Position numbers and translations under genes: made by a program. A stretch of 61,392 nt of DNA, filler included, from Choristocarpus tenellus KU-1152 (taxonomy: Eukaryota; Protista; Phaeophyceae), in NCBI GenBank assembly GCA_964200185.2. It is 10 parts of 10 records of this genome, joined end to end, with 100 filler letters (N's around TTAATTAATTAA, not from the genome) between each part and the next. Parts side by side here need not be neighbours in the genome. Positions count along the whole stretch, not along the records: positions 7,112 to 17,080 come from CAXNAD020003234.1; 9 more parts are not named here. One strand, written 5' to 3'. Shown here piece after piece: positions 1 to 61,392 of the stretch. The notes under the pieces are model-generated. The model worked only from the letters and a program-made list of their open reading frames with translations. It was not told the origin of the DNA and ran no database searches. Each line of letters starts with the position of its first letter. Position 1 is the stretch's first letter.

Positions 1-906
1 CCCCTCCCAGATACTTTGGGTCACATCCGTCATATGGTTGATCTTGTCCTTGGTGATTTGCAGGAAGGACCTTTCCTAAACAAATTGTGAATTGACCTGA
101 TGTAGAAATATTGTGCACAATTTTCTACTTTACTATCTTGCTATTGTATCATGACCGTCTTCAAACGTAATGTGTTCTTCATCCTAGCAACGTTGAAACT
201 ATGAAGAGTAGTATTGTGTGAAGTACTCTTGACCACTAGAGGGTACCAAAGTTGCTCAATTTTAGCCTCATAATGAAAATCGCAGTTTATACAATGGGCA
301 ATACAACACTGACATGTAGCCTTTGCATGGTATGATCACTTTTTATTACTTTTGCATGTTTGTACAACCATTTTATTAAAACTGCAGAGGAATTGTGGGT
401 TCTTACGTGCTTTCAACAACATAGACTCAGAACTATCTCGACAATCTATTGTAAAATAACGACTACAGCAAAATGAAATTTATAACAGGAATGGGTGTGT
501 ATTGATAGGACAAGGGCAATTCCACATGGCTAAGTGCAGGCCTTCAAGCTAAATGTTTCTTAGTTGCAGTACCATCAGGCATCATTGTCAAGACTTGAAT
601 TAAGACAGTTTTTTGGGGGAAAGTTAAGTGTAGCAACCACCATGAATAGCTGCCCAGTGGTAGGGTGTTCCTGTATCGAACTATCCAGGAAACGACTTCA
701 ACATACTTCCACTATTGTTGTGCTGTACTTCACAATGTGCAGTTGGAGTAGTAATGCCTGAGGATCCTGTGAAATATTGTGCAGAGCGACAATATGACTC
801 GATATATCTCAGAAAAACTGCACCCCTTGTGATTGACAAGGTTGGTCTAACACATCACCCCTACGCTCTTTCACTATGTGTGTGTTATCTTTTTGTGCCC
901 ATGCAG

Positions 907-2825
907 TGAAGGATCACAAGGCCTAATTGACAAACGCTATGCAACTCATAAGGTACGGTTGTGTACACTGATGGCATTGTTTATCCCTTTTGAGACTCCA
1001 GATTCACAGTCTTTCCTCTACCCTTCTTTTCTGCTTAGTGCTGTTCGTGTCCTCGTAATTGACTCTTTCCTTCTTTCTGAGAATGGCATAATAGCTGAAC
1101 GCAATAGTCAAATATTGATTAAAGGAAGGATCGGGTCCTTTCCCCTCTCTCCCTCCCTCGTCCCCTCGGCCTCTAGGATCGTGTCCCCTGTGCTCACTTT
1201 TTGCAGACAGGGACCTGTGCCTATGGTTTGAAATGTCACTTCAGGCACATTTTCAAGGTAAAGTTCATGATATTGTGTTATATACTGATAGGGCGAGAGA
1301 GTTCAGGGGTTCAATATCCCACTCAGTGTGGAGCATTTATAGCCAGGATCCTGCTATTGCAGGTTTGCACAAACAGCATGCTCTTCCTAATCTTGCGACA
1401 ATCAGCCTCGTTACAACTTTTCACATGGCCTTGAATTCAATATTGTGTTGATAATATCTGTTTCGTGATTTCCTGGGCACCAAATTTTGGTGCCAGTGAT
1501 ATAGTATCCTAGATTTTGGTGGTGTTGAATATAAGGAACTTCTGTGACTACCTTCTGGCACACGTGCTCCCCGCACCATGGAGGGCAATTTCGCGCTTGA
1601 ATGGACTGACGCAACAGACGCCAGCATTCCATCCCAACATACGATCAGATTAGGTTTCAGTGGCAAAAAAATGAACGAGGGTGGTTGGAGTGTGACATGT
1701 GCTGTACATTAGCTCAGGCATTCATATGTGCAATTGCATTACTGTTGAGGAAAACTTGATGTTAGAGATATGTTTCGTACTTTCGATCAGTGTCCCCCTT
1801 GGTGTTGGCTATGGAATATATCTCAAGGCCTTTCCCACTCTACATACAAGAACTACTTCACTTGTATATTTTTGCTTTATTGAGCAATAAGCAGCATGTG
1901 GGAATAATATCTATCTCTTCAACTTCGTTGCAAATTTGCATGTGTTGTGCGCCAATGGACTCTTTGAAACAGGAAGATGCATCATGCAGCGCCTCTGAGA
2001 AGAGGATAAAGCTTTCTGCTCTGCCAAGGCGGTATGGTGCACCCCCCTGCAGCTTCTATGTGAGAACAGGTGTGTCATGTGTGCACAAAGGTACACATTT
2101 TTTGGGATTGGTATTTTGTTGTGCAGTATTGCGTATCAAGCCATGTAGGAATCGATCAGCAACAGGAGTGCTAGTTAGAGGGACCTTGTGCCTGGTCTGT
2201 GTTATCACTTCAACGGTGTAGACATTCTGGTAGCAAATGCAAGAGGTGGTCGAATACTTCACCGTATTGTGACGATCCTGAATGCAGTGGTGTTCTATGC
2301 TGCATTTTGTTTCGAGAGAGGAGAATCAAGTACTAAGTTACCAAGAGCAGAAAGTTGCACTATGACCAAGAACACTTGATGACATGAGACTGACTGTGAG
2401 ATGGTTTTTGGTCTAGGACTTCACCTAAAAGCCTGGCATCCGAAAACATCAAACTCATATCCTGCACTTGGTATTGGTCTAAGCAGTATGACGCTATTCA
2501 ATTTTGCTGTTATTTCACTCATAGCAATTCGCCGTGCCCTCTCCACAACTTGTTCCCCCTCCTCATTCTGCTCGCTTTTGTGAAAGGAAAATGCGCATAT
2601 GGCTCAAAATGCCGGTTCGACCACCCCCAGCGACACATCCGGTTCATGTCCAGCAGTCAGATTTACTCAGATCACTACTCTTCCCTCTCCACTCAAATGG
2701 ACATGCCATGCCTAGTTGCCAGCCCTGCTGCCACTTTAACACTTCCTCAAAGATCTTTTCATCACCATGAACGCAGGGAAAATAGTCGCTGGGGACCACA
2801 GATAGTGACACACGGATCCAAGTGA
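907..2825 (+). CDS. CCCH (C3H1) zinc-finger RNA-binding protein, multi-exon, 5'-partial
   Basis: Exon ~907-950 (EGSQGLIDKRYATHK) and exon 1177-1257 (DRVPCAHFLQTGTCAYGLKCHFRHIFK, C-x8-C-x5-C-x3-H). Exons 1973-2069 and 2587-2825 join to give LPRRYGAPPCSFYVRTG|KCAYGSKCRFDHP, a second CCCH finger. GT-AG boundaries with matching phases. Confidence 0.8.
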
Positions 2826-3426
2826 GCTGGGCATGCAACGATTTGAATCAAAGATGAGTTCAACCCTTCTAATTGCATTATTTCCCTTTGATCCAAATCT
2901 CACAATATCTGGAAAAATCCACTCTTTCGTTAGGGACGAACTTTTATTGGCAATAATTGTGGTAACACAATACTGTGCAGAACTGACACTACATATTTTA
3001 CACTATTGCTTTATACATTCGAGGAGGGGGTAGATAGTATAGCACCAATGGTGCTGAAAATCTTGTACACAGATGCAGAGTTCGTATGGGCTGAATGTAA
3101 TTTGGAGGAAGTGGCATCGCTACTCATAGGTGTAACCAACACCAGCACCTTAAAGTCTGATGCTTCTAACAGTAAATCACTGTCTTGCACACCATTTTTC
3201 ACCACTATTCACCTAATGTTCATTACATAGTCGCATTTCTTCGTGTTTTGAGTTGTTCCAGCATTGGTTACTCAGGACAGGAATTGGTGCCGTTAATTTC
3301 TTTGCTGAAACCTTCATCAGCTAGATACCTAGGAAGAACTATAGACATCACCTCTCAAGGCAACATCTCATGGATAAATTCCAAGTGACTTTTGTTCGTT
3401 TCTTCCTGTGGTGGTGCATACACTTC

Positions 3427-3431
<5 letters not shown>

Positions 3432-3468
<37 letters not shown>
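3432..3468. repeat. (TA)n microsatellite
   Basis: About 18 TA units. Confidence 0.95.
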
Positions 3469-3471
<3 letters not shown>

Positions 3472-4949
3472 CAGACACACAATGCATGGTGAAGATAAGT
3501 TTACAAATATGTGGCATTTCTTGGGTAAATTATCTTCGTAGGTAGTATATATTGTATTGTTAAAGTTTCTGCCATATAAACTCTGTACACACAGATATCC
3601 CTAGCATCTGTGAGAAAATTGTATATTTTAACGGTTGTGGGGTTATCAATAGTCCAAGACCCATTGCGCTGGAAACAGGTCTGGTAACAATGTCTTCCTT
3701 GATCGTTTGTACTGTAGCTTCTTGACCTTTGTTCTCTATTTTCCGTACATAGGACTGAGCAGTAACCAGAAATAGAATGGAATCGTACAGGTGGGCCATA
3801 ATGGATAGTAAGTGCTACAGGGTAGAGCTATAAGTAGGTGCTGCTGATTCATTGTGATTACCGGACAACTAGCAACGTTCAAGATCACAAACAAGGAAGA
3901 GTACTGCGCTAAACCTCATGTGTCACCGGTCTGCCACAGGTTCAGGCTGATCTGTGATATCTAAGATAGACTGATAATACAATAATGCAGAGTGCGAGTC
4001 AAGAGAGGAGATGTCTGTTGTTGTGCCAGATCATGAGTCCTATCTCTGGTAGGGGTGGTAGATTTGTGTCCTGTACTGCTGTGTAAGTAATATTGTTGTG
4101 AATCACGAAAACTTGTCCATTGAAGTATCTGTCTCAGGACATTCCAATTTTTGTTGTGAATCAATAATAGTCAGGACCAGTTCTTACTCTGCTTCTTACG
4201 ATTTGATTGACTACTTTCAATCAAAGCTGAGGTAGCTCCACAAGGCTGAACGTTTATGGTGCTAGTGAGGGACCCTACTGGAGCGAAAAGTATCACATAT
4301 ACCTTTGTGACCTCTTTCTCCACTCCCAGGAACATTATCGCCTGCCACATTTGAAACGGGGTACTAGCCCATGTCTTGCTCAAGAAGGCAGTTAAAGAGC
4401 TATATTTTGTCTAATATAGTCAAGACGTATGGTGACAGATGTAGTTAAAACTACACCTGGACTTGCGTTAAGAAGGTGTTCTAGAAAAGAGGGAAGAATC
4501 CCACAAGTCGGTCAACACAACTTCAACCTGCCAAATTGATCATTTGGCCCCTATAGACCTACGAACTCCACCAACCGTTTTGAACTAGGCCTCCAATCAA
4601 CGTAGGTATGGTTCACTAGGTGCTCACTGTAGATCTCACCATGAGTACCTGATTCAAAATTATAGTAACACTGAGCCATCAGTTTTAGTCTTCCTCATCA
4701 CCTCACTCCATATATGCACTCATTGTTCCATAACAAGCGAGGGTGTTGATAAATCACAACAGTTCATTGGGATTAAGTTCGATTTGCCTATTAACTGAAC
4801 TGAAAATATCTGGTTGTTCAGTTGGGCGGGGGATTTAATTACAAGGGTCAAAGTATCTGGGGGGGGAGGGGGGGTCTGCACTGGGGTGTCCAGATGGACC
4901 CTTGTATAGTGGTAGAAAATGGTATGAAAATGTTGGGAAAAAGGCATAT

Positions 4950-7011
4950 TCGAGAGACTTAAGTCTTGGAAGGTTGGTCTTTTTCGGTAGGATATTGCAT
5001 AGTCTGCATGTAGCGGATGTACTTAGCGCTTAGATTTTGCAAAAGTAGCCTTTGGGGGGGTCGATTTCTGCGGTGGGGTGTTTTGGGATTTGGTTTATGG
5101 TAAAGTGTGGATTGGGTTGGTTCATCTCTTGTGGGTTTATTGCCTTTATTGAGTAGGATAAATGTTAATTGAGGCAGGAATTTAGTGTTTGTCGTATACA
5201 GCGTTAAGCAATATGTGCTTGTCAATTGACTAAGGGGGCCTCGTCAACTTGGGAGGGTTGTGAAGGGATAAGTATATGTGCGAATTCTATGTAGTTAGGG
5301 GATGCGAGGGGATGAGTTGGCGACAGGTGTATTACATTCGTGTTTGTATATTTTGGAGGTGAGTAAATTATGTCCTTTGTGGAGTGTGGCATGTTATATC
5401 AATGTCAAAAAAGCGTCTTACGCAGAAGAGGGGAGTGTGTGATCCTTGATATTGTGTTCATATATATCGGGTACAAGGAGGAATGCCGCATATTAGAAAC
5501 CATGCTAGAAGGGGGACGCGACGAATTCTTTCTATGCTGATGTTTATTTTATTTGTGATGTGAGAATATCTGCTTTTTCTCAAAAACACAGAGAGGTAAT
5601 TTAAACTTTCCGATGTTAAAATTCTATACATATATTTCAAATTACACCATGTAATATACCAGTAGTCATAAGGAAAATATTTGACCAAGAAACAGGTTCT
5701 AAACGTCTACAAGTAAATCGACACAATATCCTAAGGTTAGGCAGCACACGTATACCTAGATGGAACGACATAGACGTAACACCCAATGAAGTTAAGTACA
5801 AAATGAACCCTGCCTCAACAACACATGTCCGACCTCTATTATGATGGGACAGGATGTCCACGGGAGGTATGATGTCCTGGATGGATGAGGAGAGGTGGTG
5901 ACACACAACTAAGAATTTGGAGAAGATTGTAGTGCATCGGATGCGCTGCAATCTCTGTTCCATAGTACGGTGATATAGGACTGGTCCTGAACCGGGATCT
6001 CGGCCCCGTGTTAGGCTCCATGCTGTATGTACTTTGATACAAGGGCACTTCCACATGGGGTGCTTAGTCCAGTTACAAATATTGCATGTTCCATCCACAT
6101 AAGAAGTTTTATACCACCTTCTGAACCACCCGTGGACTGCTCACCAAGGGGCTCAATGATGGTCCTCTCACACCTGGGCGGTCATACTGGAATCGTGGTG
6201 GGGGGGTTCATTTATATCCGAACTTGGACACATAATATGGCATTGTGTGTGTGAAGGGCGTATGGGCAAGTTGCAGACGTTGAACATAGACGAGAACTCG
6301 TAGATTGAGAGAAGACATTTTGTTTGCATGTTGATGCATGGGAGAGGATGGTATGTGCATATGATATTAATGTTGTTGAGGTTTAGCGTTGGTTGAACGT
6401 TGTTCAAGCTTCGGACCAGCATGAAATTTCGTACAGGAGGAAGTCCATCATATTGAAAGTGCCCTCAAGTGCCGTCTTCACATCTTGAGAGTCGCATCCT
6501 TTGCCCTTGTCACAGAAGTCGCAAGTACAGGCGCAAGTGCGTTGCTCATCATCACCAACCACCGTCCGAGAGTTTACTTTGTTCCAGTTTTCCATCAGGC
6601 ATTGGACCAATAGGTTGCTGGTCACGTGGTGAACGCAAACGCATATCCGGTATTATACGCAAGAGAAACGTTAGGGAGGGTCTCGATTGTTTTTTCATGA
6701 CTTGGCAAGGGGTAAAGTGTTTGATTAGACTCTTCCAACTCTATCGGACAGTTACAGGTAAAATATGTATGGAGTAACGGAACAATCAATTAGTGGTTGA
6801 GTTATCACAACCTTTTACTATTGATTAGTTGAATGAGAATTTTTCTCATGTAAAAGGAAACATTTCTGATTTTATGGGGCCTTGCATGCCCCACCTTAAT
6901 TTAATCAATCACTCTACTGACATCAAGCAATCCGCTGGGTTTATCACATTTATCCTCTTTGATGATTTTGGGGATACTTTAACACAATATATTGAACCTT
7001 AGGTTTTCACC
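4950..7011 (-). mobile_element. Degenerate TE-like coding remnant (possibly non-LTR)
   Basis: Broken, protein-like frames with Cys clusters (CNICNWTKHPMWKC; CACTCDFC) and no splice-consistent model. No diagnostic RT motif seen. Confidence 0.3.
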
Positions 7012-7111
7012 NNNNNNNNNNNNNNNNNNNNNNNNNNNNNNNNNNNNNNNNNNNNTTAATTAATTAANNNNNNNNNNNNNNNNNNNNNNNNNNNNNNNNN
7101 NNNNNNNNNNN
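7012..7111. other. Artificial contig-joining spacer (also 17081-17180, 20792-20891, 27427-27526, 32834-32933, 38761-38860, 42054-42153, 47077-47176, 58564-58663)
   Basis: Identical 100-bp N44-TTAATTAATTAA-N44 block, giving stop codons in all six frames. Confidence 0.99.
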
Positions 7112-10100
7112 CACCTCCACCACCACCTCCACCACCACCACCCGCCCCAACTACTCCCTCCCCCTCCACAGAAAACCTAGGCCACCTACCACCACATCCT
7201 CCATAGTGGAAACTGTAAACATAAAACCTGGAGTACGTAGGGACCCAAGGAACTAGTCCGGAAAATCTGATTGAAATACATTTGCATTTAGAGCCCTTGA
7301 GCATGCTGTCAAAAATTAACATCGATTTCAACAATTTCAGGAGCTAACAATTCTTTTCGCAATTTTTCTCATTGGGGTGGGGGACAAAAGAAAAGAAATT
7401 TCGAAGTTCCACTGTTCTACACTTTTACTAAGCTAGGTGGATATTTCTGCCACACCTTGTTTATGTCGGGGCACTTCTCAAGAAGAGCTGGTCCAACCAC
7501 CCTCACACGTTGGCTTACTAGCATTAACACCATGCTCACTACAACCAAACTCAGGGATGGTGAGTGTGGTACTCGAGCCTATTTCAAACTGTGCTGGAGA
7601 GGCAGGGTGAGGGCGCAGCTGTTCTCAACGCATTGAACAGGCGGTTCTCAAAAACAGCTCAGTCGGACCAATCCCAGCCTTGGATGCTTGGTACGTTACA
7701 CACCACAAACCACCTTTCAACAAAAAAAAAACTTGGAGGTGGGGTGTGTGGAGCTCGAGGTTGTTGCGACAATTATTGCTGGTGATATGCATTTTTTGTG
7801 CTCAAAGTTCAATGAGGTAAGCACCCGACAAGATCACTATTTTTCTCCTTGAAGGAGTGATATTTAGTTCTACTCCCTGAGTGTTTACATATATGTATGG
7901 CATTACTATTTCTGACTTCTACAAATTAAAGGAAACAACATAAAAACACACAAGCCTATCACAATGGTACACATGTACACATGTACACACTTCAACTCAA
8001 CATCACTCCAGTAATTGTCCCAATTAACATTTATAGTATTGCCGGTTACGTCTATTTCCTTTAGTATGTTGATTTCCATATTCACACTTTTTGTCTGAGA
8101 TGTCCCAAGTGCCTCGGCTATTGAGCATTCAGATTATAATCTCATATCCTCTATCATGCCGCATGACTCTACTTCTGAAAGGAGATCCAGGCCGTTTGGA
8201 TCCATTAGTTGATCTCAGCAGAGATATGTAGAGTCATCACTGATGGTGCCTCCAACGAAAACAAACTTTCCAGTGTGATTGGCCTGAAGCCCGGATCTAC
8301 ATTGTGTCTTATACCCTTTTAAGAATATCGAAGCCATATAGTTTTGTCTTCCGCTTGGACAAGATCATCCTAAATGCCCTTGCCACTTCTGAAAATTCTA
8401 TCACCCTAGACAAAATGGCTTGGTTCTCCTTCTTGCACAGAACATTCGGATTGTCAGCATGCATGATAATGACTTCAGTATTTCGCAAAAGAAGGTGGCT
8501 CCCTCGAATCCAATGCAGTAGTGGAGGGGCCTCTGAAATTGTGGGAGTAGGTTCCAAATAAGGACCACACGGTGAGACAGATGAGTCAAAATAAACGAAA
8601 GGTACCCAGGTTTTGACAATTTCGCATTTTATGTCACCTTTTTCGATCTTTTGCAATTCGCCCATATTTCTGTGGGTGAAGTGCTAAGTTTGGCTTGAGA
8701 GCGTTGATCTCTCTATTGCTTGAAACTTTTTTCGACACAAGTCAGAAGATATCCCACACGCAAAAAAAAAAAGTCGGATGTTCTACATATTTTTCAGCAT
8801 CCTAAAAATATAAGTAGACATACAGTAATATAAGTCACCATATCTGGGTACTTCTTGTTCACTTCGATTGAGATATGGTTCCTCTTTCCTCCTATTTATG
8901 CATCTCTTAGTCTGTGTGTGTGTACCGGTATGGGTTGATTATTTGTTATGGTGTGTAGTATATTTCTGTGGTTCGTGGTTTGTGCATGCCCTTTCACATT
9001 CCATGGCATTTCTGATGACTTTGTGTCGTGATGTGGTCTTCGTTGTGTCCGCTGCAGAAAACAACGAAGCCTAACACAGAAACCACCCCCTGAATCTACC
9101 CTCCCACCTGCCTTGCTGGTGGCTAAGTTGAATGAGGATATCCAGTGCGCACCCTGAGTATATTTTAAACTTACGTAATGGGAGGCTTGTGTCACAGCTA
9201 CTGAATGACTGGTTCGGATTCAGGAGGGGTGACGGTGGGTCCGTAGAGGCTTTTACTTCCTTGTACCTGGGCAAAGAAAGCGGTCAATTGAATATCATGA
9301 GTGTTCTATCCAGCAACGCAGATTAACCAGACGAATGGAGTCCTGAAATCGAGGTAAGGAGAGGGAATCTACGCTATTCCACGCTGAGGAGCGTGAAGAT
9401 TGGGAAAGAGAGAAGAACCTGGCAATAATACCTTGGACAAAAGGTTGCCGTGCTTTGAGAGAGGTATAAAGAGGGTTCTTTCAGAAGTCTTAAAGGCAGA
9501 AGAATACTCAAGCCTTTCCTGAAGGTGATCATCTGAGGAAGTTGTTGATACACTAACTCTTAGAAAAAATTAGTTGGAAAGAGTCGGTGGGGGCAATGTA
9601 CCTAGTTGCATGTACCCCCTAAATATGTACAAGGGTGCATTAGCCAAAGCTCAGGCTACCCTGGAGGAATTGAGAACACCAAAACTGCATTACCTAGCGA
9701 AATATGCAGTATGAATAGAATTGTTGCACGTCATTGATGTGTCTCAAAGAAATTCACACAAGAAGAGACTGCAATGAGTCCTCAACAAAATCCATACTTC
9801 GCATTAGGTTCTTTCCTAGAAGCTGTACATAGTACGAACATGAACTGCTACTCAATCGAACAAGTAAAGTAAACCTCTCCTCACCAGCACTTATTAAGTT
9901 GATGTCAGCAGCGATCTAGAAAGGAGTACCAACAATTTTGTTTTACCCATAAGAAGCTATGACAACTAACACCTCTCTCTCTCTCTCTCTCTATCTATCT
10001 GCATACGTTCACACATGGAGCTCAGCACCCTACAACATTGTGTGCCACACTTCAAATAACCACAGAGTATACACATCTATAACAATAAACATGGTACATG

Positions 10101-10207
10101 GGGATAGGAGCACAGATCTGGAGTACACATCCATCATTAGAGATGAGGCGTAGGGAGACTCAGACACAATTCAAAGCATTGGCAGAGTTGTGAGCCACCT
10201 GTTGCTA

Positions 10208-13200
10208 TCATGCAGCTTTCCCAAACACATCTCTTTTAGGGGTGTTTGGGTACAACTCTTTCAAGTCCTGGTTGGCAAGGATTAATGAGCGGATAGTAGA
10301 GTACTTCCTCTCTCTTCCATCAACCTCTACCAGGAAGCTCCCGTTCTTAATTGGCACAAGAACATGTTGCACCTGAGTTGCAGTAGAATCGAGAGCAACT
10401 AATGAATCAGGAGCTGTATCAACAGTGCAAAGGGGCAAGTAATGTGCACTGAAAAACAACTCTAGTAAATGGAAGACAGACTTTACAAAGCATTAATGCA
10501 ATCTCTTTCTGATGAAACACTTGACAGAACAGATGATGACTGCATGTGAATGATTGAGGTTAGGCGAGCATACAAAGTCAGGAAGACTCCAGGACCTCTC
10601 TGCTAGAAAATTGGCAATTTCAGGCATGACCTCAAAAAACAAGTGGGATTCAGTGGAACAGTACAACAAAGTCAAGTCAAAATATTGACCACGGCATCAT
10701 AAATCCTTCCTACAATTGCACTATCTTGCTGAACCAAACTAAGCAACACAATTTCCACAGGAGGTCTGGGCTGCACAAAAAAAAATATGTAGAAAATACG
10801 TAAGATCGAAGAATATTTTCATCATTTAGGGTTAGAGCACAGGATAATACAAGCATCAATTACACCCAACAGGACAGGGATAGGCTTAGTTTGTGCGCCT
10901 AGTTCAAATTGACAAGACTTCCCCTCCCTTTTATCTCGACTACCCTATCAATCTTAGCTTTAACAAGATGGTACTATTTATTGATAGTTGTAAATGAGAC
11001 TGTCGGGTCATCAGACTTACCACTAGACAAAAATGAAGCAGATGTTTGCTTGGACAAAATACAACACACTACATTGACTGAGAGCAACTGCAGCAGTGCA
11101 GAATATGTGAAAGGATTGGTTGGTTGCTAGATGAGACGTACATAGAGTAAATGGCAACATTCCAGCCATATTTTCATTTGAACCGACGACCTGATACAAA
11201 TTGAACCAAAACGACACTGAACAGAAGTGTTTTGGTGAAACCAGTTTCTTTAAACGGAAAGTCATAATCTTGGAACTATACTATCTCCAGAAATCACTTG
11301 CTCTTTCAGCAATCAAAGCGCAGCAGTTTACTGGTTTATGATTCGTGCACAATATCACCAGAGTAACATTGATAATCACAAAAATAAATGCAATAAATGC
11401 TACCCAAGAGACCAAAAACTTGACATTGATGAGAAAGTCTGAATTAGAACCAACCTTGGGGGACTTTGATGCATGGACATAAACAATCACCAGCCCTGGT
11501 GTCCTTGTATTTGTGCTCGCACGCAACAGAAATGTTCCAGGACTTGACCATTGAAGGAGGACTTGTGACTCATCTCTGGTGAGGTGGAAATCAGAGATGA
11601 ACTCATGGTTCTTTGGGTCCCAGTACAATTTCTCCTGGCAGCGAAAGTGCAAGTATAGTTTGAAATGTGATTTTCTTTCAGTTATTGAGCATTTTGAAAC
11701 AACAGGAGACCACAATATTTCAAGGGTGTCATTTTAATTATCACACTCTCGATCATTCAGAGCACACACCTTCATCATTCTTGACCTCAGGGACATCATG
11801 GATTTATACCATGGCCAGAACTCTGTCACGAAGTTCTCACGCTTGACATATCCATCCGTGGTGGTTGAAAGTTGAAATGGTGACCATAAAAATGGTTTTG
11901 CTGCCTCCTTTGAATTGTACTCCTTATCCTGGAAAAATGGCAGACCGAGGTCCAAAACAAAATCGGTCTTAGTTCTGTATGCTGGTGAGCAGTGTTTAAA
12001 GGTCAACATATCAATCTCGCCCATTGTCTATAAAACTGCCCTATTCAGTCACCTCATACCATTTAAGAAGTATTTGAAATTTGAGCGTAACAAGAAAAAG
12101 AGCAAAAAACATGGCATGAAAGTGTTTCAGGGAGAAAAAAATTGAATATCAAGTATAACACAAACTGCTATTACCAATCACAAAAAAGAAATTTAGCTGG
12201 CACTTTTTACTACTAGAAAATGCAGCACACCTAATCTAGCTCAAAACCTTCATCACCAAATACACAGAGTACATGTTACCTGCAAACAGTGCTCCATCCC
12301 TCCAACCCCCATCACTGTAAAGAAGTGTTGCTCCAGCTCCTGACTTTGTACATGCTCTAAAGGCATTTGAAGGTCAACCTCACCTACTGCGGACCTCCTC
12401 CGCAGCAGTCTCCTACCCAAATTGGCCCACACTCTCTGCCCTTCAGTAAGGGGTGGCTCAGGTGTAGTACGCAGTTGAGATACCCTACGAAACCTTGGAA
12501 AATGTGTAACATCTGCTGACATCAAGACGTGACAAGAGTGCACAAGGTGAAAAGAAGCGGTGCATTGAAGGTTTATGAGCCAACGATGGCAGTACAATGA
12601 ATGGTATGAAGACATTAGTACAATACTGAATATTTCTTTTTGTGCCCCTTGGAGCATTCAACAGCAAAACTCTCGTCCTCCCGCGTCATGACAATTGCAT
12701 ACTAAGTATCAGGTATATCTGGGTCAAAGTGAAGAATAAAATTCAATTCATTTGACACTCACTGGTATTGTTGCACTCTTCCACTTGTGCACTAAATGTC
12801 TCCCCCAGCTCAAAATACCTGACGGGGGTTAAAACCAATCTGATCAAAATTTTGAGCTCATAGCAGGCACATTTTCATACCAAAGTAACGTTGGAATAAT
12901 TATAACCTATACAACTCTCTCTGGCACAGGGATTGATCAAAATGAATAGATTGTTGAAGATTTGCAACAAATGCTTCATTGGAAAATCCACAAGTTTAAT
13001 ATATTGTAAAGTGAGACGACTCAAGAAACAGAGGTCGCCAACACAAGTCAAACATAAGCATTTTTTCAATTCAACACTAAAAACCAGCATGGTATGAGTG
13101 AGGTGCAGTAGAAGAAGCAATCCATTTTGTATGTCATTTTGGAGAGCAGGGCAGTTACACTCTTGCTCACAGTGGTGATGCTATGGTGGTCAGAAAAGGA

Positions 13201-16200
13201 ACAGCCTCACTAAAAGCATGTAATACAATACCAATTTCCGACAGGACACCATCCTGTAAAGGGCTGCAGCTCGGCGAGAAGTCAAGTATATGTGTCTCAT
13301 ACAGAGCATGCAGCAATGCCAAACAATACCCAACAATACTTGAGCAACAGTGTGACTTGTGACATCAAAATTCTCCTGGCTGAAAGTGTTTGGATGGTTG
13401 ACTCAGATGTGGGCGGTACCTGCTGTCATTGGATTCAATCAATATGTCTCACGACTTGGAGAAACAGAGGGTTGTACACTACCTCGTAGCACCGTATTAG
13501 AATAATGTTGAGATGTTCAAATATGTTTATAAAACAAATTCGTGGGTTGGGTCAGATAGATCAAAATCATGTAGCATATACCTCCCTTCAGAGGCCTAGC
13601 GCATACCCTGTTCCAGTGTAAGTTCCAGGTAAGAAAAACAATGCTGCATGAAACATGTACCCCTATACACACAGCTTACAGCAACATGTTAGGGGTGACT
13701 GTAGAGCACATTCCAATCAAGGCAAACCCATAACATTCCACAGTGTTGCCCTTTGCACACATATGCTATGCATATCACCCACCAATAAAATAAAGCGCAT
13801 CAAGGACAAATTCCCGTCAAAACAACTTTTTTCAACTCTTCTTGTGTACTCAGGACTAGTTTTCAACACAATTGCTTTCGTCACTGATACAAAAAAGCAA
13901 CCTGTGTCTCACACACAACAAGGTGCAAGAAAGTTATGGGTAACCCCATTTCTCACTGCTCTGCTCCCTCCAGTCATTGAGACAATTCCTCACGAGGTCA
14001 AGTATTGCTGACAAGTCCAAAAATATCAGGAAAAAGAGTCATCACAAATTCAACAGAAAAAATACGTATAGAGTGAGAGCAAAGTTTTGTTGCATGCGTT
14101 GCATCACCTTTGCTTTGCCTCTGGAACAAAGTTGATGACAAAATCCTCCTCGTCCTTGAGCAAGTGCCTGTCCTTTAACATACGGCTAACAGCAATAATG
14201 GCACCTGGATGACCACCTGCATTGGCAAAGGTGCGAGTGAATCACCGGAATAAAGATAAAATAAATAAAGACATTTGAGAGTAACATGACTACCAACAAC
14301 CTGTCCAAGAGTGCTTCATGCAAGCAGTGTTGGCGTAACAATGAAGAATGAACAAAGCACAATCTTGCATAGTCTCAAGTGCATCACATCAACAGTGAAA
14401 GGCAGGCACTATATAATAAATTTAAAGTAGAGGTTCAAGCTTCAGGAATTCAGTTGCGTATGTCCCTTAATCTACATGGACACATCCACTAACTGGCCAA
14501 CCCCTCTTGCAATGACAATCACCTAGTGCCACGATGACCACACTATGGGAAAAAAGTTGGACACTGTCATTGTGCAGCAACCTGGGGATTTGGGCAGCCA
14601 TCCCCCCCCTCAACTCTTCCTCTGTAACCTGACATTTAAATCAACAATTGTGACCAAGAATCAACACAGGCGGAAAGAGCAAAAACAGCACCAGACGTGA
14701 GCAAACAAGACTCCTCAAAGGGGTAACGATAATCACTCTAGATGTGCCAATACTAGATTGTAGCAAGTGGCAGTTCTTACTGGCTTGATTTCTTAGTCCT
14801 TCGATGTCACTTACTGAAGTGCTCTTTGAGACCAAGAAAGGAAAACAAAAGAAGAACACTCTCTCATCCAGCATTCAAATAGAAATGGCTCAAGGATTAT
14901 TCATTTTCAGCAATGCTTCAATTGCACCTACCGTGGTCTACAGTGGAGACAATGACTCTGCTTTCAATTTGATAGTCTCATTACAAACCAACTGCCACAA
15001 GACTGTTGGTTATGGTAGATGCGGTCTGCCTTGTTGCCGTCCACCTTTCCAATCCTTTTCACTTTCAACTTCAACACAAGTTGCAATAGGAGCAAACGAA
15101 AGCACTGAGCAAGCAAACAACTGCACTAGACCCCTTTATCAAAGGGTAGGGGATGCACACAAACAAAAACAATTGTACTATTGATGATGGGATATTACGT
15201 AACACCAAACCAAAAGACAGATTGGTTCCGGAACAGACCTCGCTTCCCTTAACTTGATAGCATGATCATAAATATTCTACTCCAATTATTCATGCTTATT
15301 TTCCCTCTTACACAAGTAGATCTGTACTGCTACTATGTACTTTGAACTATCACCAAATGTGAATACTCCTTTTCTTATCATTCATACAATATGTGGAGTA
15401 AGGAGAGCAATTTGACAGTGATGCCAATGCCAAAAACAGCCTGTAGTAGTGTACTTGTAGTAGTGTACTGTACCTCTCGTGAAGCCGTTGAAACGAACAA
15501 CTTTGCAGCAGAGAGGTTATCTAGCTCGCTCACCATCACCACTTTTTCGCCTGCAATGCCCACCTGAACACATATGACAAAGGGAAACCCCATTCGATTT
15601 CAAAAACATATGCAACACATTCCACGGCACCATTACAGTGGGTACTTGACAATCAGTCGAGGCCTGGATCTTAAATCCACACAACTCATGACCGCACTCC
15701 GAATGTTATTTATTAAATATTCAATAGCTCCATGGCACACAACATAGAACCAAAGGCACAAGGCACAGAGGTTGGCCTGTATCACATCAGTGAGGATCAC
15801 ATCACCAATGAATGCTAACCTGTGTGACCATTGTCAAGATGATATGAAGCCTTGACACTCTTTGACGAACCTCTTCGACAAACGATGACAGCTTCACTGA
15901 ATTCCTATTGCCAGAAAAGAAGAGACAGGTTCAGGATGGAAAACATATTCCTTGTGTTGTCTGAAATTCAGCAAAAATAATTTTCATGAACAGAGATGGC
16001 ATCAAACCTGCCCAAGGCCCGAAACCTTCTTGGTCTACTACATCTGATAAGTTATTTCAAAAGCTGTAGAAAGAGAAAGTATCATGACTTCAAAATTTGA
16101 TCGTTGTTTTGCACATGGATTGAAAATTTTTCCACATGTAGAACCAACATTCAGACTTCTTGATGACTAGTAGCTACATGCACGGGTTTGTTTCCATAAT

Positions 16201-16392
16201 TGGCAAAAAAAGGGTGATAACACAGAACACAGTTGGCATCTCACACCTTACGCTACTTTTGGGCAACAGCTTATACCTGGAGTCCCTTATCAACCATGGC
16301 GAACAACCATCTAGCACTACTAGGGAGGGCTCGGTAGTCCCTGCAAACCTTGCATTTATGCACTCCAGGAGACGATCTTGGGTTGTTATTTT
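10208..16392 (-). CDS. STAND/NB-ARC-type NTPase fused to STAT-type linker + SH2 domain (multi-exon, 5'-truncated)
   Basis: Nine GT-AG, phase-consistent exons: 16392-16277 (KITTQDRLLECINARFAGTTEPSLVVLDGCSPWLIRDS, Walker B), 15904-15820 (KLSSFVEEVRQRVSRLHIILTMVTQ, RNBS-B/sensor-1 region), 15563-15474 (VGIAGEKVVMVSELDNLSAAKLFVSTASRE, RNBS-C), 14628-14523, 14216-14108 (GGHPGAIIAVSRMLKD, GxP), 12484-12280, 11928-11770 (FVTEFWPWYKSMMSL, STAT-linker-like FWxW), 11634-11455 (LYWD...LTRDESQVLL...PGTFLLRAS, SH2 core), 10372-10208 (VQHVLV...LKELYPNTPKRDVFGKAA*, like the STAT LYPxIPKxxAFG end). About 404 aa recovered. Extra small exons within 12485-14107 cannot be excluded. Confidence 0.85.
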
Positions 16393-16977
16393 CTGCTTTG
16401 TGAAACATGCACACAGAACAATGCATCCAGAAACACAGAAAATCAGTTTTCCAACCCATTGTCAAAGAGCCATTCTGCTAGTTAGAGGTACGGATGAAGC
16501 TTGCACACCCCTGAATAACAAGGACATTAAAAGACTCTATCAATGCTATCCTATTGACACAACGAAAAGATGGAGGTGTAAGGGAGATACTATGTGTTGT
16601 GATTTGTGGACACCAACCACCAGCTTGATTCACTTCAATTAAAAAACTATCAGAATTGGAATCAAAGAACCTCAATGAAATGGTTCCTTTTCCATATTTT
16701 ATTTTGAGTAGGTTCTATTCATCTCACATTTTTTATTTATAAAATCATAATTATGACTGTGCCTGAGTACTCTCAGCACATTTGGGGTGAGTAACCTAGA
16801 TCATGATATCACGGCAGTCCATCTGCCTATGTGCCCACCTACATAGGTAGAATGATGGCAAAGAAGACAAATGGGAGGAAAGAAATGAAGGTGGAGACCC
16901 CCTAGAGCAGGCAGAAGGGGTTGACAAGAGCCTCACTTGCAATGTACAACTGGAGTTCAACTGGTACTGGTGGGGTT

Positions 16978-17080
16978 TGAAACACATGGTCTACTAACGC
17001 ATAGCATGAAACACATGGTCTACTAACGCATAGCATGAAACACATGGTCTACTAACGCATAGCATGAAACACATGGTCTA
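16978..17080. repeat. 29-bp perfect tandem repeat (~3.5 copies) at contig end
   Basis: Unit AACACATGGTCTACTAACGCATAGCATGA, head-to-tail, no spacers. Confidence 0.95.
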
Positions 17081-17267
17081 NNNNNNNNNNNNNNNNNNNN
17101 NNNNNNNNNNNNNNNNNNNNNNNNTTAATTAATTAANNNNNNNNNNNNNNNNNNNNNNNNNNNNNNNNNNNNNNNNNNNNCTGTGTAAGGCGGAGCTATA
17201 CAGGTAAATGTGGAGAGGTTTAAACCTTCCGGACAATCAGCGCAAAGCACAATAAATGTCACCAGTC

Positions 17268-17890
17268 TTACCCTGCTTGTCTATTTGGGGCTTGGCTTCC
17301 TGATGACATTTTTACATATTTCAAAAATGTTCCGGAGTGGGTCAAAAATATGTGTACGTCAATGAATATGTGTGTGTCCGGAACAAGCATGTGTTGACAT
17401 CTCCCAACAAAAGATCATAGCAAAGGATGATATATGTATCTATCAAAATTGCATAGTTAGAATTTGGTCTCTCCAAAAATGGACGTGGATGTACCCTTCT
17501 GTGTGATATTTCTACCCCTTCTTCTCTACTTTACTAACAGACTGTATCTCTTCTTTCTGTTGCAAATACGTGGGGAGAGGTCCTATCCTTGTGTCTTCGA
17601 ACTGGAGAGAGAGTACTGGGCATTCACCTCGGGTGTTTTTGGAGTATCTGTGCCTCTCCTTCCTCTATACCCATGTATAGGCTGGATTTTGTTCTGAATG
17701 GGAATACCTTAGAGGGTGCGATTTTTGATCTGTTTGTGAACATGAGGCTTGCCTCTCCGCAGGTTTTTCGGTTATATAAAAATATTTTTTTCCCTTACAT
17801 TTTAAGGTTGGGGAGGAGGTTATAAAGTGTTTATACCTTACGAAGAGGTGTACGTGGAAGTATGATATTGACATCTCCTCAACAAACATG
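17268..17890 (+). mobile_element. Two older, degenerate MITE family B copies (17268-17500, 17703-17890)
   Basis: Share ggggcttggcttcc, ttgacatctcc(t)aacaaa, aaaatggacg and ttagagggtgcga blocks with family B. Confidence 0.6.
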
Positions 17891-20744
17891 ATTGCCAAGA
17901 AAATTGCTCGAAATAGCGCCAGACGTCGTTGGATGTTGGCAACGAAATGGACGCAGCTCTCTCCCCCCTCTGAGAAGATACTTTCACGTGCGCTCAAAGA
18001 CGTTCCGAGGAGACAACAAACACTGAACGAAGAAAACACTGTTGAGTCCCAGAAAGCGCTCAAAACCATGGAAGGAGATACGATGAAACAAAAGCAGGAT
18101 GGTATATGATCCGTAGCGGGTAGCCACACGAACATCTTGAAGTGCCAAGGTGAAATGCTGGGTCATACCTCCGAGTTTGAAGGGACAATGTGGGACACCT
18201 CCACGTTCCAGCAACCTCCAAAAAAAAACTCCACACACAGCATATATAGCTTCTGTATCACAAGTCGACAGAAAAAGGGTGATGCATGCACAGGGCTCCC
18301 TGATGCACGCAGGTCCCAAAGTATGGTGGATCCAAACTATTGGATTTATTTTCACCCCCCCTTTAACATTTTTTGAATGTAAATCAAGACGGGAGCTGAC
18401 AAGCAACGTATTGCCTGGGGGCAAGCTATACGAGAAAAAAGTTATAAATGAACTGGAAGAAAGTGTATTGAATATATCAAACACCTGGGACTCGAAGGGT
18501 GGTCTGTGGTCTTTACGAGAGGAACCCGAACCTTGAAGGCAGGAACCTCTTGGCGCAACCTTTCTTAAAAAAGTGCAGCACACACATTTCCGCATGTTAC
18601 GTGTTTGTAAGAAGTATCTTGTTTCTTCCCAATGCGTTGCTACTCCCCTCTCGGGGGTAATGTGTAGTAGGGATGTTCTGTTCTTTTTGAATCTTTACCA
18701 CTTTCCCCCTCTTGAACTGTCACATTTGTGGTTAGTTTCTACAGAGATGTATATACATCTCTGGATTACAAAGGAGAGGACATAATGTTCACCCCAGCTC
18801 ACAATCAACAATGAATGGCGCGAGAGAGCTTAGTAGATTTTAGGTACGTGTGTGTTAAATTCATAAAGGAAGAACACAATATATATCCACGCCCATCCTT
18901 CTGTGAGTCAAAACCGCCTGACAATTTCCCACTAGCATAGGTTTGGGCGAAACACAAATTCTTTTTTTACGACAAAAATATATGTCATCAATATAGACGA
19001 TCTAACAACCGTAGTAGTTGTACATGTGTATAAATGTTTTCAACATTTGTGTCTTGAATTGTGACATGTTCTCAAGATGTGAGTTTTGAATTGTGAGGGT
19101 TCGCAACTATGAGGACATTTAAAAATGTCAATCTTGTTATGGCAACATAAAAAATATGCAAGTACCATTCGGATTTCCATTTCTTCCAGGACTGAAACAT
19201 CTCCAAAAGGTAGGAGTGGTGGTAAAAAAGACACCATACACTCTCCTCTTTGTGAATACGACTAAAGGAAAATCCATTACTTTGTGGAATCTATCCTCTT
19301 TCTTCCACTTCATATTCGGTATAAACACGACTGTCTACATGTGCATGTCCAATCTTCTGCAAATAATGTAAATATAGAACGTTACCATTTCCTTTCGATT
19401 ACACTTCCTACACACATACACACATTCTCCGCTCTTAATAAACTTCACATTGTTGTACAAAGATCCTTAAAGATTAGACGTCATTGTAAACCTCAAAAAT
19501 TGAAGACCGTGTCCACATCACTCGTAACTGAAGTGTCCCACGTACTCCAATTATTCTCAGATTATGTTATTTTGTGTTATCATGATCGGAAAATATATAT
19601 GTGGTGATACTCGTTGCGTTGATGTGTGGGACGGACAGGAAGTCTGAGGCTGTGCTAGGTTGTCTCTACAAATCTCTGTATCCCGGAGACTTCGTGACGC
19701 CACGCTCGTGTCTCTTCCAGGAATACATTGTTTTGCTGCACCTGGAGGAGGCTCCGACCGCTTCCTTTCGTTTGAGGGCAGAAGTATTGCTAACAGATTA
19801 GGAGGATGGCGCTATCAAAGGGCACGTAAAGGTGAATACTTTGTAACATGGTTTTGTACGCCTTTCCGCTTGATCCGCCGTCTGTACTACGACACCTAAT
19901 CGAACTCTAGAGAGTTGGGGATATTGCGTCCCTCCTCTGGATCATTCAACCTTCTGCGTCACCCCCGGTGAAGAAACGAGGTACACCAGCCCCTTTCGTA
20001 CATATTTCCACGGGGTGCAATAATGAGCATAATAGCAAACTCCCTGCGGCCTTGCATTTCCCTACATCTAAACAATCGTCGTTGTAGCATTTGTTCTCCC
20101 CCCAAACCTATCCTCCACCTACAATCGTCGGGTTGCAATTAATTCCACCATGTCTGTCGAAACACAGGAGCTTCTTCGTAGCCACGGGCGTTGGCTCTGT
20201 TAAATAAAACAACGGAGCTCTTTGACCCCCCCAACCCCTAAATCTAACATAACCCACCTCAGGGTCTCTGGGTGCCACCGGTTTTGAAGCCCTGGCTTTC
20301 CGATACCGTGTACTTAGTAATGATCCCTTTTTCGTGGCATGCTTTTCCCACCCACTCGCTGCCTGCCCCAACCGCCAAGCGGTCTGTAAACATTTTTGTT
20401 TCCAACCCGGACAACGTTCCTGTCCCAAACGAATCGAACCAAATTCGAAATATAAGCAGGTGCCCTTGCACCACACCACGTTCGTACCATTGTGCTCCGA
20501 GGTATACCAGGAGTAGGTAGGTAGCTGTATTTTTGCAGTATCGCTCGAGATACGCACTCTTTCACATTCCGCATGATGAAGAGGAAGGTAGATTTTGTTT
20601 TTTGCCCTCCAGTTTGTAATTACCCATCCTCCTTCATACCCTTTGCAAAACGAGAAATTAACTTGACCGGTTTGTGCGCTCTGGAGTGCGCAGTTTATTG
20701 TTTTGTCTGTGTAGTTACGATAACGGACACATCTTCTACCCTCT

Positions 20745-20775
<31 letters not shown>

Positions 20776-20909
20776 CTCTCTTTGTTCAGACNNNNNNNNN
20801 NNNNNNNNNNNNNNNNNNNNNNNNNNNNNNNNNNNTTAATTAATTAANNNNNNNNNNNNNNNNNNNNNNNNNNNNNNNNNNNNNNNNNNNNCCTATCCAT
20901 GAAGCTTAT

Positions 20910-21107
20910 GATTGATTTCCCAGCTCACCACAATTAAGCAGTCGCTTCGACGATTGATTTCCCAGCTTGCCACGATTAATCAGTCGCTTCGACAATTGAT
21001 TTCCCAGCTCACCACGATTAATTAGTCGCTTCGGCGATTGATTTCCCAGCTCACCACGATTAATTAGTTGCTTTGACGATTGATTCCCAACTAACCCTAA
21101 TCCTAAC
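20910..21107. repeat. 42-bp minisatellite (~4.3 copies) followed by a telomere-like CCCTAA tract
   Basis: Units start at 20910, 20952, 20994, 21036 and 21078 (GATTGATTTCCCAGCTCACCACGATTAATYAGTCGCTTCGAC), then ctaaccctaatcctaac. Confidence 0.9.
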
Positions 21108-21109
21108 TA

Positions 21110-23375
21110 CTACAAAATCGATATTGTACCATATAGATTCTGTGCCGCTTTTTCAGGGCATACCCATGGGTGAACAAAATCTGGGTAGGTACTGTGTGGT
21201 AGACCTGGGACCCATAGAACATCTTTCAGAACCACTCTTGCTGGTTTGCCATCCTTGTCCGTCATCGTTAGAACCATATCCCCGGTTTCCTTCGCTTCCA
21301 ATTTCCCATTGTTTCCGAAGGTGATGTGCGTTTGGTAGGCTGATTGCCTACGAGGTCTTCACGATCAGGTGTAAGATGTACGTTTGCTCCAGAGTCACAC
21401 AATATCTCGACTTGTCTTCCCCTGGAGGAGTTGAACACTGTACTTTTGTTAACCTCCTCGTCTGCTGTCACCTTGAAACTGGAGAAGGAGCACGCTTGGT
21501 TTCCGTCGACTTTGTTGCTGCTCCCACGAGTTGGAGGTGGTGGAAATGTTCCGGGTGCCATCCCAGGCGGACGTATTGCCAGTGGCTTTCCATTTAAGTA
21601 TTGGTAGCAAATCTGCCATCGATGGTTTATCCTTAAGCAATATCCACATTGTTTTGGTTTGAGGCCGCTTCCAGCTGATCCCCTGGTCTTCCGAGCATGA
21701 CCGTTCTTCACATTGTTACGCACTGCTAATACCCCAAGATGACCTTCTTAACCCGAGTGAAGGTAAGTTGTCGAAGAGATGCTGCCCGTTTGAGCTCCTC
21801 ATAGCTGATGTCCGGACGCGTTATTAATTGCGTGAATACATGTGGCGTCGCTTCCTTGATCCCAAGCAGTATAGTGTGGAAACCTGAATCGAATGCGTAG
21901 ACTACTAGCGATGAGGAATCATGGTGTTGTGAAGCACGGATGAGTGATGTGCGTGGTCCATGATATGTATAATAGGTGTGATTGTGCTGCAAAGCACCGA
22001 TGTATTTATTATGTTGTAACTGAGGTCATTGATCTCTCAGTCAAGAATGATGCGATGTGAATTTAGTATTCTTTCATGTGATACTCAACGAAAGAAGTCC
22101 ATGTTCTGTGGAGAGGCTTGTTACTTTGGCTGGCAATGGTTTCCGCGGACGGTTTTAACTCTGATTGTATTACATCCATGTGGGTGTTTTAGGAACAGTT
22201 TGCAGAGTGCGTTGATGCAATTTGAAAGATCAATGGCAGTCATGAAAGAAATAATAATCAGCGATCAATGTACAACTGCCATCTTCTCCTGATAAAGAGA
22301 AAGAGTGAAAGAAAATACAAACAACAGAACAACAGAACAAAATCGAAACAATATGTGATGCAACTGATGTGACGTACACTATACTATACTATTTGTGTGG
22401 AACGCAGAGCGACTGTTCTGCAGTAATGCGTTCTGATTGTAGTTGATGTGGTGACAACGAACTAGTGAACGTAACGTCCAGAACGTAACTGACCAATCAG
22501 CAGTCAGTGTTGACTGGTGAACTGTATCGTATCAAGGAATAAACAGATGAGTAGCCAATATTTTTACATATAGATGCCCTCTTCATGTTTTCGGATTTGG
22601 GCTCCTTGAGCTCCTCGAATTCCGAAAATAGTCGTTGAGTTTAAAGACAAAATCGGTGCTGTCCTGAGACGCTGCGCACCGTAATTCACGGAGTTTTGCC
22701 TCCAACATGATGATTTGTACGGGGATTTCGTCCTCCGCGCGTCCACCGTAGACTCGTTCTAGTTCCAACCAAGCTCCTCGGCCGTCTGGTCGACCTCCAT
22801 TTTCGTATTTGGCCACAATAATGGATGCTGATCCTGTCGTTGTTTGTAGAAGGAGGAACCATAATGCCTTGTTATTCTCTGAGTATGTGGCATGTGCCGT
22901 ACGCACTGCCTCTCACAAGATGGTGGAGGATGTTTCGGGGATCTCGTAGTCCCTCGTCGTAATATCGTATAAACCCTTTCCACCAGCGTAGGCGATCAAT
23001 GACAGTCTCCAAGTTGACCAGGTCTCCAATGACCTACCTTCCTGTCGCCTCCGTCAAAACGGCAAGTTTCTTCAGGTCAGTCTCCATACTATCTAGGCTC
23101 ATAACCTGTGCAAATTATCTTGGGAGGTAATGCTATTCGTCAGTAGCGAAGATAAGAAGATATGAAGCCTCACACGACCCCTTTCGCTGAACTTGAAAAG
23201 AATGGATGGTTGAAATTAGAAGAGTGACCTTTGTGGGGTGTCTTCTCATTGCTTGTATACTATTGTTTGTGCTTCCTACAGAAGTCAACAATTAAATCAA
23301 AGTAGAAGTCAAATAAAAAAACCTATACATATTCCATTCATAATTCTGATGTATTTCCTCATTAGTTACATCACA
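21110..23375 (-). mobile_element. Decayed Ty1/Copia LTR retrotransposon (putative 5' LTR, PBS, gag, protease)
   Basis: LTR-end CA followed by PBS GGTTATGAGCC (23106-23096). gag N-terminus ALWFLLLQTTTGSASIIV...DGRGAWLELERVYGG. Zinc knuckle CGYCLRINHRWQIC (CX2CX4HX4C). Protease ILCDSGANVHLTPD and LKDVLWVPGL. Frameshifted. The outer LTR boundary is approximate. Confidence 0.85.
21966..22567. mobile_element. Putative solo LTR nested in the Copia gag
   Basis: A ~600-bp AT-rich non-coding block bounded by TG...CA interrupts gag-like coding between 22583 and ~21900. Flanks are only imperfectly duplicated. Confidence 0.4.
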
Positions 23376-23722
23376 TGGACTCAATCAAAGTGACTACCTC
23401 TCATACAAGAAATAACGTACACCTCACCATTGTCCTATTTTGCACAAGCCTTATATGCGCATGTTGGAGTGACCCTAGTTTTCAAACTGTACTGTTGAAC
23501 TCCGTAATGCATCTATTACACAAGGTGCGACAGTTGGGGCGTGCGGTTTATAATGAGGTCATATAGGTCATCCTCTAAACGGGAGTTGCCGATTGAATGA
23601 TAACCATTCCTCACGATAACTATGAGACACCGTCTGTATTGGTGTTGTGTGTCCTGTTTGAGGTTAACTGAACTGAAAGTAAATATCCTTGGCTCCCTTT
23701 TCTGCCTCAACATTAACAGTCG

Positions 23723-24699
23723 TTGCTAGGGAGATATTTGCTACTACTACTGCTGCAATGCGTCGGATGCGCCTTCGAACTTTCATCCCCTGGACAAGAA
23801 CTGGACCACGCATCTTCGACAGAGGATTTCCACCGCGTCACACAGTCTGTCGATGTAAAAACTAATGCATCGGCAGAGGTGTACACGTTTTCCAAACCTA
23901 CATGAAAAAATTTACGATGGGTCCTTCAGGTTGCCAAAGTTCCATGACAGGATTCTACAAGTGGAGGGCTGATGCTGGTTGGGGAAGCAATATCAACAGT
24001 AAGTGACACTTCCAGATTCTACGTTGTTTATCGCTCTCCGATGTCGGGTTTTGGTAGTGTGGCAAATGAGAATGGGATGTTGACAAAGATGTGGGCAATG
24101 AATAAAATGAATAAAATGAATAGAAAATATTCACCAAGGCAACTCACACTCGTATACCTGAGCCAGGAGCAATGATTCTATTGAGTCTTGGACCCCCTGG
24201 TCTGATTTCGTCTACCCGCCCCCAGAGCACCATTTCCCGATGTGGTACAAAGCTCATCAATTTCACAGGCGTTACCTTTCCTCGACCTTCACCTTCTCTA
24301 TCGTACTAGTACTGATACTTACGGATCTCTCTTTTCAACATTTCAACGTCGAAACACAACCCTTTCGCTGTCACATACGATATGTAGGCCGAGGACCATC
24401 TGTAACCTTAAGCGCAATTTCCCCCTTCTCACTCCTATGTCTATCAACCAGGATTGACTGCTGGCTGGGTGAATGGTGCTGTTTGCCATGGGTTGGAGAA
24501 CATGGCGATAATAGAGTCGAAGCGGATGACGGCAATGAACTGCAAGCACAAGATAATGTCTGGGGAGTGGGCCACTAACGTAACAAATCTAGTTGAGAAC
24601 AAAGCAGCTTCCAGTTCTGGTACGGAAGGTTTCGGACTGAAATGTATCATCAAGTCAGGACCACACATGTGTATCTTCCCCACAGTCGATGTGAGCTAG
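23723..24699 (+). pseudogene. Possible decayed DJ-1/PfpI (Hsp31/glyoxalase III-like) sequence
   Basis: GWVNGAVCHG (nucleophile elbow AVCHG), KRMTA, and GEWATNVTNLVENKAASS resembling WxxxVVxDGNLVTGQNPASS with deletions. Upstream GCAFELSSPG resembles GxEVxLASPxG. Very degraded. Confidence 0.35.
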
Positions 24700-24780
24700 A
24701 AGATCAGTTGATATATAGTAACTCCTCGCGAAAGGATGATCTTCTTCATGTATTCCCTCAGTTCCTTGTCTCTGTTATGA

Positions 24781-24958
24781 GGCTTAAAGTATCTGGGGGG
24801 GTGGCGGCTGTCCATTCAGGGCACATTTTTCCATGCAGCTATTTTTGGGTTAATTTGGTTGCATGAGTCGGCTGGATAATATAAGTGCTCTTCTCCTGGT
24901 CAGAGCCCGAATGGACACCCTGGTGTAGCCCCCCCTCTCCCTTCAGATACTTTGAGCT
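24781..24958. mobile_element. MITE family A, full copy (PIF/Harbinger-like non-autonomous)
   Basis: TIRs GGCTTAAAGTATCTG / CAGATACTTTGAGCT followed internally by G-rich and C-rich tracts. 3-bp TSD TGA on both sides. Confidence 0.8.
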
Positions 24959-27900
24959 TGATTTCTAATGCGACCCATTAGCATTTCCATGTCATGGGCT
25001 TGGGAGCTGCTATTATGAAGTGTTTCTTTGTAGTCAATTGATGTGGAGTTGCAACCTTCCAACTCTGCTACGCCCAAGGTACATGTAAAGTATGTAAAAT
25101 AGTCCATACTTCACAGTGTGTACTCATAAGCAAATCACCTGAAGCTGTACTTTTCTTTGCCTTACATAAATGCAAACACAACTACACTCACCCACTGAAG
25201 GAGTATGCAGCTTTCCTGAAGGAGAAAGGAGCTCCTACGGAGCTCGAGGAAGAACTGCGGTCCAGGAAGTAAGTAGAACAACAGCCCAATCGCGAAAGGG
25301 GAAGGGTCCCATGGGAAAAACGCACGAAACCTGGAGAAATAGAAGCCCGAGAGGTTCGTATGTCAAATAAGTATTCAGAGTTTTATTGTAACTGTCATCT
25401 TAAAGTAGGGTGATGCTCCCAAGAACTCTTCAGAACGTTGAATACGTTCTAAGAGTCAACTGTTCGGAACTAAGTGGGTTGCTCTTGTCCATGAGGATAG
25501 TCTTTATCTAAACTGCTTCATCATCAACTATTGTACCTTTTCGTCAATATCTCAATCACTCTTACATAGGAGCAGTCCATTGGTCCTTTGGTGCTACTGC
25601 TTGATCCGATTTCTTTTATTTATTGCTCCAGACTCATAACGTATATATGAATATGTACCAAATATAGTGTGAACTCTCACACAAAGCATCAATACCACTA
25701 AACACAAATTGTTTTGACATCATATTGGTATATGCTACTTCAGTACTTCGATGATTATCAACATGCAATGGGGGATTGAATTGCATTTTGGTGTCGGTTA
25801 CCATATTGTTTGTAAGTGTATGTGGATTGTAGTCCAAGGGCTTCCCTGTTCTGATCATGCCCGTTTTTGTGCGACCCTATTTCCACCACAGAAGCGGTGT
25901 TTGAGGTGTGGCTGTGGTATTCTTACCCTATTCGGAAGCATATGTGTCAGTAGAAAATGGGGGCATTAAGACCATATCTGCATCATGATTTCGTTGTCGT
26001 TGCTACAACCAGAAAATGGTGTGGTGTGTCAGCGTCAGCTGTGCGTCACTGACAAGGCAACTAGATCATGTTTTACTAGCGGAGAACATATGAACGCTTT
26101 GGGTTGTAGAAACTAACCTTACTATGTAGTAGGTAGAATGTGCTTTTGGATAAACCCAGTCAACCCTGTCCTTGTAGTTGATGGGGGACAGTTCAACATG
26201 GTAGCAACAGAATCAATCTACAGGGCTCGATTCTCAACTTGCTAATAGTTGCACCCTTCTCTGTGTGTAGATGCTACCTTCCACGTCCAAAAGTTCGTCA
26301 ACAGATTAGTCCTATGTCAAATTTACTGTGAGTTGGAGTAAATGTATGTGAATCAAGTTGTAATTGAAGTGGAACTGTAGTAGGCCCATGTGGGTTTGTC
26401 AACCTCTTGATGGAAAAGCGAGATATGACCTGGTTGAAACGGAGTAGCATGCTAGGATCAGTTGAACTCAGTCTTTCGCGGAAATAAATTCTTACTCAAG
26501 ACGCACATGCTGACAAGGTGGGTAGGAACAGTCGCCCTTGGAGGTACGTGACGGATCGTTACAATCACAAGTAATGTTGCTGCTGCAGAGCAATGGTGAC
26601 ATGTTTCTATCTAGTATTGTCAAATCATCATTTGCGTATGTTTGATATCTCATCCATTCTATACAGCAATGTCCTCAGGATTTCCTTGTGTTCCCAGTAG
26701 CAAGTTTCGCAATGAACTTTCAAATAGCATGCGCTGATCCTCACCAAGAAATCCAATATCAAATCCCTATAAACAAATTAGTATCTTCAGTTTATGTCTT
26801 CACAATTTATTATCACGAGAATATTGCTATGTGCCAAGGTGACTTGTGTTCAATTATTGAATATAACGTCTAGAAGCAGAACGAAAAATGTACACCTATT
26901 ATTAATAAGAGAGTCCATATTATTGTATATAACACATGGAAGTACTGTTTCCAAGACCTGTGTGAACTTCATTGCATGTGTTGCAAAGGATTTTCACAAC
27001 AGAGACCAGGGGCTTCTTCCAAGTCTCAGTAACTTCCTAGTAGGCCTTTTGCTGACCTCACATATGTTCACTACGTGGTTGCATGGAACGCCATTTTACT
27101 ATGATCTTCTTCTCAATCTGTTGACGGTGCAGAATATTCCTCAAATTGATTTGCCCGAGGAAGCATCTTGCAGTTTTTGTTCGTAGGCTTGTGTAATGCA
27201 TGCAGTACTGGTGTATGATGGTGTGACTCTCTTGCCCTGCATAGGTTGCAAATGGGGACCATCTTTGAGGAGGTGGACACTTTCAGCAAAGCTTGTTTCC
27301 CCCTCTTTGCTACCACTCTACTGGTTTGTGCCCTTTCAGAGCCGCTCGAAATTTTTGTGCTTCCTTAGGCAACACTACTGTTAAAACATAGGCTACTCAT
27401 TTGTTTCCTGTTGATATGGTACACATNNNNNNNNNNNNNNNNNNNNNNNNNNNNNNNNNNNNNNNNNNNNTTAATTAATTAANNNNNNNNNNNNNNNNNN
27501 NNNNNNNNNNNNNNNNNNNNNNNNNNCCCCCCGCCTCCCACACCAAGAAGGAATGGTGTGTATCTTTTTTTTTTATCACCAAGATTTTCACCGTTTAGAG
27601 ACACTGAATATATGTATGTATTTCATGTTCTGTATAGTTGTTTGATTTGATTGCATTGACTGCTCAACTGAAACAAACAATTTGTGTTGTCACAGAAATA
27701 TTGTTTGTAGCACCACAATGGTGCCCTGGGGTCCCACTGGTTGTGAAGACCACAGACTTGAACACAACATCTGCTTTTTGATTTTTTTTGTAGATTGTGG
27801 TATTTTGCAGCATGACGATGGAAGTTGACATTCTGTGTTATCACCATGGAGTATATATTTTGATGTGTGTGCATTTCCATTAATATGTAACCTACAAAAT

Positions 27901-28599
27901 GTTCCCATGCAAATTTTGAATGAAATACCAAGACAAGCACAACAGAATTAATGGCGATAGGTTTCTGGTGTTTGATTACATATAATAGCTTAAGCTTTCA
28001 ATGTTGAAATGCTTTGAATATAGAAAGTACATTATGTTTTTGTTCAGCTTTTTGTACCAAGATGTTGTCACTCCTGCGGATTCCTACGATAAGTGTAATA
28101 TCATTCTTGTGAAGTTGTGCAGGGATATGTGTTCTTGTTATGGATTAATTTCTGTGTGTGTTTGAACTTTTCTTTTTTTTAATATAGAGATGATGTGTTT
28201 TTTTTCCGAGTGTTTTTTTATTGTTTCGATTTGTTCTAGATCAGATTTTGGACTATGATGTTGTACTACTACCTCTGTGCCATAAGTTTGTGCTGCGAAA
28301 TATCTGGGCTAACCGAACGAGAACGATGCCGAATTGGACAATAACCCCACAGAATGAAATAGGGTTGACAATCTCAGCTTTCGGAAAAGGTGGGGGTCGA
28401 GGATCATCAGATACAAACTGAAGGTACTTCAAGCCATCAAAGTACGGGCCTTCAGGGGTGATTTTGAGGCCAAAACTGGGCACGTCCAGGGTCAGAACGT
28501 CGGAATAGAACCCCCCATTGACCCCCCCAGCATAAGAAGGGTACTCAATTGTCCCTGAATACCAGGGTTGCGCTTGTAGTGCGGCATACCCTCGTGATG

Positions 28600-29450
28600 G
28601 TCCTTGGTGAGCATAAGCTGCCACAACATGTTGGTGCGGGCCTCGCAGCAGAGTCTGGAGTGTCCAGAGCGTTACATGCAAGGGCTCTTGGAGGACGTTG
28701 CCGATCAGCTCGCCTGTGGCAACACGCTTGACCTAGAGGTGGTGGCATTTAGTGGGCAGCCTTCGGAACTCACACCGACCAAGATGGCCATAATACATAT
28801 TATCAACTCCGATAATCGGTCATCCACTGTGGGTCAGGTGAAAATGAAGATGGCCGCCAAGGGGATGAATTATAGCACGAGCACCGTAAACAGGTGGATG
28901 ATCTGGGTGCCATGCTGAATCGCCGCTGGATCATTTGCATTTGCTCTGTAATCATACTTTGTCCAGTCCAACCCTCAGAGTTATTTGCTCTGTTGTGCCA
29001 GTTGTTCGGACATTGGCAATGATGAGGATCGTTTTCCCTCTCTATTGTTTGTTTCCCAGATAAGCCATTATAACTTGCATTTGAAAATGGGTTGATTTGA
29101 ATAGGGAGTAGCGTAGTTGAAGTTTGCCCATTTTTTTCTGATTATTACTGATGACGGTTTATCCCCTTATTCAATTTGTTGAAGGGGGCTTGATGAGTGA
29201 TGACTACAGATGGATCACAGTGTTTGGAAGGAGCAATGTTCTATACTATCCACATCTATCTGTTGATGAGGGCGGAAGTAGCATTTGACATCCCCCACAA
29301 CAAAGTGGAATGTTCAAGGGCTCCAGAGCACCATCTCTGAGTGATGTCAATTGTCAATATTCCTGGCTATTGTTCTCCTGTAGAAAGTTTTTGTCCTTCA
29401 CACCACGCCGATGACACCTCATTGTTAAGTTGTGGTTAACCTTGGTACAA
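28600..29450 (+). mobile_element. Degenerate Tc1/mariner-like transposase remnant
   Basis: HTH-like LAAESGVSR, linker SGQPSELT (GRPR-like), and a second HTH-like segment IINSDNRSSTVGQVKMKMAAKGMNYSTSTVNRW. Broken by stops and frameshifts. No clear DDE triad; ends approximate. Confidence 0.45.
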
Positions 29451-30024
29451 GACTCCCACAGGTGGTAGAGTTTCCTCATCTGTCAACTTTATTGGTACTT
29501 TTTTTTATTATTTCCTCTGCGCTTCATTTATACTTCTCCTGTACCTTTAATGAACTTCATACATTCGTGACATGTGTGTGATCTCTACCTCATATGTACT
29601 CAACCTGCACTTCATCTATGCCTCACCTTTTTCATTGATGATATTCTCTTGTGGTTTATATGCTTTTCAATCAGTACCTCAAATGCTACTCACATGTTCT
29701 TTCACTTATGCATATTCCCCCCCCCCCCCCCTAAATTTGTTTTTACAATTGTTTTTTGTTTTTGTCTTTCCTCTTTTTTTTTTTTATGTGTCAGTTTTTT
29801 NNNNNNNNNNTTTCTTGTGGTTTATTTTCTTTTTCAACAATACCCCCAATTCTACTCCCCTTTTTTTTCACTTTTTCCTATTCCCCCCCCCCCCCCCATT
29901 AATTTGTACTTACATGTGTACTTAGTTCTGTACTACCATCTTTACTTGATTGAGTACCTGCATTTGTCCCTATAACTGTACTTTTGTATGTATCTATATC
30001 TATACTTGCATTTGTGCATTTCAG

Positions 30025-31748
30025 GAACCAAAAGGAAAATACTTGGATGAGGAGTTTGTACGCATCATGTACAATGGCAGGGCCGTTAAACCTTCCTTCT
30101 GCCAGACAACAGAGTGTCCACTGCGCATTTTTACAGATTTTGTGAGGCAGTTTCTGGTACCTGAGGACATCAAGGTGAGCACATATGTTCAAATACCTCC
30201 CGTTCTCAGACCCTTACCTATCTGCCCTGCCTGCTACTAGTAGGGACTCCCTGATTTTGTGTGAATGGTGCCATCCCTTCACCTTCAAAACCGCTTTTGG
30301 GCTTATTCCGTATGCTTTCGATTTTTTGTCTGTAGGTGGCATCACTGTTTGGCCAATTCATGACATTTTTGAAGAGGAGTTCAGGTATTGTTCACTCTTG
30401 TACATTACTAAATGATTGATCAAGCATCAATTACTCTTTTGGACGTTCCACCTATTTCTAAGTGCTCATGACACATATCAGTTCAACCTTCTCAGAATCT
30501 CTAGGTCAGATGCAATAAGAAAAAGACTGCAGAAAAATGAAGTACATGATAGTAAAACTAAGCAAAGAAGTGGTGTATAGTTGGAACTGCCATTTGATTT
30601 GAAAGATGTGTACGTACACTTTATGAGAGTGGAATGAGAAATGGGTTCCGGGAAGTAGCAGGCTGCCATTTTTTTAGAGGATTCAGCAATTGGCCATGTC
30701 CAAGTATTTTGCGATTGGTGGGATGGTATGACAGTATGAGGTATGTCAATGGCAGCAGAGAGTATATCTGTGACATACGAACATTTAACACGTCATACAG
30801 TCATGGTCATTTTCTCACATTCATACTCTACCACTGACTATGCTGCAACCCTGGATCTGCAACCTAAGCCAAGAAGAGCAAATGGGATAGCTATGCATAT
30901 ACTACTGTATATACTTTGTTGAAAGAAAACGCTTGGAAAATAATGACTATAAAGTGAAGAGGATTATTTTATGTTGGGCAAGAACCACTCTTTTGGTGTA
31001 GGGGTGGAGGGCTGTTTGTGTATTTTGTGTGTGCTTTCTAGGTAGTTGGGTAGATGAAGTGCTTGTTGTGCCCTAAATTACAGAGCAACATGCTGTGCAA
31101 TCTCTGTAGTTATCTATATAGCCTATGGGGATATGTTAGAACTGTTCTGGTGACAAGAGCAACTATCTTATTTCTTCTCTGTCAAGTTTCTAATGTGCAT
31201 CAGGCTCCACCGTAAAACGATACAATGGTCTCCTCGAGTATGTACAATCGTGGAAGGGTTAGGGTTGAGGTTTGATAGCAGTCTTGAATTTCCGCCTCTA
31301 TATGTGTAGCCACAGTTACTAATACCATGTATGTATGTATGTATGTATGACAATACACTGAGTTGACAGCACCAATGTAAGTAGTGAGGAAGGCAGGAGG
31401 ATAAAAGAGGTTTAGTTCATCTTTGAAATAGAAGACGACATGGATGGAATATTTTCTAAAACCAGCAGACCCTTTTTCCTCAGCCCTCTCTCTTCCTTAC
31501 AAGAAGCGAGTTAACCGTATCCCTGGGCATGATATGATACACACACACACACACATATATATATATGTATATATTGTATATATTGTTTTGTTCATGTGCA
31601 GGAGGCATGTCGAAGGACTCGGCTGCCTAGTTCGTGTCCCCCAAACTTATATTTCGATGGCACCAACAGCAATACCTGTATGAGGACATCGCCCAACAAG
31701 TCCTCCGTGAAGCACTCTTCACTAGAGGAAGATGATGGAGTTCATTAG
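30025..31748 (+). CDS. Histidine acid phosphatase (branch 2) C-terminal exons, 5'-partial
   Basis: Exon 30025-30174 (EPKGKYLDEEFVRIMYNGRAVKPSFCQTTECPLRIFTDFVRQFLVPEDIK) splices to 31602-31748 (EACRRTRL...*). The VRxxYNG...C...CPL..F...C pattern is typical of acid phosphatase C-termini. The RHG motif is not in the contig. Confidence 0.7.
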
Positions 31749-33436
31749 TATCATTAGTGGGAATGAGGAAGGAGAGGGGGAAGGGGTACTTGTGGGAGGT
31801 AGACGCTTCTGTTTTTCCTTGAGTTAGTTGTCCATTGGGAGTGGACTTTCTTTTGGCATGGCTGGAGGGGCAAACCATTTCAGTGTACAGGAATCTCGTG
31901 GTCGTGGAGGGGGCAGCAGGGGGAGGGGTTGGTTGTGATTGGAGAGGTGATGGAGCAGGGTATAAAATAATGAGAAGTGGAAGAGTGGGAGTTTGGTAAG
32001 ACTGTGAGAGAAATCACTGTTGGTATAATTGTTCTAGCTCATACCACCAGTGGTATACATTGTTGTATCATACCCTCCCACCTACCCCCCCCATATTCAT
32101 TTGGCTACAATATCTGATTTCTGGAGAAAATTGGCAGGCCCAGCATGGACTTGAGCTCAATTTTATGGAGGATAAGGAAATTGTTATTTGTCAGTTTGGT
32201 TGGGATTGGCTCTCTTGTATTCTGTATTTTTTTGTCCAGCACTTTGTGCTTTCAAATGGCAGTGAGAATAGACGTTTATTGGTACGTTTCCTGTAATTAC
32301 TCTTCAGGATCTTTTTTTTCTTTGGGGGGGAGGGGGGGTTGTCGGCGGTACTGATTGTCATAGTAAATATCCACCCTGAGTGCTTCATTTGTCCTTGTAC
32401 TCTTGTACTTTAAAGTGTGACACCCTGTACATCTCCTTGTATGAAGTGTTTTTCTCTGAAATATGTTCCCAATTATTCATCTTCAGCAATCACCGATCAT
32501 TCTTTTGAAAAAAAAAATTGGTATTGATGGTATTAATTCGGTGGTCACCTGCTTAGTCAACACAGAGAGAATGTTTGTTCTGCACGATGTTGCTGCTGAA
32601 ACAAGAGCACACAACGTGAGTTGCCCTCTTACAGTGAATGGCTTCATCTTTTCTTGTTTCTTAGTTGCTGGCGGTGGAAAATACCTAGAGAGATGCCATA
32701 TATGTTATATACACATTTGCTATCACTAACCAAATAACACCTAACCCTTCCACTCTTTATAGCAAGTGTATTTATTACTTCCTCCAGTCAAGGGTCAAAG
32801 TATCTGGGGGAGGGTATCGGTGTCCGTTTTTCANNNNNNNNNNNNNNNNNNNNNNNNNNNNNNNNNNNNNNNNNNNNTTAATTAATTAANNNNNNNNNNN
32901 NNNNNNNNNNNNNNNNNNNNNNNNNNNNNNNNNCCCCCCCCAGATACTTTGACCCAGGTACATGAATAAAGGAGTAGATGTATGGGACTGAGCAAGTATG
33001 TAACTTCTCTCCTCTAGTGACATCCCAAGAATTCTGTGTGTAAAATAGTTACAATTAAATATGAAAACTCCACCTTTGATCTTTGCAGTCAACATGTCAG
33101 TCAGATATTCTCCAGCCTTCCTTGAGCAAAACATGAACACAAGAGCAGTGGTAAGTCTCAGATAATACAGGACATTGTACTTCTGGCAATGACAAAGAGC
33201 ACAAAAAAAGTGGAAATCAAAATTTGAGCCTCCAGCATGGTCCATCACTATGTGAGAGGCCTTTTGTCTCACTGTTCTACATGCCATTTGGTGCTTGTCG
33301 TGCACACAACAATCAAGGTAATTTCAAACTTCCTAGCCGATTTAATTCCAACTGTAAAAAATTTCAGCTTGGAACACCAATCATTTCAGAGTTTACAGTG
33401 TGCCAATTTGATGATTGCACATGCTCTCTGTAGTAC

Positions 33437-36400
33437 CTGCTGTCGAAGCCGCTCCAAGTGGCTCGACACTGCACTCACACTGCATTGCTGTACTGCCTCT
33501 GTGCTCCTCTCCTACCACGACAATATAATGTGTATGTGATAGAGAGGGTGTTTATGGTACATGGAATTGAGGCCTATGGAATTGTTATGCTTGGTATAGC
33601 ACTTGGAGATATACTGGTCATGTTTGGAAAGGATGCACAAAAGGACATAATCAGCAACTCCTATCTTCACATATCCTTCCCCTGCAGCAAATATTAGCAC
33701 ACAAATGATATTGGCTAGATACCAGTATCATGAAAAAGCCTCCATAATGTTGTGATGATTTCCATTCCATTATCAGGGATTTCAAGAAGTGGGAAGCCTG
33801 CGTGTCAAGCATCATAAGTGTACTCAAATCTGTGCCCAGAATTGTACAACAATTCGTTTCTCATGACAAGTTTTAGTTACAGTTTCAAACACCTTCACAA
33901 ATACTCTAAAATACTTTGACTCTCCACTTCTTCCTTTTGTGATAACTCTGAGAATCATGCCAAGATCAATGTTAAAGATAAAAAACATTGTTTATATAAA
34001 AAGAATAATGGGGGTAAGAGAGTAGATTTTGTGAAAGAAAGCATTTGCACCAATAGAAGAGCTATTGTGCCATGTATCACCTACAGGTTTAATTTATCCT
34101 AACATCTCCCTGGCCCTGTAAAGTCACATTGAAGGAATACTGTTACTCTTGATATAACATCACTCCCTTACCGCTTGCATACTGAACTGAGGAGGCAGGT
34201 GCACACCCAGCTCTTTCCTACAAGCTTCTAAGTCCATCCCAAGCTCATCTGCCTCTCTTCTTGTCTTGGCATGCCTGTAATGTTCATCATTCACACCATT
34301 CACACCAAAGGAATGATTTGGTGACAAAATACATGGCCCTCCACATCTTCATTTTCTCAAAAATTCACTAAAACCTGCTGGTATGGAACAAGCTATGAAA
34401 CAATCATACCCAGACAATACAGAAGTCCATTGACACTATTTCCACCCTCTCACCGTGCCTTCTCACCCTCCAGGTGTGCTGCCAGACTTCTGCTGCGTTT
34501 GGCCAGTTGAATCACTTTGAGGTCTCTGATGTCGATCGTCCCATTTACCACTCCACTTCCATCTCCTTCCCCCTGATGCATCACATTAAGGAAAACTTCA
34601 GGGTTGAGTCCTGGCACCGGCTCCAATGCCTCCATCATGACACCTAGCTCATGAACCTTTTACATGGAGGCATTTGATTACATTTGCAGCATTAGGTCAA
34701 CTAACAAAGAAAAAAGTTTCGAGACCTCATCGCATGTGTATTACCTAATACAGAATCCCTCTTGCCACTCTACCATGGTTGTTGAGTTTTTGTGCATAGG
34801 ATCTGGTGGTTTGAAGTACTACAGTTGTATCAGTTTATTTGATCTAGTTCAGATATTTCCTTCCCTCCATCAACTGGAAGGATAGAGGTATCAAGCACAC
34901 TATATTATACCCCAGTATGTGGGTGGAAGTGGTGCTTCAGTTCTGTAAGGGTACGAGTTTTTCCCTTTTTGTCCATTTGGGGCTTGGCTTCCCTCGGGGT
35001 TTTTTTATGACATTTTACCTACTCCAAAATGTTTCGGAGTAGGTAAAATGTATACATTATGAAAAGATGTGTCGAGAACATGAATATTGACGCTTCCTAA
35101 CAAACACAATGACCAAAATTACATCAAAATCGTAACATTGGATTTTGGCCCCAAAATGGACGCGGCTCTACCCTCTAAGATAATTTGGCTCTAAGTCTGT
35201 GACAAGCCAATAGCTGGTAGCCATTACATGGATTCCTTGAGTACTCAGCTTCTAATTGCTTTAAATCTATGATCACTCTCATTACCTTGGTTGAGAGGCT
35301 CAAAGTCTCTGGGGGGGGGTGGCAGCTGTCCATTTTGATCCCATTTTTTCATGTTGTGATTTTTGTGTGATTTGGTTCCATGCGTTCGATGGATAATATA
35401 AGTGCACTTTTCCTGGTCAGGGCCCAAATGGGTACCCTGGTGTAGTTCCCCCCCCCCCCTTTCCCCAGATAGTTTGAGCCAGTGTGCCCATACAATTCTG
35501 CACCTTCCTGCTCATTTTCATTGGACAAGTTGTCTGGAATAGAGTATGTCGTTCCAGTTATTGGAGATCGACCGCACAACTGGTTTGAGTCTTCAATCTA
35601 CCTACCTAAATATTCACAGGAAGGGTGCACAAATGGTTTTCCTGAGAGGAAACCAAAAGTCCTCAACTCTTTTTTTCATCAAGATGGACTCATTTACGGG
35701 TCCTTTCCTTCATGCCAAAATAGTGTGTGGAATAGTTTGGAGGTCCTTCCCAACTCCAGCAGGTAATGGTTACTCTTTCACTCTCTTGAGCTTACTGAGC
35801 AGATAATACCTCTAATCCGACTATTCTAATCTGACCTAACAGAAACAGTGTATATCCAACCTTGCTTTGCTGGAGTACGTTGCTTGTCTTACAAAAATGC
35901 ACTTGTAGATGGAAATCTGTCTATTGTTTTCCTTTGACAACTTCCTGTCAAGAGGTGGCATACATGAGTTGTATCATGGCCGTTTATTTTTCTAGCACCG
36001 AGGTGAGCACTGAAATGTAATATCCTTTTTGATACTTCCAGCTGTAACATTTCCCATTGGGCTAGGATCTATATCAGGAAATAGAAGGGAAAATAGTAAA
36101 TGGTAGAAATGCTAAGGTCTTGATCAACACTATAAATATTTTACTACTTACAAACAAATAGTCGATCCAAAAGTGATGAAAGCCAGACATCTTTGAGTCA
36201 AATATAATACATTTTTGTTGAGGACTAGAACTTGCAAAAAGTGTTTAGTGATTGTAAGTATGCATTTGGAACCTGAGTGGATTTCAACAAGTCACTCGTT
36301 TTCCGTTACTTTTTGGGAGAGAAACTTCAACGAAGTAGTATGCACGAAGGAAAGAGTCCCTCACAAAACATGTATTTTCCCTATATTTAGTGTTACGTTA

Positions 36401-37059
36401 CTTCAGCATTTGCGCTTCATGCGTTCATTATCTCAATACTGTTTCCTTGAACAACTAACCTGGCGACTCTTCCTCTCCAGAGCCTCAAGGAGATTTGCAT
36501 TTCGACTCCGAAGTTGCGCAAGGGCCGAGTCTGGGTTTACTTCACTTGAAATCATCTCTGCCTCCGATTGATCTTCCATAGACCTCTTGGTATTCTCCCC
36601 GCTATGTGATGCAACGTCTTTCTCGCCGTGGGAGTCCTTCCGAGTTCGGCTGGTTGGACGTCGATCTGTTGAATTGTTCGTTCGGAATCAAGAGTATATA
36701 TATTTGACGATGACCGAAGGAGTATGGATGGTGCAACGGACCCGTTTTGGGAAGCAATTGAACGAAAGGGTGAGCATGTGCACGACTCGAATCAATTTGC
36801 AGTGGTCAAACATGCCGAAAAGACAACATGTGAGTATATATGTAGGTCGACCACCCTACCAAGAGGACGCTATAAAAACCTATGTCTGGTTTCAGAAAAT
36901 ACATCTACCAATACACTTGCGCCTACCAAATGAATCATCTTCTGAGCTCGAAGAGTCGAAACCATCCAGATCGACACCGTACTTGGTAGCAAGCCGTTCT
37001 GCCTCGTCAAAACCTGAATCAGGAGACCCGAGGGGGGCTGCATAGACCGTGGTCTGCAT
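33437..37059 (-). CDS. CCDC13: Coiled-coil domain-containing protein 13-like (centriolar satellite/cilium), 3'-partial
   Basis: Phase-consistent exons 37059-36927, 36665-36460, 34656-34454, 34274-34172, 33511-33437. The motif MEALEPVPGL...DIRDLKVIQLAKRSRSLAAHLEGEKAR resembles the CCDC13 KIVELxKKNRxL block. Family assignment is from recall, not a search. Confidence 0.6.
34948..35191 (+). mobile_element. MITE family B copy (left TIR eroded)
   Basis: agggtacgag...gtccatttggggcttggcttccc...ggacgcggctctaccctctaagata, colinear with 57061-57319. Confidence 0.8.
35297..35480. mobile_element. MITE family A, full copy (in CCDC13-like intron)
   Basis: GGCTCAAAGTCTCTGGGG...CCCCAGATAGTTTGAGCC. Interior colinear with 24781-24958 (ggctgtccatt...ggataatataagtgc...cctggtcag). 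Confidence 0.8.
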
Positions 37060-38860
37060 GTTAATAGAAATAGTAAACAGGAGCTTCGTCCAGTGAACTT
37101 TTATAGGCAAGGCTTGAAGAGAAACGTCGCCCCAGGCCACCTCCGCGAGTCGTTCTGCGTACCTGCCGGGTGTACTGTTCGTCTCACAACTTCTGAGCCA
37201 AAAAATATTTCACAGCAAGATCATAAACTTACGCGATGCTGCAAGTATATCAATTGGCAGTTACACTTAATTCAAAATCAAGGGAGTAGAGAGGTATTAT
37301 GGTATTGTATACTAGTGTTGAAGAAAGGCTAGGACACCTGAAATTATTTTCCACCTGGTGAAAGAAAGCAACCACCAGAGTTAACAGTCCAAACTGCAAT
37401 TCACTCCCATAATATGCTTTATTGTTGTGGAAGAAATTGAAGAAATCTGTGTTTGTTTGGAGGTATATGGGAATTCAGAGACGTAGTAGGATGGAGAGTG
37501 GGGACAGAGTTGGTTGGGAAAAGAGGGTTGGTGGTTGGTAGTACATTTTGGAATAGTATAATAAATATACATATATATATTAATAGGAAGAAATAATGAA
37601 AAAAGAAAGTATCTACGTCCATTGTACTTGGTCATAACGTTCGTTGTCCAGGCATGTTTGCTCCATATTGGTAGGAGAACGTTTGGTGGGCATATTTGCT
37701 CTATGATGTCCGTTGCCCGCAACACCATTCACGATCAGGAACTTTCAGTCTACAACGCCGTTCGTTATTCGAGAAACGTTCGAGTCAATTTGCTCGTAAC
37801 ATCCATTGTCCAGATAACGCTTTGTGGTGAATGTATAAATGCTAAAATGTGAAGGAGTTGCGTCATGTGAGCATTATGTTTTCCTGAGGTGTGCAATGTT
37901 CACACTACCGATTGGTATTCATACAATGCCTAAATGCCACTTTTAGCTGGTTAGATACCTCTTCGTACTTGCTAAATATTGTGCTTTGACAGCAAAAAAA
38001 AAAATTCTTCCTGTTCTCTTTCGTTACTTCCCATATTAAGTGTCAGACCAACCCCTCATTCCATCCATGTACAGCAGTCATCAGTCTCAGGCAGCATAAT
38101 ATTAGTGTATGTCCTACTTTAAGAGGCATTTTGCGTTCTGACATAACATATGATAATAGTGTTGTACATGGAACCTATGATGTTGTGTATATTTTGGACT
38201 AGGGGTATTGCGATTCATGATATATTCGTTGTGCATCTTTTGGACTGAACTCAATGAGGTACAACAAACTGTGCTGTGCATGTTTAGAATGAGGTGTTGT
38301 GTAGTATCATACAAAATATACACATGTTTAGTACCTTTTGGACAGGGCATAGTATGAATGTTAAGTGTTGTGTGTGTAGTGTATGTTTTGTAGTGTGCAG
38401 TGTCATGTCATGCCTGTTTTGGAATTTAATTATTGTGGGCATAAAATAGGATCAAGTACGATGCTGTCCAAGGTATGCAAAGGCAGATTATTTAAATTCA
38501 TTACCCACTCCACCAGCTCCATTGGTTCTGTTGGAATATTGAAGCGAACAGATGTTTGCATTTTTGTGCTACTAGCTTTGTTTACTTTCTTCATAACCCC
38601 CCAAACTTTGTGCGACTTAATGGGTAGTGACAAACAATATCCTCTATAATATAGGCGTAGGTATTCAATGCCATTACCCATACACATAGGCTAGAGTTAT
38701 ATGTCGTCCTAGACCCATGTATGCACATTAGAGTCAAAGTATCTTGAGGGGGGGTGTCGGNNNNNNNNNNNNNNNNNNNNNNNNNNNNNNNNNNNNNNNN
38801 NNNNTTAATTAATTAANNNNNNNNNNNNNNNNNNNNNNNNNNNNNNNNNNNNNNNNNNNN

Positions 38861-41800
38861 CTGTTCTACATAATGAGGAAATAATCGAGTTATTTACACA
38901 CACGAGTCTTGGGAACACCAGTTTCTTTAACAAGGTGCAACCAATATTGTCTAGGAGACATAGACTTCTGGAGCGCCGCCGCCGCGTCACAGATGGCTAT
39001 TAAGAGGAGGGTAGCTGCCAAGGTAAAGGCATTCCTCAAAGAAGCTTGGGAGGACACACGTATGGAAGCTGGGGTAAATAGACTAACCGACCAGACATCC
39101 GTCCAATTCTTCAACGCGATCGCACCCTTGTCTACATATGCGCGAGAGAAGGTGAGATTCTCACGGCTCCTTCCAGTGGAAACGATTGGGAAGCATCGCG
39201 TACCTTTTCTCGCATATGTCCATAGTAATTCCGTGTGGGTGATCTAACATACCTCATCCCTCTCTTCCCTCACTATGCTCTACCAGAGACAAGAACTGGA
39301 GGAGATCCTTCTCGGTCTGTGGAAAGAGCACAAGAAGCGCGATGGGTCGAGTATAAGCGTGATGCACCCGTATCCACATTAGTACATCCTATACCCCCTC
39401 ACCAACGGTCCAACAACTCCGTAGTAACCCCTGCCTTCCAATTCTGAGCTTGATTTGACGTTTCATACATGTGCAAATCTATCGACCTTATGACATACAC
39501 CATTAACCAGAAAACCCACTCCCATTCCCATGTCCTTCTGTCCTGATCATATTACCTTATCCTCCACACCCCCAACCCGCACCTGACCAGGACAAATTCG
39601 ACTTCAGAACGGTTCACATGTTCACTGTGCTGTAGTACGCTAATCTGGACGCCGCCATGGAATCCTTAAAACAGCGGGGGATCGCACACATCTACAGGTT
39701 TAAGGTGGGATTAACATTCCCAACTATATATTGCCCCCACTTGACGTCGGCATACTTGACATAGGGCAGATAGTAATGAGGATTTGATGTGTTCTGTCGA
39801 ACGGTAAAGTGATCAGTTTCCAAAGACCCCCTAGCCCATAAGGTTCCGACGCGCTACGCGCATCCCCTAGTATTTCTTCCCTGGTAGATACACTGCTAAC
39901 CCTAATTTCTCCACACCCTCAGAGCTCGTTCTTTGTCGGCATCCTAACCACACACAATCGTACATTTGATGTACATCTAGGTCACGGACGAGGTCAAGCA
40001 GCAGTAATTCGCAAGAATGTGCACCGATGTTCTCGCTGGAGTCGGACAATCCATCCTCAGAGGGGAGACCCCCCAGGGCCATCGCTGGCGCGACATTGTT
40101 GAAGTGGCTGCGTATGTCTTCTAAGAGCAAGCAGCCAAAAGACTACCGACTGGCACGCTCGCGTTGACGTATGATGTCGGGGGGGAGACATTTCCAGAGG
40201 AATGGGTAAGTCGATTTTGAATTACTCGATTGAGGTAACGTATGGATGTATATCCATATACCCCCATCCTAACCCTACAACAGCCGCAATGTTTACCTCC
40301 TAGTTCGTACCTCGCGAGGCAGACACCCATTTCATCCATGCTACTTACTGTTCCACCACCCATGTACTTCTCCATGACAATTCTCCCACACTCTTAGGGG
40401 CGTCCGGAACAAACGGCCCCCGGCCGATCAGGACAAAGGAAAAAAGAAGACAGGAGGAAAGGGGAAGAAGAATAGACCAGGAATCGGCGATCCACACACG
40501 GCATCTGCCACCAAGGCGGAGGAGGAGTGGGCATCTCAACCCTGGAAGGTGCGGTTGGCATACATCAGACGTATGCACACAAAGAGCATGCTCACCAAGG
40601 GGGCCGTCCTGGAGGTCGCCAGTCAAGTAGTGAACGACCTAAAGGGGAAATACAAGCTCGGGATAGACCCCTACGCCGACGAATCACCAGGAGAGTCTTC
40701 AGCAGAGGGTCCTCCTACCAAAAAATACATCCTCAGCGACAAGGTACTCAACTATTATTAGTTCATCATCTCATCTGTCCACCGCATTTCAGTCCGTATC
40801 GAGCCATCTCACAATAAACGCCGTGATCGCGCACATTAATCTACCCCATAAAATCCACAGGTGAGAAGGGACCTCGTGTTGAGGGAGGATGTTGAGGAGG
40901 GCTCAAAATACCTAGACATCGTCAAATACTCTGAGGGCGTTAAACTGAAGACCAGTGACAAACACACAGGCCAGCAATTACATCATTGTACAACATCGCT
41001 ATAGGTTAACATCCAAACATGGTTTCCCACACCAAACACACAATTGAGACTCTCACTTATCCTACCGATGCTTGGCAGTTTCACAACGAACATTGTCACA
41101 GGGTTGTTCTCCGGTTCTTTCGAAAGGTGTGAAGTTGCTTGTCGAACACGTTGTTTCGTACTTTGCATGTGTTGTACCGATCGACAGAACCCGGCAAAAG
41201 GAGAGAAATCATGTCGCGGTTTGATGTTAGTCCTGTACACATCCTCTTCACCCTATGTTACCAGCCCTATTCGTACTCCTGTCTTGTGGGCTCGAATAAT
41301 TGGCACACCTTCAAAGAACCGCTAGTACTCTGGTCCATCCATCCTTTCCTCAGCCCCTGCATCCTCCTTTGTATCCTACCCCGCTTACTCCTTCTCACGA
41401 ACCTCTATCTCATCCCTTGCCTCCTAACGCTAACACCTCCTCCCGGTGTTTTATAACCCCACTTCACGACAACCTTTGCTCACTCCTCCGCCATCACAGA
41501 GACAACTACAGTAACAAATATTTTGATCACCCCAGACAACAACGACACATCCGAGCATGACCTCGAGAAGTTCAAGTTCGAGACTAGCGCCGCCCACGAG
41601 AGAGAAGTCGCCCTTCTCCAGACCCGACCAGGAGGAATGATAATCACATGCACCGCCCTCGGAGACAATCTGGATTCGGAATGTATCAAATTCCTCGTAG
41701 ACGAACTATCCACCTTCACCAATTTTACATTGGTGAAGGCAACATTGGCTGGTGGCGTGTCCACGCCTATACCTTGAGGAAGGCCCCACCCGCCAGGTGA

Positions 41801-42053
41801 TGAAGAGGAAAAAGGTAGTCCGTTGCCTAGCCCCGCAGTAGGTATGGGAAGCAGGACTCTAAGAGGGGGGAGGCATACAATCACACCATCGGAACACGAC
41901 TCCGAAGGCGATGGGGGCCGACCCATTCGTAAGGACTTGTCAGGTCCAGAGGGACTTGTACAGGAGGATGCGAGGGGGCGGCTAGACAAGGACTCAGAGT
42001 CCACGCCTGTGAGGAGTGACACATGTATGTCCCTGAACGCGCATTCGATGCGC
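38861..42053 (+). mobile_element. Degenerate TE-like coding remnant filling the whole contig (possibly non-LTR)
   Basis: Successive frameshifted protein-like segments (38909-39447, 40549-40761, 41044-41325, 41523-42053) without intron signals. No diagnostic motif. Confidence 0.3.
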
Positions 42054-42192
42054 NNNNNNNNNNNNNNNNNNNNNNNNNNNNNNNNNNNNNNNNNNNNTTA
42101 ATTAATTAANNNNNNNNNNNNNNNNNNNNNNNNNNNNNNNNNNNNNNNNNNNNGTGTACGAGTAGCAATGCACGCCCGTTGGAGTCCTTTAC

Positions 42193-43540
42193 CTGCTGCA
42201 AACTGCACTGCACAACATGTTGGAGGCGTTCCCCGTGCCTGTTGCATACGTAGGTTGACGTACGGTAAATAGTACCACAGCGATTTCTTTCTTGCAGGCA
42301 ACATGTAAACGGATGGATAGACTCGTGGATCGATTGGTATGATAGGAGTGATTGACAGGAGCGATTGACAGACAGGGAGTCAGTAGTTTTGAAGTTGTCA
42401 AAACTCAAGGTAAGAGGCAAGGATACCATCACTGGAAAAATTTGAATGGGCTGTTGAGTGTGCTCATTGTGTTGCCCTCTCCTGTAGTTTGGAGATGCCT
42501 TTTTTTTTTTCGACTTATTTAGGGGGGTAGCACAATATAAGACATACCGGTTTACCTCACTTTGCAACCAACAATCACACGAATATGCAATGGAGCAATT
42601 ACAGAGAACAGAATCCTACACTGTTTTGCATGACATCTATCTCCTTGACAGGATCTTGCCAGTGGTAACTAGTACGTGGGCTAATCAGTATGTGCAACAG
42701 TCCCAACTCCAGGGTGACCAGTCAACAACGAAATGTTATGAGGGTCGCAGTGACAAAAGAAATGCGTTGGACTCACCTTAGCGGACGGCAAAACGTCCCA
42801 CCACCATGATCGTTGGGATCCTTCGATGGCTTCCAGCGGTTGGGTGGAAGGGCATGATAACCGTAGCTTTTGCACACGGGGACAGAGGTTGGGGAGGTCA
42901 ACTTGTGGGGTCATGTTTTCGGGGATAGAGATAGGACGAGCTTAGTCCTCAACTAGAACGGGTTCATCAAGCTTCTGCTCTGATGATCAGCAAAGTAGTA
43001 AGGCGGAAGATCTAGTATGCGCTATACATGGGAAATTATGTCTCCTTTGGGTCAAGCAAGGATAAAAACTACGCCAAGCATCAGCCTTGCCTCGGCAGAC
43101 TCTTACGTGAAAACATTCTTATCAAGACCTCCTTGTGCACTATGTCTCTGTAACCACAATCACGCTACATTAGCACTTGATACGCGCGAGTCGTGGATTG
43201 AGCTTAGATGTTCGAAATTGCACCTGCGCACTGCCGAGCCAAGGTGGAAGTCGGGGGGCACATCCATATTCACCGTGGTCGAAGACGATGTGGATGTAGG
43301 TTCGTTCAACTCCACACCTACGCCAATTGGTTCTAGCTTTGGCTGGACACATAGTTGCATAATTTCTTGCACTTTTTCATCCTCCAACTCCCCAAGAGGC
43401 CCTGAGGTCATAGCCGCTTGAACGCTTCCCATTTTGGTGAGATTCGGCTTGATGCTGATGGCACTGGGTGTGTCTTGCCTTCGACGCTTAGTGGTGCTAC
43501 CCAAGACTCTCGCCTCGAGTCGCTTGGACCGGCGAATCAT
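42193..43540 (-). CDS. HhH-GPD superfamily DNA glycosylase-like protein, N-terminal part (3'-truncated by contig end)
   Basis: Exons 43540-43224, 42866-42777 and 42238-42193 splice in frame to ...VPPDFHLGSAVRSYGYHALPPNRWKPS...GTFCRPLRHGERLQHVVQCSLQQ. This resembles the FxLxxAVCSxGxFxxxPNxW...RPL N-terminus of OGG1-related HhH-GPD glycosylases. Basic N-terminal extension. The catalytic HhH region is not in the window. Confidence 0.65.
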
Positions 43541-44096
43541 GGCTTCAGTGTGTGGCTGCCCGAGTCTCTACGTCAGCCCTAATAAACACCTGTATAACAC
43601 AGTCGAACAGTAGTAGCACCAGTAGATGAGGAGGCTGTATCCTATGTGTAAATTGTTGTGGCGCAGGATCAAATCAACCTTGCCGTTAAAAATCATAGGA
43701 TGGAACTTTATTCATAGAGGAATCTGTTTGGTGGGAGGATAAAGGAATTTGACATCATAGAGATGTCTGAAGATAGGGTCGAAAATCCACTGGCATCCAC
43801 TATGATAGGTAGATAGGTAGGTACATGGGGTAGTAGGGCTACATCATTGACAACGTTATAATATAGGTGGAGTTTGCCAAGAAGCACAGAGGATTTTATT
43901 TTTCCCTTTCATGATTGTTTGCATGTGTCTGGGATCATCTCTCTCTTCCAGTGGTTTAATGCTTGTTCCCCTGCTTTGATTGTGGTTCGTTCTCTGGTTC
44001 CCTGGACCTGATTTTTTTCGTAGGAAAACCTGAAGGAAGGTCGAGGAAACTAGTGGATGAACCACAATCAAAGGAGGGAACAGGCACTGAAGCATT

Positions 44097-44237
44097 GGCT
44101 TAAAGTATCTGGGGAGGGGGGGGGTGGCTGTCTATTTGCGGTCATTTTTTTCATGTCGCATTTTTTGGTTGGTCTGGTTGCATACGTCGGATGGATAATG
44201 TAAGTGCACCTTTCCTGATTTTGGCCCAAATGGACAT
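44097..44237. mobile_element. MITE family A, partial copy
   Basis: Left TIR GGCTTAAAGTATCTGGGG plus the homologous interior; right TIR missing. Further family A termini at 1-22, 4845-4900, 32792-32833, 32934-32955 and 38731-38760. Confidence 0.7.
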
Positions 44238-47200
44238 TATTGGAGAAGAGAGAAGCCTGAAGTCTATAAAGATATGTCAAGGGACCGATAGTGAATGAAC
44301 TACAATCAAAGAAAAAGGAAGGGGGGCAGGCGTTGATATTAATTGGTGAGAGAGAGAAGCCAGAAACAATGTAAAGACAAGTTGAGGGAACCTTAATGAG
44401 TTAACCACATTCAAAGGAAAAGGATGAGGGCCAGGCGTTGAATCAGTGGAGAGAGAGCCTGAAACCTAAAGGCAGGTCAATGGAACCAGTGGATGAACCA
44501 CACATTGAACCGGTGAGGAGAAGACAGAAGTCAGACGCACATAATATGTAAACGACCCCAAAAGAGAAGGGAGGGAGAATAGGATGGGGAGGGACAATAC
44601 AGGATGGAGGGGACAGTGTTTGTGGATAGCGCTGGTGGCAATATATAGACACCACTGGCGAAGTGGATGAGGAAAGTTAGAGCCAGTTATGTGTTTCCAT
44701 GTATTTCCAGTTTAGCTCTACCCCTGGTTCATGTATTTTAGAGGGACCTGACATTAGATTATCCGTTCATGTATCATTTTGTACTTGTGATCCAGTGATA
44801 TTATTATTTTCTGGATCTCCATACGGACGTCGCAAATGCCACATGGTAGCTCACCTCAATTGCTTCAGTCAATGGAATTGAGACCACAAGTCCGTTGTAA
44901 CACTAATATTCTATGTTCACACCAAGCCAGATACCCTCCCCTACCAAGCCACACGATTCATCATCTAAGCGGCGAGTCCAGTGTGGAATACTTCAACAGA
45001 CACAGGCAGCGATCAAGGAATTGGAAACGAAATCCACCAAGGAGGAGACCAAGAGTGAGAAGAAGACGATTAGGATAAACAGAAGACATATCACGCACAC
45101 TCTGCAGAGTCAGAATGATAGTCTACAGGACATATACAAAGACTGGCGGATCACCAGAATGAGGAGGCCACTGAGACACAGGCAGTCCGATGGAATGTCG
45201 ACTAAATTCTTCACTACTGGTGCGGACAGTTGAGACTTTTTTAGGCTGACGGAGAGAGAAACAAGATCAGGCAGATATATGTGGGCACCAGGTCAAGGGC
45301 TACCACCAGGGTATTGAGAAACGGTCGTTCATTCCATGACTCAATGAGGAGGAATACATTTTTTCCAGCTCCCCCGGCACATCCACACTGCAAGCTTCGA
45401 TAATTACACAATGGGTCAAAGGGTCCACTGGTGGGGCCATGGAAGGGGTAAAGGGAAAGGGCTAAGGAGCACAGCAGAACCAAGTACAGAAAAGAGCGGA
45501 AGAATTAGTACACACAACCAGACTAGACACCTTGGAAAGAGAGAAGAGGAACGGGGTCAGAGTTGGGAGTTCATCAGGGAAAGTCAGATACAAGGAACAA
45601 TTGATGCCAGCATGGGTGGACAGAACCCAGCCAAGCAGTCTCGTCAGGCTGACTAGTTCCAGGGAGCACACTATTGGCTACTGTGACAAGTGGCTGGACA
45701 AAAAATGTATAATGAACCATACAAAAGCATCCTCCTGCTCCCACAAGTCCTTGTTGTGTGTAGGGATTTCTGTCCCCCCAAACTGGGTACAGAAATGAAA
45801 GAGTAGCAGGGGGACACAAGTGAAAAGGTTGGTTTGGTTAATTGGGTAAATGATCCGTTGCACAGCTTCAGTCCACCCTCCAAAGGTTTAAGGGGTAAAG
45901 AAATGGAAGAAAACGAGGATATACGGGAAAGGATGGTTTGATTGATTGGGTAGAAGCCCCACTGCAAAGCTTTAGTCCTCCTCCCAAAGGTTTATGGTTG
46001 AACGAAATCGAAGAATAAAATGGAGACCGAGAAGGGTGGTTTGGTTGGGTGGGGTAGAAAGCCTGTTACGAAGTGCCTGTCCACCAGGGGCAAAGGAAGT
46101 GAATGGATGTTGGTGAGGTTCTAGTCGAAAGGGCCTGTGGCAATGCACCTATCTACTAGGGGTGAAGGAAGTGAATGGATGCCGTTGAGGTGCCAGTCCA
46201 CAAGGGAAAGTTGCAATGCGACTGTCTCTGAAGTATCCCACTCTAGACTAGAGGTAAAGATTATCTATGTTGGACTTTGACAGAGGACAATATCTGACCT
46301 TGTGTTAAGGTATAAGTAGTATTTGCACTTCAAGGAGGTTGTGTCTCAAATGCGTCGACTGAACTGGTGGGGTTGAAATGGTTCAGATAAACTGCTTATG
46401 AATCACCTTATTTACTTGTCTTCAATATGGCAAGCACATCTAGAACAGAGCACCAATCATTGGGCATCGATCAGTCAATTTCGCCTAGTACATGATGTCG
46501 TACATCAAGTTCACAGCCAAATTGTTGTGTCAAGCATAACAAGATATTGTGTTTCCATCACTACCTCTCCATCCTACTCCACGCGGTGCGTATGGTGTAT
46601 CACAACAATTATCCACACACGCACACACTTGTCCGTTCAAGACGAAGGTAGAAATATTTCAATGTCAGAGCGTGTGTGTAGGATAGACAAGAAAGGGAGA
46701 GTGATGTTCAGGAAGAAGAGAAGTGGGTGGTGTTCCATTAGACTCTCCCAACTCTACTACTAGAGAATTCTGGTGAAATGTACATGCAATGAGGGTACTA
46801 CTTTTAGTGTTGTGAATCGTGTGATTCTGTGGCGGCGTGGTCACTCAGGCATGATGGGTGGTGAAAAGAATCACCGAACAAGACGGACCAGACGAACACG
46901 AACACGAACACGAAATGTAACCGAGGGTACGAGGTTAAGGTTGGACCAGTGCAAATTGAGGTGTAGTGATGAGCATCATCAAAGATGGGGCTTCAACATC
47001 ATCAGTCAAGACGTGAGAACAAAGTGGATCTTCCATGTGTGACAACTCTGGATGACGAGCTGTCCCAAGTCTATGGNNNNNNNNNNNNNNNNNNNNNNNN
47101 NNNNNNNNNNNNNNNNNNNNTTAATTAATTAANNNNNNNNNNNNNNNNNNNNNNNNNNNNNNNNNNNNNNNNNNNNATTCGATACGCAGGGGGGGGGGGT

Positions 47201-47756
47201 ATGGGGAGCTGAGGAAATATATATATATATATTGCAAAGAACAAGAACAAAAAGCCAAAGGAAATGACTTGCAGGGTAACAAAATAAAAGTCTTTGTTGG
47301 TAGAAGTACTTTCATAACCGCCCCAGGATGTTTGCATCCCCTAAACAGGCACCGTTGCCAACTGAAAATTAAAGTATGTGCACGAAGGTCAAATCTTCAA
47401 ACTATTAAGCTCAAATGATCGTATGTGCACTACATTACCTTCCTTACCTTCCTAGGTTGAAGGATTTATGGCACAACTATCTGGGTGTTAACAAAAACCA
47501 CATGGAACACTATGGTATCGAAGTATCACTCACTTGCTCAAGCAATCTCTAAACACAATCTAGTCAACATCAAACCAATTCTGTGAGGTGAAAAAGGTAC
47601 ACAAGACCAGATGTCAATCTGCCACTGAAAAAAATGAACATCACGGGAGAGTCCCACACCTTGCAAGTACTACACAATCCATTGCACGTTCTTTTGCCGC
47701 TCCATTTACAAATCAGAAGGGTTGCAACCTTAAGATATTAAAGTGAGACAGCTGAT

Positions 47757-50700
47757 TCAGGAATCGTGGCTACGGTACCATGCAATGGTTTCCTTGAGCC
47801 CATCCTCCATGGGTGTCGGCAATCCGAGGTCTGGGAAGGCACTCGCAAATTCTGAGTGGTCCACGAGATAGTCATGACTCCACACAAAGCTCATCTCAGG
47901 CATTTCCCTAAGAGGTTTCTTGAAGATCGAGAGGAAGTTTAGGAGGTGTCCCTGCAATATCCCGTTGTTGGACATGAATGACAACGTGGGCAGCGAGGTT
48001 TGGGGTTACTTTGTCATGAAAAGCCATACTTGTAAAATAGACGTAATCAGGTTTCCGTGACCAGGGACAAAACTAGCATTTTTTTTTAATTGGCATGTAT
48101 CTTGATGATGACATTCCATCTAAATGGTCAATAAGGGGTTAGGATGTGCACCATTTCGGCACCATCTGTAACATGTTTCGGATAGATTATGCTACTGACG
48201 TAAACGCTACTCCTCGTATGAATACGCCTCCTTCCCTTCTTCGACGTCTTACTCAATATGTAGCAGATCAAAGAAAAAGGAACACATACTATACTTCAAA
48301 GAGGTTACATACTATGTAGTATGCATGATCTTAACGTTACCATTATCAGTACAAGCATACACAATCAACCCTTACAAACACAAAACATCTTGGCGCTACC
48401 ACACATTGATGACTATGGACACAAGCTCGTGTTTTCACACGATGTGTCATGTACATTGAATTTCAGCTACTTTCGATACAAACAAATAGTTAAACGAAAC
48501 CTCCATTGTTGAAGGGAGATTACCCTTCACTGTTGGCTATTCCTCGACCTCCCCAAATGGGAACATTTTGTCTCTCACCCATTGCCCAATTATCCCAATT
48601 CTCAAGAAGAGAGTCCCCCCTTCCAAGTGCTTTTGAGCACACCATATATACCATATATCAATAGACCTTTCTTCTCTGAACCCCCTCTCCCCCCAAATTT
48701 TCTCCTGTCTGCGCCTTCAACCACTTTTCTGACTGTTTTCATTTTAATATTTTCTACCCCACCAAAACAGAGTTTGGAGATGGATGACCCATCCCACCAT
48801 GCAACGAAAAGTAAATGCTCTTACAATGTAGTAAAATTTTAAACGAGTCAGCAATACTAGGAATATACTTTGAAGTAACAGACTCCTCGGCACACAAGAA
48901 GTTGCATGGTGTGTTTATTGAGCCTTTCTTTGTATATTGCATTCTTGGTCCCCATGCCAACATCTTCAAATAACAACACATTTATAGTACGCTGATGTAT
49001 TGGGTGGGGAATGCAAACGAGATGGTACGAATCAGAAGGAATCAAACTACTCACCAATGAGTTTATCGAAATAAAGTAGGAAAAAAATGTTCCAACAGTC
49101 TAACAACACAATATTTTTTCTATTTTTGGCAACAAGTTCGCAGGACAACCTCCCCCCCCACCTTTTTAAACCCTGTGTATCAATATTGAGGCGTATACGT
49201 GAGAGTGGATATAGATAAGGAGGCAATGGATGTAGATCATTCATACTACCACGCAGTACTTACTCAAAGGGTGTATGAATGTGATAGGGATGAGACTGGA
49301 TCATTATAACAAATTATTCAACTCCAACAATAGTACCTCTGGACTCTGTAAGCACTAGTCATAATGTCATCATTAATAATTGCGAAGTAATAGTATCGGT
49401 AGAGTGATCGACAGGTACGGTATCTACAAAAAGAGGACCATGCATCAGGGCTTGTTTTCCGTTCCTACCAAAATTACGTACTCAAACACGAAAAAAGGAA
49501 AATTGCGTGAGATCGCAAACTACCACTCTCAAGAGTCATCACATCCCCTTGTTTTTTATTCCCGTATACTCGGAGTATGAACAAAAGCTTTCCTCCACCT
49601 AGATCCTTCAGCACCCAAGGAAAATGTCATGCCATATATAGCCGGCAGATCCTGGACGGTGCAGCACTGTCAAAACGTTAAGAACAAACACTACATACAA
49701 ACCTGCGCAATGACTAAACTTGTGCACCACAACCACCCCCTCCTCCAACAGCGAAAGTGGCAACCAGGATGCATATCACATACACTAAGATCAACTCGAG
49801 GAAATTTTGACTGTGAGTCAACCCTCCGTCTGTGGGGGACGCAACGCCACTAACGGAACCCTGAAGTATTAATATAAATAAAGTACACTAGTAGATACTC
49901 TCGAGGCTTGAGATGTCAAGAGCGAAAGAGCGAGGGGAAAGCATGTGGGAAATTGTTCTGGTTGACATGATTCCATTCGGTCATCACAGCTTTCCGATGT
50001 CCATTGCGTAAATACGACCCAGGGCAACTATGGGATGGTTAGCGTTAGAATGTGACCACTGTGACTGGTAACCATTTCCCTTTGTTGTGTGGGCATTGTA
50101 GACAGATCTCAATACGAGGGATGACGTGTCAGACGCCACCAATTGAAAGCCTTCCGACCATCCAAGATCCATCGACAACAGCCCAATAACCTCCAACCAC
50201 CCCCTCCACTCAGTAGGTCAAGAATTTCTTCATTACGTGTACTTCAAATGCTTCTCCCATACAAACAGTCAATAGAGAGCTCCAATGAGATCAAGAATCC
50301 TGTATAAGTAAGACAAGGAGAGCTCATTCAAAACAGTATCTGATACGACTCCCTCCCATACCCCCCACCTTGAGTACGATGTACTTGGCCGAGCCCTCGT
50401 GCCCACAGAGACTCCAGATGCGGTCCATGACATCCGTTGTCGGTATGGCCTCAGCGTTGGGCACATGCCAAGCTCGACCCCAGTGTGTCTCTCCAGCATT
50501 TGCAACGGCAACTAACGCCTTCGCAAAGTCTGGAACGTAAGTGTACGTGTGCCTTGAAGTAGGGAAGCCAAAAACCGTTGCCTGTTTCCCCTGCAGAATG
50601 ACGAGTGAACAGAAAAGCGCGGTTCACTAGTATGGGCAATAACAGCGAGAAAAGCGCCCGAGCAAATCGTTCAAGAAAAGTCTGAGCAAAGTGTTCAGGT

Positions 50701-53193
50701 CGACCTTCTCCCGCGCTCACAAGTAGACGGTGTCGTACTTGACTTGTTAATGTGGTTCTTATGCACAACACAGAAGATTTCATACTGAAGTCGAGATACT
50801 GCACGGTCCGGATTCCGCCCCAAACCCTCCATCCTTCAGCTCACTCAAGTCACCTTGATTAAAGGAGGAAAGACTCGGTCACCTAGACCAGAGTTGAGGA
50901 CCCCCGGTCCATAAAAATCGGATGCTCGAACGAGAACCACCTGGCAGAGATGTCAGGATCTAGCTCAGCAGCAACACAAGAACGAATTTGTAGACTTTTT
51001 TGGCTAGGGACACGGTCGGGGTTAAGGCCAGGACCCTTCATGACACGGAGATAATGACTCAATTTGTAACTAGGGGACGGAGTGAAGTAAAAACAGAATT
51101 CAAGATTGTGTATGCAGTTTCTCAATTCTGAATCAACAATGGCAGGAGAAGTTCCTACAGTAACTTGCAGTTCCTGCGAGGCTGCTATGCAAGGTATGGC
51201 AAACAAATGATAATAATCAGGTTTCATACATATGTATATATGTGTAACTCTTGTATTTGCAGGACATAAGACTCCGTTCAAATCACAAACAGAAGGCAGC
51301 TATGGAGACAGGAATGCACTCACTTTACAACGACCAGCATCAGCAGCCTCAAGCATCTGGGTATCCATTCGTGCTCGGAGAGAGGGCTTTCTACCAAATG
51401 AAGTGAACTCCCTTGAGCTCTCCTGGGCACGACATTGGGAGGGGTAAACAAAATGATAACTGCAGTATACTGGCAACCGGCATTCTGAAATTATTTTTAG
51501 AAATCGTGTTTTTGAACTTTTTATCATGAAAAGTCACATGTCCTCACAGTTGAGTTTTGCATGCAAAGAGATCCAAGTTTCCCCCATGAGAATAGAATAT
51601 GCTATCACACAATGTTCCCCCAGTAAGGAGAGGTGTAATCTCTGCCAAAGGGAATAAACTCTTAAATGTTCTTCACACACGAACACACTGTTAACAGAGA
51701 AATGGGAGTAGGATTGAGGCACTATCCTTTGCACATTCTTATGTGCAGCAGTTATTGTGTAAAATCAAGATCATCTGGCGGCTTTCCCTTCCAACAGGGG
51801 GGACCACCACCAGCCTAACTTTACTGTTGTCGAGAAAAAAGCAGGGTAGATTGCTTGACTTCCCTATGGACTATTCAGTCACCATAGCACACAGCCATTC
51901 CACACCTTCATAGGCATGCCTGTGGCAGAAGATTCAGGACCGAACATGTACAGGTTGTCCGCCCAGACCAGAACAGCTCCAGTCTTCTCAGCGGCATGAA
52001 GCATCGATTCCACTATTTGCGGAAAGTCGCATTCCCAAACCTTGCTAAGGTTTTCAGGTAGGAGAACAACAAGAGTCGAAATGATGTAGCGTAAGTACTC
52101 TGCCCCAATCAATTTTGGTCGTTTTTGAAAAAGTGCAATCAGAGTATCACCAATGCATAGCTATGAAGTAATCAACACCTTGTTGTATGACCTGGTTTCT
52201 GTACATCGCGCTACCTTGTCTGCTGGTTGTTACGAGCACCGCACATGGCGTAGAACGATAAGAACAGCTTTGTAGATGGTGCGCCAGGAAAAGGGTTGAT
52301 AAAAAGTAGAACCTTGACAAAGCTTATCGGTTTACAAAAGTCCTACGAAATATTAGATCTCAGTACGTGGACAACGTGAATACTGGGCCTTACACAAGCG
52401 AATTAGTCGAATCACCTGGCAAGTAACGATGGAACACATACTCGAGCAAGAAAATAACATTAACAATATTGGGACGCACAGAATGTATACAATTTGTAGG
52501 GTAGATGGGGTGGTTTGGTGACGTAGCGTAGGTATACACTACTAACCACGGACTCTCCATTTAAGGTTGGGTCAACAGGGCAGTAAAAGTGAGACTCGAT
52601 CTAAGACACGCCTGTCGTAAGGGAGTCCCACACAGCAGTAAATCGTGCTAGCACCGGTACATAGATGGAGGGTTTTCTGTTTGTCCAGCGCATTTCCACT
52701 AGAACATTTCACCCCAGGAAGCTCTGTAAGGCCTCCCACATTTCCACTCCTTGAAACTGTGCATCAGGTGAAGGTAGGAGAGGCAATGACAGAGGTGCGG
52801 AGCGTACACAGCCGTGAGGCCTCTACAATGCGATGGGATGCTTATTGGGCTATAGAAGAACGCTGTTCATTCAGTATATGCTGAGGACGCACCTTCTGTT
52901 GTAAGCCAAGCCCATATTTAATGTAGAGGGACTACATCTGTGGAGCATGAAATGGAAAAAGATTGTCGTCGAAACAGATAGAAAAAAGGTCGCTTCTCAC
53001 AACATTTCCTGAAAGACATTGCAATGAGTCGTTTATAAATACGAGAGAATATTCCGAAGGACCTGTCGTTGGTAAGGTCCTCCATGGTCTCACCAGCAAT
53101 GACCTCGTCTGGTTGCGTGGTGGAGGCTGAAAGCAGGGAGATGACGGCCTTCCCCACAACTCCACTTGCACCAAATACGACAGACTGAGGCAT
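47757..53193 (-). CDS. NAD-dependent epimerase/dehydratase, atypical SDR (SDR_a3-like), complete 7-exon gene, 328 aa
   Basis: Exons 53193-53094 (MPQSVVFGASGVVG, Rossmann GxxGxxG), 52756-52612 (VSRSG...IYCCVGLPY), 52044-51906 (LVWADNLYMFGP), 51422-51324 (GRKPSLRARM), 50940-50854 (VRASDFYGPG), 50590-50369 (HTYTYVPDFAKAL...WGRAWHVP), 47951-47757 (LREMPEM...TPMEDGLKETIAWY*). Total 987 nt, phases consistent. Intron 2 has a GC donor. Confidence 0.9.
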
Positions 53194-53749
53194 CGTTCAT
53201 GTAGAGGACAATGTAGAGAGGATTATGCTGTATGTGCACCGACAAGACTTGTTGGTACTCATAGAGGAGGTGGTTTGAGGAGAGCGTGTTGAGTATGAAA
53301 GGATATGAGTTTTATCAATCTGAAAAATCGTTGAGGTGTTACAAACCATCAACACTAACCGAAAAAAATGTTGTACAATAAGAAAGAACACATGCCTCCA
53401 ATAACACTTCCTGGTGATCTCTACTTCGTGCTTGACCTCAACGTACCAATACATACGTACGTACGTGTATATATACTTTTACTATTGCTAAAATTATACC
53501 TGGTGACATGTTGGAGATACATCAAAGTAAAAATCAAAACAATGTCATTAGATCTAAAATTTATACTCATTTAGATGCAACTACTGTAACTGTATTATTG
53601 TTGTATTGTATATTATTGGTTGCCGTTGATGGGAAGACATCTATTATCTTTTGTCCAAAAAATTGTACCATTTGAAAAATATATATATATATATCGACCA
53701 ACTGTAAATGATTGATAGTTGTAACGTGTGCACTATTTACCTGCCATAC

Positions 53750-55359
53750 CTCACCGAGGGTGGGCGAGGACCTAGGGAAACACCCCAAGATTCTGTGAGT
53801 CCCCCTTGGTATCCACCTACCTGATGTGTCTATCTTGAAATCCATGGCGCGTCTCAAGAGAGTCCCTTGTGGAGAAACGGACACTTACCTTCATGAATAG
53901 GACTAGACAGCCCCCTTCCTACAGTAACCTCCTTCCTCTATCCCCCCTGAATATGTAGTATATGGTATTGGAATTGGCCTCAAATCTTTCGTCGAAAACA
54001 TGTTTTTGTAGAAGGGGTCTTTTTACTCTCATCATAGTCTTTATCTCAACACCTACATGGTGGGAGAGTTTTGGATAAGCAAAGTTAGTTGTTCTTGGAT
54101 GCGAGCCAAAATAATTGAGACGAAGGCAAGTTCGGACCCTTTTGCATTCTAAGACATTTTTCATTACGCTGTACATTACAACCTGTTTCATTGCTCTATG
54201 TACGCAATAATTGCTGTACGCAAAATTGTATTCCTCCCTTTCCACATGAAAAAACGTGACATAAAAATAAAAGACACCACAATTGTATGAAATCGAGTGT
54301 TTTCCTATTTCTTCTCGGGATCCTTAAAATGTTACCTTGCCACCCTGTCGATTACTTTGGATCATGCCACTCACGACTGAAGTAACAACATGGTCCAATC
54401 TTCCGGCCAACTCTTCTCCAAAACTTCCCTCACATGCTGGGCCTGTCTCAAGTACATTACAATATTCTTTTGGGGTGCATGTTCGATGCTACCCATTGTA
54501 AAAAGGTACTAGAGGCATGTGCGTTGAAACTGGTGAGGGGTGCTGTAGTGTAGGAGGCATTGGAGGACGTGCTACTTCTATAAGAGTTACTATTGCTTCA
54601 AATAATACAGACGGGGTATTGTTGTTCTGTGTGGGTGCGTCTGTGACTTGAGGGATGCCATATCGTAAGAGGTGCTTTTGATAAGTAAGTTTCTATATCC
54701 ATTTAAGAGTATACAATGTGTTGTACGACTAGGGTCAGGGTCGAGGATGGGTTTAAGAACAGAGTATTGGTGTTACACATATCTATATAGGTGTGGTGTG
54801 TCTATTGCACGTTAGGGGGAGTACACAGAGGAAGCGACGTGTTTTATTCACACAGCTTGGTCAGACTATTGAGTTGAGTTTCCATGGAGTCAGCAGGTGG
54901 AATTGCACAAAAAATATATTTGCACATTATTTTTCTGCTTATAATTATTTTTTGTACTTCGATTATATCCCTGTTGATACTCTAAACATAAATTTCAAAA
55001 GGAAATGGATACGCACCTACTTCGAAGTAAGTTTTTCGTTTCTCATGTGTAGGAACTGGAGATGTTGGAACCCCAGGAGATATAACAGAAATCGGTGAGA
55101 AAGGATGAACCTCTCTGATTGAAAGCAGCAGAGGGTCAGTATGGCCAGGACTGTCTATGCCAGTCCAGATATTGTCCTCGTTGATATACGAATACTTCTT
55201 GATTGAGGTTCTTCTTGTTGCTTCTTCTGCGCTATTGCTGTTTGCCCCTTCGGCCCCCCAGTCGTTTTTCTGTTTTGAAGTAGTACCATCAGATGAGTAT
55301 GACACACCATATAAAATAGGCAGAATGAATAAAGTCAATGCACGAGTAGCAGGGCACAC
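53750..55359 (-). CDS. Hypothetical multi-exon protein, possibly with a signal peptide
   Basis: 125-aa ORF 55359-54982 with a hydrophobic N-terminus (ALTLFILPILYG) and candidate GT-AG exons near 54443-54336 and 53919-53889. No recognised domain. Confidence 0.25.
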
Positions 55360-55806
55360 ACTGGGGATAGTCCGACCAATCGTTGAGTAGAGCGGTTGTA
55401 GCCTACCTTTGAGACCACAGGCAGGCTAAAAGTGATCCAAACCAGTATGTGCAAGAATTGGCATCATTATGCTATTTCTTTGCAAAGATCAATATGTTTT
55501 GGTTTTAATTATGCGCCTGTACAAGGATATATTATTGTAGTGTGTGTAACAGCTACATCCAGGTCCTGTGAGGTAAAGTTCTGGTTGTATACTGGACACT
55601 ACTCTGCCGGGGAGTAGCTCTTAATAGCGTCCAAGGGATGCATAATCCCAACTGGTCTGTGTGTTCTGAGCCATCAGATCTTATATGAGGTTTTGTATAG
55701 GCATATTTGAGAATTCAGGGCTTTTTGACACCTCCTACCCAACACTTCATTCCTGTACCTCATATATACAACTCCCCTCAAGAGACTCTGACTGCAGAAA
55801 AGGAAA

Positions 55807-56060
55807 GAGTCCAATTATCTTAGAGAGCAAAGCCGTGTTCGTTCGGGGACCGAAATCCAATGTTGTGATTTTGATGTAATTTTGGCTATCGTATTAGGAA
55901 GTGTCAACATCCTTGTTCCAGGCACACCTTTTCATAACGTATACATTTTACCTACTTTGAGACGTTTCGGAGTAGGAAAATGCCTTACAAAAAACGCGGG
56001 AAGTCAAGTCCCAAAGGGACAAACAGGGCAAAACTCGTACCCTCTATGATACTTTAACTC
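55807..56060 (-). mobile_element. MITE family B, full copy in reverse orientation
   Basis: Reverse-complement homology to 57061-57319. Termini GAGTCCAATTATCTTAGAG / CTCTATGATACTTTAACTC with AAA on both flanks. Confidence 0.75.
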
Positions 56061-57060
56061 AAAGACAAATGTTAGTCAACATGAGCGTGAAGTCACCCTT
56101 AAGAGTAGTTGACGTGCAAGTGAAATACGGAGTAGAAGGGAGCCAGGGGGCCCTCGAACACTCAACGACCCCGTTCTCAATCTCCCCTATCTCAGTGTAC
56201 ATATATATGTACATAGTTTTTATATTCCCTGTGATTGATCCAGGTGCTAAGGGTAAGACGAAGGTGCTGGTCACCACCATGTGATGACTATAGCTCATCA
56301 CGTAGATTATATCGCTGTGATGGGGGCTGATGGGAACAATATGCAAGAGAGTACCTTTGCCGTGGGTCACACTGTGTCATCTAAGGTGTGCAGCAAGTAT
56401 GGATGTATATATGCATTCCGTGTTGTGCATGAACTAAGATAGAGGTAGGTACGAATTGCGTCTGATTAGTATATTTCTTGCGGGAATTCAATGATTAATG
56501 TTAATATATCCAGTGAGTAATTGGAAGAAATGTCATTGAACATCAATGGATTGGGTATATTTTCGTTCGTTCGAGCGATTTGTACGCCTTGCTCCATGCT
56601 CTACGGCATGTTCTGATTCTATATAGCTAACGAAAATCGATGAAAATTGTTAAGACAATCTCGTACATACATTTGTCAAACCTTCCATTCCACAACACCA
56701 ACAACGATGGGAACAAAGTGGGCGAGGAGAAAAGGCATGGAAAGGAAATGTTGACAACGAAAGCAAACCTTGTCTGTTCATCCTAGACAAGTGAAAAGGA
56801 TACACTTGCTCCGCATCCGAAAATATCAGGCAAAAACGTTCGTGATCAACGAGGAACGCTAAGGTTGTAGAGTGTGTGCTGCTACTATGGTAGGTAAAAT
56901 ATGAAGCACTGCTGACAGCTCATCATCTGAATGGTATGGGTCGGTGTAAGCAAGTGTCAAGTGTTGGTGATGGATGAGGCCACACCTATTGATGGTAGTT
57001 GCTGGCAACGGGAAATCAATGATTGAAGGTTGGATAGAGGGGCAGGACTCAGAACATACG

Positions 57061-57319
57061 GAGTGAAAGTATCTTAGAGGGTACGAATTTTGTCCTGTTT
57101 GTCCATGTGGGGCTTGGCTTCCCATGAGTTTTTATTTACATTTTTTACCTACTCCAAAATGTTTCAGAGTAGGTAAAATGTATACGTTATGAAAAGGAGT
57201 GTCCAGACAAGGATATTGACATCTCCTAACAAATATATGGTCAAAATTACATCAAAATTGCATCATCAGATTTTGGTCCCCAAATGGACGCGACTCTACC
57301 CTCTAAGATACTTTGGCTC
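57061..57319. mobile_element. MITE family B, full copy
   Basis: Perfect 18-bp inverted repeat AAAGTATCTTAGAGGGTA...TACCCTCTAAGATACTTT. Interior homologous to 34948-35191 and 55807-56060. Confidence 0.85.
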
Positions 57320-58563
57320 CTTTTAATGAGTGCAAACGTCTATTAACTATGGCGCCAGTGTTAAGCTTTCCAGATTTTACTCGAGAGTTCTTTATTCACG
57401 TGGACGCTAGTGATGTTGGCATGGGAGCATTTTTGGCACATAAAAATGAGGATGATAGTTTCCAAATTGTAGCCTATCATAGTGCCCTTTTTAAGTCAAC
57501 CCAAAGACGATACTCAGCAACTCAGAAAGAATGTCTGGCCGTCATCCTTGCCATCACACATTGGCGCCCATATATTTGGGGAAAGCACTTTACAGTTGTA
57601 AGTGATCATTCAGCTTTACGTTGGTTACATACAATGCAAGATACTTCCAATATGTTGACCAGGTGGGCCTTAGCCTTACAAGCTTTTGACTTCACAGTTT
57701 TACATAAACCGGGACGTTTACACTATATTCCGGATATGTTATCCCGAACACGGTTGGAGGAATTTATGTTGGATGAAACACCACTTCCACTAGCTCCACT
57801 GTGCCGTAATATAGGCCAAACAGAGTCGGATGTCTCCACACCCAAGGTTTACCCTGCATATGATCTATCAGTGGATAAACTAGGTGAAATTACCAGAGTA
57901 CAAAATGATACGGAACTATTCACTAGCGCCGTTCATGTTTTCCCAACAGTGGACCCTGAAGTACTATTCAAAGCTCAACAAGCTCAATATGGAGACTATT
58001 TCAAATATTTGGCTAATCCAGAAAAAGCCCTCTTACCAAAAAATGAAACAATGTATACCATGTCTTACTTTTTCACACAAGAAATGGAAGGCAAACAGAT
58101 GTTATACAAATCATATCAACCCGGTCACCTTCGAAAGAACGATAAATTCCGAGATCAATTAGTGGTACCTACTGAGATACAAGGCTTAATACTTCATGCA
58201 CTTCATGATCATAAAGTCTCAGGACACCTTGCATTCAAACACACTTTTGACCGAATTCGTGACCGTTTTTGGTGGCCCACTTTACATAAAGATGTCCGAG
58301 CTTGGTGTGAAACATGTCAATCATGCCAAAGCCGCAAAATAACCCCTTCTAAACCATCAAACCCTCCAGGGCATATGCCAGTAACACGCCCATTTCAGAG
58401 AGTGGCAATTGATTTGGTAAAGTACAAAACTCAATCAGAGAAAAATACTTATGTTTTATCTGCTGTCGACCATTTAACGAGGTTTGCTTTGCTCAGTGCT
58501 ATTCCTGACAAACGAGAAGCAACTGTAGCAAAAGCATTAACAGAACGAGTGTTTTCTATTTTT
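57313..58563 (+). mobile_element. pol: Ty3/Gypsy LTR retrotransposon pol fragment (RNase H + integrase), uninterrupted ORF
   Basis: APVLSFPDF..F.IHVDASDVGMGAFL, YSATQKECLAV, FTVVSDHSAL and LTRWAL (RNase H). H...GH...RFWWP...C..C (integrase zinc finger). RPFQRVAIDL and VDHLTRF (rve core). RH-then-INT order indicates Gypsy. Runs into the contig end. Confidence 0.95.
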
Positions 58564-58963
58564 NNNNNNNNNNNNNNNNNNNNNNNNNNNNNNNNNNNNN
58601 NNNNNNNTTAATTAATTAANNNNNNNNNNNNNNNNNNNNNNNNNNNNNNNNNNNNNNNNNNNNGGGGGTGGGTCGGGGGGGGGGGGGGGGAGGTATTTAT
58701 GCCGTATCTGTGTTTTTTTCTTCTCTGATGTGTTCAATTTATGGTGTGCTGCAACACTCTCGGAACGAAAAAAAATAAATAAATTAAAATTAAAAAGTTG
58801 GGAGTGATTTTTGAGGCACAAGAATTGAGTCGTATCTCCTTTCGCATCCAGTGGACTCTGAAGGTAGTCTCTGGTAGCCTCACCATCCACCTCTTCTTCT
58901 GCTGCACTAGTTGGATTGGTATTCACCAGAGTTGTGTGACTTCATTTAGTGCTGCGCTGAAAG

Positions 58964-60860
58964 GGGTTAGGGTTAGGGTTAGAGGTCTGAGGAAGTGGAT
59001 CACAGATAGTCATCAAATGTGTCTATTGAAGTAGTGTATTGATGAGTCAGGTAGAGCCAGGTTTAAGTAGGAAGACCTCTTTGATGTTTTTCATTAGAGC
59101 TCGACCAACTACCACCCTTGTTGTCTCAAGTCTTTGTTAAGAGGTTGTAAAGTGGAGGGAGAGGAAATGATGCACACAAGAAATGGGGAAGAAAACTACA
59201 TATAAATGGAAGACTGGACACTGCAACCTAAACTTAGACCATTGGAAATAAGTGGAAGATGACAATTCATGGTTTGGAGTTGGATTCCAAAGAGTCATCT
59301 TTCTGTTGTGCAGAAAGCGATGTCTGTAACTCATTCAGGACACTGATTTCATGGCATGCGCCCAATGATTGCCGTAATTGTCTCAGCACCAATTGTGGAC
59401 TAGAGGGGAGGGTACAGCATGGAGTTCACTATTCGGGTTAGTGGTATTGGTATTGTTGTAACCCTAACCCTAAGGTCATGGGTACTGGTAGTTGTAGTGA
59501 TATTTCTGTTTGTGTAGTGAAGTGAAGGGAAGGGAAGTTCTAAGTTCAGTCCTGGTTCAGTTGATATGTTTCTGCATTGATTTTGATGCCATAAGAGTTT
59601 TGTGGGAGTTCTACCTTCTTGGTAGGCATTCTTCGACCGAGGGGTGCCGTGGTACTAGATCCCTAACCCTTGTATAATATAGTGCTGTGGGGCGATTTAC
59701 TCTATCGTTTTTGGCCTTAATTAGCTATTATTATTATTAATCTGTAGGTGCAGAAGTGGGTCAGATCAATTGACGCCCCAGTGATACGCTGATTATGACC
59801 TGACTTTCCACCAAGGGCCAGGAGTACTTTTCCAATCTAAATGTGTCTGTGTGCATTCAACCCAGATAGATCCCACTTAATGAGAGAGATCATAATGCAA
59901 CTTAATGCAAACCCTCGCTTTGACAAGCATGTCCTTCCTCACCCCTACGGTGGCTCTTCCTGTTTTTCGTGATGTGGTGTTATCCTTATCCACAGTTTAC
60001 ATACATCCCTCGCCTGTCCTGGAAATCCCTAATCCATACGGCTTAATTGTTTATTTTTTATCAAGTACAAGAGTAACGTTCATGCTTAATTGTTAGGGTT
60101 AGGGTTATTTATTTTTTATCAAGTACAAGAGTATCGTTCACGCTTAATTGTTAGGGTTAGGGTTAGGGTTGTTTTCGGTGAGAAGTGTTTAGAGGATGAG
60201 ATCACCCCAGATTCTGAGGTTGCCATCGCGATCTCAAATGCTCGCCCCTAACCCATTCACTGAGATCACTGTCCCCCATACGATGACTGTGCTGTACCTA
60301 TGATTGATTAGAATACTATGTGCTGGAGCCACTGACTGCGGGGACACTGGAGACAATTGAGAAGGGCGTGCAGACCTCGTACCGTAGGGTTTCTGCCTTT
60401 AGGGCCAAGGACATCTTTGAAGGGTCGCCTGCTCGGCCCACAGGCATCAACATGGAACCCCTGCAAGTCTTGGTCAAGGGGGAAGAGGCCTCGGTGAGTG
60501 ATGGGAAGTGATGGAAGGCGTATCGAGGCAGAAGTCGCTAATCTTACTACGGTGTGCGTTGTGTTGATTGGGGTTGAGGGTTAGGGTGCTAAACGTTTGA
60601 AGAGTTTCCTGTCATCGGATGATCATTTATTTATTTTTCTTAGTTTGAAGTAGCAGGTTAGGGTTAGGGTTGGCTATTTGCCTTCCTGGTGAGTGGGATT
60701 TGTAATATATTTTAGAGTACTTGGGGGGGTTGGGGTTATTATCATTTTTGCCTTGTTTGTAGGTATTCAAAGTTGATTTGTTTTTAAACTTCCAATGGGA
60801 ACCAGTTTGTTTTTTATTCTGGTCCCAATTTTTTTTTTGTTTAGGGTTAGGGTTAGGGCT
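58964..60860. repeat. Cluster of short interstitial telomeric (TTAGGG)n tracts
   Basis: Tracts at ~58964-58983, 59461-59473, 60093-60107, 60150-60170, 60575-60587, 60656-60672 and 60841-60858. Confidence 0.85.
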
Positions 60861-61392
60861 CAGATCCATCTTTTTCTTTTCAAGGTGAATGGTGTCGCCT
60901 ATAGGTGTGTATGCTATGAGGGGTTGTATCTTTGAGGTGTCCCAGTGAGTCATAGACGTGCTATTGGTTGGTATTGTTACAAATGTGACGGTGATCACAA
61001 GGAGATGTGAAATATTTACAGGAAAAACCTTCAGATGGTGAAATATTTACAATATATACTCTTGTCTGGGTCAGGCTTTTTGACCTCTTAATTTTAAAGC
61101 GGTTTCTTGTTAGGCCTACTCCACCAAGTTACTTACAACTTCGCCTCAAACGAGTCAAGGTGGAAAGGTGCTCTAGGGGTATTTGATTATTTTTGGTTGT
61201 TGGATGTCTCTTGAACCCTGTTAGAGTTTGTGTATCATCACATGAAAGTTGTATTCATGTTGTATTCAGTTTGTGTTTTTTGTGTTCCGAGGTACGTACT
61301 CCTCACATCTCTTTCCCTCCCCCCCCCCCCCCTCCACTTTACCCTTTCCTTTTTTTTTTGACTTATTGTCCAATTTTTCTTTTGCTCTTTCG

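Follow-up and report, generated by a model that had tools for sequence, protein, structure and literature searches.

In the brown alga Choristocarpus tenellus, a transcribed gene joins what reads as a diverged, NB-ARC-like P-loop NTPase, seen here from Walker B to GxP, to a C-terminal STAT-type SH2 domain with an intact phosphate-binding arginine. The window, meaning the whole 61,392-nucleotide stretch of DNA analyzed (filler included), holds most of this gene, its 3′ two-thirds, as a multi-exon unit on the minus strand; the host is a brown alga and not a unicellular protist. Motif and profile–profile comparisons are the level at which membership of the NTPase in the STAND class is supported. 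The fusion itself is conserved and not an artefact, because a second paralogue and two other public assemblies show the same order. What is new is the SH2 in the position of the sensor, the STAND switch as such being already known. The sequence-only reading knew of no characterized system with this architecture but allowed for uncharacterized homologues in databases; in the literature on STAND or NB-ARC together with SH2, we likewise found no fusion described, and the accessions of the sequencing runs are cited in no paper.

The gene structure is defined by a spliced contig of 2306 nt (depth 29) from a third public run, X3, in which one transcript passes through all of the claimed exons with nine joints, each on a canonical GT-AG site, across positions 10393–16392; the same region is unspliced in runs X1 and X2. 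The spliced frame is open and phase-consistent and comprises ten exons, all on the minus strand, that run from 16392 to the stop at 10208 and encode 432 codons. The mRNA contig extends a further 673 nt 5′ of 16392. We will describe the exons in the order of transcription. Exon A (16277–16392), whose 5′ limit is not seen, encodes a helix followed by the Walker B strand (hhhhD-G-C). Its boundary is given by the X3 joint 15903/16276 with fitting AG/GT flanks and phase; the exon is 64% identical to its counterpart in the paralogue C3188 and aligns with L015, L016, and C3769 in their Walker B regions. Exon B (15820–15904), placed by X3 joints, phase, and family alignment and also 64% identical to C3188, contributes a helix and a hydrophobic strand at the sensor-1/RNBS-B position. 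Exon C (15474–15563; X3 joints; 70% identity to C3188) forms a strand and an RNBS-C-like helix, from which the helical segment of exon C2 (14523–14628; joints 14626/15472 and 14213/14520) leads to the GxP motif. The 106-nt length of exon C2, which is 52% identical to C3188, restores the phase. Exon D (14108–14216; X3 joints), 57% identical to C3188 and 33% identical to C3769, carries the GxP (G-G-H-P-G) helix, which is part of the helical domain located after the NTPase core. It is joined to exon D2 (12763–12818), a 56-nt micro-exon whose joints in X3 (12816/14106 and 12512/12763) have canonical flanks and the correct phase.

The remaining four exons encode the C-terminal part of the protein. 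Exon E (12280–12512; X3 joints) is a 77-codon spacer, the longest of the exons, at the place taken in the paralogue family by the first half of a STAT-type linker; it has no match among 1.84 billion representative proteins and gives no signal against the family profile in hhalign. Exon F (11770–11928; X3 joints) forms the end of the linker, with the F-W-x-W helix found ahead of the SH2 in STATs, and matches L015 at the collinear place (tblastn, E 0.002). The SH2 is split between exon G (11455–11634), which encodes its N-terminal half (helix A and strands B and C) as seen with Pfam, PDB, and hhalign searches, and exon H (10208–10372), which encodes the C-terminal half, the STAT-type tail motif, and a stop codon at 10208–10210. 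The start of exon H follows from the X3 contig, whose loose end at 11453 reads into 10372 and downstream, with acceptor and frame in agreement. The protein ends five residues past the SH2, and the 3′ UTR probably extends to about 9874, since 497–499 letters of the X3 contig lie 3′ of exon G. At the opposite end, a 29-nt tandem repeat of 3.6 copies (16978–17080) closes the genomic contig and is the likely reason that the assembly breaks within an intron of the gene, before the P-loop exons. No P-loop is detectable in 16393–17080; it lies off the contig, and a search through the terminal repeat did not find an adjoining contig.

This structure revises the earlier exon model in several places. 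Nine GT-AG exons encoding about 404 residues had been proposed; the corrected exons, too, are GT-AG and phase-consistent, their count differs, and every motif then quoted falls in a genuine exon. The proposed junction 14108/12484 is incorrect, as 14108 joins the micro-exon at 12818–12763, which in turn joins 12512. This micro-exon had been missed, and the segment between the RNBS-C-like motif and GxP, now exon C2, had been wrongly resolved. The exon end placed near 12385 lies at 12280, and the last exon starts at 10372 instead of ~10448, so that about 25 residues formerly assigned to the SH2 are intronic. The main proposition nevertheless stands: the exons at 14108–16392 and those at 10208–12512 are joined in one X3 transcript, in which NTPase-type exons precede a C-terminal STAT-type SH2 in an order repeated in the paralogue and in both other assemblies.

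STAT-type SH2 and linker: Exon G carries the βB5 arginine in the motif F-L-L-R-x-S, a serine at +2, and a basic residue in helix A, all of which are conserved. The Pfam SH2 model matches exon G alone with an E-value of 0.0036, under its 21-bit cut-off, and Pfam searches of the raw open segments of all exons returned a weak SH2 match and nothing else. Against the PDB, phmmer places STATs on top for exon G, with STAT1 and STAT3 as the best matches (E 0.28); exons F and H searched singly gave nothing useful. A profile that includes exons G and H is more sensitive, retrieving 221 SH2 sequences from the PDB, among which STATs outrank all other SH2 proteins (STAT3 at 2.1e-7, the first 19 all STATs). 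With the family profile, 21 PDB sequences score at E ≤ 0.01, every one of them a STAT, led by Dictyostelium STATa (3.7e-9) and with STAT5A at 3.4e-8 across linker and SH2. Exons C, D, F, G, and H of the target align collinearly to this profile in hhalign, with P-values of 0.001 for exon G and 6e-6 for exon H, and exon H matches the SH2 of C3769 in pairwise comparison (E 1.6e-7). Aligned to residues 15–37, 72–103, and 205–238 of the NCBI protein P0001, exons C, D, and F, respectively, reach scores that none of 40 shuffles attains. The F-W-x-W helix of exon F and the tail motif L-Y-P-x-x-P-K of exon H align with STAT3, STAT5, and STAT6, and the paralogue-family profile covers the STAT5 linker domain in full, aligning to STAT5A 366–549. 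The STAT linker and SH2 announced by the sequence-only reading are thus confirmed for the SH2, the F-W-x-W helix, and the tail motif, while the first part of the linker is undetectable in the target.

STATs of metazoans and Dictyostelium (STATa–d) and the STAT-type linker–SH2 proteins of plants (SHA/SHB) share with the target the F-W-x-W helix, the βB5 arginine, and a tail of the form L-(Y/H)-P-N-x-P-K. A true STAT was considered and rejected: NTPase exons are attached upstream of the linker–SH2, and the coiled-coil, the DNA-binding domain, and the C-terminal tyrosine used for reciprocal dimerization are missing. The tyrosine-kinase-binding (TKB) module of Cbl, built of a four-helix bundle, an EF hand, and a divergent SH2, similarly packs a helical module on a phosphotyrosine-reading SH2. 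It appears among weak Foldseek matches that span the whole P0001 model (E about 0.5, TM 0.17, not significant), whereas the sequence profile favors STATs over Cbl by many orders of magnitude.

NTPase core: The Walker B strand in exon A reads hhhh-D-G-C, is conserved in all five relatives, and lacks a second acidic residue. The G-G-H-P-G-A-I form of GxP is present in the target and conserved across the family. Canonical Walker A (P-loop) exons are found in the paralogues C3188, C18937, and C3843, with weak, sub-threshold matches to nSTAND, AAA_16, and AAA_22. Three lines of evidence support kinship with STAND/NB-ARC proteins: these Walker A exons, a caspase-like CHAT domain in the paralogues, and collinear matches to the alga's own NB-ARC genes. 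The last comprise the family Walker A (P 0.02, a score reached by 6 of 150 shuffles), RNBS-A (P 0.004, 0 of 150), and Walker B (P 0.002, 0 of 150). The RNBS-A-like motif was assessed in paralogues and orthologues only; the target's own RNBS-A exon was sought and not found. Several searches were negative. In hhalign, the GxP segment did not score above shuffles when compared with the part of an own NB-ARC gene that contains GLPL; among PDB entries, the Walker B segment profile retrieved no STAND protein; the family was missed when the genome was scanned with NB-ARC and nSTAND1 profiles; and PADLOC returned generic P-loop matches only. None of the NTPase exons, searched singly, passes the curated Pfam cut-off for NB-ARC, NACHT, nSTAND, or AAA_16, which is unsurprising because each was searched alone. 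No winged-helix/MHD module was recognized between the GxP helix and the linker, a stretch of ~80 residues in P0001. The STAND/NB-ARC identity proposed earlier is accordingly upheld at the motif and profile–profile level and not at the curated Pfam threshold. In the sensor-1 strand of the target, valine stands in place of the arginine.

Compared with the NB-ARC/AP-ATPase class of STAND proteins (Apaf-1, CED-4, and plant NLRs), the family has the same order and spacing of P-loop, RNBS-A-like, Walker B, RNBS-B/C-like, and GxP motifs and a similar tripartite layout of effector, NTPase, and C-terminal module. It differs in having a single SH2 in place of C-terminal TPR, LRR, or WD40 repeats and D-G-C in place of the D-D of Walker B, and the target further lacks the sensor-1 arginine and a recognizable winged-helix/MHD domain. 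Brown algae also have NB-ARC-TPR genes (Zambounis et al. 2012, PMC3341825).

Paralogues and the N-terminal domain: The domain order is visible in several relatives of the target. In P0001, an NCBI protein from the second paralogue with an independently derived gene model, the GxP exon is joined to the SH2. C3769, which has a 29-nt overlap with C3843, carries a Walker B exon upstream. In L015 and L016, from the two other assemblies, exons for RNBS-A, Walker B, GxP, and the SH2 follow one another in this order. Homologue searches, whose length window left out full-length relatives, found only P0001–P0003. Exons F, G, and H, searched against the alga's own genome, gave no further SH2 copy that could belong to C3188, whose contig stops before that part. 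The AlphaFold2 model of P0001 (residues 1–350), computed from a shallow alignment, has a pLDDT of 52; its Foldseek matches in the PDB are weak (E > 0.4) and mostly SH2 domains. In the Atlas, the structural neighbors of P0001, from a low-confidence model, are STAT5A and STAT6, matched as whole STATs over residues 11–350.

A putative CHAT/caspase-like domain precedes the P-loop NTPase in the paralogues. Pieces of three paralogues match Pfam CHAT/Peptidase_C14 with E-values of 0.0013–0.0042, under the 24-bit cut-off and over different, collinear parts of the profile; a CHAT scan of the alga's own genome did not match the family. The nearest paralogues, C3188 and C18937, may include the target's own 5′ part, for which C18937 is the candidate. 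CHAT-STAND proteins are caspase-like proteases fused to NACHT/NB-ARC and repeats, and the pairing of CHAT with an NTPase is typical of STAND proteins. Such systems are discussed by Kaur et al. 2021 (PMC8195603). They occur in bacteria and cyanobacteria and have CHAT N-terminal to a STAND-like NTPase, as in the paralogues, one of which keeps the catalytic dyad. They differ from the algal family in ending in TPR/WD40 repeats instead of an SH2; the algal family is eukaryotic and intron-rich, and the subfamily of the target appears to have lost the dyad. A bacterial or viral origin of the gene was rejected in view of its canonical spliceosomal introns and eukaryotic paralogues.

Taken together, the family is small and probably built of a CHAT/caspase-like domain, a diverged STAND-type NTPase, a short GxP helical region, and a STAT-type linker–SH2, in which binding of a phospho-motif by the SH2 would trigger the switch and a caspase-like output. 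The SH2 would occupy the slot of the repeat sensor in NLRs and Apaf-1. On a partner protein, it would bind a phosphorylated motif, most likely one with phosphotyrosine, and this binding would release the nucleotide switch; the released protein would oligomerize and bring the N-terminal caspase-like domains together; and the gathered domains would generate a proteolytic or scaffolding output in cell death, defense, or stress signaling. That phosphotyrosine gates oligomerization is something we purely infer. Against it, classical tyrosine kinases are not known from brown algae; the C. tenellus genome does contain a classical PTP-like exon.

An alternative that we consider unlikely keeps the same architecture and makes the SH2 an output or localization module that docks the complex on phosphorylated partners or recruits substrates, the NTPase being switched otherwise. 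SH2 adaptors and Cbl use their SH2 domains for docking and recruitment in this manner. The intact pocket residues fit such a role, no long repeat sensor occurs anywhere in the gene, and the poorly conserved spacer of exon E could be a variable, ligand-facing part. However, characterized STAND proteins have a C-terminal sensor and an N-terminal effector, and the effector slot is already filled by the N-terminal CHAT of the paralogues. At sensor-1, the target and C3188 read T-M/V-V-T-Q, with valine in place of Arg/Lys, whereas the sequence is T-M-K or T-M-R in C3769 and in the L015/L016 orthologues; the target's subfamily has lost the sensor-1 arginine. C3843 retains both residues of the CHAT His/Cys dyad, which are replaced in C3188 and C18937. 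The target's subfamily looks partly degenerate because of this valine and the dyad loss in its nearest paralogues, and for the same reasons the target may serve the dyad-keeping paralogue as a sensing partner without catalytic activity of its own. In its full form, the proposal makes the target a decoy, an inhibitor, or a sensing partner that regulates the catalytically intact paralogue (C3843 plus C3769) and has neither ATP hydrolysis nor cleavage; in this form, we judge it rather improbable. The missing second acidic residue after the Walker B aspartate agrees with it, but the dyad loss in the target is extrapolated from paralogues, and both C3188 and C18937 retain an intact Walker A. It is compatible with the sensor reading and does not exclude it.

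We regard as very improbable that the NTPase is a generic P-loop/AAA+-like module outside the STAND class, attached to a linker–SH2 in, for example, a STAT-like chromatin or transcription factor with no death or immune switch. The curated STAND threshold that is never reached, the lack of a recognizable winged-helix domain, and the whole-STAT neighbors of the low-confidence P0001 model point in this direction; they are opposed by the NB-ARC-like order and spacing of motifs from Walker A to GxP, the three segments collinear with own NB-ARC genes above shuffles, and the CHAT–NTPase pairing. An artefact in which two adjoining genes or a chimeric contig mimic one gene can practically be dismissed: no record states what kind of run X3 is, and chimeras can occur among Logan contigs, but all nine joints fall exactly on GT-AG sites in a single open frame, and the order is the same in the independent NCBI paralogue model and two other assemblies.

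STAND/NLR-type switches are known to use LRR, TPR, WD40, ankyrin, and a few other repeats as sensors. With an SH2 in this slot, if confirmed, a phospho-reader would be linked directly to an oligomerization machine that is driven by nucleotide and has a caspase-like effector, an architecture that could connect phospho-signaling with a caspase-like death or immune switch. The STAT-type SH2 belongs to the oldest SH2 lineage, and its function outside animals and Dictyostelium is largely unknown; the gene family offers a concrete, testable brown-algal context for it. Immune receptors of brown algae have so far only been inferred, among the NB-ARC-TPR and ROCO proteins. Pathogen-triggered cell death has been observed in brown algae (PMC12396294). 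A more specific, and doubtful, extension of the sensor reading is an apoptosome- or inflammasome-like switch in which a CHAT STAND protein oligomerizes on binding of phosphotyrosine by the SH2, possibly as a pair of degenerate sensor (the target) and intact executor. If true, it would represent a third, independent solution for the NLR-type sensor slot and the first functional role proposed for stramenopile SH2 domains. The architecture escapes automatic annotation: P0001, as modeled by NCBI, begins at an internal methionine within the NTPase domain, and the target has no apparent protein entry in the collections searched.

The minus-strand gene at 10208–16392 can be followed in public sequence data. 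The stretch is present in three runs from one study: unspliced in two (0.99 and 0.89 of sampled words present), and at 0.22 of sampled words, approximately the exon share, in the third, X3. Mapped on 10393–16392, X3 yields a single 2306-nt contig at a depth of 29 that skips eight stretches, all with CT..AC borders on the plus strand (GT..AG on the minus strand). The ninth joint shows as a loose contig end at 11453, continuing into 10372 and downstream. The depth peaks coincide with the exon positions. Because its contig lacks exactly the nine introns that the other two runs retain, we read X3 as RNA-derived. The joints define ten exons with canonical AG and GT flanks throughout: A (16277–16392), B (15820–15904), C (15474–15563), C2 (14523–14628), D (14108–14216), D2 (12763–12818), E (12280–12512), F (11770–11928), G (11455–11634), and H (10208–10372). 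Over 432 codons, from 16392 to the stop at 10208–10210, the reading frame is uninterrupted and phase-consistent. The X3 contig extends a further 673 nt 5′ of 16392, so that 16392 is the observed 5′ limit of exon A and upstream exons are expected.

The sequence-only reading had proposed nine exons and a fusion invisible without splicing, with only fragments in the ORF track, which agrees with the minus-strand ORF listing. All the motifs it quoted lie within true exons, and the transcript check it named, which could have split the exons into two genes, favors a single gene. Several borders are corrected: its 14108/12484 junction spans a 56-nt exon (12818–12763), and the following exon begins at 12512; the exon with a proposed donor near 12385 extends to 12280; the last exon starts at 10372 rather than ~10448; and the exon placed between 15474 and 14216 lies at 14628–14523. 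Claims about the target are based on single exons, on alignments with exons as separate rows, or on the proteins and loci returned by searches.

In the C-terminal region, exon G alone matches Pfam SH2 (E 0.0036), and its best PDB matches are STAT1 and STAT3 at an E of only 0.28. Exon H, used as a query against its own genome, retrieved contig C3769, on which an open frame without introns forms the C-terminal exon of a paralogous NCBI protein, P0001; exons G and H are collinear with this frame (pairwise E 1.6e-7 for H). Two more relatives, P0002 and P0003, were recovered from Logan assemblies of different samples. A PDB search with an SH2-region profile, to which the target contributed exons F (part), G, and H as separate rows, matched STAT3 at 2.1e-7, followed by STAT2, STAT1, STAT6, and STAT5, with Dictyostelium STATa slightly lower; the first 19 matches are all STATs, non-STAT SH2 proteins (SHP-2, p85) appear only from 1e-4, and the alignment extends through the tail motif common to STATs. 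The profile of the three relatives alone reached 21 PDB sequences at E ≤ 0.01, every one a STAT (best: STATa, 3.7e-9; STAT5A, 3.4e-8), and aligned with the entire linker domain and SH2 of STAT5. Five target exons match this profile collinearly, namely C (positions 15–37), D (72–103), F (205–238), G (263–280), and H (306–347), and for each 0/40 shuffles reach the score. Conserved residues include the βB5 arginine, the serine two residues on, and a basic residue of helix A. Judged by these profiles, the target ends in a STAT-type SH2, with the last helix of the linker before it.

The proposed STAT linker stands in part: exon E gives no signal against the three-relatives profile, and the complete linker domain is established by alignment for the paralogue family, not for the target. 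Exon E (12280–12512; 77 codons rich in Arg, Leu, and Glu) occupies the position of the first half of the linker domain in the paralogue family and has no detectable relative anywhere, paralogues included. An AlphaFold model of P0001 residues 1–350 is poor (pLDDT 52), with a helical region followed by an α-β-β-β-α unit, and its weak Foldseek matches are mostly SH2 domains. The ESM Atlas model of P0001 has the STAT5A and STAT6 clusters as structural neighbors (TM 0.5 by query), which we take as a lead only. Unlike STATs, the target has no tyrosine-bearing tail, making STAT-like reciprocal dimerization unlikely.

Upstream, the evidence for an NTPase comes mainly from relatives. Target exons searched singly against Pfam reached no NTPase family, as expected for pieces of only 28–38 residues. 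On contig C3188 of the same genome, exons 52–70% identical to A, B, C, C2, and D occur in identical order, preceded by a canonical P-loop exon and an RNBS-A-like exon; contigs C18937 and C3843 hold additional P-loop exons. The paralogue P-loop exons give only sub-threshold Pfam matches, to nSTAND1, nSTAND3, AAA_16, and AAA_22. On C3769 and at L015 and L016, Logan loci from two other assemblies, a single exon corresponds to A + B + C, so that Walker B, the next strand, and the next motif align cleanly. A profile of the Walker B segment found no STAND protein in the PDB. As a reference, three bona fide NB-ARC genes from this genome were aligned, and the family segments were compared with the alignment by hhalign. 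These genes, on C301, C11065, and C1147, have long exons with open frames of 429–458 aa and match Pfam NB-ARC at E 1e-11 to 1e-16. Walker A falls at reference positions 24–33 (P 0.02; 6/150 column shuffles reach the score), the RNBS-A-like exon at 46–64 (P 0.004; 0/150), and the Walker B segment at 96–119 (P 0.002; 0/150), all in the correct NB-ARC places and order. The GxP helix resembles GLPL by eye, with no significant hhalign match, and no winged-helix module was identified. The sensor-1 arginine is kept in C3769, L015, and L016 and missing in the target and C3188; at the Walker B aspartate, the second acidic residue is absent from all five. The earlier proposal of an NLR-like STAND NTPase gains from these collinear segments, and a diverged NB-ARC-like STAND NTPase has moderate support.

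The start of C3843 and the end of C3769 share an overlap of exactly 29 nt, oriented as a single gene would require, so we read them as a single paralogue in the order CHAT, P-loop, Walker B, GxP, STAT linker-SH2. P0001, filed in NCBI as an unnamed protein product from Choristocarpus tenellus, begins at an internal methionine directly after the sensor-1 strand, within the NTPase domain, and is therefore a truncated model. In this region (C3769 7522–7959, minus; L014), the Walker B exon just upstream is absent from the annotation, as are the CHAT and P-loop exons on adjoining C3843. The exon order RNBS-A, Walker B, GxP, SH2 is unchanged at L015 (SRR23272264) and L016 (SRR23274240), both far GC-richer, and collinear matches to these loci come from target exons A, C, F, G, and H. 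Because paralogues and both loci share this exon order, the NTPase-SH2 fusion is conserved across paralogues and organisms. The two loci are orthologous, with fewer introns and the linker-SH2 in one exon. The target and C18937 are equally diverged from C3188, and C18937 may supply the 5′ part of the target gene; a link between the two was sought and none was found.

In three paralogues, pieces upstream of the P-loop match Pfam CHAT (E ~1e-3), one also Peptidase_C14, at different but collinear profile positions. The regions compared for the dyad are C3843 3062–3715 (minus; L020), L005 2923–3600 (plus), and L021 2269–2849 (minus). C3843 has an intact caspase-fold His/Cys dyad; in C3188 and C18937 both residues are replaced, pointing to separate catalytic and pseudo-protease subfamilies.

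A STAND protein is kept closed by its C-terminal domain until a ligand binds, and oligomerization then activates the N-terminal domain through proximity; Apaf-1, NLRs, and bacterial Avs proteins are established examples. Judged from its position, the SH2 would be the sensor and CHAT the effector, and the intact phosphate-binding residues of the SH2 point to a phosphorylated ligand. STAT-type SH2 signaling in Dictyostelium operates with tyrosine-kinase-like kinases, without classical tyrosine kinases; in C. tenellus, at least one exon resembling a classical PTP is present. Given its degenerate sensor-1 residue, and because its subfamily has probably lost the protease dyad, the target may serve the intact paralogue as a sensing or regulatory partner.

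A literature search for STAND/NB-ARC combined with SH2 found no such fusion, and published work on brown-algal receptors covers only NB-ARC-TPR and ROCO genes (PMC3341825; bioRxiv 10.1101/2024.02.19.579948). Homologue searches returned three proteins only; because full-length relatives escape this type of search and exon E matched nothing, absence of the family from databases is weakly established. A STAND switch with an SH2 would be a variant architecture for which we found no published description.

The part of the gene described here lies on a complete 9969-bp contig (C3234; window 7112–17080) from the fragmented 164 Mb assembly of this early-branching brown alga, with a GC content of ~0.42 and no strong skew. 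No gene was recognized from 7112 to about 9870. At one end the contig terminates in a perfect tandem repeat of 29 nt (3.6 copies, 16978–17080), which probably broke the assembly within the intron upstream of exon A. The other end (7112–7139) carries a short 12-nt repeat in 2.3 copies.
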